Shown: positions 1 to 59,243 of the stretch, one piece after another
How positions within the stretch are numbered: the stretch's first letter is position 1
How the letters are laid out: every line of letters begins with the position of its first letter
From: Candidatus Micrarchaeota archaeon
GTDB lineage: Archaea > Micrarchaeota > Micrarchaeia > Micrarchaeales > CABMGC01
Assembly (NCBI GenBank): GCA_021791245.1
Contig: JAJYWY010000012.1
Location: 1 to 59,243, forward strand
DNA: 59,243 nt
Reading direction: 5' to 3'
Translations under genes and position numbers: made by a program
Notes under the pieces: generated by a model
Databases searched by the model: none
What the model saw: the letters and a program-made list of their open reading frames with translations, nothing else
What the model was told of the DNA's origin: nothing

Positions 1-102
1 ATGGTTCCGAAATCCGCTCCGATGGCAACATGTGAGGACGGACAAAGGCAGAAGCGAAATGCAAGAGGAACCTCCTATCCCTCGGATAGGAGAGGATGTC
101 AG
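1..102 (+). mobile_element. Right end of an IS200/IS605-family element (truncated by window start)
   Basis: Hairpin CTCCTATCC-ctc-GGATAGGAG (72-92) followed by AGGATGTCA(G). Same architecture as the right ends at 48210 and 56509 (CTCCC..GGGAG-AGGATGTCAC). Confidence 0.65.
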
Positions 103-187
103 ATTCAATATTGCATCTGTGGTAGTTGAATATGTGGCTACAGAATTCTAAAGTGTAGTCGCATATTATGGGGTCCTATGAAAAATT

Positions 188-943
188 TCAATATAAGTCA
201 GAATACAGCCTGCTTATTACGCTGCCCATCTTTCTGCTCTTTATGTCTCTCGGATATTTCTCTTCTATTACGAGCCTGTCCTTTATCTTTGACGGGGGCT
301 TGGACATAACTATTACCCTGTCTGACAGCGATGCAACCTCGTCTATGTTGTGGCTGACCATTATCACTGACTTCACCGAAATCCTCCTGTTCCTGAGCAT
401 GTATATTATCTCTCCCCTGAGCTGCGATGCAGTGAGCTCGTCAAGGGAGCTGAAGGGCTCGTCCATGAGAAGGATCTCGGGCCTCGATGCAACCGCCCTT
501 GCTATGCCTACTCTCTGTTTCATTCCGCCGCTCATCTCCCCAGGGTATGCATGCTCGAATCCTTTGAGGTTCACCTTATCGAGCATCTCCATGCTCCTGA
601 TCTGCTTGTCGTACTCGCTCAGGGAAGTATTGTCCAGCGCTAGCTTGACGTTATCGAGTGCAGTGAGCCATGGAAGGAGGGCAAAGTTCTGGAATACCAG
701 CGATATCTTGCTGCTTGGGTGCTCTATTTGATTGCCTCTGTAGAATATCTTGCCTGAAGACGGCTTTATCAATCCTGCAATCATCCTTATCAATGTCGAT
801 TTGCCGCATCCAGACGGGCCTATTATCGAAAGGAATTCGTTGTCGTAAACGCTGAAGCTTATGTCGTCTATTACCTTGAATGTGACATTGTCCCTCAGAA
901 AGGAGAGCGAGACGCCGTCTATCTCAAGAAGCGTTTTGGGCAA
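188..943 (-). CDS. NitT/TauT-family ABC transporter ATP-binding protein
   Basis: Walker A GPSGCGKS, signature MSGGMKQR, Walker B LLMDEPF, H-loop VSHN. Confidence 0.93.
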   Translation of the reverse strand: MPKTLLEIDGVSLSFLRDNVTFKVIDDISFSVYDNEFLSIIGPSGCGKSTLIRMIAGLIKPSSGKIFYRGNQIEHPSSKISLVFQNFALLPWLTALDNVKLALDNTSLSEYDKQIRSMEMLDKVNLKGFEHAYPGEMSGGMKQRVGIARAVASRPEILLMDEPFSSLDELTASQLRGEIIYMLRNRRISVKSVIMVSHNIDEVASLSDRVIVMSKPPSKIKDRLVIEEKYPRDIKSRKMGSVISRLYSDLY

Positions 944-947
944 TATA

Positions 948-2549
948 TCATCCGAACTTATATCTTGAAATTACCTTATTATAAACATTCTGCCATACGA
1001 GTTTGTTTATTATAAGCACCATTGCCACCATTGCAATTACCGAGACAAGCATCAGCGAAAGGTTGCCGCTGAACGTTGCCTTGTCTATAAGCTTTCCTAT
1101 TCCGAATCCGACCTGCGTGAGAACCACCTGGCTGCCAGTGCTAGACTGTACCGTGAAATACTCTGCAACTATCAGGGAGTTCCACGCCCCGCCTATTGCG
1201 GTTATGGAGCCTGTTACGAATGAAGGGAGTATTGCTGGCAGGTATATGGTCTTGAAGGATTTCCATCTGCTTAGCCTCAGCATGTTCCTGAGTTCAAGGG
1301 TCTGCAAAGGTATGGTTTTCATGCCTGATATTACGCTGAAGAGTATATACCAGATCATAGCCAGGAAGATTACAAAAGCCGCAGTAATCTCTCCGCCAAA
1401 AGGCAGGATAAAGAGTATGGCAACGGCAGCAGGCAGAAGTATTGTTGCAGGTATTGCAGATAAGACCTGCAGCAGGGACATTATCGGCTCGAACGCCTTT
1501 GTAGAAAGCGCGAGGAAGATGCCAAGCGGCACAGCTATGGCTGCGCATATTATATAAATTATCCATACCCTTGCAAACGAGGCAGCGAGCGCAGTCATCA
1601 CTTCAGGAATCATGCTTGCAGTGCCAGAATATACTGCTATCATTATGCCTGCGCCTATCAATATGAGTGTCAAATATGTTGCCATCTTCATTACCGCAGA
1701 GTTGTATTCCGGCTTCGCGAAGAAGAGAATCCTCTTAAAGTTGCTTCTCGGTATAAATTTCTTTACCGCCTTTATAGTTGACGCCGATTTGCTGAAGAAT
1801 ATAATGGCCGGGCTGAGTGCCGCCTTAATCCTGAAATATGTATTCCTATAAAATTCCAGTATTCTCGATTTCCTTCTCTCCTCTTCGTTCTCCCTGAACG
1901 AGAACCTTTCGGAATATACTGAGAACGGCTTCAGGAAAAGTATCCTAGTCATGACGACGAAAAATATGAAGACCATTATCGATGCTATGTATGCCTGCGT
2001 GTTCCCGGATGCGGCGAAATTGCTTATGTCAACCCCTATGCCATTGCTTACAGAAAAGTTCTTGTTTCCCGTGGAGAATATCTCGCTTGTCACGAGATAG
2101 AAAAGCCCTATGGACCATGATATTGTGGTCTGGTAGGCGATTCTGGGCAGCGAAGCCGGTATGTAAATCTTTTTGTACATTGTCCATTTTGAGAAGCCGC
2201 GGAGTTTTGCTATATCTATGAAATCAGTCGGTATTGATTTGACGGCTTCGTATATTCCGAACGTTATGTTCCATGCCATGCTCGTGAATATTAGCACTAT
2301 GACCGCAAGGTTTATACCTATAGTTCCAGGAACTATGGCAACTATCAGGTATATCGCAACTGGAAAGAACGCAAGTATCGGGATTGTCTGAAGCACGTCT
2401 ATTAGCGGCAGAAGGATCTTCTCCATCCTCTCATTTGTCGCCGCAGAGATTCCAACTATTATGCTGAAAAGTATCGATAGTATCAACGCTGCGAACATCC
2501 TGAGCCATGAGAAGCCGGTGTCGACCATCAATGCGCCTATATCCACCAT
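948..2549 (-). CDS. NitT/TauT-family ABC transporter permease (two fused TM modules)
   Basis: Two repeated permease halves (LQTIPILAFFP / LSAIPATILLP, each with an EAA-like loop); adjacent to the ATPase gene. Confidence 0.9.
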   Translation of the reverse strand: MVDIGALMVDTGFSWLRMFAALILSILFSIIVGISAATNERMEKILLPLIDVLQTIPILAFFPVAIYLIVAIVPGTIGINLAVIVLIFTSMAWNITFGIYEAVKSIPTDFIDIAKLRGFSKWTMYKKIYIPASLPRIAYQTTISWSIGLFYLVTSEIFSTGNKNFSVSNGIGVDISNFAASGNTQAYIASIMVFIFFVVMTRILFLKPFSVYSERFSFRENEEERRKSRILEFYRNTYFRIKAALSPAIIFFSKSASTIKAVKKFIPRSNFKRILFFAKPEYNSAVMKMATYLTLILIGAGIMIAVYSGTASMIPEVMTALAASFARVWIIYIICAAIAVPLGIFLALSTKAFEPIMSLLQVLSAIPATILLPAAVAILFILPFGGEITAAFVIFLAMIWYILFSVISGMKTIPLQTLELRNMLRLSRWKSFKTIYLPAILPSFVTGSITAIGGAWNSLIVAEYFTVQSSTGSQVVLTQVGFGIGKLIDKATFSGNLSLMLVSVIAMVAMVLIINKLVWQNVYNKVISRYKFG

Positions 2550-2663
2550 GGTTCATACTTCGCTGGGACTTTTTAAATACTTTTGCAGTTGCATAATGCC
2601 GTAGGAAGTTCAGTCAAGGCATGGATAGTACTAGGTGTTGGCTTTCCTAATGCCAGCCAACAG

Positions 2664-2984
2664 TTATTCGAAGATTTCTAGGAATGATGCCGCGAGTATG
2701 TTCTCGAGCACTGTCTCTACGAACTTGGATTTCTGCGTGCCCCTGTGCCTGCCGATGTAAAGATCGAACGTTTCCTTTATCTTTGGCCTGTGCTCGGCGT
2801 TATCGAGTGCATACAAGCCCAGCTGCATCGTCTTCTCGTTAAATTTGTCTCCGGATTCTTCCAGGATGCTTGCTAACAGCTCTGCGCATTTTTCATCGCA
2901 GACCCTCCTTTCGATCCAGTCGAGGTTTCCTCCTATTGACCCCCCATTTACCACTAAGACCCTCTCATTTCTCATATCCCCCAT
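2664..2984 (-). CDS. Hypothetical protein
   Basis: 106-aa ATG ORF filling the gap, with an AT-rich TATA-like region upstream. Confidence 0.55.
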   Translation of the reverse strand: MGDMRNERVLVVNGGSIGGNLDWIERRVCDEKCAELLASILEESGDKFNEKTMQLGLYALDNAEHRPKIKETFDLYIGRHRGTQKSKFVETVLENILAASFLEIFE

Positions 2985-3137
2985 CCCCTAATATTATTCT
3001 GAAAAATCTGGTATATAAAGTATGTGTACAAACTTCCGCTATACTATATTATACTTCGATAAAATATATTTTTGAAAGGATATGATCTGCCGTAATGCCA
3101 TATGTCAAAAATATAAAAAACCGGAGAAGGCAAGAAA

Positions 3138-5970
3138 AGTTTCAGGTATTAGTAATGGTGCGCTCGCAAGTCGCCGAAGCTCCCTGCTTACACGCCCATC
3201 CTATCAACGCCATGTACTATGGCGACCCTAGCGTCTCGTTTCGGATGCCGCTTCGCCCTTAGATGCTTTCAGGGCTTATCGGCTTGGCGCGTGGCTACCC
3301 AGCTATGCCAATGACAACTGGTAAACTAGAGGCGCCGATCTTCCGTTCCTCTCGTACTAAAAAGACCTTATCCTCCAACGCTAACACTCCCAGTAGATAT
3401 TACCGTACTGTCTCGCGACGTACTGAACTCAGCTCATGTAGGTCTTTGATGGACGAGCAGTCCAGCCCTTGGTGGCTCCTGCACCACCAGGATGACCTAA
3501 GCCCATATCGGTGTATCAAACGGCTGGGTCGATGTGAACTCTCACCAGCCACGAACCGGTTACCTCTAGAGTAACTTGTTTGACAGCTTGGACCCCCATT
3601 AAAAGAGGTACCAACGTTCGTTAAGCCCCACTTTCGTGTCTGCATCCCCCGCTTTTCAGGATACAGTCAGCCCCGCATTTGCCTTTGTGCTTAACAGCGG
3701 GTTTCCAACCCGCCTAAGCGGAGCGTTGGTCACTTTCGTTTCTTTATCGAAAGCAACCGCCCAGTCTAACTATCCACCTGCTACTGTCCCTTCTGGTAAG
3801 TTGCGTAGAAAGCGAAGAGTGGTGTTACAAGATCGCTCCGCCATGGCCGCAACCATGGCATCGACGCTCCCACTTACGCTCTGCAACGCTCGCCACACAA
3901 CAATAACAGGCTATAGTCAAGCTTCATAGAGACTTCATTTCCCACTGAGAGAACGCGGCATGTACACCGCGCAGTGAGTTCACCGGATCCAAGATTGGGA
4001 CAGTGGGACAATCGTTACGCCCTTCATGCAAGTCACCTATTAAGTGACGAGGTATTACGCTACCTAAAGAGAGTCAGAGTTACTCCCGCTCTTTGCTAGC
4101 GCTTAGTCCCGTTGAAACGGGGTTTCGCATACTAGTAGTGAGCAGGCGTCACCCACTGTACTGAGCGTTTCCGCTTTGCGGTGAGTTGTGTTTTTGATAA
4201 ACAGTCGTTGTCCCCGAGTCAATGATATCTGCATCTAGCCAGACGCAGACATGGCTTGTCGAAAACTTACGCCACTATTTTGCCGATTTCCCTAACCTTG
4301 GTTCTTCCGCCACACCTTGGCCTTTTCAGCCAGCAGCACTTGTACTAGTTCTAGGTACGATTCAATATGGTCGTTGCAGATTCCCTTTTCACGGGCCCAT
4401 GAATTCGGCCAATGTTCATTTAGCTGCTTCTCCTCATAACGAGACTCCGCAGCCATTTGCACTTCTTTTCGGCTTATCCACAGGCGTCAGAAATCTGCCT
4501 TGTGTTGCCACGCCTACATATTAAGCGCCTGAATATTAACAGGCTTCCCTTTTGCGCGGTAGTGATTGGCTCCGCGCTTAGGATCGACTAACTCCCTGCT
4601 GACGATCATCGCAAGGAAGACCTTGTGCTTCCGGTGTATATGATTCTCACATATATTTGCTATTACTAACACCAGGATTTTCACTAGTGCATTGTCCATT
4701 TGATCTTAAGACCAAATTTCTTGCAATGCACCACGCCCTCTTACCAGTCTTTAACTCTGGGGTCTCGGTACCTAGTTTAGCCCCGTCCATCTTCGGAAAA
4801 TTCAATCTTGATCGGTACGCTATTACGCGTTTTTTAAAGGATGGCTGCTTCTGAGCCTACCTCCCGACTGTCTTAGAGAGAATCTTCCTTCATGACACTT
4901 AACTAGGATTTGGGGACCTTAACCTCAGTCACCGCCTTTTCGGTCTCGCGACGCTAGCTTACCCAACGCCGCCGACTCCCGGAGTCTACACAGCATATGC
5001 ATTCGGAGTTTGAGAATCTAGTGATCCCTTTCGGAATCTTGCCAGATAATCGGTAGCTCTACCGCATATGCAAGCTCGTCCGGAGCTATCCTAAAGATAC
5101 TTCAGAGGGGACACGCTATTGCCACGTTCGAGAGGTATATCGCCGCTACCCGCAGCTCACCCAACAAGATATACTATGACAGGTTGCTGGCCTCCATCGG
5201 GCGTCAACCCGACTTCGCCATGGCCGCGCGTAGTTCACAGTGGCTTCGTGTCGTACTCAAGCGACTTAGGCATATTAATGCCCAGCGCCTCGTTTCCTGC
5301 GCGCTCTCGCTTTCACTATGCAGCATAAGCTGCTTGCCGCTCAAGTACACTCCCTGGCTCTTGCTTCGAGAAGAAGGATGCCACACTGTCATGCATGTCG
5401 CTCTGCCCTCTCGGGCATTCGCTTCCATGCACTCAACCTTTCATGCAGCATCTTCTCGTAACCATTTAGTTTCAGATCTTTTCAGCCCCACGCGTGTGGG
5501 TTCTTTTCAGCTTTCGCTCGCGCTACTTGTTCACTATCGGTCTCTGAGCAATATTTAGGGTTGGGGTTTAATGCCCCCGTCTTCGCACAACATAACCAGG
5601 TTGCGCTACTCTCCTGCAGCCGACTCATCTCGCATGGGTACGAGGCTGTAACTCTCTATGGCCCCCCTTTTCAGAAGGTTTCCCACGTCCGACGAGTCTG
5701 ATCTGCGCCACATCTCCTTGCCCCTTGCGGGACAGGATTCAGCATGCCCTCTGCTGCTTTCATTCGCATTACTTACAGCATCGCTTTCGCTTTCTTCTCC
5801 TGCGGGTACTAAGATATTTCAGTTCCCCGCGTGCGCTCACGCCACTATTCATGGCGTGCATTCGGCAATCCTTGGTTCAAGGGCTGACTTGCGCCTACCC
5901 AAGGCTTATCGCAGCTTGCCACGGCCTTCTTCGCTCTCAGAGCCTAGCCATCCACTAAATGGCTTAAAAA
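3138..5970 (-). rRNA. rrl: 23S rRNA (stand-alone; no 16S or 5S adjacent)
   Basis: Minus strand has a typical 5' start (AAGCCATTTAGTGGATGGCTAGGCT), sarcin-ricin loop AGTACGAGAGGAAC and PTC segments. Ends are bracketed by a 15-bp inverted repeat. Termini approximate. Confidence 0.97.
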
Positions 5971-6075
5971 TTTCTTGCCTTCTCCTCAATCAATTGCATC
6001 ACGCAATATCACAGCTGGCATATGCTAAATTAGAAAAAACATTTGCCAGGCATCGGAATATATTTGCATCAGAAG

Positions 6076-6091
6076 GTTTAAAAGGTTTTTC
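6076..6091 (-). promoter_or_regulatory. Putative BRE/TATA promoter of the 23S rRNA gene
   Basis: Minus strand GAAAAACC-TTTTAAAC about 100 nt upstream of the mature 5' end. Confidence 0.55.
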
Positions 6092-6108
6092 GGTATTCCT
6101 GACCAGCA

Positions 6109-7959
6109 TCATGCGCGCTGCCCATTGTTCTCAAGGAAGTATTCGCACAGCATTGAAGTTGATATGAGCGCGTATTTCTTTTGCATTGCATCTGATTCGT
6201 CGAAGCCGAGGTTGTGCGCAGAGTACCTGAGCTGAGGTATCCTGTAATTATTCATGTCCTCGTCTGCAGATACCCTGAAGGCGAACTCCCTGAGCATCCG
6301 CACAGTCTTGTGCAATCTTGCGATCTTCTTGTTCTTTGCAAGCATTCCAGGCAATCTTATATTGTCTGACAGCTTCTTCTGCCTCATCAAGATTCTTTCG
6401 AACTCTACAAGCTGCGACAGCTCTTCGTTCGAGTCTATTGGAGTATGTATGAACTTTAAGTCGTTCTCAAGTTTCACGATATCTTGTATCACATGGTAAT
6501 AGTAATCGGTATGCGAGAAATCTATAAGCCACATGTTGAGATTGTCGTCGAGTATTATATTGCCAGCATTGAGGTCGCCATGTGAAAGGGCCTGCCTTAC
6601 ATACGACACTTTCCTTTTCAGAAGCTCGTTTATGTTCTTTTCGCTGTAGAAGAGCGTAGGGTTTGCGAAGTCTCCAACCCCTTTAAATGAGATCGTGTCC
6701 CCTCTCGGCTCATGTCCTAGTATCTTCATTATGTTATCGCGTATCTTGCTGCAGCGCTCTGGCGTGAATGTATTGGAAGACCAGAGCTGTTTCTTCTCAA
6801 GGGTCCAGTTGCTGTACAACGGGGTTAGTATCTCGTCGAACAGTATGCTAACGTTCTTCTCTAGCCTGCTAATGTCTTTCTTTGTGCCTTTTACAGACAT
6901 GAAGAATTCCTTGAACGTCCTGGCGTTGCTGTTCTTGTTCATCATGGCGAAGGAGTATCTTATCCCTGCCCCCTTCTCGGTCTCTACGGAGTTTACTATC
7001 TTTGGTACATGAGGCCCAAGTATGTACTGCACCTTCTCGAAGCCCACCCTCTCCTTGCCTATCTTCTCCATACTGTCAAGCTTCATTATTGTAGGTGCAA
7101 GCTGGAACCCATGCCTGTCAACGCTATTTACGAAGAGGACCTTGGATCCGCTGTATCCTCCTGAAAGCTCCTTTATTCTTATGGACTTGCAGTCCCTGAA
7201 CAAGTATTCTGCTATCCTCTTCTCCTCTTCAAAAAGTTTTACTCTCTCTATGTATCCTATTGATGGAACGTCAAATCCCCTGAGGCCCAGTGAAGCCCTT
7301 GTTCTCACATTTAACCAGTTCCCGAACTGCTTTATGCTGTTGAACACTTTGACCCCGTACATATTCGAAAGATCCTCAAGCCCCTGGAAATGCCTTCTTA
7401 TGTTGTTGCTTGCGGTTAACGCGGAACACACTGCTATGTTGTCCATGTTGTAGAAGCCCTGCAGCGCTATGGCCATCTCCTCCACCTTTATGTTCGTAAG
7501 CACGCCGATTATTCCTATTCTTACATCTGACTTGTCTGTGTTTCCTATTGCCTTGTCCAACGCATCCTTGAATATATCCTCGGAGGCGGCGAGTATCTTT
7601 GTAGAATTTACCGTATAGGTATTGCCCCTCTCCTTGAGTATCCCCTTGTTCTCCCATACGAATTCCGCGCCCCACGTATTCTCCATGCAGTGCGGACCGT
7701 ATATGGAAAGTTCATGCTTTTGAGAAGGATCTGCAAGACTATGCCAGTCCCTTACATGTATTATGCCCATGTCTTTCTCGCTTTCCATATAGCAGGATTC
7801 CAAGAACTTCATCAATGGTCCGTTTTTCCAATCCATGCCTAGAAGCCTGAGGGATTCGTAGTATCCTATATGCAGTGGATTTGGAAGTGCGTCATCCTTT
7901 TCGACCCTGCTTATCATGTCGTTTGAGAGACTTATTGTTACCAGTATCGATTTTGCCAT
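6109..7959 (-). CDS. Isochorismatase/nicotinamidase-like domain fused to an APH/choline-kinase-like phosphotransferase
   Basis: N-terminal RDWH...GPHCMENTWGAEF (PncA-like). C-terminal GGYSGSKV Gly loop, HGDLNAGNI catalytic loop and WLIDF. Confidence 0.8.
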   Translation of the reverse strand: MAKSILVTISLSNDMISRVEKDDALPNPLHIGYYESLRLLGMDWKNGPLMKFLESCYMESEKDMGIIHVRDWHSLADPSQKHELSIYGPHCMENTWGAEFVWENKGILKERGNTYTVNSTKILAASEDIFKDALDKAIGNTDKSDVRIGIIGVLTNIKVEEMAIALQGFYNMDNIAVCSALTASNNIRRHFQGLEDLSNMYGVKVFNSIKQFGNWLNVRTRASLGLRGFDVPSIGYIERVKLFEEEKRIAEYLFRDCKSIRIKELSGGYSGSKVLFVNSVDRHGFQLAPTIMKLDSMEKIGKERVGFEKVQYILGPHVPKIVNSVETEKGAGIRYSFAMMNKNSNARTFKEFFMSVKGTKKDISRLEKNVSILFDEILTPLYSNWTLEKKQLWSSNTFTPERCSKIRDNIMKILGHEPRGDTISFKGVGDFANPTLFYSEKNINELLKRKVSYVRQALSHGDLNAGNIILDDNLNMWLIDFSHTDYYYHVIQDIVKLENDLKFIHTPIDSNEELSQLVEFERILMRQKKLSDNIRLPGMLAKNKKIARLHKTVRMLREFAFRVSADEDMNNYRIPQLRYSAHNLGFDESDAMQKKYALISTSMLCEYFLENNGQRA

Positions 7960-8100
7960 CTAATTCATGCTTGTTGTTTGTAAGGTAAGGAAAACCACGC
8001 TAAAATTATATATGTTGCTTTTCAAAACACTGATTTCACAGAATATTTTCGTATACAAATCGAGAGCAATCTTTATAAAGGCGTAAAATGGGATTATACT

Positions 8101-9045
8101 ATGAAATATTACCGCATTAAAATAAATTCTGCGATTGGAAGAGATATGCCGACTGACACCTTTGCAATAAACTACAAAAATCTTGAGCATATTGAGAATT
8201 CGCGCTCCCTTGAAATACAAAGGAGAGGGATAAAAGGGATAAAATCAAAAAGTAAGTTCAAAGCAAATGGCAGAATGATTGCCACGGTCTCGACGATTGC
8301 CATAGCCTGCAGTCTTCTTTTCAGCAAGCCGGCGCCAAAGAGCATGAAAACATGGCAAAGTTCGCTTCAAAGCGCTATTAGCATGCAATCCCATACAAAT
8401 AAGGAGGTGCGCGAAAATAACGCGTCATCAAAAAGCGAGAATGCAGACCATAATAAAGGCGGCCTTTACAAATTAATTAGGGCAGAAGATATAAAGGATG
8501 CGAAAGCCACGCTTGAGAAAAGAGAAATATCTATATTCGGGCAGGAGCTAAAGTCGATGTTAAGATACGACGGCATGACAATATACGGCGGTTTATCCGA
8601 TAGATACCTTTCGGAAGTCCTTGTGGAAGCAAGGTGGTCATCAGCAAAGCTTGGCATACCATTCGGTTTTGTCCTGTCGGACTGGCTTATGGAATGCGGG
8701 AAATTATCTTACCTAAGCGTTCAAAACATATTAGACAACAATCTCTCAAATATGGGATACGAAACACAGTATGGATTCCATCTGTATTTTTACAATAACC
8801 TGCATTCCTTCGCAGAAAGCTATGTATCGACTCTGGGCAGAGCAGGCGCAAAAGACACAAGCAATTATTATGCTATCGTGTCTAAAATGATAAAAGCAAA
8901 CTTTTTTGTCGGTGAAAGCCCTGTCGACTATTACGAAAAAGTCATGGGCACACGCGTATGCATTGAAAAAACCATAGATATCGAAAAGAAAATAGAGGAA
9001 ATTGGCACAAAATTTCCTGTTTCATCAAACCCCAAAAAATTATAA
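8101..9045 (+). CDS. Membrane-anchored protein with a putative GH73/lysozyme-like (glucosaminidase) domain
   Basis: Hydrophobic segment IATVSTIAIACSLLF. C-terminal GIP..VLSDWLMECG..NNLSNM..YNNLHSFAESY..FF..DYYEKV parallels the GH73 pattern. Start may be ATG 8146. Confidence 0.55.
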   Translation: MKYYRIKINSAIGRDMPTDTFAINYKNLEHIENSRSLEIQRRGIKGIKSKSKFKANGRMIATVSTIAIACSLLFSKPAPKSMKTWQSSLQSAISMQSHTNKEVRENNASSKSENADHNKGGLYKLIRAEDIKDAKATLEKREISIFGQELKSMLRYDGMTIYGGLSDRYLSEVLVEARWSSAKLGIPFGFVLSDWLMECGKLSYLSVQNILDNNLSNMGYETQYGFHLYFYNNLHSFAESYVSTLGRAGAKDTSNYYAIVSKMIKANFFVGESPVDYYEKVMGTRVCIEKTIDIEKKIEEIGTKFPVSSNPKKL

Positions 9046-9077
9046 CGGGGCACATATTAGTAGAGCCCGGAAATTCT

Positions 9078-9347
9078 TTAGATGAATATGCCCTTCTTCT
9101 TCAATCGCAATCTCCTATGTATATTCCTGCCATGTTTTCTTATGTGCCTGTTTACAGTTTTTCCATGCCTGCTGATCTCTCTGCTCATATGCATGTGCAC
9201 TTTCCTATGCAGTTTATGCCTGTAAAACCATTTGTGTAGGAAATGCGTAAGCGATATATATCCTGAGATAGGGAAGAAGCTTATGACCACATAGGCTATA
9301 TCCCTAAAGAATTCCCGAACTGTGCTTATGTCCTTTTTCTTATCCAC
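9078..9347 (-). CDS. Small hypothetical protein with one hydrophobic segment and a His/Arg/Lys-rich tail
   Basis: Likely GTG start (VDKKKD) after an AT-rich promoter; the ORF is open from 9404. Confidence 0.5.
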   Translation of the reverse strand: MDKKKDISTVREFFRDIAYVVISFFPISGYISLTHFLHKWFYRHKLHRKVHMHMSREISRHGKTVNRHIRKHGRNIHRRLRLKKKGIFI

Positions 9348-9810
9348 ACTTATATTTAGGTTAGAAAATATTAAATAATTGGCAATATTACAGAATCCAC
9401 ACAATCAAGGAAAATAAAAGTTCATTTTCTTATGCATAAGCCTCATATGCCCGCTTTTCCTTATCGCTTATTTTTCGCGTTCCACCAAAGGGCTTTTCCC
9501 ATTACTGTCGCAATCTTATGTTGTCCGCCAGCGCTTTGCATTTGTCCCATCTAATGCAAGGCTTCATATAACTAAATTCTTGATGTCTCTTTGCATTCTT
9601 GAACTTTGTAGAGAAATATACCGCCGCAAGAATGGCTAGATTAGGAGAAAATCAGCATATTGCGTGTGAGAATGCTGCATGAATAATATCACATAATTTC
9701 ATGGAAGAAAAGGTTAAGAAGGTTGATGATGATAAATAAATCGACTACGCAACGATTATTTTGTTGCGAGAAGTTAACATGGGGTATGTCACCTGACAAA
9801 ATCCTCGTGT

Positions 9811-9882
9811 GCTCTGGTAGTGTAGTGGTTAGCATGTAACCCTGTCACGGTTGAGACCCGGGTTCGAATCCCGGCCAGGGCG
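9811..9882 (+). tRNA. tRNA-Asp(GTC)
   Basis: GCTCTGG/CCAGGGC acceptor, TAACC-CTGTCAC-GGTTG anticodon arm, CCGGG-TTCGAAT-CCCGG T arm. Confidence 0.96.
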
Positions 9883-11023
9883 GATTTTTTTCCATGGCTG
9901 ACTCTGCAATTCCGTGGGAGATTCCCTTCAAAAATTCCAGTGATGCCTCCGGAACTTTTTTTGAAATGGAAAAATGCAGAATATCCTCCATAGTTCTATT
10001 TCCTCTCCTGTTTTTTGTTTCTCTTTCTTGCCTTAATAGCAGATTTAATCCGCAAGCGCCTACAGCCAATGCGTAAATCATTGCTGATGTCCTTATCTTT
10101 GTCCTGCCTGCTTCGGATTCCCTGCCAATGACTATTATCATCCTGCCTTTTTCTTTCAATACCCTCTTCATCTCAATTAAGGACATGCACATATCCTCTG
10201 CATACTTTTGTATGCCGTATTGAACCTGAGTAATCCCAAAAGTGCCCCCTATCTCACGATCTTTTGCCCACGTGATATTGTATCCGGCTATCCACATGGC
10301 ATGCTTATAGTTTCGGTAATAATCGAATGATCCTATATATGGCGGGGAGGTGAGAACTAGGTCAACTGAGCTGTCCTTCATGCTCATATCTCTTGCATCT
10401 TCTCTTGCCACAATGCACTTCTTACTGCAATACGGCAGAGACATCACAAGGTTTCTGTGGGTTTCAAATGCTTCGTATAAGCCGTTTATTCCGTTTCTGT
10501 TCTTTGATATTGAAAACCTCATAAGGGCATTCATAATTATACTGTGCACCAGGTCATCGTCCGCCGCGTTATCCAGCAGTCCCTTGAGAATTGCGGTGTC
10601 TTTGCCTTCAATATTTCCGTGTTTGCCTGGGAAAGCGTCTTCGATAATGCCCTTTGCACTGTCTAAGCAAGCTTTTCTCTTGTTTTTGCCTACATTGCAG
10701 AACATAACTGTTTCAGCAAGCTTTACTGCTGCTGGATTTATATCTGATCCATGGCATTCCATTCCCAACTTTGCAGCCTCAAACAGCGTTGTGCCGCTTC
10801 CACAGAATGGATCGAGCACAACTGAGTCCTTATTTGCATATTTCTTTAGCAGCTTTTCTGCAAGCCCTGGAGGGAATTGTCCGCTCCACTGAAATATGCT
10901 CTTCGCTCTATCTCCCTGAATGCCCAATTCCTTTTTAAAGTCAGGGTCGTAATCTATAGGAAAATCGTTGAACTGCATCATCAGCTGCAAAATATTATCC
11001 TGTGCTTTTTTGGTATTTGCCAT
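9845..11023 (-). CDS. Orphan DNA methyltransferase (N4-C/N6-A type, motif I before motif IV)
   Basis: VLDPFCGSGTT SAM-binding motif and DLVLTSPPY catalytic motif; no adjacent endonuclease. Confidence 0.88.
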   Translation of the reverse strand: MANTKKAQDNILQLMMQFNDFPIDYDPDFKKELGIQGDRAKSIFQWSGQFPPGLAEKLLKKYANKDSVVLDPFCGSGTTLFEAAKLGMECHGSDINPAAVKLAETVMFCNVGKNKRKACLDSAKGIIEDAFPGKHGNIEGKDTAILKGLLDNAADDDLVHSIIMNALMRFSISKNRNGINGLYEAFETHRNLVMSLPYCSKKCIVAREDARDMSMKDSSVDLVLTSPPYIGSFDYYRNYKHAMWIAGYNITWAKDREIGGTFGITQVQYGIQKYAEDMCMSLIEMKRVLKEKGRMIIVIGRESEAGRTKIRTSAMIYALAVGACGLNLLLRQERETKNRRGNRTMEDILHFSISKKVPEASLEFLKGISHGIAESAMEKNPPWPGFEPGSQP

Positions 11024-11194
11024 TTACACACAATATCGGAATCTTGGATCTCAAATAAGCATTAGTCCTGGCCATGTATAAATTTTTCCCTAAAATGGCT
11101 CTCCCAGATGCATGTGCCTTCAGATAGCGCAGGATTGCAAAAAACAAAGGCTTAAATTTACCAACCTCTTAATGATATTGAAAAAAGTGATAAA

Positions 11195-11386
11195 ATGAAA
11201 GGAAAAGTAAAAATGTTCAATGCTGCTCGCGGCTTTGGATTCATTACTGGCGAAGATGGAAAGGATGTATACGTGCATACATCAGCAGTTGAAGGAGGCG
11301 CAACACTTGCTGTTGGCGATTCAGTCGAATACGAAGTCGAGGCCGGAGAGCGCGGACCACGTGCAAAGAACGTAAAGAAACTCTAA
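11195..11386 (+). CDS. cspA: Cold-shock protein
   Basis: [17 protein letters not shown] (RNP1), DVYVH (RNP2), GPRAKNV. Confidence 0.95.
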
Positions 11387-11430
11387 AGCCACATTACAGT
11401 GGCTTTCACACTTCATATGCTTAGTGTGAA
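11385..11430 (+). terminator. Two stem-loops downstream of cspA
   Basis: AAAGCCAC-attaca-GTGGCTTT, then TTCACAC...GTGTGAA. Confidence 0.45.
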
Positions 11431-11498
11431 TGATATTTCTTTGAATAGGGCATGCAGAAACGCAAGGCAGCGGCATTAGGCACAGCCGATTACTTTAT

Positions 11499-12227
11499 AT
11501 GGTGTTGGATTTGGGAGCTAATATTGCAGGAAATGCAAAGACCGAGGTTCATTCACAAACCAATTTCCTATCCGATTTTATATTGGGATCACAGGACGGG
11601 CTTGTGAATGTGCTTGGGATCATACTTGGTGTGTCTGCAGCAACAAGCGACATACGGATAATATTTGTTGCTTCACTCGCAGCCTTAGGCGCAGAATCCA
11701 TATCAATGGGTGCGGTCGCATATACTTCTACGCTGGCAAGGAGAAAGCAATACCTTAAGGAGCTTGGCCGTGAGAAACAGGAGATGAAGGATGTTCCTCA
11801 AACTGAACGCAAAGAAGTGAGGGATATTTTTGCAGGATGGGGATACAAAGGAGAAGAACTTGAAAGCATGACAAACCATATAGTATCAAACCCCAAGGCC
11901 TGGCTTGAATTCATGATGTCCTTCGAGCTAAAACTCGCACCTGTAAAAAAATCGCAGCCTTTGTACAGCTTCGCCACAGTCCTGCTTGCGACAATATTCG
12001 GTTCATTGATACCAGTGATTCCATTCCTATTTCTTCATAATATAATCTCTGGGATGATTGCATCTGTAGTGATCAGCGGGCTTGCACTGTTCTTCATAGG
12101 ATATTACGAGGCTAAAACAACAGTCGGATCCATATGGAAAAACGGAATGCAGATGCTAATAATAGGGTTGGCTGCAGGTCTGGTAGGCTATCTGATCGGC
12201 CACTTCATAGGCGCAGTGCCGATATAA
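11499..12227 (+). CDS. VIT1/CCC1 iron/manganese transporter
   Basis: DFILGSQDGLVNVLGI, AESISMGAVAY, MMSFEL motifs. Confidence 0.92.
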   Translation: MVLDLGANIAGNAKTEVHSQTNFLSDFILGSQDGLVNVLGIILGVSAATSDIRIIFVASLAALGAESISMGAVAYTSTLARRKQYLKELGREKQEMKDVPQTERKEVRDIFAGWGYKGEELESMTNHIVSNPKAWLEFMMSFELKLAPVKKSQPLYSFATVLLATIFGSLIPVIPFLFLHNIISGMIASVVISGLALFFIGYYEAKTTVGSIWKNGMQMLIIGLAAGLVGYLIGHFIGAVPI

Positions 12228-12232
12228 TCCTT

Positions 12233-13225
12233 TCAACGGGATTTAAGATGGTTATTTAGCCTCTCGAGCTTCTTTGCCACGAAACAGGAATCGTAAAGCT
12301 TCGAGTCGCCTGTCTGGCCCAGAACATACTGCGTACTTGGGTCTATGCCTTTTGATTTCTGCCATTCTGTATACGCACCATAATATTTTGCGGCTTCGTG
12401 TGCAAGTTCGCGCGCAAAATCCGCTGCACCGCAATTTATTGCATCCTCTGCGCCCTGTATTAGCATAGATGCAACCACATTGTAATGTTCTGCGGAACCA
12501 GAAAAGGATTCCAGCAATGCGCGAAGCTCAAAGCTTAACGCGTTCTTGAACAATTCATTGTCAACTACCTCCCCCTTATAGCGTGATTCATGCGAGTCAA
12601 TCGTGTCTGTTATTGATTTTATTACTTCCTCTTTCATGTTCATTATTTTTGCTATTTCCTCGCCTTCCAAACGTATGCTGTATCCAACTTCTGCAAAACT
12701 GTCATCTCCGCATCCAGTCGCTTGCCATTTATTGTAGCAAGCATCTGCCTTTTTGTTAAGGATTTCCGCCCATTCCAGGTTCTTGCCCTTTATATTCCTG
12801 CTGTCTATTATCTCTTCAGCAGCCATATTGTAATAGTTTGCAGCTTGGTAGAAGTATTCTATGGCTTCGTGATACATTCCGAACGCTATGCAGCTTTTTA
12901 CCCTATTGAAAGCATTTGCGTCCCCGAATCCATCTCTCATTTGATCTATGTTCACGTCAGAATATTCCTTTATCCCTTTCCAGATCCTTTTTATCTCCAT
13001 TTCGGATCTTTTCCTGGGTTTTCCGTTATGCTCCCACTGCAGTTTTTCGATATCCGGTATCTTCCTTGTTGCATCCTTTATCTCAGATCCAGTGACTCTG
13101 TGAATTCCTGTTATTTCTGCCTTTTTTTGTTCCTTATCATTCTTCTTTTCCACAATCTCGCCACTTCTGGATAACTTAAGTTCGCCACATCCTAAAAACC
13201 TATAAGGTAGGTTACGTATTCTCAT
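12233..13225 (-). CDS. Hypothetical alpha-helical protein
   Basis: 330-aa ORF with A-x-x-YY-x-x-AA helical motifs; no recognised family. Confidence 0.7.
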   Translation of the reverse strand: MRIRNLPYRFLGCGELKLSRSGEIVEKKNDKEQKKAEITGIHRVTGSEIKDATRKIPDIEKLQWEHNGKPRKRSEMEIKRIWKGIKEYSDVNIDQMRDGFGDANAFNRVKSCIAFGMYHEAIEYFYQAANYYNMAAEEIIDSRNIKGKNLEWAEILNKKADACYNKWQATGCGDDSFAEVGYSIRLEGEEIAKIMNMKEEVIKSITDTIDSHESRYKGEVVDNELFKNALSFELRALLESFSGSAEHYNVVASMLIQGAEDAINCGAADFARELAHEAAKYYGAYTEWQKSKGIDPSTQYVLGQTGDSKLYDSCFVAKKLERLNNHLKSR

Positions 13226-13279
13226 TGATTACATGGAGAACAATGTAACGCTACCAATAGACCGACATAATTGATTCGG

Positions 13280-14419
13280 TTAATCTAAATCAAACGCGTC
13301 AGTCTGCTTCAGTGTCTTCTTTACTGCCGCATCGAGTTTGCATCTCTTATACATCTTTTCTATCTCAAGCAAATCGCTGCGCGTTGCAGGATCCATCGCA
13401 TTAAGCGAACACACGTCTTTGTATGGTTTTATGGACAAGTCATGCGTTCCTATACTGCGCGCATTGTTGACTATTTCTTGCTTGTCGAACGAGATTAATG
13501 GCCTGATTATGAATTTATTGATTCCGTATTCGGAGGATCTCAGGTTGCTTATAGTCTGCGAAGATACCTGCCCCAGGCTTTCGCCGGTTATTATGGATTC
13601 TGCGCCTTCAATATTTGCCACTTCTTCCGCAAGCCTGTAAATAAACCTCTTGAAAAGTATGTGCTCATACCTAGTATCCGCTTTTAGCACAGCCGCCTGA
13701 AAGATATGTGAGGGCGAATAATAAATTTTTGAACGCCCAGAATAAAGCGAAAGCACTTTTGCTATATCCGTTATCTTTGATGCTGCTGCTTCCTTATTTG
13801 CAGCAAAAGGGTGTACATGTAGGAATATAGGGGTTATCCCTCTCTTCATTGCATAGAAGGATGCTACTGGGGAGTCTATGCCCCCTGACAATAGCGATAT
13901 TCCTGTTCCTGAAGAGCCTACCGGAAGCCCATTCAATCCCCTTATTTTGTTTAGGTAGAGGAGCGTGCCTTTTTCTGTCACGTTTATATGCAGTATCTTA
14001 TCTGATTTAGCATCCAAAGAAAATGGAAGCCTCTTCGCGTTCTTTATGAAATGCGTTACAATCTCAGTGGAATCAAACGGAACACTTTTTGTGGATCTGT
14101 GCGCCTCTATCCTAACATTATCCCCTCTTCCGAAGAAATTTTTGGAGGCTTCCATCATGGAGCCGATATCGTTTCTCGCAATTTCAACTGGTGCAAACCA
14201 GCTTATGCCAAATACGTGCCCAAGTTTGATGAGTATGGATCCGATATCCGAATTTTTGTTCAGGTATATCATTATCCTATCCCGATTATTTTCAAGAGAG
14301 TACGATTCTGGGCGGAGTGCATCTTTTATATTTCTGGTAAGGAGGCTCGTGAAGGTATGCCTATTTCTTCCCTTAAGCCATATCTCCCCGAAGTGTATTG
14401 TTATCGCAGAGTATTCCAT
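13280..14419 (-). CDS. thiI: tRNA 4-thiouridine synthase ThiI
   Basis: FGEIWLKGRNR, THUMP region, GLPVGSSG, PP-loop LLSGGIDSPVA, TGESLGQVSSQT. Start at ATG 14419 inferred. Confidence 0.93.
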   Translation of the reverse strand: MEYSAITIHFGEIWLKGRNRHTFTSLLTRNIKDALRPESYSLENNRDRIMIYLNKNSDIGSILIKLGHVFGISWFAPVEIARNDIGSMMEASKNFFGRGDNVRIEAHRSTKSVPFDSTEIVTHFIKNAKRLPFSLDAKSDKILHINVTEKGTLLYLNKIRGLNGLPVGSSGTGISLLSGGIDSPVASFYAMKRGITPIFLHVHPFAANKEAAASKITDIAKVLSLYSGRSKIYYSPSHIFQAAVLKADTRYEHILFKRFIYRLAEEVANIEGAESIITGESLGQVSSQTISNLRSSEYGINKFIIRPLISFDKQEIVNNARSIGTHDLSIKPYKDVCSLNAMDPATRSDLLEIEKMYKRCKLDAAVKKTLKQTDAFDLD

Positions 14420-14484
14420 ATGCATCCTTTGACAGTAATAGACATAACCTTTATTAACCGCCACAATAAAGTATTTTCGGTTCT

Positions 14485-15657
14485 ATGTCTTTGATGCTGC
14501 GCAATGCAAAAATCTACACGGGCTTAAGCCATAATGGCGAAATATTATGCGATCAATCCATATTCATAGAGGGAGATAAGATATCAAGGCTGGTGCACAA
14601 TTCTGCACTGGCTCCTTATCGCGAAAAACTAAAAAAGTGCGAAAATGATCATGATCACGATCTCCGAGGCATGAACATAGCGCCAGGTTTTATAGATCTC
14701 CAAGTGAACGGAGGAGGCGGAAGCATGTTTACATCAGACACGTCAGTAAAATCGATACGGCGAATAGTAAATGCCCATTCCAAACGCGGAACTACAAATA
14801 TGCTTCTGTCCCTAATCTCTCCAGATAACGCAACTATTGCAGAGGCTGTCAAAGCGACTAAAGAATACGCGCTTAGCTATGGAAATAGTGTACTTGGAAT
14901 ACATCTCGAAGGGCCTTTCATAACATTGGAAAAAAGAGGCATACACCCTAAGGAGAACATAAGAAGTATGAATGACGAGGATTTGAAGATTATACTGGAT
15001 GCAAAAGAAACGATAAGGATTGTGACTGTATCGCCAGAAAGCGTTAGTAACGAGCAGATAAAGAGCCTAAAAGATGCAGGCATAGTCGTATCGATAGGGC
15101 ACAGCAACGCAACGTATTGCAAAGCATTCGAGTCATTCATTCACGGAGTTTCATGTGCAACACATCTTTACAATGCCATGTCCGGAATCTCGGCTAGGGA
15201 ACCTGGAGTAATCGGCGCGGTTCTGGATTGCAACAAAGACGCAAGCATAATAGTTGACGGAATACATGTCAGTTATCCATTGGTGCGCATGGCGAAGAAG
15301 ATACTGAGAGATAAGCTATTTCTCGTGTCTGACGCTATGCCAGTTGTGGGTGGCAAAACAATGAGTTTCAAGATTGGAACTGAAGAGGTTATTTATGATT
15401 TGGCTGGATGTGAGACTAAAGAAGGGGTAATAGGTGGATCTGCAATCTCAATGCGTGATGCAGTAAAGGGGTGCATAGAAAAAGCAGGCATGGAAACTGC
15501 AGAGGCTATAAGGATGGCAACTTCCTATCCTGCAAGGGTTCTTGGAGAGGGTACGATAGGTGTCATAAGAGAGGGCAGCATTGCAAACATGGTCATATTT
15601 GACGACAGTTTCAACATCAAGGCCGTTGTCCTGTCAGGCGTATACAGGAAAATATAA
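14485..15657 (+). CDS. nagA: N-acetylglucosamine-6-phosphate deacetylase
   Basis: PGFIDLQVNGGGG, GIHLEGPF, GHSNA, THLYNAM, DGIHV, VSDAM. Confidence 0.93.
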   Translation: MSLMLRNAKIYTGLSHNGEILCDQSIFIEGDKISRLVHNSALAPYREKLKKCENDHDHDLRGMNIAPGFIDLQVNGGGGSMFTSDTSVKSIRRIVNAHSKRGTTNMLLSLISPDNATIAEAVKATKEYALSYGNSVLGIHLEGPFITLEKRGIHPKENIRSMNDEDLKIILDAKETIRIVTVSPESVSNEQIKSLKDAGIVVSIGHSNATYCKAFESFIHGVSCATHLYNAMSGISAREPGVIGAVLDCNKDASIIVDGIHVSYPLVRMAKKILRDKLFLVSDAMPVVGGKTMSFKIGTEEVIYDLAGCETKEGVIGGSAISMRDAVKGCIEKAGMETAEAIRMATSYPARVLGEGTIGVIREGSIANMVIFDDSFNIKAVVLSGVYRKI

Positions 15658-15664
15658 GGAAGCG

Positions 15665-16261
15665 TCATAGCTTCCCTTCCGGGAAAACGAAGCAGTCTCT
15701 GCATCGCGGTTCGTAATCCTCCTTACCGCCCACATGGACCTGCTCGCCAAATATTGGAGTGCCCTTATCATCTACTCTCTGCGTGAATGATGCGCCGTCA
15801 GATCTGCACTTTCTGCATATGGCAGTAAGGCATTCTATCTCGTCTGCTTTTGCAAGTATCTCGCCTGCATTTCCGAATACTTCGCCAGTGTGGTCCTTGT
15901 TAAGCACGGTAACTATGACCCGCCTTCCCTTTGAAAGCTCCATTATGAGTTTTGGTATATTTGCATCTTTAGAGAAGAACTGCGCTTCCTCTATCCCTAC
16001 AACTCCCACATTCTTTGCACCCTTCATTATGATGCCATAAGCTTCTTCGCCTGTAGGAACCACGATTGCGCTTAGCTTCTGCCCTGCGTGCGTAACTATC
16101 TCCATTGCACTGTATCTGTTGTCAATGCGCGGCTTGAACACGGCTATCTTGTTTTCTGCATACTGCTCCCTCTCAAGATGGTGTATAAGGGTAGAAGTCT
16201 TTCCTGAGAACATGGGCCCTGTAATCACAATCACTCTTCCGTTTGTTTTTATGTTTGGCAT
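15665..16261 (-). CDS. tdk: Thymidine kinase
   Basis: GPMFSGKT, FKPRIDNRY, IEEAQFF, CxxC pairs, VGGKEDYEPRCRDC. Confidence 0.95.
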   Translation of the reverse strand: MPNIKTNGRVIVITGPMFSGKTSTLIHHLEREQYAENKIAVFKPRIDNRYSAMEIVTHAGQKLSAIVVPTGEEAYGIIMKGAKNVGVVGIEEAQFFSKDANIPKLIMELSKGRRVIVTVLNKDHTGEVFGNAGEILAKADEIECLTAICRKCRSDGASFTQRVDDKGTPIFGEQVHVGGKEDYEPRCRDCFVFPEGKL

Positions 16262-16273
16262 CCTTTCACCTAA

Positions 16274-16852
16274 TTATAATTTGAAATCTATGGGAATCCT
16301 GGCTCCATACTCTGCAATGAATTTCTCCATTATCGAAGCCTCCGTATCCCCGGGTTTCTTTATCCTTCCTATCAGGTTTTTCACGTCTTCGTGGTAATTC
16401 CACGGATACATATACCATATCCATTCAGATAGCTGCTCTGCGATGAAGTCCGGTTTAAATCTTGAGGTTTTGCCTATGAACTGAAAAGCAGCGGTCTTGG
16501 CCTCTTTTGGATTGCATGAGGATACGTTCTCTTTTGCAAGCATTAAGCTCTCGCCAGTGTCCGCAATATCGTCCACTATAAGTATTTTCTTCCCTGAAAG
16601 ATTGGCTCTAAGCGGCTCTTTGACTACGGCTTTTTCTTCAGGCTTTGCCGTCTCGTTCCAGTGTTCAATCCGTATAGAAAGCACATCCTTCACAGAGAGC
16701 ATATCTGCGAGCAGCCTTGCTGGCACAAGCCCGCCCCTAGCCACTGCAATTATCGCATCCGGCGCATATCCAGATTCAACTATGCTTCTGGAAAGCGAGC
16801 TGCTCCATCTCTCGACTTCTGTCCAATCCACAATCTTTACCTTCATGGGCAT
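16274..16852 (-). CDS. Type I (purine) phosphoribosyltransferase
   Basis: IIAVARGGLVPA and PRPP motif ILIVDDIADTGES. Confidence 0.9.
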   Translation of the reverse strand: MPMKVKIVDWTEVERWSSSLSRSIVESGYAPDAIIAVARGGLVPARLLADMLSVKDVLSIRIEHWNETAKPEEKAVVKEPLRANLSGKKILIVDDIADTGESLMLAKENVSSCNPKEAKTAAFQFIGKTSRFKPDFIAEQLSEWIWYMYPWNYHEDVKNLIGRIKKPGDTEASIMEKFIAEYGARIPIDFKL

Positions 16853-16911
16853 GGAACCAAACTATCTTTGTAAGCAAAATTTAAATATGTGCTTTGCCGA
16901 TTATCTGCACC

Positions 16912-17709
16912 ATGGAAGCGGACATAGCAGTGATAGGCGGATCTGGTCTTTATTCGCTATTCGACAAGCACGAGAGCCTTGACGCAAAAAACAAGTACGG
17001 AAGCGCAAGCGGCACCATAAGCGTAGCGGAATTGGAAGGCAAGAGGGTAGCATTCCTGCCTAGGCATGGCAACAAGCATACAATACCTCCGCACAAGGTT
17101 CCTTATAGGGCAAACATACAGGCTCTGAGCGAGCTAGGCGTAAAGATGATAATAGGAACTTGCGCAGTGGGCTCCCTTTATTCTTCGTATAAGCCAGGTG
17201 ATTTCGTCTTCTTCGATCAGTTTGCAAACATGACTTGCGGAAGGGACGATACGTTTTTCGATGAAGATGAAGTGGTGCACGTGAGCATGGCGTATCCTTA
17301 TTGCGATTACATGCGGAGGGTGGCAGAAGAATCCTCAAACAGGATGAATCTCAGCTATCACAACACGAGTACGCTTGCAGTGGTAAACGGGCCGCGCTTT
17401 TCCACAGTGGCGGAATCAAAGCTGCTGATGGATAATGGGTTCCATTGCATAAACATGACCCAGTATCCAGAGGTTGCGCTTGCTAGGGAAAAGCAGATAT
17501 GCTATCTTGGCGTAGGGGTGATAACAGATTATGACGCTGGGCTTGTGGGAAAGATAATCCCGGTAAGTTTCGATGAGGTCAACAGGGTCTTCGCCGAGAA
17601 TATGGTAAAGCTTAAGGGATTGATAAAGGAGATAGTGTCCGGGCTGAATCCGGAAAAGCGCACATGCTCGTGCAGGAACGCGCTTGACGGTGCCAAAGTA
17701 AACGTATGA
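16912..17709 (+). CDS. mtnP: S-methyl-5'-thioadenosine phosphorylase
   Basis: IGGSGLY, FLPRHG..PPH, GPRFST, NMTQYPE, TDYD. Confidence 0.92.
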   Translation: MEADIAVIGGSGLYSLFDKHESLDAKNKYGSASGTISVAELEGKRVAFLPRHGNKHTIPPHKVPYRANIQALSELGVKMIIGTCAVGSLYSSYKPGDFVFFDQFANMTCGRDDTFFDEDEVVHVSMAYPYCDYMRRVAEESSNRMNLSYHNTSTLAVVNGPRFSTVAESKLLMDNGFHCINMTQYPEVALAREKQICYLGVGVITDYDAGLVGKIIPVSFDEVNRVFAENMVKLKGLIKEIVSGLNPEKRTCSCRNALDGAKVNV

Positions 17710-17712
17710 CCG

Positions 17713-18387
17713 CTAATCCCGGATATTTCCAAGTATGGTCCTTAATATTATGAATCCATCGTGGAAAGTCCTCAGCTTTGCATCCCCGAACTGCCTCTTC
17801 TTCTCCACGCTTGGCACCTCTACTATCCTCATCCTGTTCTTCGCTGCCTTAATGCTTATCTCGGTCTCGATGCCAAATCCCATTTCCTTCAGGTTAAGCC
17901 TTTTCAAGATCCCTTTTTTGAAGCTCCTGTATCCATAGCACAGATCGCTGTAATGTGCATTGAACAGGGTGTTAACCATGGCCAGGAAGAATTTGTTCCC
18001 TAGTATCCTAAGAAGCGGCATATCCTCCGAAGCTCCGCCTTCCATGAACCTTGAGCCCATACATATGTCATAGCCAGATTCTATGCCTGCTATGAGCAGC
18101 TTTAGTTCATTGGGCTTGTGGGACAAGTCCGCGTCCATCGATATCTGTATGTAGCCCCTAGCGGCCTCAAGCCCCTTTATCAGCGCGCTTCCTTTCCCTT
18201 TGCCGTCGTATATTATCCTTGCCCCATACTTGCGTGCAATCTCCACTGTCCTATCCTTTGAATGTCCGTCTACCACTATTATCTCATAGTCGTATGGCGC
18301 AAGTTCCTCCTTTACCTCCCTGAGCAGCGACGCTATGTTTTTTTCTTCATTGAGGGTTGGTATTACAACAGATACGTACTTTCCCAT
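17713..18387 (-). CDS. GT2 glycosyltransferase (polyprenol-phosphate glycosyltransferase-like)
   Basis: VVIPTLNEE, VVDGHSKDRT, MDADLSH, GSRF. Confidence 0.92.
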   Translation of the reverse strand: MGKYVSVVIPTLNEEKNIASLLREVKEELAPYDYEIIVVDGHSKDRTVEIARKYGARIIYDGKGKGSALIKGLEAARGYIQISMDADLSHKPNELKLLIAGIESGYDICMGSRFMEGGASEDMPLLRILGNKFFLAMVNTLFNAHYSDLCYGYRSFKKGILKRLNLKEMGFGIETEISIKAAKNRMRIVEVPSVEKKRQFGDAKLRTFHDGFIILRTILGNIRD

Positions 18388-18407
18388 TGCATCATTCTAT
18401 ATTTATC

Positions 18408-18514
18408 TGCAGGGGAAGGGATTTGAACCCTCGAAGGCGCTAAGCCACAGGATCTTAAGTCCTGCGCGTTTTTCCGTGGCTACTGCCAGCCAGACCAGAC
18501 TCTGCCACCCCTGC
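18408..18514 (-). tRNA. tRNA-Leu(TAA) with a ~23-nt D-loop intron (~18471-18493)
   Basis: GCAGGGG/CCCCTGC acceptor, CAGGA-CTTAAGA-TCCTG anticodon arm, long variable arm, TTCAAAT. The D-loop insert folds as a BHB (TCTG/CGGA central helix). Confidence 0.9.
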
Positions 18515-18600
18515 ATATGTATAAATAAAGAGCAATGAAAGAAATACCTTACGCACATGTATAAATAAAGAGCAATGAAAGAAATACCTTACGCATATGT
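18513..18600. repeat. 40-bp tandem duplication (2.2 copies)
   Basis: GCA(T/C)ATGTATAAATAAAGAGCAATGAAAGAAATACCTTAC at 18513 and 18553, plus a partial copy at 18593. Confidence 0.95.
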
Positions 18601-19332
18601 GGAAGGCCCCTCTCCGCTTGCCATATCCAACGCATTCTTGTATTCCTGATGGGTCTCTTTCGCATTCTTCAGCAACTCCTTCACCTTCTCCTGCACTTCC
18701 TTGGACTCTTCCTCCAGTTCTTCCGTATCTATATCCATGTTTATGAGTTTGTTCAGCCCAAGTATCGCCATCTCTGCATATTTTGGATCCATAACTGTCG
18801 CTATCACAGGGACAAGCACGCTAATTGCAGGTATCTTGTACGATGTGCATCTTGTAAGCAAAAGGGCAGAAACGCCTGCAACTACGCCTTCATTTATCGG
18901 AGTTATGCCTGCATCCTTCAACTTTTTGATAGAGGCATCGTTGGAGGCAGTGCCGTAAATGTTCTTCGATATTTTCTGTACTGGTATTCCGCCAACAGAA
19001 ATTATCTGGCCTATCTTGTTCTTTCTTATGAATCCTAAAAGCTCCTCCGCAAGAAACGAGATTGAAGTAGAGGGAACGGCAAATTCCGCTATTACCACAA
19101 TTATCCTGTACTTATCGTCTTTGTAAAGCCGTATCGGAAACATCGGCTTGCCATCGTGTATTGTTGCTATCGGAGGGAAGATGTCGCCGTCTATATATCC
19201 TATGTACTCCATCTTCAGCTTCTCTATCATGTAGCTGTTTGTCATTGGGCCTACGAGCCCTAATCCGGGAAATCCTTCTATCAGGGTGTACCCGGAAAGA
19301 TTGTAATCTTTGGTAAGCTTTATCTCTATCAT
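18589..19332 (-). CDS. PAC2-family proteasome assembly chaperone (PbaA/PbaB-like)
   Basis: LIEGFPGLGLVG, FPP..P.RLY, acidic C-terminal helix, HbYX-like end TYA. Confidence 0.9.
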   Translation of the reverse strand: MIEIKLTKDYNLSGYTLIEGFPGLGLVGPMTNSYMIEKLKMEYIGYIDGDIFPPIATIHDGKPMFPIRLYKDDKYRIIVVIAEFAVPSTSISFLAEELLGFIRKNKIGQIISVGGIPVQKISKNIYGTASNDASIKKLKDAGITPINEGVVAGVSALLLTRCTSYKIPAISVLVPVIATVMDPKYAEMAILGLNKLINMDIDTEELEEESKEVQEKVKELLKNAKETHQEYKNALDMASGEGPSTYA

Positions 19333-19470
19333 AGAAACAAGAACACTTACAGAGCTAAAGTTTAAAAAGGCAACGCATACGTTTCACATAAAAAAATGCA
19401 TATATTTTACTCTCGATATACAGACGATAAATTTATAAAGCTGTTCTAGTATAGTATCCTCGGTGAATAA

Positions 19471-19695
19471 ATGGCTGAAAGAATAGGAAAGGAAAAAATA
19501 GAGAGAGAAGATGGATACCTATACTACCTAGGAAAGGATGGTTTTGTATGGAAAACGCCTATGAAATCAAATTCTAGGGGAAGAAAGGCAAAAATCAGCA
19601 AGGAAAAGGTTCAGAGGCAGGAAGGATACCTTTACTTCATAGACAAGAACGGCTATGTTGCAAGGTCAAAGATGAACAGAAAAGGAAGAAGGTAA
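19471..19695 (+). CDS. Small basic protein with an internal two-fold repeat
   Basis: REDGYLYYLGKDGFV / RQEGYLYFIDKNGYV; TTTATAAA box and GGTGA RBS upstream; hairpin plus T-tract downstream. Confidence 0.85.
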   Translation: MAERIGKEKIEREDGYLYYLGKDGFVWKTPMKSNSRGRKAKISKEKVQRQEGYLYFIDKNGYVARSKMNRKGRR

Positions 19696-19722
19696 ACCCT
19701 TCTTCTTTCTTTTTTCTTTTAT
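19681..19722 (+). terminator. Hairpin plus oligo-T terminator
   Basis: GAAGAAGG-taaac-CCTTCTTC followed by TTTCTTTTTTCTTT. Confidence 0.6.
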
Positions 19723-20033
19723 TTATATTTTTTTATCCGTTAGCAAATCAGATCTGCAGCATTGGCGGATTTTGGATACGGCTTCTATTGCTATTGCAAC
19801 ACCGCTTTCGCATACAAACGCGTATTTTATATGGATAGCTATTGAAAGCATTTTACTGACGACAATGTAATCTATTGATGTTGGATGCCCTATTGATGTT
19901 GGAATGCCACATATATACAGCTGCAATTTTGAATAGCACCAATGATCTATCGGGTTTATTCCTGCTGGCGTTTTAGACAAATGCCAGATAAATTATTTAA
20001 ATGAGTAAATATATACATCATATTGGTTATATT

Positions 20034-20960
20034 ATGCCAGAGGCGCAGAAAAACAAAATCGCCAAGGAATCGAACGTATTGCATCAACTATCAGAGTTTG
20101 AACCAGGTGCGCGGGTTTTAGTTCTTGACATGGACGGAACATTATATTCCGTAGATAAAATCGTCGAAAAACATGCGAAAAGGCTTTTCAAGCACATTTC
20201 ACAGGAAAAACTTGAAAATGCAGAAAAAGAATACAAACTGGCGAGAGAAGGCATTTGCGGACCTTGCATAGGAACGACTTATGATGTGAAAAACGATATG
20301 CTTCTAGAGCTTGGCCAGGACATGAAAGTAGTAGCAGCATATAAGTGGGACGGCAGCAAACTCAATAGCAATGACATAATGGCGATGTATCCAGAACCAG
20401 TAAAGCATAATCTCGAATCAATGCTTTCAATAGGGGACGGGTGGTGGATACCCCTTTCTATAACCCTGCATCATTACAGCGGCTCTGCAGAAGACAGGCT
20501 GGCTCTGTCGAAGCAGACAGGAGAGGATTACATTGCGACTAAACAATATATGCATGAACATCCCGAGGAGTTCAGGATTCCAAGGAATGAAAGCATAGTG
20601 AATGCATTGAAGGAGTTCAGGAAGTCTGGAAACAAGGTGATAGTTGCAACAAATTCCGGACTAGAGGACGCGCAGCGCGTTCTTGACCAGCTAGGCATAC
20701 TGGATCTCTGCGATGAGGTGGTGGCCCGTGCCGGAAAGCCTACAAATTCTGATTTACTTTTTAAGAGCATCTCAAGGAGCAACAATTTAAGGAAGGGCGA
20801 AGGTATATCTATAGGGGACAATGTACTAAACGAAATACTGCCCGCGAAGCTGAACGGATTTAAAACTATATTTGTAGGGAATCCAGGAAAGCAGAATCTC
20901 TTTGGTACAGATGTGGTTGCAGATACAATAAAGGATGCCTTATCAATAATAAGGCATTAG
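20034..20960 (+). CDS. HAD-superfamily hydrolase (possible nucleotidase)
   Basis: DMDGTLY motif I, ATNS motif II, GKP, IGDNVLNE motif IV. Confidence 0.88.
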   Translation: MPEAQKNKIAKESNVLHQLSEFEPGARVLVLDMDGTLYSVDKIVEKHAKRLFKHISQEKLENAEKEYKLAREGICGPCIGTTYDVKNDMLLELGQDMKVVAAYKWDGSKLNSNDIMAMYPEPVKHNLESMLSIGDGWWIPLSITLHHYSGSAEDRLALSKQTGEDYIATKQYMHEHPEEFRIPRNESIVNALKEFRKSGNKVIVATNSGLEDAQRVLDQLGILDLCDEVVARAGKPTNSDLLFKSISRSNNLRKGEGISIGDNVLNEILPAKLNGFKTIFVGNPGKQNLFGTDVVADTIKDALSIIRH

Positions 20961-21155
20961 GCATAAAGCAGCAAATGGATTTTCTTAGGAATATGCTATT
21001 TGCATTCATCCATCATCCAAAATATATGGGCTTTCTGCCATAAATTTTGCAATTCATCCCAGTTGGCAGATTCTGACATATATCGCTGACGTAAATGAAA
21101 GATTTATATAGTTAGATGTATATTTTTATCTGCTTCTGCTTACTGCAAATTCTAG

Positions 21156-21740
21156 ATGAAAATTATGGAGATAACAGTTGTTGAGAATACTCCCCATGCC
21201 GTAAAGCTTAGCCTCAGCGGCGCTGATACATGGTATGTTAATGCACTCAGAAGGGCGTGCATGAACAGTGTGAAGTGCTTTGCAATAGGGTCTGTAACTT
21301 TATATGAGAATACGAGCAGCATGTTCGACGAATACCTTGCGCACAGGCTAGGCCTGGTACCAATCCTGTCTCCAGACGGATACGGAGACAAGGATGAAAT
21401 ACTGTTCACTGCCGAAGTGGAAGGTCCTGCTACATTTTATTCAAGAGATCTTAAGAGCAAGGAGAAGGACGTGGCTGTTGCAAATGGAAATATACCTATA
21501 ATAAAGCTGGCTGAAGGCCAGAAGGTCAGGTTAGACTGCAAAGCAGTGCTCGGCAACAGCACGAATGGCGCAAAGTTCCAGCCTGCGTATGCGGCATACA
21601 AAGAGTTAGGCGGCAAGGAGAAAGGATACGAACTTTATGTAGAATCATTCGGTCAGATGAGCGCTTCCGAAGTATTGAAAAAAGCGCTGGAATCCATGAA
21701 GAAAGATATGAAAGTTATATATAAGGATGTGAAGAAATAA
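21156..21740 (+). CDS. rpoD: RNA polymerase subunit D (Rpo3)
   Basis: VNALRR, ENTSSMFDEYLAHRLGLVP, AKFQP; conserved operon context. Confidence 0.95.
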   Translation: MKIMEITVVENTPHAVKLSLSGADTWYVNALRRACMNSVKCFAIGSVTLYENTSSMFDEYLAHRLGLVPILSPDGYGDKDEILFTAEVEGPATFYSRDLKSKEKDVAVANGNIPIIKLAEGQKVRLDCKAVLGNSTNGAKFQPAYAAYKELGGKEKGYELYVESFGQMSASEVLKKALESMKKDMKVIYKDVKK

Positions 21741-21750
21741 CACTACCCCT

Positions 21751-21852
21751 GCAGGGGTGGCGGAGCTTGGTCAAACGCGCAGGATTGAGGAACTCACGTT
21801 CAAAATTCCTGTAGCTTTAGTGCTTGCGAGGGTTCAAATCCCTTCCCCTGCA
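21751..21852 (+). tRNA. tRNA-Leu(GAG) with a canonical 37/38 intron (21791-21805)
   Basis: CAGGA-TTGAGG[AACTCACGTTCAAAA]T-TCCTG; BHB with TTGA/TCAA helix. Confidence 0.93.
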
Positions 21853-21860
21853 AAGAGTTG

Positions 21861-22223
21861 ATGTTTATGAAAAAAGAAAGAATAAGTGAAAAACCAAATC
21901 TCAACGAATGGCTAGCTGCGCTTAAGGCGCAAGGTTTCACCAAGAAAAATGCAAAGCTGTGGCGCGATGCGTATTCATTCGCAAGCAGGCCAAGAAGGAA
22001 GATGATTACCGTAAACCTTGCAAGGCTATCTAAAATAGCCAATCCTGGGGAGAGCATAGTAGTGCCTGGTAAAGTTCTCGGATCCGGCAGGGTCAGCTTA
22101 AAATTCAACATAGCCGCCATTGAATATTCATTGTCTGCATTAGAGAAGCTCCGCTCTTCCGGGTGCACCATAGAAAGCATAAGCCAGGCGATCGAGAAGG
22201 AGAACGTAAGGCTAGTGGTTTGA
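21861..22223 (+). CDS. rpl18e: 50S ribosomal protein L18e
   Basis: RPRR..VNLARL, IVVPGKVLGSG; synteny. Confidence 0.95.
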   Translation: MFMKKERISEKPNLNEWLAALKAQGFTKKNAKLWRDAYSFASRPRRKMITVNLARLSKIANPGESIVVPGKVLGSGRVSLKFNIAAIEYSLSALEKLRSSGCTIESISQAIEKENVRLVV

Positions 22224-22226
22224 AAA

Positions 22227-22688
22227 GTGATGATCATGGATGCAAAGAACACAAATGAAAAAAACCGTGCAAATAAGGTAATAATAGACGGCAAAGGCCT
22301 TATTCTTGGGAGGGCTTCCAGCAGAATTGCAAAGATGCTGCTGACTGGCACTAATGTCATTGTGCTAAATGCATCAGAGCTGTACATAAGCGGGCACAAG
22401 AAGTCTATGCTCGGCAAATACAAGCAGAGGTTCGATCTTCAGGACAAGGCAAACCCCGAGCACTCCCCATACTGGTCGCACAGGCCGGATTTTTTCGTTA
22501 AGCGCGTAATAAGGGGAATGCTGCCTTATAAGAGGCCAAAGGGAAAGGAAGCATACAAGAGGCTCTTCGTTTACAGCAATTTTCCGGAAGAGTTCAAAAG
22601 CGAAAAGCTATTTAATCTTGGAGCTAAATCATCAAATGAAACGTTCGAAAGGGCGATTAGCGTAAAGGAGCTTACAGAGAGGTTATGA
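22227..22688 (+). CDS. rpl13: 50S ribosomal protein L13
   Basis: IIDGKGLILGRASS, KRVIRGMLPYK. Start could be 22230 or 22236. Confidence 0.95.
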   Translation: MMIMDAKNTNEKNRANKVIIDGKGLILGRASSRIAKMLLTGTNVIVLNASELYISGHKKSMLGKYKQRFDLQDKANPEHSPYWSHRPDFFVKRVIRGMLPYKRPKGKEAYKRLFVYSNFPEEFKSEKLFNLGAKSSNETFERAISVKELTERL

Positions 22689-22689
22689 A

Positions 22690-23226
22690 TTGGCAGAGAA
22701 AGAATCATTGGAAAACCTTAACAAGGAACTCTTCAATCTTGGCGGAGACGAGCCGAAGGCGGAGCAGCCTGCGGAGAAGAAATCCGCCAAACCAAGAAAG
22801 AAGCAGAAGCCAAAAACGCAGAAAGCGATAATTGCGACCAGCAGGAGGAAGATGGCGCGCGCGCGGGCAACTATAACGAAAGGCAATGGCACTATAAGGG
22901 TAAACGGCTTTGACATATCCACGATAAGGCCGCACGAGATGAGGGAGGTTATAACGGAGCCCATATATCTGTCGTCAATGGCAAAAGAGATAGCGTCTAA
23001 GCACAATATAAGCGTAAATGTAAGCGGAGGGGGGAGAAGCGCGCAGGCCAATGCGATACGCAGTTCTATAGCAAGGGCAATATATGAAGTCTCGAAGAAC
23101 GAAGAGATAAAAAGATCATACATGGCATACGACAGGACACTTATGGTGGACGACATAAGGCAAGTCGAGCCTAAGAAGCCCAAGGGGCCTAAGGCAAGGG
23201 CAAAGTTCCAGAAGTCTTATAGATGA
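22690..23226 (+). CDS. rps9: 30S ribosomal protein S9 with charged N-terminal extension
   Basis: RRKMARARA, VSGGGRSAQA, EPKKPKGPKARAKFQKSYR. Confidence 0.96.
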   Translation: MAEKESLENLNKELFNLGGDEPKAEQPAEKKSAKPRKKQKPKTQKAIIATSRRKMARARATITKGNGTIRVNGFDISTIRPHEMREVITEPIYLSSMAKEIASKHNISVNVSGGGRSAQANAIRSSIARAIYEVSKNEEIKRSYMAYDRTLMVDDIRQVEPKKPKGPKARAKFQKSYR

Positions 23227-23241
23227 TTTTTAGTGATTTGA

Positions 23242-23442
23242 ATGATGATACCTGTAAGGTGCTTTTCATGCGGACAAGTGGTTGCTGACAAATGGGAGGA
23301 GTTCAACGAGCGGGTGAACAAGAAGGGCGAAGACCCTGAGAAAGTGCTCACTGACCTCAAGGTGGAGAGATACTGCTGCAGAAGAATGCTGGTCAGCCAC
23401 ATAGACCTTATAGACGATATAATGAACTACGGCAGGAAATGA
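23242..23442 (+). CDS. rpoN: RNA polymerase subunit N (Rpo10)
   Basis: [11 protein letters not shown]...RYCCRRML. Confidence 0.97.
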
Positions 23443-23507
23443 TGCATAAGAAAAACAACGGGTATCGGCAATTAATATAAATAATTATGCATTTAAGATT
23501 AAAGAGA

Positions 23508-23610
23508 GGGGTCGTCTGCTAGCCTGGTTAGGCTTTGTGCTTAGGGAGCACAAGACCCGAGACAAAATATGCGGGAATTCAAAATGCAAATGAAAATCTC
23601 GGCGACCCCG
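23508..23610 (+). tRNA. tRNA-Pro(AGG) with two T-arm introns (53/54: 23562-23577; 59/60: 23584-23596)
   Basis: GGGGTCG/CGACCCC acceptor, TGTGC-TTAGGGA-GCACA anticodon arm, CCGAG/CTCGG T stem. Removing two BHB-flanked inserts restores TTCAAAT. Occupies the usual post-rpoN tRNA-Pro position. Confidence 0.88.
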
Positions 23611-23653
23611 GTGTGCTCGAAAGGGATCATTGAATTGAAATAGGAATGGTTTG

Positions 23654-24268
23654 ATGGATGAACAATTATTGACGGAACAATCAGAGTATTTAGAGGCCGG
23701 AATACACATAGGCGCAAAGACGAGGGCGCCTGGCATGTCAAGATTCATATACAAGACAAGGGAAGACGGATTATGCCTTCTCGACCTGCCTTCCATAGAC
23801 GGCAGGATAAAGATTGCAGCCAAACTGCTTGCGAATTACAGCCCTGAGAATATAGTAGTCACTGCCTCCAGAATATATGCTATAGCCGCAGCATCCAAAT
23901 TCGCTGAAATAATAAACGCAAAGTTCATGAAAGGAAGGGTAATGCCAGGCATCTTCACCAATCCCAACAGAAAAGATTATACAGAGCCGGAGATAATACT
24001 GATGAGCGATACAAGGAACGAGAAGCAGGCGGTCAGGGAAGCGAGGAAGACAAATATACCTGTAATAGCGCTCTGCGATACCGACAACTGGATAAAATTC
24101 GTAGACCTGATAGTTCCTTGCAACAACAAGGGCAGAAAGGCGCTTGCGCTTACGTATTTCCTGCTTGCCAGGGAATACATGAAAGAGAAAGGATTAATAA
24201 AGTCTAATGAAGAATTCAATTACAAAGTCTCCGACTTCGAGGCAAAAGTGGAGATGAAGGCGAAGTAA
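23654..24268 (+). CDS. rps2: 30S ribosomal protein S2
   Basis: YLEAGIHIG, GRVMPGIFTNP, IPVIALCDTDN, PCNNKG. Confidence 0.96.
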   Translation: MDEQLLTEQSEYLEAGIHIGAKTRAPGMSRFIYKTREDGLCLLDLPSIDGRIKIAAKLLANYSPENIVVTASRIYAIAAASKFAEIINAKFMKGRVMPGIFTNPNRKDYTEPEIILMSDTRNEKQAVREARKTNIPVIALCDTDNWIKFVDLIVPCNNKGRKALALTYFLLAREYMKEKGLIKSNEEFNYKVSDFEAKVEMKAK

Positions 24269-24271
24269 TTG

Positions 24272-24814
24272 ATGGATGCACAAAAAGGCAAGAAGGCGCA
24301 GGTAGCTATAGATTTCCTGATATCATATGGCGTAGCGATGCTTATAATCGCCGTATCCATAGTGGCAGTAGTGAAGCTCGGAATACTTAATCCAATCCTC
24401 TCCCCTGTATCATGCACCCCGTCGCCAGGATTCTCCTGCGGCTTCTTTTACATAACGCAGAATGGGATACTTACCATAAACATGTCGCAGGCTATAGGCG
24501 GGGCGATAACCATAAACGGCATATCCTGTTCTTCCAACTACAACCAGTCTGGAGACTTTCCGGAATACGGAAACGTATATGTTACAGGAAATTCCGTATA
24601 CTATCCTGCAGGAAGCGCGCCGGGATCAGGGATAGACATGTACAGCGGCACCTCGGACACGTTCGAAGTTTATTGCTATGACCCAAACGGAAAAGCAGTT
24701 GGAAGCATAAATAACATATTCTACGGTCATCTCTGGCTAAATTACACAATAGCAGGATCTGGATACAATACCGTAACGCAGAGCGTGGCTACATTCACTT
24801 CAAGCTATGTGTAA
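24272..24814 (+). CDS. Class III signal-peptide (type IV pilin-like) protein
   Basis: KGKKAQ-VAIDFLISYG processing motif followed by a hydrophobic helix and a Cys-containing polar domain. Confidence 0.8.
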   Translation: MDAQKGKKAQVAIDFLISYGVAMLIIAVSIVAVVKLGILNPILSPVSCTPSPGFSCGFFYITQNGILTINMSQAIGGAITINGISCSSNYNQSGDFPEYGNVYVTGNSVYYPAGSAPGSGIDMYSGTSDTFEVYCYDPNGKAVGSINNIFYGHLWLNYTIAGSGYNTVTQSVATFTSSYV

Positions 24815-24840
24815 AACCCATTGCATTCGGAGAGCGAATT

Positions 24841-24913
24841 TGCGACAGACGGGATTTGAACCCATGTTGCTGGCTTGGAAGGCCAGCGTCCTACCAGGCT
24901 AGACTACTGTCGC
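24841..24913 (-). tRNA. tRNA-Gly(TCC)
   Basis: GCGACAG/CTGTCGC acceptor, CTGGC-CTTCCAA-GCCAG anticodon arm, TTCAAAT. Confidence 0.96.
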
Positions 24914-24940
24914 ACGTCAGATATTCTGCAGCATTTCTAT

Positions 24941-26560
24941 TTATTTCTTTGTGCTTCTGGCTTTATCGCCCTTTTTTCTTGTTCTTCTATATGCTGCGGC
25001 AACCACAGCTATAACTGCAATCGCGCCAACTATTTCTTCCCACGGGGGCGCCCCCTGGCTCGAACTTGCAGCGCCGACCTCCACATAATAGTTGTCCGAT
25101 GACGAATACTGCTGGCTTGTAGCTCCGTTAGGCTGCGTCCACTGCTCATATATAGTAACAGGGTACTGCCCAGGGTTCCCCTGCGGATCTATGTTTACGT
25201 AAAAAGTCACATTTTCAGCTTCTCCAGGCGCGAGGCTGTCTATGTATGCGTTCCCATTTGACGTCGACACGGGATATATCGTCTGCAAGTCTAGATTTAG
25301 GTTCTGTGCAGCTTGGTTTCCTGTGTTCTTTATCCTGAACGTTACTGGCACGTAAGTGTTTCCCGGATTCAGACTGCCAAGCTCCTCCGTTATGTTGAAG
25401 ACTGCAGCAGACTGCATTCTTACAGGCACATACTCTATGGCGTCAGTTTCGTTGCCCATGTTGGCGTTGTAGTACTGCAGTCTTATCGGCAGGTAGTACA
25501 TGGAGGCGTTATCGCTTTTGTATGCGGAAATGAATACGTTCTGCATCACAGATGCGCCTTCATTTATGCTGCCAAGGTATGTGCTTGATGCGCTGTTTCC
25601 CAATGAAAGCCCCGATGCGTTGAGAAATGTAATTGTCGCATTCTTTGCTTCTCCGTTCCCTGAATTGTGTATGGATATGGACAGCGTCTGGTTGGTTCCG
25701 GGATATATGTACGGAGGGGTAGCGCCTGCAACGGTTGCAACAAGCGACGGGCTCTGCACGGCTATGCTGATAGGCATGGATACGTTTTCTGCCTCGCCCT
25801 GCCCGGAATCGAGGTTATAGCGGAGTATCGCAGGTATTGCCTCCTTTCCATTGCCTATGCTGCTGTTCACGTATATTTCAGCAGATGCAGTGCCTGTGCT
25901 TCCTGCATCTATATTTGACATATAGAATATGTACGGCCCTGTTATCGTGAAATTCTTGGAATCAAGAAGTTCAACAGATACGTTGTCCGCGCTTCCGGTC
26001 CCTATGTTTGTAGCTTCTATCGTCACATCGCTCTGGCTTCCCGGGGTAAGCGCCTGCTCCGGAAGCGGAGTCAGCCGTATGTCTGGCGTGCCGCTTATGT
26101 ATAGTGTGATCGGCATTACTGCAGTCTGCGTTACTGTTGTAGACAAAGTGCTTGTTCCTTCCGTAGTTGTGCTCGTTGTCATGTATTCCGCTATTACGTC
26201 AAGCGTATATGTTCCGGACTTTGCGTATTTCGGTATCTTTATATTATACGTAAAGTAGCTGTATAATCCGTTGTATAATCCTGTACCCATAGAATTTATC
26301 AGCGTAGTCTGCGACGGCGAATAGTTCAGCAGCGGATACGCCCCGGAAAGCTGCAGGTTCACGTTGTTGAGCACGTTAGGGTAGGAATTGTACAGCTGGA
26401 ATTTTATGGTGATATTGTCGCCTGCAACTATGGGCTGCGGAGTCACATACAAGTTCACAATGGACAGCGCTCCGCTGCCTGAAGTCGTTGTCTGCGCATG
26501 GGCAAGCATTGGCAGCATGGCAGCAAGAAGCAAAGCCGCAAAAAAGTTTATTCCTTTCAT
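24941..26560 (-). CDS. COG1361/CARDB-like Ig-repeat cell-surface protein
   Basis: Signal peptide MKGINFFAALLLAAMLPMLAHA, repeated N-x-G-x-x-x-A-x-N beta modules, C-terminal TM plus basic tail; last gene of the ABC operon. Confidence 0.8.
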   Translation of the reverse strand: MKGINFFAALLLAAMLPMLAHAQTTTSGSGALSIVNLYVTPQPIVAGDNITIKFQLYNSYPNVLNNVNLQLSGAYPLLNYSPSQTTLINSMGTGLYNGLYSYFTYNIKIPKYAKSGTYTLDVIAEYMTTSTTTEGTSTLSTTVTQTAVMPITLYISGTPDIRLTPLPEQALTPGSQSDVTIEATNIGTGSADNVSVELLDSKNFTITGPYIFYMSNIDAGSTGTASAEIYVNSSIGNGKEAIPAILRYNLDSGQGEAENVSMPISIAVQSPSLVATVAGATPPYIYPGTNQTLSISIHNSGNGEAKNATITFLNASGLSLGNSASSTYLGSINEGASVMQNVFISAYKSDNASMYYLPIRLQYYNANMGNETDAIEYVPVRMQSAAVFNITEELGSLNPGNTYVPVTFRIKNTGNQAAQNLNLDLQTIYPVSTSNGNAYIDSLAPGEAENVTFYVNIDPQGNPGQYPVTIYEQWTQPNGATSQQYSSSDNYYVEVGAASSSQGAPPWEEIVGAIAVIAVVAAAYRRTRKKGDKARSTKK

Positions 26561-26586
26561 AAAATCACCTAATATAACCATTCCAT

Positions 26587-27693
26587 TCATTCTATCGTGG
26601 GTTTGAATATCATTAATAGCAGGGCAACAAGGAACGCAGAGAAGCATGCAAGTATTCCTCCGTCTATAAGGAGCACCTGCGTATTTATAAAGCCTACGAG
26701 TATGGCATCCCTTGCTATCTCGTTTGCATAAGTCAAAGGGTCTACAACAGAGACCGCCTGCAGCCAGCTTGGGAGGGAATATATCGGGGTTATGCCTCCG
26801 GATATGAACCAAAGCGGCAAGCCTATGGTCTGCGATATTATGGCGAATATCTCCGGCTTCCTTATTTTTCCGACTATAACTATAAGCATTGTAAGGGCCT
26901 GGAATCCTATCGCAATCAGTATCGCTATCAATATTATGTACGGTATGGCAGCGAAGCCCATCGCTATATTGGCTCCTGCAAGCAGGCCTACGGCAACCGC
27001 AGTAAACGCGTAAAGGAGAGCTTGCGTAGAACCGGACAGTATGCGGCTCACCATAATCGCATTCTTGTCTATTGGCGACACAAACAGGGCTTTCATATAT
27101 CCGAGCTGTATATCAGTTATGAGGGCAAGCCCTCCGCCAAAGAGCGCGCCGAATATAACCACCATCCCTATTATTCCGCTCATCAAAAAATCCTTATAGC
27201 TTCCCTTAGTGGCATACAAAGAGTTTGCGCTTATCCCTGTGCCTGGCTGCTGCGCAGGCTGCGCCATTTCGGTATACTTTGCTATGTACCCATCTATTAC
27301 CTGAAGCGTAGGCCCTGCCACCGTCTGCTGCGCATTGCTGTAATAGAGGTCTACGGATTTCTGCGAATAGCTTGGAAAGTCCTGGAGTATTACTATTACC
27401 ACGGAAACGCTTCCGTTCCTCAGCATTGCCATTGCAGTGTTCTGGTCAGTTATAGAGATTATCTGCAAATTGCTGCTTGATTCCAGCGAGTTTATCAGCG
27501 ATGTCGATGCGTGGTTGTTCGCATAATTCACTATTGCCACCGGGGTTCCTATGACTGTCGTGCCTATGCTTCCGAAAAAAAGGATTATTACCAGCGGAAA
27601 GATTATGGATCTCACTATGTTGCTCCTGAGGTTGGCCTTGAATATTAGCATATCCCTTTTGTAAAGGGTTATTGTATCCCTTACGAATGCCAT
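26587..27693 (-). CDS. ABC-2 type exporter permease
   Basis: Multiple TM helices, ISGGITP..LPSWLQ..DPLTY; GGAGGAGG RBS before ATG 27693. Confidence 0.9.
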   Translation of the reverse strand: MAFVRDTITLYKRDMLIFKANLRSNIVRSIIFPLVIILFFGSIGTTVIGTPVAIVNYANNHASTSLINSLESSSNLQIISITDQNTAMAMLRNGSVSVVIVILQDFPSYSQKSVDLYYSNAQQTVAGPTLQVIDGYIAKYTEMAQPAQQPGTGISANSLYATKGSYKDFLMSGIIGMVVIFGALFGGGLALITDIQLGYMKALFVSPIDKNAIMVSRILSGSTQALLYAFTAVAVGLLAGANIAMGFAAIPYIILIAILIAIGFQALTMLIVIVGKIRKPEIFAIISQTIGLPLWFISGGITPIYSLPSWLQAVSVVDPLTYANEIARDAILVGFINTQVLLIDGGILACFSAFLVALLLMIFKPTIE

Positions 27694-27695
27694 TG

Positions 27696-28682
27696 CTACC
27701 TCCTCCACATAATGGACCTTGGGCTTGACATCTCCCCCGTAGTGTCCCTGAGCGCAGATCCGGTGAGCTTCATAAACACATCGTTAAGGTCGGGGAGGTG
27801 CATGCTCACAGAATGCACTTTTAGCTTTCTTTTATCCATCTGGGCGAGCATCTTCGATAGCATGTTCAACTTTCCCTCTTCTATCTCCCCCCGTATCCTG
27901 TCGCCCTCCAGAACCGTTTTCATCCCGAAGTCCTTCTCGAAAATCTCCCTGATGTCATCAATATCATCCTTCTCTGCTATTATCTCTAGTATCCTCCCAT
28001 TGCCAACCAGCCTCTTTAGCTCCGAAGTGGTCCCTATCGCCTTTATCCTGCCGTGGTCTATTATTGCTATCCTATCGCATAGCTCGTCGGCTTCTTCAAG
28101 ATACTGCGTAGTCATTATTATAGTCACCCCCTTTTCGTTCAGCCTCTTTATATGGTTCCACATGCTGACCCTATTCTGTATATCAAGCCCTACTGTGGGC
28201 TCGTCAAGTATCAGTATGTCGGGATTGTGTATCATCGCCTTGGCCACGTTGAGCCTCCGCTGCATGCCGCCTGAATACATTCCTGCCCGCCTGTCCCTGA
28301 AATCGTAAAGGTCGACTTCCTTAAGCGCTTCGTCAACTTTTGACTGTATCTCATCTTTTGGTATATGGTATAGGTTCGCATACATCTCAAGGTTCTCCCT
28401 TCCGGTAAGTTCTGCCTCTACTATCGTTTCCTGCGTCATCATCCCTATGTGCTTCTTGGCTTCTGCCATCTGGCTCTTTGCATCGTATCCAAGTATGTGG
28501 ATATTTCCTGATGTTATCTTTATCAGGCCCAATAGCATATTTATTATGGTCGTCTTTCCTGCCCCGTTAGGGCCCAGTATCCCAAACATTTCTCCTTTCC
28601 TTATTCCGAGGCTCACATGGTCAACAGCAGTGAAGTCGCCAAATCTCTTGACAACATTATTCAATGTTACCGCCATCTCCAT
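27696..28682 (-). CDS. ABC exporter ATP-binding protein (DrrA-like)
   Basis: GPNGAGKTT, YSGGMQRR, LILDEPTVGLD, TTQYLEEAD. Confidence 0.94.
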   Translation of the reverse strand: MEMAVTLNNVVKRFGDFTAVDHVSLGIRKGEMFGILGPNGAGKTTIINMLLGLIKITSGNIHILGYDAKSQMAEAKKHIGMMTQETIVEAELTGRENLEMYANLYHIPKDEIQSKVDEALKEVDLYDFRDRRAGMYSGGMQRRLNVAKAMIHNPDILILDEPTVGLDIQNRVSMWNHIKRLNEKGVTIIMTTQYLEEADELCDRIAIIDHGRIKAIGTTSELKRLVGNGRILEIIAEKDDIDDIREIFEKDFGMKTVLEGDRIRGEIEEGKLNMLSKMLAQMDKRKLKVHSVSMHLPDLNDVFMKLTGSALRDTTGEMSSPRSIMWRR

Positions 28683-28686
28683 ATTC

Positions 28687-29010
28687 TCACCCTATTAATT
28701 TACCCACTTCTATAAGCGACCGTTTTAGCTCTGCAGAAGCATGCTTCAGAAGATCGTTGCCTTTTTTTGTAGTCGCATAGTATTTCTTCCCGTTTTTCAT
28801 CTTATACGATATGAATCCCCTGGATTCCAGCATGCTTATGGCATTGTATATGTCGTTCTTTGTTATTGAAGAGAAGAAGTGGGATTTGTGCATCTTCATG
28901 TCTTTTACCAGTGCATATGGGTATTGGGCTGAAATCCTAAACGTTCTCAGCAGTATAACCATGAGCATCACTCCCCTGAGCCTTCTATCAAAGTTGCGGC
29001 CTATATCCAT
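28687..29010 (-). CDS. PadR-family transcriptional regulator
   Basis: YPYAL..IYNAISMLESRGFI..KKYYATTKKG; first gene of the ABC operon. Start 29010 inferred. Confidence 0.82.
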   Translation of the reverse strand: MDIGRNFDRRLRGVMLMVILLRTFRISAQYPYALVKDMKMHKSHFFSSITKNDIYNAISMLESRGFISYKMKNGKKYYATTKKGNDLLKHASAELKRSLIEVGKLIG

Positions 29011-29101
29011 GCCAATCTCCAATATGTTTAAATTTAAACTATATAATATATAAATATGTGAATAACTAGATATAAAGGCCAATATCGATGCAGCTGGTAA
29101 A

Positions 29102-29284
29102 ATGAAGATAGAACCGCACAAAAAGATAAAAAACTTTTACAACGACTCAAAAAGGGTATTAAGCACTAGCTACAAGCCTACTAACGAGAGCTTCATGAAA
29201 ACTTTCAAGATGGTAATCCTTTCCATAGTGCTTATCGGCGCCCTTGGGTACGTAATATCCCTTGTAATAGGGCTGATAGCCTGA
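29102..29284 (+). CDS. secE: Protein translocase SecE/Sec61-gamma
   Basis: KRVLSTSYKPT..F..K followed by a TM helix IGALGYVI. Confidence 0.9.
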   Translation: MKIEPHKKIKNFYNDSKRVLSTSYKPTNESFMKTFKMVILSIVLIGALGYVISLVIGLIA

Positions 29285-29343
29285 CATACTTCCATAATTT
29301 GAAGCCCGGGCTTTCTAACATTCCCTCTTAAACCGATGTTCCA

Positions 29344-30120
29344 ATGGATATAGATATAGACATAATGAAGTCGGCGCAGGAGAATGCCAACGATTATTTC
29401 AGCATGTCTAAGAAGGCAAAGAGAAAAAAAGAAGGGGCAATAGAAGCGCTTAAGGATCTTGAGAAAAGACTTGCGGAGCACGAAAAAGCTGGGAAGGAGA
29501 ACGCGCCTGTGCTAAAGAAAGTGGAGAAGCAGGAATGGTACGAGAAGTTCAGGTGGTTCTTTGCAAGCGACGGCTCCCTAGCAATAGGCGGAAGGGATGC
29601 AAGGCAGAATGAGATAATAGTGGGCAGATACTTTGAGGACAAGGATCTATTCTTCCATGCCGACATATTCGGCGCATCCGTAGTCATATTAAAAGATGGA
29701 ACTTATAAAAATCGCGGAATAAAGGAAGAGGTTGCGCAGTTTGCGGCATGCTATTCCAGGGCCTGGGAGCAGAGCGCAACTGTCAATGTGTATTCTCTTC
29801 CAAGGTCTGGTGTCAGCAAGTCAACGCAAAAAGGGTCTATTGGCACAGGCAGCTTCCTCTTAAGCGGGGAGAGGGAATGGTTCAAGGACGCAAAGCTGGA
29901 GCTCTGCGCATATGTAACAGAGCAGGAGGAGGGAATGAAGAAACTCAATATCGCGCCTGGGGAAACATGCCGAAAATTAGGCATACGCGGCGTGCTCATA
30001 ACTCCCGGAAATGTAAAGAAGTCGGATGCAGCGAAATTCATATCTAAGGTATTGGATTACAATGATCTCGATAAGATAATGCAGGCGCTTCCTGCGGGCA
30101 TGTTCTCATTGGTTTCCTAA
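29344..30120 (+). CDS. NFACT-R (DUF814) domain protein; C-terminal half of RqcH/NEMF
   Basis: SAQENANDYF..KK.K.K..GA coiled coil, WYEKFRWF, GGRDARQNE, FFHADIFGA, YSRAW. Confidence 0.88.
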   Translation: MDIDIDIMKSAQENANDYFSMSKKAKRKKEGAIEALKDLEKRLAEHEKAGKENAPVLKKVEKQEWYEKFRWFFASDGSLAIGGRDARQNEIIVGRYFEDKDLFFHADIFGASVVILKDGTYKNRGIKEEVAQFAACYSRAWEQSATVNVYSLPRSGVSKSTQKGSIGTGSFLLSGEREWFKDAKLELCAYVTEQEEGMKKLNIAPGETCRKLGIRGVLITPGNVKKSDAAKFISKVLDYNDLDKIMQALPAGMFSLVS

Positions 30121-30317
30121 TAAAAGTGACATCTCACATGGCCCCTTCCAACTGCGAGACCATAAAAATGCAATCGAATATGCCCCATGATTCAAAGGCC
30201 CGGCTCGCAGCTGCCGGATTTGCAGCAGCTTGGCAATATGCATGTGCAATATGTACATATACCTGCATTGATCAAAGAATTAAGAATTCTTTTATATCTT
30301 AATGGATTCTTATTCTC

Positions 30318-31916
30318 ATGCAGACGAAGTTCATAATCATACTTGGCTCTTTGATGAGCGGCCTTGGCAAAGGTGTCATAACATCTTCCATCTCAAAGAT
30401 CCTCAGCTTCTACGACTACAAAGTGCTTCCGCTCAAGTTTGACGGATATCTTAATTATGATTCCGGGACCATAAATCCTTACAAGCACGGCGAAGTATTC
30501 GTACTTGAAGACGGAGCGGAACTGGACATGGATTTCGGTATGTATGAGCGCTTCCTAAATGTCAACCTGAAGAATGAACTCTCAATAACTGGCGGCAAGA
30601 TCATGACAACAGTAATCTCCAAGGAGCGCGTAGGGGAATTCCTTGGGGATGACATACAAATAATACCCCATCTTACCGGAGAAATAATAAAGTGGGTAAA
30701 AAACGTTGCCGCTAAGAACAATCTCGATGCGCTTGTGATAGAAGTCGGCGGTACTGTTGGCGACTTGGAGAACGGCTATTTCATAGAAGCTATGAGGCAG
30801 TTATCCCTTTCCGAGGACGTAGAATTCATCAATCTCACGTATATACCTCAGGTAGGATTAAGCAAGGAGCAGAAGACTAAGCCTACGCAGCTTGCATACA
30901 GATTGCTAATGCAGCTGGGCATAAAGCCGGACCTTCTCATATGCAGGTGCGGGAGTAAACTTGCGGAGAAGACAAAGGAGAAGCTTGCGCTATTCACGAA
31001 TCTTACAAACGACAGGATAATAGACGATAGCGATGTTGATACCATATACTCCATGCCCATTATGCTCATGGCGCAGGGCGCAGACAAGATCCTGCTTGAC
31101 GACCTTGGATTCAAGAACACGCGAAACGAAAGGAAAGTAAGGGAGTGGGCTGAAATAGTAGACAGATTATCAAAGCCCAAAAAGAAAGTCAGCGTAGCCA
31201 TAGTTGGCAAATATACAGGTGCAGACGATTCATATGCCAGCGTGAAAGAGGCATTGGTGAGTGCAGGTGCGGAATTGGGGGTAGGCGTAAGCATAGAGTT
31301 CATAGATTCCTCCCTCATCGAGAAGAAGGGATATGACCTTTCTCCATTCGACGGCATACTTGTCCCGGGGGGATTCGGCAACAGGGGAATAGAGGGCATG
31401 ATAGCGGCAATAAAATATGCAAGGGAGAACAACATGCCATATCTCGGAATATGCCTTGGCATGCAGCTGATGTGCATAGAGTTTGCAAGGAACGTGTGCG
31501 GAATTGAAGGCGCCACATCGTCCGAATTCGACAAAAACGCAGAGCATAAAATAATATCCCTTATGAGCGAACAGGAAGGGGTAACAGCAAAGGGGGCTAC
31601 GATGCGCCTAGGTACCTATGGGTGCATGATACAGGATAAGAATTCGCTTGCCTACGGTGCATACAAGCAGGAAAGGATAATGGAGAGGCACAGGCACAGG
31701 TACGAGTTCAACAACGAGTACAGGGAATTATTTGCAAAGGGCGGAATGGTTATATCTGGCATGTCCCCTGACAAGAATATGGTGGAGATTGTAGAATGGC
31801 AGAACGGGCTTGGCATAGGCACGCAAGCGCATCCCGAATTCAAGTCAAGGCCTGGAAATCCTGCCCCGCTATTCACAAGCTTTGTAAATTTATGCATCAG
31901 GACAAGAAAGACCTGA
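30318..31916 (+). CDS. pyrG: CTP synthase
   Basis: SGLGKG, HGEVFV, EVGGTVGD, KTKPTQ, GICLGMQ, ERHRHRYE, HPEFKS. Confidence 0.97.
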   Translation: MQTKFIIILGSLMSGLGKGVITSSISKILSFYDYKVLPLKFDGYLNYDSGTINPYKHGEVFVLEDGAELDMDFGMYERFLNVNLKNELSITGGKIMTTVISKERVGEFLGDDIQIIPHLTGEIIKWVKNVAAKNNLDALVIEVGGTVGDLENGYFIEAMRQLSLSEDVEFINLTYIPQVGLSKEQKTKPTQLAYRLLMQLGIKPDLLICRCGSKLAEKTKEKLALFTNLTNDRIIDDSDVDTIYSMPIMLMAQGADKILLDDLGFKNTRNERKVREWAEIVDRLSKPKKKVSVAIVGKYTGADDSYASVKEALVSAGAELGVGVSIEFIDSSLIEKKGYDLSPFDGILVPGGFGNRGIEGMIAAIKYARENNMPYLGICLGMQLMCIEFARNVCGIEGATSSEFDKNAEHKIISLMSEQEGVTAKGATMRLGTYGCMIQDKNSLAYGAYKQERIMERHRHRYEFNNEYRELFAKGGMVISGMSPDKNMVEIVEWQNGLGIGTQAHPEFKSRPGNPAPLFTSFVNLCIRTRKT

Positions 31917-32607
31917 TAAGCGCGATGGCCTGCCTTGCTCCTGCCTTAGACCTGCCTTCTTTCCTGGAAGCGAACGCATAAGGGACTTCTGCTATCTTGG
32001 CATCCCCCTTTCTTATGCATTTCAGTATGTCAAACAGTATCTTGTATCCTTCTCCCACGAATCTCCCCCTGTTCTTCATGTATATGTTTTTGAAGAATCT
32101 TCTCCTTATCCCGAAGTAACCAGAGAATATGTCGCTGCTTCTTTCCCTTCCAAGGAGGACAAGCTCCGCATATCCCAATGTTATAAGGGCCTTAGAGATG
32201 AGTTTCCTGTACATCTGCCATCCCTCCACGCTTTTCCTTACAGCCACTGCAATATCATTCCCCGAGTCCAACTTTTCACTGATATCCCCTATCCTATCGA
32301 ATGGGTGCTGCATGTCTGCATCCATCACTATTGCAAATTTCGTACCTGATTCCATGATACCGTCGATAACGCTTCCTGTCAGCCCTTTCCTCCTCTTCAT
32401 GGAGCTCCTGTCGAGGAACCGTATCCTCCGATGGGCCCTTGCAAGCGACATGACAACGCTTTTTGTCCTGTCCGTTGACCCGTCGTCAGCCACAATTATG
32501 CTTATGCCCGGATACCGCCCTATTATCGCCGACATAAGTTTCCCTATGCTTCCTTCCTCGTTGTACGTTGGAAGCACTACCGTTACAGAAGAATAAATGC
32601 CCCTCAA
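31897..32607 (-). CDS. GT2 glycosyltransferase (Dol-P-Man synthase-like)
   Basis: VLPTYNEE, DDGSTDRT, MDADMQHP, SDIFSGYF. Confidence 0.9.
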   Translation of the reverse strand: MRGIYSSVTVVLPTYNEEGSIGKLMSAIIGRYPGISIIVADDGSTDRTKSVVMSLARAHRRIRFLDRSSMKRRKGLTGSVIDGIMESGTKFAIVMDADMQHPFDRIGDISEKLDSGNDIAVAVRKSVEGWQMYRKLISKALITLGYAELVLLGRERSSDIFSGYFGIRRRFFKNIYMKNRGRFVGEGYKILFDILKCIRKGDAKIAEVPYAFASRKEGRSKAGARQAIALIRSFLS

Positions 32608-34181
32608 GGTATGAACCTCAGTATGTATCCAAGGAAGCCTATCATTATGCTTCCTATTATAGGTATGTTCTTCGCTATCTTTATTATAACCATTATCTCG
32701 CCTTTATTCAGCGCCTTCGTGAATGCGACAGCTATAGGATATACAATTGCAGTTATCGCGATTCCGATGACAAGCTGCACGAACGGCGAAATTCCAAGCA
32801 TTGAGAAGGCGAGCAGCACAATCCCAAGTATCACGTTTGCGGCTATTATCCTTGAGATGTTGTAGTCTATATCCAATTTCAGCACCTTCTTTACATACCA
32901 TATGTAGATGGCGTCTGTTGCCAGGGCATTCACGAAGAAGAGCGCGATTATCAGGCTAAATGTGCTGAATATCCTGGCAGAGACAAGCAGCGCTATTATC
33001 TCTGCCGCATCCACTGCCAGGGAGTACTTGAATACCCTAAGAACCTCCCCCCTGCTCATCGCTATCGCGCCGCCGCTCACGCTGAACAGGCCTATGAGTA
33101 TGCTTATCGCTATCGCTATCATGTACAGCGGCGCGGCTGCAAAAGAGTATGTAAACAGCGTGTTTATTATCTGGGTGGAGAAGACAATTATATACACTAT
33201 TATCGGGGTTGTGAAAAGGAAGGAGAAGTATATTGAATAGCGGTATATCTGGTTTGTCTTCCTTGCTATGCTATTCGTCTCATTTGCTATTGTAAACATG
33301 GGAATAAGCACAGCGCCTATGGATCCTACGACTATATCTATAAGATTGCCGATCTTTGTGGCTACTCCATACGAGCCTATCGAGCCTACTACGGATGCGC
33401 CGAAGAACGCGCTTATGAGAAGCATCGAAAGATTCGTTGTTGCGTTTCCAACTATGCCCGACAAAGTGAGAGGAGTTGAAAAGAACAGCATCTCCTTCAT
33501 CCTTTTCCGCATCCCCTCCATTTTGAGGCTTATGCTGCTAAACTTTAGTACATAGTATATCTGGTAAATTGCCCCCACTGCCAAACCTGCAGAGAATCCT
33601 GCCACTGCGCCGATGGGCCCGAACCCTGCAATTACGAGCGCTATGCTTATTATCGCCTGCAGCCCGTAATTTATCACGGAAGCCAGCGCAGGGTGGATTC
33701 CGTCCCCGAAACTTATCAGTATTGCAGAAAGATTGCCGAAGAGCAGGGATCCGAGCACGCTTGTTATCGTAAGAAGCACTATCGGCACATAGCTTGTGCT
33801 GTGGAATATGTAATTGGCTATGAATCCGCTCAGCAATACCGCAGCTATAGAGACTGCAAGCCCCATTATAGCAAGCAGCAGCATGCCGCTGCCTAGTATC
33901 TCAGCTACCTCGTCATTCTTCTTTTTCAGCACGTTTTGGGGTATGTATTTGTTGAAATACTGCGTTGCGCTTATGCTTGATACGGAAATAAGCAGGCTGG
34001 ACAACCCAAGTGCAAGCGTATATACTCCGTATCCGGATGAGCCGAGCAGCCTGGCTATAATTATAAACGTTATGCCCCCTATCGCAACCGAGGCAACCTT
34101 CCCAAGCAGCACCATCGAAGCTATGCTTCCGCTGCTGATCCCAAGCCTCTCAACGTCAGAGTTGTCGTACTTTCCATTCAT
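32604..34181 (-). CDS. Wzx/AglR-like oligosaccharide flippase
   Basis: About 14 TM helices, ARLLGSSGYGVY (MOP superfamily). Confidence 0.85.
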   Translation of the reverse strand: MNGKYDNSDVERLGISSGSIASMVLLGKVASVAIGGITFIIIARLLGSSGYGVYTLALGLSSLLISVSSISATQYFNKYIPQNVLKKKNDEVAEILGSGMLLLAIMGLAVSIAAVLLSGFIANYIFHSTSYVPIVLLTITSVLGSLLFGNLSAILISFGDGIHPALASVINYGLQAIISIALVIAGFGPIGAVAGFSAGLAVGAIYQIYYVLKFSSISLKMEGMRKRMKEMLFFSTPLTLSGIVGNATTNLSMLLISAFFGASVVGSIGSYGVATKIGNLIDIVVGSIGAVLIPMFTIANETNSIARKTNQIYRYSIYFSFLFTTPIIVYIIVFSTQIINTLFTYSFAAAPLYMIAIAISILIGLFSVSGGAIAMSRGEVLRVFKYSLAVDAAEIIALLVSARIFSTFSLIIALFFVNALATDAIYIWYVKKVLKLDIDYNISRIIAANVILGIVLLAFSMLGISPFVQLVIGIAITAIVYPIAVAFTKALNKGEIMVIIKIAKNIPIIGSIMIGFLGYILRFIP

Positions 34182-34188
34182 CTGAACA

Positions 34189-35775
34189 CTAAACTTCTAT
34201 GTCGAACATTTCAATAAATAATTCAAGGTACATTATAATATAATTTGTAGCGTGCTCAAGCAGCGGTATGTTCTTTGTTATGTGCCTGAGCTCTGCAAAC
34301 TTCTCGTTGTTGAGTATTTTGAAGAGGACTAGGAGCACAGGATAAATAAAGACCAGGGAAAAGAGCGCAGTTGCGGCCTCCACAAGCACATTCTGCGATA
34401 AGAGGGAAGCATACATCAAGATGCCTATTATTGCAGAGCATACGAGTATGTTTCCCATGCTTCTGAAGTCAGGCGCAATCCCGAAATCCTTCTTTATGCT
34501 GCCAAGGAAGAGCACCACGTCGATTAGGTTGCCTACGAAGAAGATGGATATTATTGCGCCTATTGCCGAGAATCTTGGCACAAGCAGAAACAGGGAAAGC
34601 AGTTCCATTATCGTTGACACGGCCGAGAATTTAAGCACCATGAACGGCTTTCCCGACGCCACCAAAAAGCTTGACGTAAAGAGTGCGAAGAGGCTTACTA
34701 TAAAGCCTATCCCTATGAGTGTTATATACTCCGGCGCAAGGGCGTAATTGCTCGATATGAGCATATACACTATCTGCTTCGAGAATACGGACAGCACTAT
34801 CACTATCGGCACTACTATAAGCAATGCGTATATGAGCGCCTTGTCGTATAGCTTCTTCCTCTCCTTCTTTGTCCTTTTCGATATAAGCGAGGCGGAGAGC
34901 GACGGGAGCATCACGGTAGTTATGACTCCGGCAAGTATTGTCATTATTGCGAGAACGTTAAGGGATACTCCAAAGTTCCCTATTACATATGTAGTAGAGT
35001 ATATACCAAGGAGAAGCACTGCAACCCCGTTCATCGAATTAGTTGTAAGTATGTTGTTGAGCGCAACAGGCAGTGCGAAAGCGAATATTCTCTTCAGGTA
35101 TTTATTCTCGGGCCTTATTATCCTTATCTTTATGTATTTGCTAGCTTCTATGTATAACATTATGAATGACGTGGCGAAGCCTGCTGCGTATCCCGCAAGA
35201 AAACCGAAGAGCGCGCCGTTCACCCCAAATCCCATGAGTATCAGGGATATGCTTAACGCAAACGCGACCACATTCGTAGATATCGAGGATATCGCCGCCT
35301 TGTTGCCCATCCCAAGCCCGACTAATGCGGCATACGAAGTTCCGTAGAGCATGTAGAAGAGCACAGCCGCCGCAGCTATGGCAAAGGAGACGTAGCTTAC
35401 TCCAGTTGAATTGAATATGTATACGGACACAAAGCTGCTGAGCAGCATTCCAATCCCGCTCAGCAATATCGCTATTGCGGAAACAAGCACGTAGCTGTTC
35501 ATGAGGCTCGGCATCATCTCCGAATAGTCGTTCTTGTATTTCATCTCTGCAAGATGCTTGTTAAGATACGTGCCTATGCCGAAATGGTTCATTGCGGTAA
35601 GCAGGGTGAAGAACCCTATTGCAAGGGTGTAGAGCCCGTAGTCATGCGTGCTGAGCAGGCGCGGCACGAAAACCGACGTCATTACAGTAAAAAGCAGTGC
35701 GACTGCTCCTGCTATGAATATTGAGTACACCGAGCGTGCTGCAAGATGGCCCACGCTCTCTTTATTTTTACCCAT
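34189..35775 (-). CDS. Wzx/AglR-like oligosaccharide flippase (tandem paralog)
   Basis: PRLLSTHDYGLYTLA, same topology as the neighbour. Start 35775 inferred. Confidence 0.85.
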   Translation of the reverse strand: MGKNKESVGHLAARSVYSIFIAGAVALLFTVMTSVFVPRLLSTHDYGLYTLAIGFFTLLTAMNHFGIGTYLNKHLAEMKYKNDYSEMMPSLMNSYVLVSAIAILLSGIGMLLSSFVSVYIFNSTGVSYVSFAIAAAAVLFYMLYGTSYAALVGLGMGNKAAISSISTNVVAFALSISLILMGFGVNGALFGFLAGYAAGFATSFIMLYIEASKYIKIRIIRPENKYLKRIFAFALPVALNNILTTNSMNGVAVLLLGIYSTTYVIGNFGVSLNVLAIMTILAGVITTVMLPSLSASLISKRTKKERKKLYDKALIYALLIVVPIVIVLSVFSKQIVYMLISSNYALAPEYITLIGIGFIVSLFALFTSSFLVASGKPFMVLKFSAVSTIMELLSLFLLVPRFSAIGAIISIFFVGNLIDVVLFLGSIKKDFGIAPDFRSMGNILVCSAIIGILMYASLLSQNVLVEAATALFSLVFIYPVLLVLFKILNNEKFAELRHITKNIPLLEHATNYIIMYLELFIEMFDIEV

Positions 35776-35868
35776 AATTTCCCAAATACCACGCGCAAAA
35801 CATGCGGAGCATGAATACAGCAAGCTTTATAATAATTCAATAATCTATTTATAGATTGGTGTAAGTAT

Positions 35869-36240
35869 ATGGCAGTAGATGCAGACGCATTGTTCAAGCA
35901 GATGGCACGGAAGAGGGTAAACATCTTCTTCGCAATATTTTTGTTGATAGCGATGGCGGCTGCGGTTGCTGACGAGGTAAGTACATCGCTTCTGTTCGCA
36001 ACCGACGAGATAATGTTCGTCGTAATAGCATTGATGGGCATAATATACCTTGTCGCAATGTCGCAGAAGAAATCGCTGAAGGATCTTAGGATACAGAACA
36101 ACATGCTCTTTCTGCTGTTCCTCATAGCCCTGATAATACAGCTTGTCTGGATGCCTATAGAGTTTGGGACATCAGATTTCGGCGACGATGTGCCAATGCT
36201 GATATTCTTCGTGCTTGCAGTGCTGAACAGATTCCTGTAA
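35869..36240 (+). CDS. Small 4-TM membrane protein
   Basis: Four hydrophobic helices with intramembrane DE/DD pairs. Confidence 0.75.
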   Translation: MAVDADALFKQMARKRVNIFFAIFLLIAMAAAVADEVSTSLLFATDEIMFVVIALMGIIYLVAMSQKKSLKDLRIQNNMLFLLFLIALIIQLVWMPIEFGTSDFGDDVPMLIFFVLAVLNRFL

Positions 36241-36322
36241 TTTCTTTTGTTTTTATAACTTTTTTCTTTTTTCACGAATATTTATATAAGCAGATGAGAA
36301 AGAGAGTAGATGCGAAAGGTTC

Positions 36323-38590
36323 ATGATGGTCTTTATGAATGATGAGAAAAAGGGCAGGATGCTGTACAGGTCGCTAGAATATGTCGCAGTATTTGCAATC
36401 TTCCTTCTTATAACAGTCTTCGCCTTCTATCCTCTGGCAACGCATATGTCATCATATGTAGTAAACGGAGGAGGGGATGCATTCCAGAGCCTATGGGGCC
36501 TGTGGTGGGCGCCATACTCGATGTTCGTGATGCATGCCTCACCATATTTCACAAACATGATATATTATCCTGTCGGGGCGGACCTTTCTACGCAGACCCT
36601 GATGCCGCTGGCCGGCGTATTTAGCGCCCCATTTCAGTTAATAAGCATGCCATTTGCATACAACATAATCTTCTTTCTGGGATTCGCGCTGTCAGGCCTG
36701 TTTGCATATATGCTTGCAAAGTACATAACAGGCAACAAGTATGCTGCGTTCATCGCAGGCATGGTCTTTGCATTTAGCCCGATGCACATAGCCCAGTCGT
36801 ACGGCCATCTTAATTGGACCACAATAGAATGGATTCCGCTATTCTTCCTCTTCCTTTTGCTAATGATAGACAGGAAGAAGGCGCTTTATGGGGTAGGCGC
36901 AGGCGCAAGCTTTGTCCTTCTAACGTTCATGGGAGATATAGAGCAGGGGATAATAGTTGTGCTTGCAACAATAATCATGCTTCTGCTTTATCTTGCAACG
37001 AAAAGCAGCAGGCCCAAGATACTAAACAAGAAGTTTGCAATTGGCTTCGCTGCTATGGTATTATCAATAATCATACTTGGAGCTGCGTTCTTTGTGCCGA
37101 TAGTGTCTAGCATAATCAACGGCGGCGCACTTTCGGCGGCGAGCCAGCTTTCCGACATATCCCACAATATGATATGGAGCGACAATGTAGCATCATTCTT
37201 CATCCCGAGCGTATTCAACAGCATATTCTCTGGAATAGCCAGGCATGCGTACGGCCCTGAGTTTTTTGCAGACCCGTCCGAGGGGATCGCATACGTAGGC
37301 TATGTGGTTATCGCACTTTCGCTCATAGCAATATACTATGACTATAGGAACAGGAGAGTGAAGCGTGCAGCATTCTGGCTTGCGCTTGCAATAATATTCG
37401 CATGGCTTGCGCTTGGCCCCTACGTCCAGATAGGAAGCGCAATTACCCAGATACCAGGCCTGTTCATGCTTTACCGGAATATACCTCTATTCAACATAAT
37501 AAGGGAGCCTGGCAGGTTCGACATCATTGCGACTCTTGCCCTTTCCGTTTTATCCGCGATAGGTTTCAGCGAACTGCTCAAGCACGAGAAGGTTATAAAC
37601 AAGAGGAATGCCGCCATGTTCCTGTGCGCGGCGCTGAGCATTATCATATTCATAGAATATTTCGGATTGCCAACATTAAGAGTCAACGGATCGAACCTTT
37701 ACATGAATGCCACTATACCAAACGCGTATTTCGAGCTAGGCAACGTAACTGGAAACTTCACTGTATTGGTACTTCCTGATACGCTAAATGTTACTTCTCC
37801 TCCGCTTTATCCGGGCATGGACATGTACTACCAGACGGCCTTCAGAAAGCCGATACTTGGCGGATACACGTCAAGGACTGTCTATAACCAGACCCTTTCA
37901 GTAGATATTCTTCCTCTCTCATTGCAGTCAGGGTATCTTGAGCAGGGCATCAATGGCTTTGGATATCCAATAAGCGAGAACCTCAGCAAGCTAAACGCAT
38001 TCATGCTTGTAGGCATATACAACACAAGATTCGTTGCAATTATAAGAAAAGCGTACAACTACACTGACTTCTACATACTGGCGTCATACCTGTACGGAAT
38101 GCTTGGGAATCCGGTATACAACAGCAACACGACGCTGATCTTTACGACTGACGGTGCGGCCAAGACCGTAGGGTCTATCCCTCTTGCCTACATAACCGGG
38201 AACTGGACCCCTGGATATGCGTTCTGCGGCACGCAGATAGCATGCAATTCTACGTTTAGCAACATGTGGTGGGGAGACAGCATAAGGCCAATGATAGTAT
38301 ACGTGCCCCCGAACGATACCAACGTGCTGCTCAACTTCACTGCAGCATCTGCCCAGGGCATGCCAACCATGTACATATACGGCTCGCTTAACCCGATAAA
38401 GCCGATAAACATAACTCCCACACTTGCCAGGTATTCTGTGCCGCTAAAGCTTGATCCCGGGTACAACAAGCTCGCATTCTACATGCCGCAATCTTCCAAC
38501 GATTCGTTATTTTCCATGTTTGTGCAGGGCTATGGCTATGTGTCACTGAGCAACTTCGGGGTCAATAACATAACAATAAGGGCAAGCTAA
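36323..38590 (+). CDS. GT-C-fold (YfhO-like) membrane glycosyltransferase candidate
   Basis: GD..W..WW loop, YYPVG, FAFSPMH, IREPGRF, YYQT..KPILGGY; many TMs; next to flippases and GT2 genes. Confidence 0.7.
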   Translation: MMVFMNDEKKGRMLYRSLEYVAVFAIFLLITVFAFYPLATHMSSYVVNGGGDAFQSLWGLWWAPYSMFVMHASPYFTNMIYYPVGADLSTQTLMPLAGVFSAPFQLISMPFAYNIIFFLGFALSGLFAYMLAKYITGNKYAAFIAGMVFAFSPMHIAQSYGHLNWTTIEWIPLFFLFLLLMIDRKKALYGVGAGASFVLLTFMGDIEQGIIVVLATIIMLLLYLATKSSRPKILNKKFAIGFAAMVLSIIILGAAFFVPIVSSIINGGALSAASQLSDISHNMIWSDNVASFFIPSVFNSIFSGIARHAYGPEFFADPSEGIAYVGYVVIALSLIAIYYDYRNRRVKRAAFWLALAIIFAWLALGPYVQIGSAITQIPGLFMLYRNIPLFNIIREPGRFDIIATLALSVLSAIGFSELLKHEKVINKRNAAMFLCAALSIIIFIEYFGLPTLRVNGSNLYMNATIPNAYFELGNVTGNFTVLVLPDTLNVTSPPLYPGMDMYYQTAFRKPILGGYTSRTVYNQTLSVDILPLSLQSGYLEQGINGFGYPISENLSKLNAFMLVGIYNTRFVAIIRKAYNYTDFYILASYLYGMLGNPVYNSNTTLIFTTDGAAKTVGSIPLAYITGNWTPGYAFCGTQIACNSTFSNMWWGDSIRPMIVYVPPNDTNVLLNFTAASAQGMPTMYIYGSLNPIKPINITPTLARYSVPLKLDPGYNKLAFYMPQSSNDSLFSMFVQGYGYVSLSNFGVNNITIRAS

Positions 38591-38766
38591 GCGAGACCGG
38601 ATGACGCCTTGCCCAATGCAATAATCATTGCAGCATGCAGTGACTTCTCCAAATAATGCATGCAAAAGCGCATCACTGCAGTTGGCGCACAATTTTTTTC
38701 TTATACACAATCTTTAAATATTTACCAATGAAACTAAGATTGACCGTTTTACCGAGAGTGGGATCT

Positions 38767-39006
38767 ATGGAAATATTGGGGATTGAAAAAGGGGAGTTAG
38801 TGGACTTGCAGATAAGGGCGAAGACCCCTCATGGCGAGGGAATAGGCAAAGTACGGGAAACTATGGTCTTCGTGAGGAACGCAAAGACGAGGATGGGGAA
38901 GTCTTACAAGGTGCGCATAACTGATGTGCACAGGTCGTTCGCATACGCAGAGCTTGCCGAAGAGAACAATTACCCGGAAGTTACATACAGCAGCATGATA
39001 GCATAG
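38767..39006 (+). CDS. Single TRAM-domain protein (RNA chaperone-like)
   Basis: GEGIGKV..VFVRNA..G..YKVRITDV..SFAYAE. Confidence 0.82.
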   Translation: MEILGIEKGELVDLQIRAKTPHGEGIGKVRETMVFVRNAKTRMGKSYKVRITDVHRSFAYAELAEENNYPEVTYSSMIA

Positions 39007-39113
39007 GAGGGACGGGCATGAATAAAGTATATATAGTTAACGTTGCATATGTGTATTGCCCTTTCAGTTAATTTCTTTACACTTTTTATTCTCGACTAGT
39101 ATTAGGTGGAATT

Positions 39114-39746
39114 ATGGAACAAAACGATAGTATTAAAAAATTGAAGACAGGTACGACTACAATAGGCTTAGTGTGCAGCGACGGGATAATACTCGGCGCG
39201 GATTCAAGGGCAACCTCAGACTCATTCATAGCGAGCACAGAGGCAGTAAAGATAATAAGGATAAACGATGGACTGGGCCTTACCATAGCCGGAGGCGTAG
39301 GCGACAATCAGTATCTTGGAAGGCTGCTCAAGGTGCATGCAGAGCTCTACAAGATGAACGAGGGCAAGGACATGACCCCCACCTCTGCAGGGTCTCTTCT
39401 CTCAATGATACAAACGGAGAACAGGATGTACCCTTATTATGCAGTCAACATGCTTGGCGGAATGAACGGGAACGTGCCAGAGCTGTACATATTCGCCCCA
39501 GACGGCAGCATGATAAAGGAATCCAAGTTTTATTCGGTAGGCAGCGGCTCGCCCATGGCATTCGGCTATCTTGAAGATGCATATAAGCAAGGGATTAGCA
39601 CGCAGGAGGGCATAAAGCATGTGCTAAAGGCGCTGAAGGTGGCGATGAAGAGGGACTCTGCATCCGGGGACAATTTGAGGATAGTCACAATAACCAAAGC
39701 CGGCTACAAGGAATATTATGGCTCTGAAGTGGAGAAGCTTGCATAA
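39114..39746 (+). CDS. psmB: Proteasome beta subunit
   Basis: Propeptide LKTG-TTTIG, GADSRAT, GSGS, RDSASGD. Confidence 0.96.
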   Translation: MEQNDSIKKLKTGTTTIGLVCSDGIILGADSRATSDSFIASTEAVKIIRINDGLGLTIAGGVGDNQYLGRLLKVHAELYKMNEGKDMTPTSAGSLLSMIQTENRMYPYYAVNMLGGMNGNVPELYIFAPDGSMIKESKFYSVGSGSPMAFGYLEDAYKQGISTQEGIKHVLKALKVAMKRDSASGDNLRIVTITKAGYKEYYGSEVEKLA

Positions 39747-39791
39747 TATAAGCAATAATATAAAATATCCGTATTTTCACACTGTGATAGA

Positions 39792-41723
39792 TTGGACGAC
39801 ATCAGCGAGAGTAAGACATTGCTAGATAAAGTAGAGGAGATAATGCCTCCCGAGGCAGGCTTCATAAAGGCAGTATACGAGGGCCCGGACATAGCCGTAT
39901 ACGTGAGCAATGCCCCATACCTGTACAATAACGACGGCATAATAAGGAATATCTCCGCATCCATAAAAAAGAAGCTGATAATAAGGAGCGACGCCTCGAA
40001 GCTGCTGGATGCCGAGAAGTCGAAGGAGCTGATAGACAAGATAGTTCCGCCAGAGGCAGGGATGACAAATGTGAGGTTTGTCCCGGATTTTTCCGAAGTG
40101 TGCATAGAAGCGTACAAGCCCGGCCTTGTCATAGGAAAGGGCGGAGTAACTCTGAAGAAGATAGTGGAGGAGACAAGATGGGTGCCGAAAGTCCTAAGGA
40201 CCCCAACAATGAACAGCGACGTAATAAAAGGGGTGAGGCAGCTGATATTCAAGGAGAGCGAATTCAGGAAAAAGTTCCTTACCGCTGTAGGCAAGTCGAT
40301 AAATCAGCCTATAATGAAGAGCGAATGGATAAAGGCCACTGCACTTGGCGGATTCAAGGAAGTGGGAAGGAGCTGCTTGCTCCTGGAAACGAACAAGTCA
40401 AAGATACTTGTCGACTGCGGGCTGAGCCCTGAGCCAAGCGTGAAAGGCGCTGCGGCAAACCAAGAGGAGAACAAGGCGTTTCCATATTTGGACAGCGCAA
40501 ACATATCGATAAATGACATAGATGCCGTCGTCATAACCCATGGGCATATGGACCACATGGGATTCATACCATATCTGTTCAAATTTGGATATGAAGGGCC
40601 CGTATACTGCACTACACCTACAAGGGACATATGCGCCCTCCTTCTATATGATTACATAAAGCTCGTGCAGAGGTCAGGGGGCACGCCTCTCTACGAAGAG
40701 AAAGACGTGAGAAAGATGCTTATGCACATGATAACAAGGGACTACAGGGAAGTAACCAATGTTACCGAGGAGGTGAAGATTACTTTCCACAATGCAGGGC
40801 ATATACTAGGCAGCTCCACTGTGCATTTTCACATAGGCGAAGGTTTGTACAACATGGTGCATACGGGCGACATGAAATACGGGTTCACAAAGCTCTTCGA
40901 TCCTACGGACACAAGGTACCCCAGGATAGATGCCCTTTTCATAGAGAGCACGTACGGAGGCAACAACGACATTACCCCTAACAGAAGCGATGCAGAGATA
41001 AATCTCATGAACTCGATAAAGGAGACAATAGACATCGGCGGAAAAGTGATAATACCCCTGTTCGCGATAGGGAGGAGCCAGGAATTGATGCTTGTGCTTG
41101 AGAATTATCTTGCAGCAAACCCTACATACAAGCTCGACATCCCAATATACCTTGACGGAATGATAATAGAGGCTAGCGCGATACACACCGCATATCCGGA
41201 ATATCTGAAGGAGAGCCTCGAGAGAAGGATATTGAGCAACAACTCCCCGTTCGAGAGCGAGATCTTCGAGATAGCAAAAGGCGAACGCCAGGACATAATC
41301 GACAAGGGCCCTGCAGTCATATTGGCAAGCGGCGGCATGCTTAACGGGGGAGCAAGCGTGGAATATTTTAAGGAGCTTGCGCCTGACCCGAAGAACAAGA
41401 TAATCTTCGTTGGATACAACAGCAGCTCTTCGATGGGAAGGCGGATACAGAACGGTGCTTCCGAAATCGTGCTGCCAGACCAGGACGGAAAGCTCACCCC
41501 AATAGACGTGAAGCTCAAGGTGCAGACTGTGGAAGGATTTTCAGGGCACAGCGACAGGAAGCAGCTCATGAACTTTGTCAGCAACCTTAGGCCTTCGCCG
41601 CACAAGATATTCACTATGCATGGCGAAGAACAGAAATGCGAGGATCTTGCAAGGGCGCTCTCATTCAGGATGCACGTAGAAGCGCGATCCCCAATGAACC
41701 TTGACACGATGCGGTTTAAGTAA
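39792..41723 (+). CDS. fttA: aCPSF1/FttA beta-CASP ribonuclease (KH-KH-MBL)
   Basis: KPGLVIGKGG KH motif, EVGRS, HGHMDH, AGHILGS, GFSGHSD, HGE; conserved psmB neighbour. Confidence 0.95.
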   Translation: MDDISESKTLLDKVEEIMPPEAGFIKAVYEGPDIAVYVSNAPYLYNNDGIIRNISASIKKKLIIRSDASKLLDAEKSKELIDKIVPPEAGMTNVRFVPDFSEVCIEAYKPGLVIGKGGVTLKKIVEETRWVPKVLRTPTMNSDVIKGVRQLIFKESEFRKKFLTAVGKSINQPIMKSEWIKATALGGFKEVGRSCLLLETNKSKILVDCGLSPEPSVKGAAANQEENKAFPYLDSANISINDIDAVVITHGHMDHMGFIPYLFKFGYEGPVYCTTPTRDICALLLYDYIKLVQRSGGTPLYEEKDVRKMLMHMITRDYREVTNVTEEVKITFHNAGHILGSSTVHFHIGEGLYNMVHTGDMKYGFTKLFDPTDTRYPRIDALFIESTYGGNNDITPNRSDAEINLMNSIKETIDIGGKVIIPLFAIGRSQELMLVLENYLAANPTYKLDIPIYLDGMIIEASAIHTAYPEYLKESLERRILSNNSPFESEIFEIAKGERQDIIDKGPAVILASGGMLNGGASVEYFKELAPDPKNKIIFVGYNSSSSMGRRIQNGASEIVLPDQDGKLTPIDVKLKVQTVEGFSGHSDRKQLMNFVSNLRPSPHKIFTMHGEEQKCEDLARALSFRMHVEARSPMNLDTMRFK

Positions 41724-41891
41724 ATATACGAGCATCTTTATGAACCGGTTTTGCATCGGACTCTATGTATATAAAATGGATATGCAGCACCAGGATAAAT
41801 GCCTAGAGCCCTCTTGTTCTCCTTCCAAAGTTTATGCGGATAAGCCTTGCACGCATCCAAAACATAATGGAACAGCAGACGCAATCCGCAT

Positions 41892-43622
41892 TTACTCTTT
41901 TTGGATGACTTCTGTATAGCCATACTTGTCGATTCCTGCCTTGAAATATTTCTTCGAGCATAAAATTAATGAAGTAAGGTCTTCCCGCTCAAGGAAATTT
42001 ATCGCTATTGTTATCAGGTTTGCATTGGCTTCCTTTAGTTTTTTTTGTACTTCTACCATGTCTATCTCGTCTTCCCCATCTGTTATAAGGATTATGTCAA
42101 GCCTGTTTTTTGACTTCACCTTCTGTATTTCCCCACACATATCAATTATTGCATTTGTTATCCTTGTGCCTGCATTGCTGTTAGCAGACACTTTTCCCAT
42201 GTTTGATAAAAATTCCTTTTGCTCATTCTTCTTGCTTCCCCGCATAAGCTTCTGCAGGTTCCATGTTTCGCTGTCAAAAAACATCAAATGGAAGCTCCTC
42301 CTCTCTGATATTGCCTTAATGCACAGTTTAAGCGCAACTACTTTTGCGATGTCAAATCTCGTTGCGCTGCCTTTTTTGTCTTCTAGATAATGCATGCTCA
42401 TGCTTCCAGATTTATCGACAAGCAGGAATAATGGGGCCTTTTCTCCGATAGGGAAATATTTGTCATACTGGGTTAGCGAATCGCTTGCAAATTTTAGCAG
42501 AAATACAATATCCGGATATGCGAACTGGCTTGGTATGGCAAGGCGTATATTGGAACCAACGCCGTATCCGGTTATCGAACCTACTCCAGCTATTTTTTCA
42601 TCGCCTTCATATTTTTCGCCTTCTATCCTCTCAAGTACTTTCATTATGCTGCTGACATTTATGTCCTTGACCATTTCCATTATCTTTTGGAGTTCATCAT
42701 CATATGAGATAGAGTGGCCGGTTCCGGGCTTAGATGCATCTGCACCATGCTTTAATGGATTTCCTTTCTTCGCTTCTCCTTTGTCTCTTTTCCCATTTTC
42801 ATTCATCTCTTCATACTCAATGTCTTTTTTCTTGCCCATCTCCTCCAGGCGCTTAAGTATATTGTCAAGCGCGTTTTTTTCGAAATATGAGCTCTTTTTT
42901 TGTACCCTGCTAAGCAGAGAATCAAGAAGTTTTTTTGCGTTCTCTTTTGTTCTTTCTCTGTTTAAATCTATTCTGTCATTCTTTTCTGCGCCGTCTTCCT
43001 TGCTATTTCCATTCCTGGAATTTTTTTTCTGTGATTCATTTGCATTATAGCTTTTATTATCATCCTGCGATGCTTTTCCATTCTCTTCAGGTCCTATGCT
43101 GCCTGGCTGAGGCTGCCCATATTCGATATTGCTGTCGTCTCTCAACCCGGATTTCTGGCCGCTTTTGCTATTTTTTTTATTTCTTTTCGTATTATCCTGC
43201 ATGCTGCTGCCAGAATCTTGTGCATCATTTTCTAGTTCAAGCAAGGTTTCTATAATATCTGTGGCAAGTTTCTGCGCATGCTCTGAGGATAAATCAGGGT
43301 CTGCCAGCGCCTCACTGTGCATTCTTCTGAACATTTCGCTCTTTTTGATAATTTCTTTTATAAAAGTAGTGTAGATGTTTCCCTCATTTTTTGCAACGTC
43401 TTCGGCTTTTTCATTATCTACCAAGGGTATGGGCAGATACAGGCTTGCAAATATATCGGCAACAAATTCTTTCTTCAATTGCTTGCCGTATTTTTCAGCA
43501 AGTTTTTCATACGCTCTCTCTATCCTGTGCCTGTTGATCCCTTTATCAGCCTCAAACCCCGTGAATATGGATTTAAATCCGTCATTTTCGCCGGGTTTAT
43601 TGAAGAATTGGTTTTCTGTCAT
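41892..43622 (-). CDS. ViaA-like vWA-domain protein
   Basis: C-terminal MIDAS DKSGSM..GT..ITDG; low-complexity N/K/D linker; overlaps the stop of the AAA gene. Confidence 0.85.
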   Translation of the reverse strand: MTENQFFNKPGENDGFKSIFTGFEADKGINRHRIERAYEKLAEKYGKQLKKEFVADIFASLYLPIPLVDNEKAEDVAKNEGNIYTTFIKEIIKKSEMFRRMHSEALADPDLSSEHAQKLATDIIETLLELENDAQDSGSSMQDNTKRNKKNSKSGQKSGLRDDSNIEYGQPQPGSIGPEENGKASQDDNKSYNANESQKKNSRNGNSKEDGAEKNDRIDLNRERTKENAKKLLDSLLSRVQKKSSYFEKNALDNILKRLEEMGKKKDIEYEEMNENGKRDKGEAKKGNPLKHGADASKPGTGHSISYDDELQKIMEMVKDINVSSIMKVLERIEGEKYEGDEKIAGVGSITGYGVGSNIRLAIPSQFAYPDIVFLLKFASDSLTQYDKYFPIGEKAPLFLLVDKSGSMSMHYLEDKKGSATRFDIAKVVALKLCIKAISERRSFHLMFFDSETWNLQKLMRGSKKNEQKEFLSNMGKVSANSNAGTRITNAIIDMCGEIQKVKSKNRLDIILITDGEDEIDMVEVQKKLKEANANLITIAINFLEREDLTSLILCSKKYFKAGIDKYGYTEVIQKE

Positions 43623-44956
43623 TTCTTATTACCATATACGTCGTATTTGTCTTTAAGCGCCCCATTTATCCTCTCTTTCAGCCCTTCAATATAGCCGCGA
43701 TTCTTCTGCACAAGCTCCGTTACTTCCGCATTGCCCAGATTGTCATTTTCCATATCCGAGAGCTTCTTTTCATATGCATCAATATCCTCCAGCCATGCGT
43801 TTAGCTCTTTCTTTTTTGCAGGGTAATTATCCTTCAAAATCTCGCCCTCAACGTTTTCAAAATGGCTGTGCATATAATTCAGCTCCTGTATATACCATTG
43901 CGGAAGCTTAAGCAAGTCATACAGGACGATCTCCGTTTTATAGTATTCTTCTTCATTTGCAGGTACCACATAAAGAAGCACAAGCAGGTCGTCTTTGATT
44001 GCCTTATCCCTTCCGTGCATTATGGCATTCGCCTGCACTGCCTTCAAAAGCTTCCCTCTCCTCCTGTCCGAAATGTGTACATGCCTCATTTCAAGCTCCT
44101 CCTCTATCTCAAGGAGCTTGTCATACACTTCAGAATAATCTACTTCCCCTGAGAGCGAAAAGAGCTTTTTCATATCTTCAAGGGTAGCAATGCCTCTTTT
44201 GTTGGCATAGCCTGCACCATGCTCTTTCCGTATAGTTATATCCTGGAGATCCTTCCACTTGTCCTTTCCTACAGGCTTTATAAAATGCCTGAAAAGTATT
44301 CTGTCGTAAAACGCATTTATGTTAGGGTCTTCCGGAACTACGTTGGTCGCTGCTATCACAGTATGCAGCGGTGCTTTGCCTTCCGGATTCTTTCGCGGAT
44401 CGTAACACCCTTTTTTCAGTTTTCTCTCGTTCAGTACTTCCAATACCGTATGCAGCAATGATTTATGTGCATTGAATACCTCATCAAGGAATGCGATCTC
44501 TGCTTCTGGGAGCATGTTGCTGGTCTCATACTTTCGCCTCCCTTTCTTCAATTCCTTTATATTTATGTCTCCCCACAATTCCTCAGCGGACATCTGCTCG
44601 TGCAACTGGTGCTTGTAAAATTTGGCGATTAGAAGCTCCGAAGCCTTCTGCGCAAGCTCGCTTTTGGCTGTACCAGGCTCTCCTACGAATATTACATGCT
44701 CTTTCATTATTAATGAGAGTACGATCAGCGCGGCTTCGGTCTCCCTCTCTATTAGATTCATGGAGAGTTCGGAGACGAGCATCTTTGGAATATTCAGCAG
44801 CCGCTTTCGTTCTTCATCAGAGAATGAGCTGCTATCCCTAAGAAGGTGCCAGAACTCTTCTTTCGCATGCTCTCCTTCATTGCACTTATTTCCGCTTTTT
44901 TTGTCTTCTGTAATATTACTAAATGCATTTATACCCGGTTTCGGCTTCTCCAACAT
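43619..44956 (-). CDS. RavA-like MoxR-family AAA+ ATPase
   Basis: LIERETE, GEPGTAKS, AFLDEVFNA, AATN, FYDRILFR, ISDRR. Confidence 0.9.
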   Translation of the reverse strand: MLEKPKPGINAFSNITEDKKSGNKCNEGEHAKEEFWHLLRDSSSFSDEERKRLLNIPKMLVSELSMNLIERETEAALIVLSLIMKEHVIFVGEPGTAKSELAQKASELLIAKFYKHQLHEQMSAEELWGDINIKELKKGRRKYETSNMLPEAEIAFLDEVFNAHKSLLHTVLEVLNERKLKKGCYDPRKNPEGKAPLHTVIAATNVVPEDPNINAFYDRILFRHFIKPVGKDKWKDLQDITIRKEHGAGYANKRGIATLEDMKKLFSLSGEVDYSEVYDKLLEIEEELEMRHVHISDRRRGKLLKAVQANAIMHGRDKAIKDDLLVLLYVVPANEEEYYKTEIVLYDLLKLPQWYIQELNYMHSHFENVEGEILKDNYPAKKKELNAWLEDIDAYEKKLSDMENDNLGNAEVTELVQKNRGYIEGLKERINGALKDKYDVYGNKK

Positions 44957-45022
44957 TAAATATCTAGAGAAAATCTGATGCAATGTATTTAATGTTTTAC
45001 TACAACAAGATTTTGCACATAT

Positions 45023-46321
45023 CTACGGGGTGACCCTTGTCCTGTCCCTTGGAAACATCGAGCATTCCCTTATGTTTGGCATATTGGTAAGCTTCATTGT
45101 CATCCTTTCCAGGCCTATACTCCACCCCGCATGTGGCGGCGCCCCGTTCCTGAACGCATTTATATAAAATTCAAATTCGTCAGGGTTAATGCCTCTGCCT
45201 TTTAGCGCATCCATGAGCATAGACGGAATATGTATCCTCTGCGCCCCGCTGCTTATCTCGAGCCCTTTGTACAGGAGGTCAAAGCTATTGCATACTTCCT
45301 CGTCTCCCTCCTTCGGCATGCTGTAGAAGGCCCTTGCCGCAGTCGGATATTCCTTTACCATGAGAATATCCCCGTAAATCCTGCAAAGCTCCTCCTCATC
45401 CTTCCTGTTAAGGTCGTCTCCGAACTTCAGCTGTTCATTTTCCTTTGCAAGTGCGTCTATCGCTTCCCTGTACGTTATCTCCTTTATAGAATCAGGATCG
45501 GCTCTCTGCAGCTTTACCGAGAGCTGCTCCAAGTCGTTGCCATTCCATTTTATGACGTTGTTTATAATGCCTGCGGCAACCTTTTTAAGCATGCGTATAG
45601 CGTCAGTGTGGTCTGCGAATCCCATCTCTATATCCATCTGCGTAGACTCGTTGAGATGGTAAACAGTATTGTGCTTTTCTGCGCGCATGGCCTTAGTAAT
45701 CATGAATATCCTGTCCATGCCCCCTATCACTGCAAGCTGCTTATAGAGCTGCGGAGATTGCGTGAGATATGCCTTCTTCTCGAAGTATTTCACCTCGAAT
45801 AAGTCTGTGCCCCCTTCAGTCGCTGCCTCCACTATGATGGGCGTCACTATCTCCTGGAAGCCCTCCAGCTGCAGCGTCTCCCTAAAGCTCCTTAGTATCG
45901 ACGATTGTATGTTGAAGATGGATTTGGACTCGAGCCTTCTCAGGTCTATGTGCCTGTGGTCAAGCCTTACGTCTATCTCCGCAGGCACCTTTCCAGTAAC
46001 CTCGAATGGAATCTCTGAAGACAGCGGGTTCAGGTTGGTTATCCCTGCAGGCACTATCTCGAAGCCGTTCTTTGCTTCTTTGTTTGCTTTCACCTTTCCC
46101 TTTACAAGGACTACGCTCTCTTTTGGCAGATTCATCTCTGACATTATGGCGTCGTCTACGATCCCTTTTTTGGCGGTAATCTGCACTATGCCTGAATGGT
46201 CCCTAACGAGCATAAACGCTATCTTGCCCATGTTTCTCAGTTCGTGTACCCATCCAGCTACAACTACCTCCTTTCCGTCATCCTGCGCCGAGAGCTGATT
46301 GGCGTAATGGGTGCGCATCAT
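45023..46321 (-). CDS. aspS: Aspartyl-tRNA synthetase (archaeal type)
   Basis: MRTHY, OB fold, ATEGG, QSPQLYKQ, SGAQR, GAPPHAG, FPRD. Confidence 0.96.
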   Translation of the reverse strand: MMRTHYANQLSAQDDGKEVVVAGWVHELRNMGKIAFMLVRDHSGIVQITAKKGIVDDAIMSEMNLPKESVVLVKGKVKANKEAKNGFEIVPAGITNLNPLSSEIPFEVTGKVPAEIDVRLDHRHIDLRRLESKSIFNIQSSILRSFRETLQLEGFQEIVTPIIVEAATEGGTDLFEVKYFEKKAYLTQSPQLYKQLAVIGGMDRIFMITKAMRAEKHNTVYHLNESTQMDIEMGFADHTDAIRMLKKVAAGIINNVIKWNGNDLEQLSVKLQRADPDSIKEITYREAIDALAKENEQLKFGDDLNRKDEEELCRIYGDILMVKEYPTAARAFYSMPKEGDEEVCNSFDLLYKGLEISSGAQRIHIPSMLMDALKGRGINPDEFEFYINAFRNGAPPHAGWSIGLERMTMKLTNMPNIRECSMFPRDRTRVTP

Positions 46322-46384
46322 AAAATCAGGTATATCTTTGCTAAAAGGTTTAATATTTATTGCGTTAATCCTTATCTGGATTCA

Positions 46385-47467
46385 ATGGATGTTGAGACGA
46401 AGATGGAACTGGTGAAGAGCTTTGCGGAAGAGATAATAACGGAGGATGAGCTGCGCAATCTCTTCGAGACGAACAGCCATCCAGTTGCATATGACGGATT
46501 TGAGCCTTCCGGCCTTGCGCCAATGCACTTTGCCCTGCTAAGGGCCAAGAACATACACAAGATGCTTAAGGCAGGGATAAAATTCAAGCTCTACCTGGCA
46601 GACTATTTTGCAATGATAAACAACAAGCTCGAAGGGAATCTTGACAGCATAAAGGCCACTTCCGATTATTTTGTCGAGGTGTGGAAAGCCTGTGGAATAG
46701 ACTCAAGCAAGGTGGAATATGTTAAGGCAAGCGAGCTTCTAGACAACCTGGACTACTGGACAAGGGTGCTGAAGGTTGGAAAAGCAGTAACCCTTGACAG
46801 GATAAAGAGGGCAGTAACAATAATGGGAAGAAGGGAGGGAGAAGCGATAAGCGCAGGCCAGCTCTTCTACCCTGCAATGCAGGTAGCGGACATATTCGAG
46901 ATGGACATAGACATATGCCAGCTTGGAATAGACCAAAGAAAGGCGAACATGCTTGCAAGGGAGGTTTCGGAGAAGTACGGATGGAAGAAGCCAATAGCAG
47001 TGCATCATGCGCTTATGCTAGGCCTGAAAGGCATGCCAAAAGAGGCAAAGCTCATGGAAAAGGACGAAGCTTTCCAATACAAGATGTCAAAGTCTGATCC
47101 TGGCAGCGCAATCTTCGTCCACGACTCTTACGACGAGATAAAGAGGAAGATAGCCGGAGCATATTGCCCTGAGAAAATTGTAGAGGGAAATCCCATGTTC
47201 AATTACATTGAGCATCTTATCATAGAAGGCAGGCACTCGCAGATAAGGATAGACAGGCCGCAGAAATTCGGCGGGGCTCTAGATGTCGACAGCTACGATG
47301 AGCTTGTAAGGATTTACAAGGAAGGCAGACTCCATCCCATGGACCTAAAGGCTTATGTGGCTGCAGAGCTTGAGAGTATGATAAAGCCGATAAGGGAGCA
47401 TTTTGAAAGCAACGCGGCCGCAAGGGAGCTTTATGAGAGGGTAAAGGGATTCTCTGTTACAAGATGA
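46385..47467 (+). CDS. tyrS: Tyrosyl-tRNA synthetase
   Basis: AYDGFEPSG, YPAMQVAD, GIDQRK, KMSKS, HPMDLK. Start 46385 inferred. Confidence 0.95.
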   Translation: MDVETKMELVKSFAEEIITEDELRNLFETNSHPVAYDGFEPSGLAPMHFALLRAKNIHKMLKAGIKFKLYLADYFAMINNKLEGNLDSIKATSDYFVEVWKACGIDSSKVEYVKASELLDNLDYWTRVLKVGKAVTLDRIKRAVTIMGRREGEAISAGQLFYPAMQVADIFEMDIDICQLGIDQRKANMLAREVSEKYGWKKPIAVHHALMLGLKGMPKEAKLMEKDEAFQYKMSKSDPGSAIFVHDSYDEIKRKIAGAYCPEKIVEGNPMFNYIEHLIIEGRHSQIRIDRPQKFGGALDVDSYDELVRIYKEGRLHPMDLKAYVAAELESMIKPIREHFESNAAARELYERVKGFSVTR

Positions 47468-47470
47468 TCG

Positions 47471-47827
47471 CTAACTCAGCCCTATGAGCACAACCCCTAT
47501 AAATATCACGATTACGCCTATCCATCTTGTCAATGACACTGTTTCCCCTATCACAACAGAGGCGAATACAGTGGCGAAGAGATAGCTCAAGCCCCCGAAG
47601 CCATACGCCCAGCTGAGGTGCGACCTCCCAAGTATGTAGAAATAGAGTACAGTAGATATCACGTATGCAATAAACCCTGCTGCGATAAATGCCACGAGCA
47701 TGCCAAGGCTAGAGGACAGCCCGAGCTTGAAGAGAAGCTGGCCTACTGCGCCCAGGAAAGCGCTTATTACGAGAATAGTTGCGAAAAGCATTTTTCCGTC
47801 TTTCATGAAATCGTGACCTCCTCCCAT
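47471..47827 (-). CDS. SMR/EamA (ArnE/F-like) 4-TM transporter
   Basis: GQLLFKLG, LSWAY, GETVSLTRWIG. Start may be 47806. Confidence 0.82.
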   Translation of the reverse strand: MGGGHDFMKDGKMLFATILVISAFLGAVGQLLFKLGLSSSLGMLVAFIAAGFIAYVISTVLYFYILGRSHLSWAYGFGGLSYLFATVFASVVIGETVSLTRWIGVIVIFIGVVLIGLS

Positions 47828-47912
47828 TCGTAAACGGTGTGGGCTTCCTCAGCGACCTGAGAAAGTCAAATTGAAACGCAACGAATGATTAACATGGACC
47901 GAAAAAGTTTAT

Positions 47913-48210
47913 AAATTCATAGCGGGAAAACTCCTATCTTTTAGATAGGGATGAAAGCGAAGAATGTGGAAACAAAAAATGCAAGCATAAACATACTCGA
48001 TAGAGCTTTGAACTCTGCGAGTTCAAATTTTGACAGCAAAACTGTCAAAGCTACCGAAGGACATTCGGGAAGTCAAGCCTGTGGAGACAATGTAAGACCT
48101 TCCGCAAGGAAGGCGGTTGCCGAAGAAACAGGAACTATACGGGTGGCAGCATGACGACCAATCATAGCCACTCTGAAAACTCCCAACCTTTAGCTGGGAG
48201 AGGATGTCAC
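47913..48210 (+). mobile_element. Non-autonomous miniature IS200/IS605 element (left end plus omegaRNA region only)
   Basis: Left ~60 nt and right ~233 nt nearly identical to the ends of 55552-56509; both subterminal hairpins present; ends in TCAC. Confidence 0.9.
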
Positions 48211-48446
48211 TAGGAAAAATAGAAAAGGAAACTTCAGGATTTGCAGGCCATCACATGTCAAAATGCAGACCATCGCGCAAAACAGCGGAATTAGTCTTCC
48301 GTCGTAACGCTTCGTTGATTGTGGAAGGGCACTTCTTTTATATGCTATTAATAAAATATTTTTTGTATAAAAAACATTAAACATAACTAGGGTATTTAAA
48401 TACTTTACACTTTCCAATACTCTTGAAAATGTATTTAAGTGATAGA

Positions 48447-51400
48447 ATGAAAAGTCTGAACGCAAAAAGAATCGCCGCGTTAGCGGCCAGTTTGGCTTTG
48501 GGAATTGCTGTAGCAGGACCTGTATCCTTTAGCAATATTCCAATAATTAACAGCGCTGGACAACCAGTAGTCCAGATAGTGGTTGGTTCCACAGCACAGC
48601 CTAGCGACGGAGTCGTTGCTGCGAACATAGCTGCTGTAATAGGAAACCTTGCATTCACGTCAACCCCTGTAACCGCAACAGTGCAGGGAACGAGCGGGCT
48701 TGGATGCGCTGCGACAGCCGCGTCATGCTCTCTCTCGAACCAGCAGGTATACCTTTCCGAGAAGGGATCTGTGACATCAAGCGGAAGCTTCAGCATAAAG
48801 GCGCTCATAGGCTCAGTGCTTAATGGAGGTGCGCTCAACTACCAGAACCTTGCAAACACAAAGAGTTTGACAAGCGGAAGCAGCAGCCAATATGTATATC
48901 CGGAGTATTCATCTTCTCCATTTAATATAACATATTCTCCAACAGCAGTATCAGTATACTCTGGAATAGGTCTTGGAGCAACAGGAACCGTAACAGCAAA
49001 TTCAAATGGCGGTGGAGTTTCGTTCAGCAGCTTGTCCCAGACATCAGGAGGATTGTCATACGACAATATAATGAGAATAGGAAGCTCACAGCTGCCTTCT
49101 CTTATGTCCTCTTCAGGAACACACTCAGAATCTGAATACATATGGATTGGTGGATTCCCTGTATATAACCAGAAAATTGGCTCATTCGAGCTTGTAAGCC
49201 CTGTTGAAGCATACCAGGTTCAGTTCGGCAACCCTCTGCAGGTAAACAACAGCAAAGGGCAGGTACAGCACCCATCATTCTTATTGTTGGGACAGAACTG
49301 GACTGTCAACAGCTACACACTGCCTAGCGTAGGATCCGAGCATCTTTCAACAGACAACTATACTGTTGGCGGAAAGCTTGTACTAGCTAAGTCTAGCACT
49401 CCTCTGAAGACAATATATGTAGGGCAGAACCTTACATCAGGTCCTTTCAAGGTCGTGCTTCAGGACTTGTCATATCCTGACAGCTCAGGAACGAGCAGCG
49501 CTTCAGTCGGAGTATACAATAACGGAGTACTTACAAACGAGACTTCGATATACCCTGGAAACACTATAACCGTAAACTCTTCAGGAACGCTCCTTTACGT
49601 TTACGTAAAGACTACATTCCCTGGATTGTACAGCTACCAGAAGTGGGCTGACATGCAGTTGTATTCACAGATATACAACATAACGTCAGGAAAACTCTTC
49701 AACCAGAGCGACCCTAACTGGAAGGCTGCATTGCAGTGGACTGTGAACCAGACATCAGTAGGAGGTTCGCAATTCGCGCCTAACGCAGAACTTGAGGGAA
49801 TAGTCCTATACAGCAACATGTCTAAGGCTACAACGCTCTCTCCAGGAGGATCTATTAATATAATAGACAATCCTGCGGCATGGAAGCTGACATTCGCTGG
49901 AGACTCTCTTGGAAATCCAGGAGCTGGAAACACGAACTATGATCCTGTTTCATTCTCTACAAGCGCAACATCAAGCCTTGTACAGTATGCAAACGCGGGT
50001 GGTTCAGACTCGGCTTCAGTGACATCCAACGGATTCGCTGCAAACGGTGAAGTCACGGGAGCGTTAGGGACAATAGGAAACTTTCTTCCTGATGAGTCTA
50101 TACCAAACGTCGGCAACGTTCTTAACGACTCATATGTGAGTGAGCCTGAGAGCCTGCTTACAGTATCAAGCTCTTCAGGAACAGCATTCTCTATAAACCC
50201 CCAGGATGGATCTACGTCGCCTAGCGCATCAACAGGGACTGTAAACTATAACCTGGACGCGTATGAGTATATACCTAAGAACGTTATAGCGCAGAACTCC
50301 AACAGCATAGCTACAATGCCAAATTCTGGAATGGCAATACAGCTATACTCTCTTAGTGGTGGTTCCAGCTCACAGGTATTGAACCCTAACTGGGTGGACA
50401 GCAGCCACAGCCTTACTGTAACAATAACAGGTTACAAAATGGGCCAGACTTCAAAGAGCAGCCCTCAGGTAACGTTCAATCCTTCTGGAGGATTGCCAAG
50501 TGCAAGCAGCACTGTAGGCTTGTTTGCAGGAGGAGCCAACCAGATCCTTTCAGGATGGCTCTTCAACAACGTAACAGACATAAAGCTTAGCGAGGCATTG
50601 CCTTCTCCAGGAGTACAGGTCAACGTATACGAAACGTCGAATGTTCTGAGTGACAATGGTATGAACTCTCAAAATTCCATACTTATGGGAGAGCTTATAT
50701 ATAGAGGCCCTACCATAAATTATATGGTAAATCAGTATCCATACCAGATAGCTACGACAGCGACAAGCGCAAACGTTCTGTATTCTGTAGGAACAGAGTC
50801 CAATATGCACTTCCAGCTATACACGAGCTCCATTCCATCTGACACTGCACAGAGGGCAACGTACTTTACGTACAACGTGCCTGAAGTGACAGAGCCTAGC
50901 CAGACATCATCTGCTGGTGCGAACATAACGTTCGACATAACAAACCAGTCCACACTTACTACAGGATACTGGCTTAACCAGACAAATGGTAATGGCAACT
51001 CTGTAAACTACTATGGCAGCGGTGCAACAAGTACGCAGGCTCAGCAGGGCTTCAGGACAGAGAGGGGCAGCGAGATAGGCTCAATCTCAACGACTGGATT
51101 GACGCTTGATCTTGCGGAATCTGTAGACACTTTGCAGTTCTTCGTAGGACCTCAGAGCTCTACAGTCTCATCGTCTGTGGCTACATATGGTCCATACAAG
51201 GTAGGCCAGGCTACGAACATAGCAAACGTCTCGATCGCTTCAGTAAACGCATCGTGTGCACTTGCATCTACGCCTAGCAGCTGCTCTGTATCCGGTGTTG
51301 CTAACCTGACTGCAGTGCCTTCAGTGACGCAGGCTGTAACTCCTGTGAAGCTGGACACAAGCACAACGCCTCTTGCAGTACTTGACAGCAACGCGAACAA

Positions 51401-51620
51401 TGCATCAACATTGATTCTCGTAGGAAGCAAGTACGTAAACAGCGTATCCGCGCAGGTCTTCGCACAGAACCCAAGCCTTGACTCTTCATTCGGGCCAAGC
51501 TCTGTAGTGGTTCAGGCATTCGGGACCAACAGGATTCTTGTAGCTGGATACTCTGCAAACCAGACAGTCCAGGCAGGAAACCAGTTCATACAGGACCTGC
51601 TGACTGCAGCGAGCTCGTAA
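48447..51620 (+). CDS. S-layer protein
   Basis: Signal MKSLNAKRIAALAASL, S-layer N motif QIVVGS..DGVVAANIAA, C motif LILVGSKYVN..ILVAG; many N-x-S/T sequons; strong codon bias. Confidence 0.9.
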   Translation: MKSLNAKRIAALAASLALGIAVAGPVSFSNIPIINSAGQPVVQIVVGSTAQPSDGVVAANIAAVIGNLAFTSTPVTATVQGTSGLGCAATAASCSLSNQQVYLSEKGSVTSSGSFSIKALIGSVLNGGALNYQNLANTKSLTSGSSSQYVYPEYSSSPFNITYSPTAVSVYSGIGLGATGTVTANSNGGGVSFSSLSQTSGGLSYDNIMRIGSSQLPSLMSSSGTHSESEYIWIGGFPVYNQKIGSFELVSPVEAYQVQFGNPLQVNNSKGQVQHPSFLLLGQNWTVNSYTLPSVGSEHLSTDNYTVGGKLVLAKSSTPLKTIYVGQNLTSGPFKVVLQDLSYPDSSGTSSASVGVYNNGVLTNETSIYPGNTITVNSSGTLLYVYVKTTFPGLYSYQKWADMQLYSQIYNITSGKLFNQSDPNWKAALQWTVNQTSVGGSQFAPNAELEGIVLYSNMSKATTLSPGGSINIIDNPAAWKLTFAGDSLGNPGAGNTNYDPVSFSTSATSSLVQYANAGGSDSASVTSNGFAANGEVTGALGTIGNFLPDESIPNVGNVLNDSYVSEPESLLTVSSSSGTAFSINPQDGSTSPSASTGTVNYNLDAYEYIPKNVIAQNSNSIATMPNSGMAIQLYSLSGGSSSQVLNPNWVDSSHSLTVTITGYKMGQTSKSSPQVTFNPSGGLPSASSTVGLFAGGANQILSGWLFNNVTDIKLSEALPSPGVQVNVYETSNVLSDNGMNSQNSILMGELIYRGPTINYMVNQYPYQIATTATSANVLYSVGTESNMHFQLYTSSIPSDTAQRATYFTYNVPEVTEPSQTSSAGANITFDITNQSTLTTGYWLNQTNGNGNSVNYYGSGATSTQAQQGFRTERGSEIGSISTTGLTLDLAESVDTLQFFVGPQSSTVSSSVATYGPYKVGQATNIANVSIASVNASCALASTPSSCSVSGVANLTAVPSVTQAVTPVKLDTSTTPLAVLDSNANNASTLILVGSKYVNSVSAQVFAQNPSLDSSFGPSSVVVQAFGTNRILVAGYSANQTVQAGNQFIQDLLTAASS

Positions 51621-51638
51621 GCGTAAGAGCGTTTCGAT

Positions 51639-51680
51639 AAAGCCTTTTTGAAAGGCTTTTTTCTTTCTTTTGTTTTTAAC
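51639..51680 (+). terminator. Hairpin plus T-tract terminator of the S-layer gene
   Basis: AAAGCCTTT-ttg-AAAGGCTTT followed by a long T-rich run. Confidence 0.7.
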
Positions 51681-51777
51681 TTTCTCTTCCTTTTTTATTC
51701 ATATCCTTCAGCTATGCAGCGTCAGGATATTATATATATGCTGCATAATATATTGGAAAAACCAGAGGATTCTTTGA

Positions 51778-52509
51778 ATGCCATTACATATAAAAGCGGA
51801 TAAAAGCGACATATCTGACAAGGTCATACTTGTGGGAGACCAGGGAAGGGCTGAGTTCCTTTCGCATCTGCTAAGGGATCCAAAGCTTGTAAGCAGCAAC
51901 AGGGGCCTTCTTGTATATACTGGAGAATGCAAATGCTCTATCTGGAGGTCCCACGCTGCAAAGAGCGTAACAATAGCTACAAGCGGAATGGGCCAGCCGT
52001 CAATGGCAATAGTTGCAGAAGAGCTGCACATGCTCGGAGCAAAAAAGATAGTAAGGTTTGGAACATGCGGCGCAATCTCAAGGAATGTAAAGATAGGGGA
52101 CTACATAATTGCAACGCATGCATCGTTCACAGATGGGGGAATACATTCGCAGTACCCGGAAGGGCTTCTTCCAGTAGCCAGCCATGGCCTATCCAGCAAA
52201 ATATGGGAATCAATGAAATCGATGAACGCATCAGGGATTAAGGTGCATGCAGGAAAGATATTTACAAGCGATGCATTCTATGCCGAAGACGATGCATTCA
52301 GGCAGGCAAGGGAAGACGAGGGCAACATTGCTGCTGACATGGAGACTGCGATATTATTCAAGATAGCAAGGATGAGGATGTTCAGCGCAGCATGCGTGGC
52401 AGTAGCTGTAAATGAAGTGCAGGACAAGAGCGCATTCCTATCTGCTGATGCTCTTGCGGAGAGGATACGTGCAGGAGCAGAAGCGATACTCTCTGCATTA
52501 ACAAAATGA
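51778..52509 (+). CDS. deoD: Purine nucleoside phosphorylase (DeoD type)
   Basis: PLHI, GDQGRA, SNRG, GMGQPS, RFGTCGA, SDAFY, DMETA. Confidence 0.9.
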   Translation: MPLHIKADKSDISDKVILVGDQGRAEFLSHLLRDPKLVSSNRGLLVYTGECKCSIWRSHAAKSVTIATSGMGQPSMAIVAEELHMLGAKKIVRFGTCGAISRNVKIGDYIIATHASFTDGGIHSQYPEGLLPVASHGLSSKIWESMKSMNASGIKVHAGKIFTSDAFYAEDDAFRQAREDEGNIAADMETAILFKIARMRMFSAACVAVAVNEVQDKSAFLSADALAERIRAGAEAILSALTK

Positions 52510-52610
52510 ATTTAGATATTGGGTGTAAAACCCTTTCCCTTGCTTCCAGTGCCTTCAATTCCGCATCTAGTGAGATTTATAAGCTTTCACAATATAATTT
52601 ATCTGATTGC

Positions 52611-54710
52611 ATGAGAATCCAAGCGCTGTGCATTATATTGTCGTCGTTAATTCTTATAACTGCGCTTAATGCGTCTTCCAGCATAAGCACATCCCTAATA
52701 AGGTACAATGTATCGCAGTCTATAGTGAACTCGCTGAAATACGTTAACGTCACAGCCAATGGCCTCAATTATACGATACTGTATTACAACAACGCGCCTT
52801 ATCTGGTGGTAAACGATTCCAGCAGCTACTCATTCGTATTTAACACATCCACAATCTTCTCTGTTATAAAGAACTACACATTGCATCAGAGCATCTCGTC
52901 CATCAACTTCACGTCGCTTGCCGCCAACCTGCAACAGTTCCAGGATTCCTCTGCATCGTCTTACAATGACTGCCTTACGGAGACGGGGCTAAATGCAGGG
53001 AGTACATGCACGCTCTCTAACAACTGCCAGAGCTGCCAGTCAACACCCGTATGCAACAAGGCGCTGTACGAATCCGGAGGCTTTGCCGAGGCAAACGGGC
53101 AATATGTAACGAAATATGCGACACAAGGCGGGGTCACGCTGACGAATCCTTTTGCCCAGGGCATACTCGAATTAAGCGTCAACAGAACGCAGCTTACCAA
53201 CAATTATACGGCATTTTATTCAAGTATACAAAAGATAAATGCGAGCAATGCAGCTGCCTATCTGCCAATTTTGGTAAACAGCATAGACAACATATCATCA
53301 ATAACCCATGATTTGTATACGAATCCCCTGTTCCCAGAGCTCTCAAACGTGACAAATTCCGAGCTCTCTACATGCATAACATATGTGCCGCAGTATACGG
53401 CGCCATGGTACTGCCAGATGTCGGGATTCTGCGAAAACCTTAATTATAATTTCTCTATGCTCTCTGCAATACAGCTGCAGCTGGCAAAGATTAGCACCAT
53501 TCCTATAACAAATGCCCAGATACTGGGAGTTGCGACGTCTGTGCAGCATAATACCCTGCAGACGGTTTATCCATACGTTGCAAGGGAAAGATATGCTGCC
53601 CTGCAGAATAAGACCTCGGCAGAGATAGCCTCATATTCTCTTCTTCTTAACCAGTCTAACTCGCTGCTGCTAAAGACATCAAATTCTTCGCTTTCGCTTT
53701 CCGTATCCGCACTGAAATCATACTACACGTATATGCAGGACAACTACCTGTCGCTCAATATAAGCGCACTTGCGCATAATTTCTCAATCGATCTTAGCAA
53801 GGCCCAATCTGCGTATATGCAGGCCAATGCAACATACAACTCAATGCTGAACCTATCTGCCCAGAACGACAAACTTCTTCTTCTGGCGCAACTGAACGGA
53901 ATGCAGGAAAGCTCCCTGGCCAATCTCTCCTTCCAGGAGCTTTCCCTTGACAACCAGATGCAGACTCACGTATCAAACACGATATATGCAGACCGCCAGC
54001 TAAGCCTCATAAACAATCTGGCGAAATCGGAATACCAGTCAAGCAAAACCCTCTTTTCGCTCAATGGCATATCAAGGGCCATAGGCGCGCCATTTGCGAT
54101 GCTTATACTGCCAATGATAAGCTCGGATTACGGAAATAATGTTGCGTCTGCTCCCCTGGCGGCTGCGCTCCTTGCAATCATAATTTCCATAGTAATACTT
54201 CTTGCCGTACTGCTGTGGCACAGGAGCCTCGCCAAAAAAGGCAAGCTTAGGGCAAGCGCAAGAACGCATAGCAACTGGATGAAACTCTTTGTAATAATCG
54301 GGCTTGCGCTCCTGCTATACATAATGCTCGCATATATTGCATCTTCGCAGGCATCTTCAGGCATACGCGGCGACTCCTTTAAGAGCATAATAAGTTCTTC
54401 GCCAAGCATTGCAATAATAACAAACGGCACATCCCAGGGCATAACAGCATGTGCAAATACGCTTAACCAGACTCTGAAGGGAAAGCATATCGACAGGATA
54501 AGCATAGTGAATGGGTTCTGCACAGGAGTAATAGCTGGAAACCTCAGCGACTGCCTTGAGAATTACGCGAAGCAAAACGAACCAGTTATATATTTTTCCT
54601 CTGCACAGAATAATTCTATAACGATGTATTCGTATTTCGGCACGCTTATGGACGTAGAAGGGAGCCCTGCATTCATGTTCAGGTGCTATCCCGCGTCTAT
54701 ATTAAGCTGA
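52611..54710 (+). CDS. Large Cys- and sequon-rich membrane-anchored surface protein
   Basis: Signal peptide, Cys clusters, coiled region, two TMs around a basic loop, C-terminal 4-Cys domain. Start 52611 inferred. Confidence 0.75.
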   Translation: MRIQALCIILSSLILITALNASSSISTSLIRYNVSQSIVNSLKYVNVTANGLNYTILYYNNAPYLVVNDSSSYSFVFNTSTIFSVIKNYTLHQSISSINFTSLAANLQQFQDSSASSYNDCLTETGLNAGSTCTLSNNCQSCQSTPVCNKALYESGGFAEANGQYVTKYATQGGVTLTNPFAQGILELSVNRTQLTNNYTAFYSSIQKINASNAAAYLPILVNSIDNISSITHDLYTNPLFPELSNVTNSELSTCITYVPQYTAPWYCQMSGFCENLNYNFSMLSAIQLQLAKISTIPITNAQILGVATSVQHNTLQTVYPYVARERYAALQNKTSAEIASYSLLLNQSNSLLLKTSNSSLSLSVSALKSYYTYMQDNYLSLNISALAHNFSIDLSKAQSAYMQANATYNSMLNLSAQNDKLLLLAQLNGMQESSLANLSFQELSLDNQMQTHVSNTIYADRQLSLINNLAKSEYQSSKTLFSLNGISRAIGAPFAMLILPMISSDYGNNVASAPLAAALLAIIISIVILLAVLLWHRSLAKKGKLRASARTHSNWMKLFVIIGLALLLYIMLAYIASSQASSGIRGDSFKSIISSSPSIAIITNGTSQGITACANTLNQTLKGKHIDRISIVNGFCTGVIAGNLSDCLENYAKQNEPVIYFSSAQNNSITMYSYFGTLMDVEGSPAFMFRCYPASILS

Positions 54711-54720
54711 AGGTGTTATC

Positions 54721-55260
54721 ATGGCATCATCAAAAAAAGAAACGACATCAAGAAAACATGACAGCGCAAAAGGATCGGATAAGAAGAATCAGCTTCTGCC
54801 TGCGCTTGCAGTTGTAGTTGTAATAATAATAGTTGCTGCCGTAGCTTATGAGGCATATTCAAATTATACATATGTCAATTTCAACACGTTTAAGGCAAAT
54901 TTCGATTCCGCAACGCGCGTGGCCATAGCAATTACTTACCAGAATACTTCCAACCTGCCGCTTCTCATACCATGCACAGACATGCTTGTCCAGGTAATAG
55001 CTCATTCAAGGAATGCAAGCACCATAGATTTCTTCATACTTAACAAGACTTCGTGCGCATATTCGCCTACCGGCCTTGGCCATGCAATCAACATATCCAC
55101 AAAGAGCGCGTCATCGTGCCTTAGCGTTGCGGATTCAGAGCCAAGCGTGTTCCTGAATGCAAGCCAGAGCAACAGCACAGTAATACTTCCATACCATTTC
55201 TACCAGAATGCAGACCCTTCATATCTCTCCAAGTGCGCAATAGCCGCAGAATTCGGCTAA
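54721..55260 (+). CDS. Single-TM exported protein resembling the C-terminal domain of the upstream gene
   Basis: Basic N-terminus, TM helix, 4-Cys domain. Confidence 0.75.
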   Translation: MASSKKETTSRKHDSAKGSDKKNQLLPALAVVVVIIIVAAVAYEAYSNYTYVNFNTFKANFDSATRVAIAITYQNTSNLPLLIPCTDMLVQVIAHSRNASTIDFFILNKTSCAYSPTGLGHAINISTKSASSCLSVADSEPSVFLNASQSNSTVILPYHFYQNADPSYLSKCAIAAEFG

Positions 55261-55551
55261 ATCCTATTGGAAACAAACGTATTGCAGCCCTGCAACGCTT
55301 TTGCATCGAATCCAGATATGGGATCTCAGGTATATTCCCAATCGGGTATCAAGCATCTTCAAAATAGCCTGCGGCAAAACCGGGATTTGATAATGCACCC
55401 CCCCTAGAAAGCGATAGCCAAGCCTGCCGGAATGCTGCTCAATATCCTGCGATTATGGTTGCGTAGTCATCTATCCGTCAAGCTGCGCTGGCTTTACAAA
55501 CAAAATAACGGAATAACATAGGGCAAAAATGCAAAGTCTCCGAAATATTAT

Positions 55552-56509
55552 AAATTCATAGCGGAAAAAACTCCTATCTTTTAAATAGGAGATGAAAGCG
55601 AAGAATGTGGAAAAAGTATATAAATTTTAATAGTATAATAGATATGGTCGTCATGAAAACTGCATATAAGTATCGTGCATATCCTTCAAAGGAACAGAAG
55701 GCAACACTCAATCGGCAGATGCTCCTTTCAAAGGAACTCTATAATCTGCTTCTCGAAAAGTCAAAGGCATACTATAAGGAAACAGGTAAAACCCTGACAG
55801 AATACAGAATGAATGTCTGGATTACGCAAACAAAAAAGGAAAAACCAGAATTTACCGAACTGCACTCGCAGGTTCTCCAGAATGTCTCAAGAAAGAGAAA
55901 AGGCTCTCGCAATAGAAAGAAGGCGGTAATAAGATTCTCAAGATACTCGGAGCACATTGCAAGAATAAGGCAGGATTACCTTCACAAACTTTCATACAAT
56001 CTTACCCACTCATATTCGTTAATCGCATACGAGGATTTAGAAATACCGAACATGGTGAAAAACCGAAGATATGCAAAGTCAATAAGCGAATCTTCTTGGG
56101 GGAACTTTACTCAAATGCTACAATACAAGGCTGAAAGTGCTGGTTGCGTAGCGGTTGTGGTAAACCCCCAATATACCACAATGACTTGCGGCAATTGTGG
56201 AAATGTGCAGAAAGTGTCAATATCGCAAAGGACATTCATCTGCGAGAAGTGTGGTATGAGAAAGGACAGGGATATAAATGCAAGCATAAACATACTCGAT
56301 AGAGCTTTGAACTCTGCGAGTTCAAATTTTGACAGCAAAACTGTCAAAGCTACCGAAGGACATTCGGGAAGTCAAGCCTGTGGAGACGACGTAAGACCTT
56401 CCGCAAGGAAGGCGGTTGCCGAAGAAGCAGGAACTATATGGGTGGCAGCATGACGACCAATCATAGCCACTCTGAAAACTCCCAACCTTTAGCTGGGAGA
56501 GGATGTCAC
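55552..56509 (+). mobile_element. IS200/IS605-family (IS1341-like, tnpB-only) element with an internal deletion
   Basis: Left hairpin CTCCTAT..ATAGGAG, right hairpin CTCCC..GGGAG then AGGATGTCAC; preceded by TTAT; no tnpA. Confidence 0.9.
55644..56453 (+). pseudogene. tnpB: TnpB with an in-frame internal deletion (RuvC-I missing)
   Basis: KTAYKYRAYP..LYN..LHSQVLQNVS jumps directly to RKRKGSRNRKKA. EDL, CxxC-CxxC and DRDINAS are retained; no GIDxG motif. Confidence 0.85.
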
Positions 56510-56544
56510 TAATATTTTGAGGCAAGTATACGAAACGCATGCAT

Positions 56545-56616
56545 GGGCCTGTGGTCTAGTGGTACGACGTTTCCTTCACACGGAAAAGATCCGGAGTTCG
56601 ATTCTCCGCGGGCCCA
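56545..56616 (+). tRNA. tRNA-Val(CAC)
   Basis: GGGCCTG/CGGGCCC acceptor, TTTCC-TTCACAC-GGAAA anticodon arm, CGGAG-TTCGATT-CTCCG T arm. Confidence 0.96.
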
Positions 56617-56697
56617 TTGAGCGAGTTGCCAATGTAGCCTTAATGCCAATCGCCAAAAACACGAATCCTTTAATTGTTTGCCCAAGATATAACTAGC

Positions 56698-57009
56698 ATG
56701 AAACATAAGGATCTGGTTAGAGTAACCAGAATAAAGAAAACGCTCGACAAACTGGCTTATTTGTCGGTTGCACTAGATCTCTTGGTTACGCTTTTTTCTT
56801 TTATACTAGTAAAAACATCCTCTGCAGCAGCACAAACCATACTCCTCTATGTAGACTATGCCCTTTCTGCAGAGATGCTCATAATAGTGTTTCTTTTTGT
56901 GGTGATGCTTCTTATATCGTATTACGACAGGATATTAGACCCATTCACATTAAAGCATTGGAAGGGCTATATTAACCGCAATAAAAATGCAGGGAAAAAT
57001 AAAAGATAA
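56698..57009 (+). CDS. Small 2-TM membrane protein
   Basis: ATG 56698, two hydrophobic helices, basic tail. Confidence 0.65.
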   Translation: MKHKDLVRVTRIKKTLDKLAYLSVALDLLVTLFSFILVKTSSAAAQTILLYVDYALSAEMLIIVFLFVVMLLISYYDRILDPFTLKHWKGYINRNKNAGKNKR

Positions 57010-57236
57010 ATGCAGGGAAGCGGATAAATGCATGGCATTTACAAAATTACGGAGGAAAGCGGCATACCATTCGGATTTCATCATTTGCCTTGGCAATAGC
57101 AGATAAGGAATAATACAAGCGGATATCCAGGCCATTATCTATTTTTGCCATTCTAATGGGAAAAAGGAGAAAACTTCGAAAAATGCGCCTGGGATAAAGT
57201 ATTTAATCTATCATTTCTATAGTATAATGTGGGATT

Positions 57237-57857
57237 ATGGCATTTGTAGACATACTGACGAGCCAGCTCTTCGTTTTGGGGTTCATGGGTTTGATTCTAG
57301 TCTACGTAACTGTTGACAGCTATTTATCATACAGGAAGGACAAGAAAGGGTCTGATTTCAAGATAAGCGCTTACTCCGGATTTGTCGTACTGGCGTTCCT
57401 GGGGGCATATGCACTGATAACCGGGCTCTATGGTCAACTGACATGGCCGCTTCCTGGAAGCTACAACATACTCTTCTATGATGTTTATACAATGATAGGA
57501 TTGCTCATGATTGCAGCATACTTTTCGATCAAGGCTGGAGCGAAGCTACAATATGTTGGCTTTCTGGCGTTCCTGCTGGGATTAATGGTAATATTATATG
57601 GGTTATCGGGATACGCACAGGGCCTTACACAGGAGCCTATCGTACTCCTTCTTCTCTACATAGCATACGGCGGTGCAGGTATGCTGAGCTGGCCTGTTAC
57701 TGCGATAGTGGACAGGGCCATAAAAGGAACAAAGAACACCTGGCCAGGATGGAAGTATGTAATAGCACTTTTCGCATTTGCGCTTTTTTGCGGGAGCATG
57801 CTCGCATTGGTAACTGCAAGCATAGCTGTGCCTGCACATCTCGCTTCTCCGCCATGA
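57237..57857 (+). CDS. DUF981-like membrane protein
   Basis: FVDILT, TWPLPGSYNILFYD, terminal PAHL; 5-6 TMs. Confidence 0.8.
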   Translation: MAFVDILTSQLFVLGFMGLILVYVTVDSYLSYRKDKKGSDFKISAYSGFVVLAFLGAYALITGLYGQLTWPLPGSYNILFYDVYTMIGLLMIAAYFSIKAGAKLQYVGFLAFLLGLMVILYGLSGYAQGLTQEPIVLLLLYIAYGGAGMLSWPVTAIVDRAIKGTKNTWPGWKYVIALFAFALFCGSMLALVTASIAVPAHLASPP

Positions 57858-57891
57858 ACAAAGAATAGAAAATTAAGACGTTTAATCACGT

Positions 57892-58935
57892 CTACTTTAG
57901 CTTTGTTCTCATCATGGTAAACTTGTTTACGATTTCATCCATGCCAAGATTCGCAAAAACATTTACAGCTTCGTCGATCTCGTCTTTTGCAGGGACGTTC
58001 AATCCATCCTTTATGTACTCCTTTATTTTTTTCGCATAAATCTCTTCGAGCTTCTTTGTTGCGAATGATGCCTTATTCCTATCCTCTGCATATATATATG
58101 CAAGCACCGCGTTGCTGTAGTCGCTTATCCTGTCCTTTTCACTCTCACCGAGGAGCTTTCCGCCGGCCTTCATATATTCATCGCCAGCCCGCGTGAACAG
58201 CATAGTAGCCCTATCGTCTTTGATGCTGCTGCAGATTTTAGCCGCTGTCAAAAACTCGCATGCTGCCTCATAATGGTTCATTAATATCGAGTTCCTTTTT
58301 CCTGCACCTATATGTTTCTCTACGTCTTTTGCCGCTTCCTCATCCAGATCGTTCCTGCCCTGCGAAATTGCCTCATGCAGCGCATTCTCCTTGGCCAAAT
58401 ATGAATGGATCTCCCTTATCCTGAACTTTCCCAAGATTCCCTTGTCCAGGTCCATCTTCCTGCCAAATTCCTCTTTCTCCTCCTTTGCTTTATCCTCTTC
58501 TGTAAACGCCTCCTCTGCTGCACCTTTCATCATACCTGCAACGATATTTCCTATAAGCATTCCCTTCTTTTCCTCTTTATAAAGCTCAACAACATTTCTT
58601 CCCGTATCCGCTCTCAATTTGCCGATTTCTTTTTTCCTTGCATCGTCTGGGGGCAATTTGTCTAGCATTTCTTCCGCCTTTTTGTACCAAAGCCCGGCAG
58701 CACGATTCCCCTCCTTTCTTAACGTATCCCCATATTCCTTCGCAAGTGCGTATATCCTTTCGTATTGCTCCGATGCTCTTTCATTCATTCCCATTCCTAT
58801 GAACTGCCTAAGTACCTCCTCCCTAATCTTTATCGCTTTCTCTATATTGCCCACCGATTCCTCCTTCCCGGCGTCTTTCAGTTTCTTGTCTAAGTCGTTG
58901 AGCGCCTTCTTCAGTATCTTGTCCGAATTTGCCAT
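57892..58935 (-). CDS. Hypothetical charged alpha-solenoid (SNAP/TPR-like) protein
   Basis: Repeating A-x-x-x-Y/F-x-x-A helices; K/E rich. Confidence 0.7.
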   Translation of the reverse strand: MANSDKILKKALNDLDKKLKDAGKEESVGNIEKAIKIREEVLRQFIGMGMNERASEQYERIYALAKEYGDTLRKEGNRAAGLWYKKAEEMLDKLPPDDARKKEIGKLRADTGRNVVELYKEEKKGMLIGNIVAGMMKGAAEEAFTEEDKAKEEKEEFGRKMDLDKGILGKFRIREIHSYLAKENALHEAISQGRNDLDEEAAKDVEKHIGAGKRNSILMNHYEAACEFLTAAKICSSIKDDRATMLFTRAGDEYMKAGGKLLGESEKDRISDYSNAVLAYIYAEDRNKASFATKKLEEIYAKKIKEYIKDGLNVPAKDEIDEAVNVFANLGMDEIVNKFTMMRTKLK

Positions 58936-59243
58936 GGTTAATACTGCAAACAATAAATTTAAATGCTATTAAGTAGCGTCCAAATGTTTTGACAAAATGC
59001 CAAAGGCTTGGACTTTTAGCGGCCTATGCCGAATGCGACAGGACAATAGCGTTTCATTTTTCTCTCTGATACTCCATGTTTGTACTTGGTCGGAAGCGTG
59101 TCGCCCGCATGAATCGGGCCGCAGTTTCGCTAGATGTAACCTTCTACCAGGCAAAATAGTCCTCTTGGGATGACCTTCCGCATAATTTTTATGCGAAAAG
59201 ACAGAACAAAATCCTCTGATGGTAGAAATGTATATATTTTAAA

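Follow-up and report, generated by a model that had tools for sequence, protein, structure and literature searches.

The gene at positions 23508 to 23610 of the window, by which we mean the whole 59,243-nucleotide stretch of Micrarchaeota DNA analysed here, is, as judged from sequence comparison, a functional intron-containing tRNA-Pro gene with an encoded adenosine at wobble position 34. Its place and its introns make it orthologous to the tRNA-Pro(GGG) gene found between rpoN and rpS2 in the sister family. The distribution of the two forms indicates that the change from G34 to A34 became fixed at the root of the family to which the window belongs, or close to it, and that A34 is kept there, one copy per genome, in nearly all members, which are otherwise without Pro(GGG). 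An archaeal family that keeps an A34 tRNA-Pro under purifying selection offers a G-to-A switch that can be dated, with the sister family serving as control and two natural revertants. The preliminary description had proposed a tRNA-Pro with encoded A34 in an archaeon, and cloverleaf, covariation and presence in 105 of 118 family genomes bear this out.

The gene lies on the forward strand, as do all features given below, and the anticodon AGG is read directly from the sequence at 23543 to 23545, with A34 at 23543, G37 at 23546 and A38 at 23547. It comprises a mature tRNA of 74 nt and two introns, and CCA is not encoded. The assignment is based on the sequence itself, our own cloverleaf scanner, an alignment of 79 sequences with its pair counts, and the similarity to the Pro(TGG) and Pro(CGG) genes that this genome also contains. 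The 5' strand of the acceptor stem, GGGGTCG (23508 to 23514), forms seven of seven pairs with 23603 to 23609, and the D arm TGCT ... GGCT (23517 to 23534) contains a U10/U25 mismatch. The anticodon arm (23536 to 23552) has exactly the sequence first described, with the stem TGTGC (23536 to 23540) and GCACA (23548 to 23552) enclosing the loop TTAGGGA (23541 to 23547). The variable loop AGAC is followed by the T stem strand CCGAG (23557 to 23561), which pairs with 23598 to 23602. T-loop positions 54 to 59, TTCAAA, are placed at 23578 to 23583 by sequence and alignment. Sequence and pair counts place the remaining 3' part at 23597 to 23610, consisting of T-loop position 60 (T), the T stem strand CTCGG (23598 to 23602), the acceptor strand CGACCCC (23603 to 23609) and the discriminator G73 (23610). 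The strands of the T stem are separated by 36 nt instead of the usual 7, and the full cloverleaf forms once two T-loop inserts are removed. It then has a 7-bp acceptor stem, a D arm, a 5-bp anticodon stem, a 7-nt anticodon loop with U33 and a 5-bp T stem.

Features of tRNA-Pro identity are present in the form of G35, G36, G37 and a backbone common to the other Pro isoacceptors, both of which are encoded on contig C1 of the window genome (838,607 bases in 42 contigs, 92.55% complete). The D arm is identical to that of Pro(CGG), and Pro(TGG) deviates at position 10. The variable loop is AGAC in Pro(AGG) and Pro(TGG) and CGAC in Pro(CGG), and all three share the T-loop TTCAAAT and G73. The syntenic place is defined upstream by rpoN, encoding RNA polymerase subunit N (23242 to 23442; PF01194, 104 bits), and downstream by the gene for ribosomal protein S2 (23651 to 24268; PF00318, 76 bits); rpS9 lies upstream of this stretch. 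An A/T-rich, TATA-like stretch at 23472 to 23484, found by eye about 30 nt 5' of the tRNA start, is a candidate for a promoter of its own.

The extent of the two introns and the mature T-loop sequence TTCAAAT follow from the presence and absence of the inserts among homologues. Intron 1 (16 nt, 23562 to 23577) lies between tRNA positions 53 and 54, and intron 2 (13 nt, 23584 to 23596) separates position 59 from position 60. Of the 60 distinct sequences of the AGG type, both inserts occur in 17, only the second in 42 and only the first in 1; the 19 GGG-type sequences contain both in 11, only the second in 4, only the first in 2 and none in 2. Where intron 1 is absent in the AGG type (42/60), CCGAG is directly followed by TTCAAA. 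Intron 2 is absent from 1/60 AGG and 4/19 GGG homologues. The AGG homologue without it and two GGG homologues (L037, L038) read TTCAAATCTCGG, and the other GGG homologues without intron 2 (L033, L034) read TTCGAATCTCGG. For the window gene, a canonical mature T-loop, TTCAAA plus T, is predicted only with both inserts removed, and the intron-less homologues agree with this prediction.

Both introns have the archaeal bulge-helix-bulge (BHB) form, in which the splice sites lie in two 3-nt bulges on either side of a 4-bp helix. For intron 1 the helix is CCCG (23556 to 23559) with CGGG (23572 to 23575), with the bulges AGA and AAT, and it is paired in 100% of 31 intron-bearing sequences. For intron 2 it is TTCA (23578 to 23581) with TGAA (23591 to 23594), with the bulges AAA and AAT, and 99.7% of the cells with letters are paired in homologues; both helices together reach 99.8%. 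They vary by wobble only, with zero double changes, so that this is evidence of conservation and not of covariation. A candidate splicing endonuclease is encoded on contig C10 of the window genome by a 383-aa ORF with PF01974 and PF02778 domains, which in size and domain content matches the epsilon2 enzyme of ARMAN-2 and is predicted to share its activity. The three-unit epsilon2 endonuclease of ARMAN-2, with 387-390 aa, is described as cutting strict and relaxed motifs, including introns of this kind (PMC3239211). From motifs and enzyme we infer that the window pre-tRNA-Pro is spliced at both T-loop introns.

The inserts also hide the gene from standard tRNA finders. ARAGORN misses it on the window and also when run genome-wide with introns permitted, and Rfam cmscan misses it at E<=10. 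A whole-genome search with RF00005 at E<=1 gives 44 matches, none of them at 23508 to 23610. We attribute this to the 29 nt of T-loop inserts, since homologues that lack one intron show the normal TTCAAAT. Our own cloverleaf scanner, which allows T-loop inserts, recovers 23508 to 23610 as the sole A34 tRNA of the genome. Surveys that rely on standard finders will therefore under-count such genes.

That standard finders do not recognise the gene, that two relatives have deleted it, and that the public runs listed as containing the stretch include no RNA run, would fit a decaying or unexpressed relic, with Pro(UGG) alone reading CCU and CCC by four-way wobble. The pattern of conservation makes this very improbable. 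In an alignment of 79 distinct homologues, 95.8% of the cloverleaf cells are paired, and nine pairs are changed on both sides (105 cells). This level is reached in 0 of 500 shuffles and in none of the slid controls. Covariation is found in the acceptor stem (100% of cells paired, two pairs changed on both sides), the anticodon stem (100% paired, changes on both sides in four of five pairs) and the T stem (100% paired, three of five pairs). The single-sequence fold of the window tRNA has a z of -3.62. When only the AGG clade is considered, six stem pairs still have both partners changed from one standard pair to another, such as A-U to C-G in the T stem (10 sequences) and G-C via G-U to A-U in the anticodon stem, and such compensatory changes imply a working tRNA. 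A34 and G37 are each present in 60 of 60 distinct AGG-family sequences, the splice motifs are conserved, a single copy is retained in 105/118 genomes across 28/30 genera, and both genomes that lost the gene have Pro(GGG) elsewhere.

The A at 23543 itself stands as first read. In contigs from four public runs of at least three studies, no other letter reaches 10% of depth at this position; one run (X1) may be the source DNA, and two others (X8 and X9), apparently a single data set deposited twice, also contain a near-identical contig, a possible source. Public metagenome runs that contain the stretch are labelled mine drainage and sediment. The same position is A in a further 104 genomes of the family and in 67 named GenBank records of metagenome-assembled genomes. 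On the evidence of the run contigs, the family genomes and the GenBank records we rejected a sequencing error at 23543, and the probability of an artefact of sequencing, assembly or binning is practically negligible. Covariation, invariant A34 and G37 and the lack of a variant at 23543 together make a pseudogene or an error very unlikely.

The survey of the order used a pattern of D arm and anticodon arm that was run over all 248 order genomes, which fall into the window's family (f1), the sister family (f3) and a third family with one genome (f2). The AGG form is found in 104/117 f1 genomes plus the window genome (105/118 in total), in 0/1 of f2 and in 0/129 of f3, and always as a single copy. 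The GGG form is found in 3/117 of f1, 1/1 of f2 and 101/129 of f3. One AGG-positive genome (G034) and one GGG-positive genome (G050) are flagged as unpublished, and without both the counts are 103/116 and 100/128. The AGG gene is spread over 28 of the 30 genera of f1 (29/60 in an order-wide tally of genera). A DNA search finds the locus in 53/60 relatives. The first 19 f1 loci that were read all have AGG, and 19 loci read from f3 and f2 have GGG, in the same place upstream of rpS2 and with the same introns. This shared place and the shared T-loop introns in the GGG genes of f3 are the basis of the orthology, and the earlier expectation that the tRNA behind rpoN is normally Pro(GGG) is confirmed by f3 (101/129).

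An independent set of 69 GenBank records, found through the rpS2 protein and nearly all titled Candidatus Micrarchaeota, has the AGG gene just upstream in 67, the remaining two having too little upstream DNA. In a sample of 401 genomes from the phylum the AGG pattern occurs in 75/81 of f1 and in 0/319 elsewhere (33 other families); the latter count carries little weight, because the pattern needs the D arm typical of the order and has no positive control outside it. Two f1 genomes (G119, G120) have no tRNA between rpoN and rpS2 and carry elsewhere an intron-less Pro(GGG) whose backbone is of the Pro(TGG)/Pro(CGG) type. A34 is thus neither irreversible nor indispensable, and the replacement suggests a need for a Pro tRNA with a purine at position 34. 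A third f1 genome (G022) has the AGG gene plus a GGG gene of the Pro(TGG)/Pro(CGG) backbone type.

Two features that the preliminary description took as atypical turn out to be traits of the lineage. G73 also occurs in the genome's Pro(TGG) and Pro(CGG), and across AGG homologues the discriminator is G73 in 46/60 and A73 in 14/60. The T10/T25 mismatch recurs in Pro(CGG) of the same genome (Pro(TGG) has G10/T25) and is found as U10/U25 in 51/60 AGG and 19/19 GGG homologues; the D-stem pair 10-25 is unpaired in 70/79 homologues overall. A nearly unpaired D stem of Pro tRNAs was already noted in ARMAN-2 (Fujishima et al. 2011, PMC3239211). Where the two forms do differ is in the anticodon arm. 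The anticodon stem is CCAGC/GCTGG-like in GGG forms and TGTGC/GCACA-like in AGG forms. Position 38 is U in 19/19 GGG forms, with 32/38 being U/U in 16 and A/U in 3. In AGG forms it is never U, and 32/38 is U/A in 45, C/C in 10 and U/G in 5. The pair 32-38 tunes the strength of tRNA binding in the ribosomal A site, and its change alongside A34 may compensate for a wobble pair of lower strength.

The preliminary description had asked whether Pro(GGG) is absent from the genome and whether other ANN tRNAs are present. Pro(GGG) is not found in the window genome by ARAGORN, the RF00005 search, a GGG pattern or our own scanner, and no other ANN tRNA is found by ARAGORN, by eye or by our own scanners. 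The scanner for T-loop inserts gives 22 tRNAs, one of them with A34, the window gene. A relaxed scan anchored on A34 yields no other convincing candidate; it does not allow introns in the D arm or the anticodon arm, so that any ANN tRNA interrupted there could escape. One ARAGORN call that would have been a second ANN tRNA, tRNA-Tyr(ata) on contig C27 at 76830-76942, was rejected because by eye it is an intron-bearing tRNA-Ile(TAT) called in the wrong register; tRNA-Ile(UAU) is described for all three ARMAN lineages (Fujishima et al. 2011, PMC3239211). The other four-codon-box tRNAs with a purine at position 34 all have G34, and only proline has switched. ARAGORN finds Thr GGT, Val GAC, Ser GGA, Leu GAG (window positions 21750-21853), Arg GCG and Gly GCC, and Ala GGC, read by eye, likewise has G34 and also contains a T-loop intron. 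The inventory is incomplete, as tRNAs Phe, Ile GAT, Thr TGT/CGT, Arg CCT and a second Met were not found in this genome. In inosine-34 (I34) systems, too, A34 and G34 strictly exclude each other, and this resemblance speaks against an unmodified A34.

Codon usage was expected to mirror the switch. A preference for CCT over CCC does exist in the window genome, with 2589 CCT, 887 CCC, 2250 CCA and 1683 CCG codons in 697 crude ORFs, and it is stronger than that for T over C in other boxes; a switch matched to codon usage is not supported by the comparison with the sister family. The mean of CCT/(CCT+CCC) is 0.65 in f3 with GGG and 0.64 in f1 with AGG (20 loci of about 20 kb each), and the pooled CCT/CCC counts are 1080/629 and 1325/774, respectively. 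The excess of CCT over five other boxes does not differ between f3 and f1 either, with log-odds of 0.60 vs 0.75 (Mann-Whitney p = 0.29, which is only indicative since related genomes are not independent). We therefore rejected an adaptation of codon usage to A34. The equal bias in the GGG family implies that the preference for CCT is older than the switch and was left unchanged by it; rather than being an adaptation to A34, it may have made the switch harmless. Among AGG-family genomes rich in GC, CCC makes up 24-38% of the Pro codons. That CCC is common, with 887 of 7409 Pro codons in the window genome and up to 38% in GC-rich relatives, is awkward for a tRNA that reads CCC poorly and counts against an unmodified A34.

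We nevertheless consider it likeliest, with confidence somewhat better than even, that A34 stays unmodified and reads CCU, and CCC more weakly; the best explanation as a whole carries about the same confidence. The primary transcript would be cut at the two T-loop BHB motifs (53/54 and 59/60) by the three-unit epsilon2-type endonuclease of the window genome, and the spliced tRNA-Pro(AGG) would then be ligated, given CCA and charged by ProRS via G35, G36 and the backbone common to other Pro tRNAs. Unmodified A34 would form a Watson-Crick pair with CCU; CCC would be read less efficiently, by an A-C wobble or by 'two-out-of-three' reading, which the two G:C pairs of the proline box would permit. 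CCA and CCG would be read by Pro(UGG) and Pro(CGG). At its origin the change from G34 to A34 was probably nearly neutral, since CCU already outnumbered CCC and the proline box tolerates A34, and the switch would have been accompanied by the remodelling of the anticodon loop at position 38. What favours unmodified A34 is that no known deaminase tracks the tRNA and that tolerance of unmodified A34 in the proline box is published. Unmodified A34 tRNAs are reported to decode also C- and G-ending codons if the first two codon positions form G:C pairs (PMC11066159). A Pro-tRNA(AGG) had no fitness cost in Salmonella (Chen 2002, as cited in bioRxiv 10.64898/2026.05.15.725136), and an E. coli proL-AGG strain is stated to grow like wild type (bioRxiv 10.64898/2026.05.15.725136). 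If A34 is unmodified, the family represents a natural, clade-scale test of an unmodified wobble adenosine in a strong, G:C-rich codon box.

Alternatively, A34 could be converted to inosine by an enzyme outside the TadA and ADAT families, and the resulting Pro(IGG) would, like its eukaryotic counterpart, read CCU, CCC and CCA; we regard this as unlikely, though to be taken seriously. An invariant A34 together with a missing G34 isoacceptor is typical of I34 systems. The main point in favour is the abundance of CCC in GC-rich family members, up to 38% of Pro codons, and the unshifted CCT/CCC usage after the switch is what would be expected if the capacity to decode C was retained. To our knowledge, the deaminase with which archaea make m1I57 has not been identified either. 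If A34 is inosine, an as yet unknown archaeal deaminase exists. That the whole AGG family (>100 species-level genomes) converts A34 of its tRNA-Pro to inosine with a deaminase unrelated to TadA and ADAT seems to us quite unlikely; if true, wobble inosine would be documented for the first time in Archaea, together with a new tRNA-editing enzyme.

The search for a deaminase argues against inosine. The preliminary description had stated that archaea lack the TadA and ADAT2-3 deaminases, and profile and motif searches of the window genome find no TadA/CDA-fold gene. PF00383, PF14437 and PF02137 give no match in this 92.55% complete genome, which leaves it without a CDA-fold, MafB19-type or ADAR-type domain, and the zinc motif [HC]AE...PCxxC occurs in none of its six frames, the relaxed motif giving junk ORFs only. 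Of the marks of an I34 system, an A34 gene without a G34 isoacceptor is present, and a co-occurring CDA-fold tRNA deaminase is not found. Across the order, CDA-fold genes do not follow the ANN tRNA either, their distribution being just as scattered in the AGG family (44/118) as in the GGG family (55/129). Two AGG genomes of 97% (G003) and 95% (G079) completeness have no PF00383 match, and CCC accounts for 24-27% of their Pro codons. Stand-alone CDA-fold proteins with TadA as best NCBIfam match do occur in some relatives and could be taken in support of inosine. Among five CDA-fold examples, four have TadA as best match, at 72-87 bits and hence far under the cut-off of 150, and one fits ComEB better. 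Two of the five are fused to FolE or to a thiamine-diphosphokinase-like part, which indicates small-molecule metabolism. A TadA-like partner of A34 was rejected on these grounds, as none is present in the window genome and CDA-fold genes do not track AGG family-wide. An ADAR/ADAT1-type deaminase was rejected because PF02137 is missing from the window genome, and the TIM-barrel adenosine deaminase PF00962, present in this genome, because of its sporadic distribution (f1 20/117, f3 7/129). According to reviews (PMC8007984), neither an A34 deaminase nor I34 is known in archaea. The absence of known deaminase families is also compatible with an unknown one, and the window genome is 92.55% complete, both of which weaken the case for an unmodified A34.

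Eukaryotic tRNA-Pro(AGG) is converted to IGG by ADAT2/ADAT3. The window genome resembles the eukaryotic arrangement in that an AGG gene replaces GGG and the UGG and CGG isoacceptors are retained. It differs in that the defining deaminase is not found, and in that eukaryotes switch seven or eight boxes and the window genome one. Parallels to the unmodified A34 that we favour are the proL G34A mutants of Salmonella and E. coli, in which the same change on the native Pro(GGG) backbone is reported to be without measurable cost. By analogy, they may be the best working model for decoding by the window tRNA, with the difference that they are laboratory mutants of bacteria and the change described here is fixed in nature. 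At the level of clades, bacterial ANN tRNAs other than ACG, such as Leu-AAG and Thr-AGT of the Leuconostocaceae, represent a comparable replacement of GNN by ANN in four-codon boxes, in another domain of life, with other amino acids and, as described there, with TadA present (PMC8007984).

For archaea, reviews state that all ANN anticodons and A34 deaminases are missing (PMC8007984; PMC8879553), and a 2026 survey gives three ANN among 10,517 archaeal tRNAs (bioRxiv 10.64898/2026.05.15.725136). The statement of the preliminary description that archaea almost never encode ANN anticodons is therefore correct, but it missed a published precedent. Archaeal Pro(AGG) is already on record for another ultrasmall lineage, ARMAN-4/-5 (Ca. 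Parvarchaeum), for which tRNA-Pro(AGG) and tRNA-Leu(AAG) are reported in the absence of their G34 counterparts (Fujishima et al. 2011, PMC3239211). Our literature searches, which cover main texts, found no report of Pro(AGG) in Micrarchaeota. As far as that account goes, the two cases share an encoded A34 in tRNA-Pro of ultrasmall archaea and the missing G34 isoacceptor. In contrast, ARMAN-4/-5 belong to another phylum-level lineage, and the window genome has switched Pro only, with Leu still GAG. The window gene furthermore has two T-loop introns, and its switch is family-wide in a gene orthologous to the GGG gene. The architecture of the gene resembles that of the pre-tRNA-Pro(GGG) described for ARMAN-2 (Ca. 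Micrarchaeum acidiphilum), with introns at 53/54 and 59/60 in BHB motifs; a weak D stem of Pro tRNAs and an epsilon2-type endonuclease of about 387 aa are described there as well. ARMAN-2 has G34 like f3, whereas the window's family has A34, another anticodon stem and a position 38 that is not U.

Across homologues of the tRNA-Pro(AGG) gene, tRNA position 38 (window 23547) co-varies with anticodon position 34. It is U in 19/19 GGG forms, the orthologues that lie between rpoN and rpS2 chiefly in the sister family, whereas none of the 60 AGG forms has U there: all 60 have A, C or G. Within the AGG family itself, the relatives' genomes G119 and G120 have the tRNA between rpoN and rpS2 deleted, as seen in the spacers of the loci L167 and L166. 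Both carry an intron-less Pro(GGG) with a backbone of the Pro(TGG)/Pro(CGG) type elsewhere in the genome (G119:C5:184616 and G120:C5:122392). In these two genomes, then, replacement of the gene has brought about a reversion in nature. A third member, G022, contains the AGG gene plus a Pro(GGG) on a TGG/CGG-type backbone at G022:C84:433-459, and no match for Pro(TGG) was found in this genome, which is 73% complete. The Pro(GGG) of G022 could be a mutated paralogue, or it could stem from bin contamination. Directly 3' of rpS2 in the window, a 181-aa ORF (window 24269-24814, + strand) gives no Pfam match at E<=0.001.

In two relatives, G102 (L045:1447-2601) and G086 (L042:1300-2550), a CDA-fold deaminase domain is joined in one protein with GTP cyclohydrolase I (FolE) or with a thiamine-diphosphokinase-like part. 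Such fusions suggest that the proteins serve metabolism of the pterin or riboflavin type, not tRNA editing.

Non-canonical introns seem to be common in the whole genome, G000. In the window, ARAGORN places an insert at a non-canonical place of tRNA-Leu(GAG) (window 21750-21853, + strand), and tRNA-Leu(TAA) (window 18408-18490, - strand), for which the Rfam model gives a score of just 28.5 bits, has an apparent insert in the region of the D-loop. Three tRNA genes outside the window, tRNA-Arg(TCT) (G000:C1:48757), tRNA-Ala(GGC) (G000:C22:10873) and tRNA-Leu(CAA) (G000:C28:6362), carry T-loop inserts after TTCAAA/TTCGAA, with the 3' end drawn between GGAA and AT or similar. These three inserts share the 59/60 place in the T-loop with intron 2 of tRNA-Pro(AGG).

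An ARAGORN call of tRNA-Tyr(ata) outside the window (G000:C27:76830-76942) was rejected, as by eye the gene is an intron-containing tRNA-Ile(TAT). ATA makes up 71% of the Ile codons in G000 (14,055/19,862). Fujishima 2011 (PMC3239211) describes Ile(UAU) without TiaS as an ARMAN trait; the tRNA-Ile(TAT) gene of G000, together with the high ATA share, fits the trait. Some 5.5 kb further downstream on the same contig, also outside the window, the 3' half of this Ile-type tRNA is present in two partial copies (G000:C27:82330-82459), ending ...GAGTTCAAATCTCTCCGGGCCCA. An integrated element may have left these copies behind as remnants of its attachment sites.
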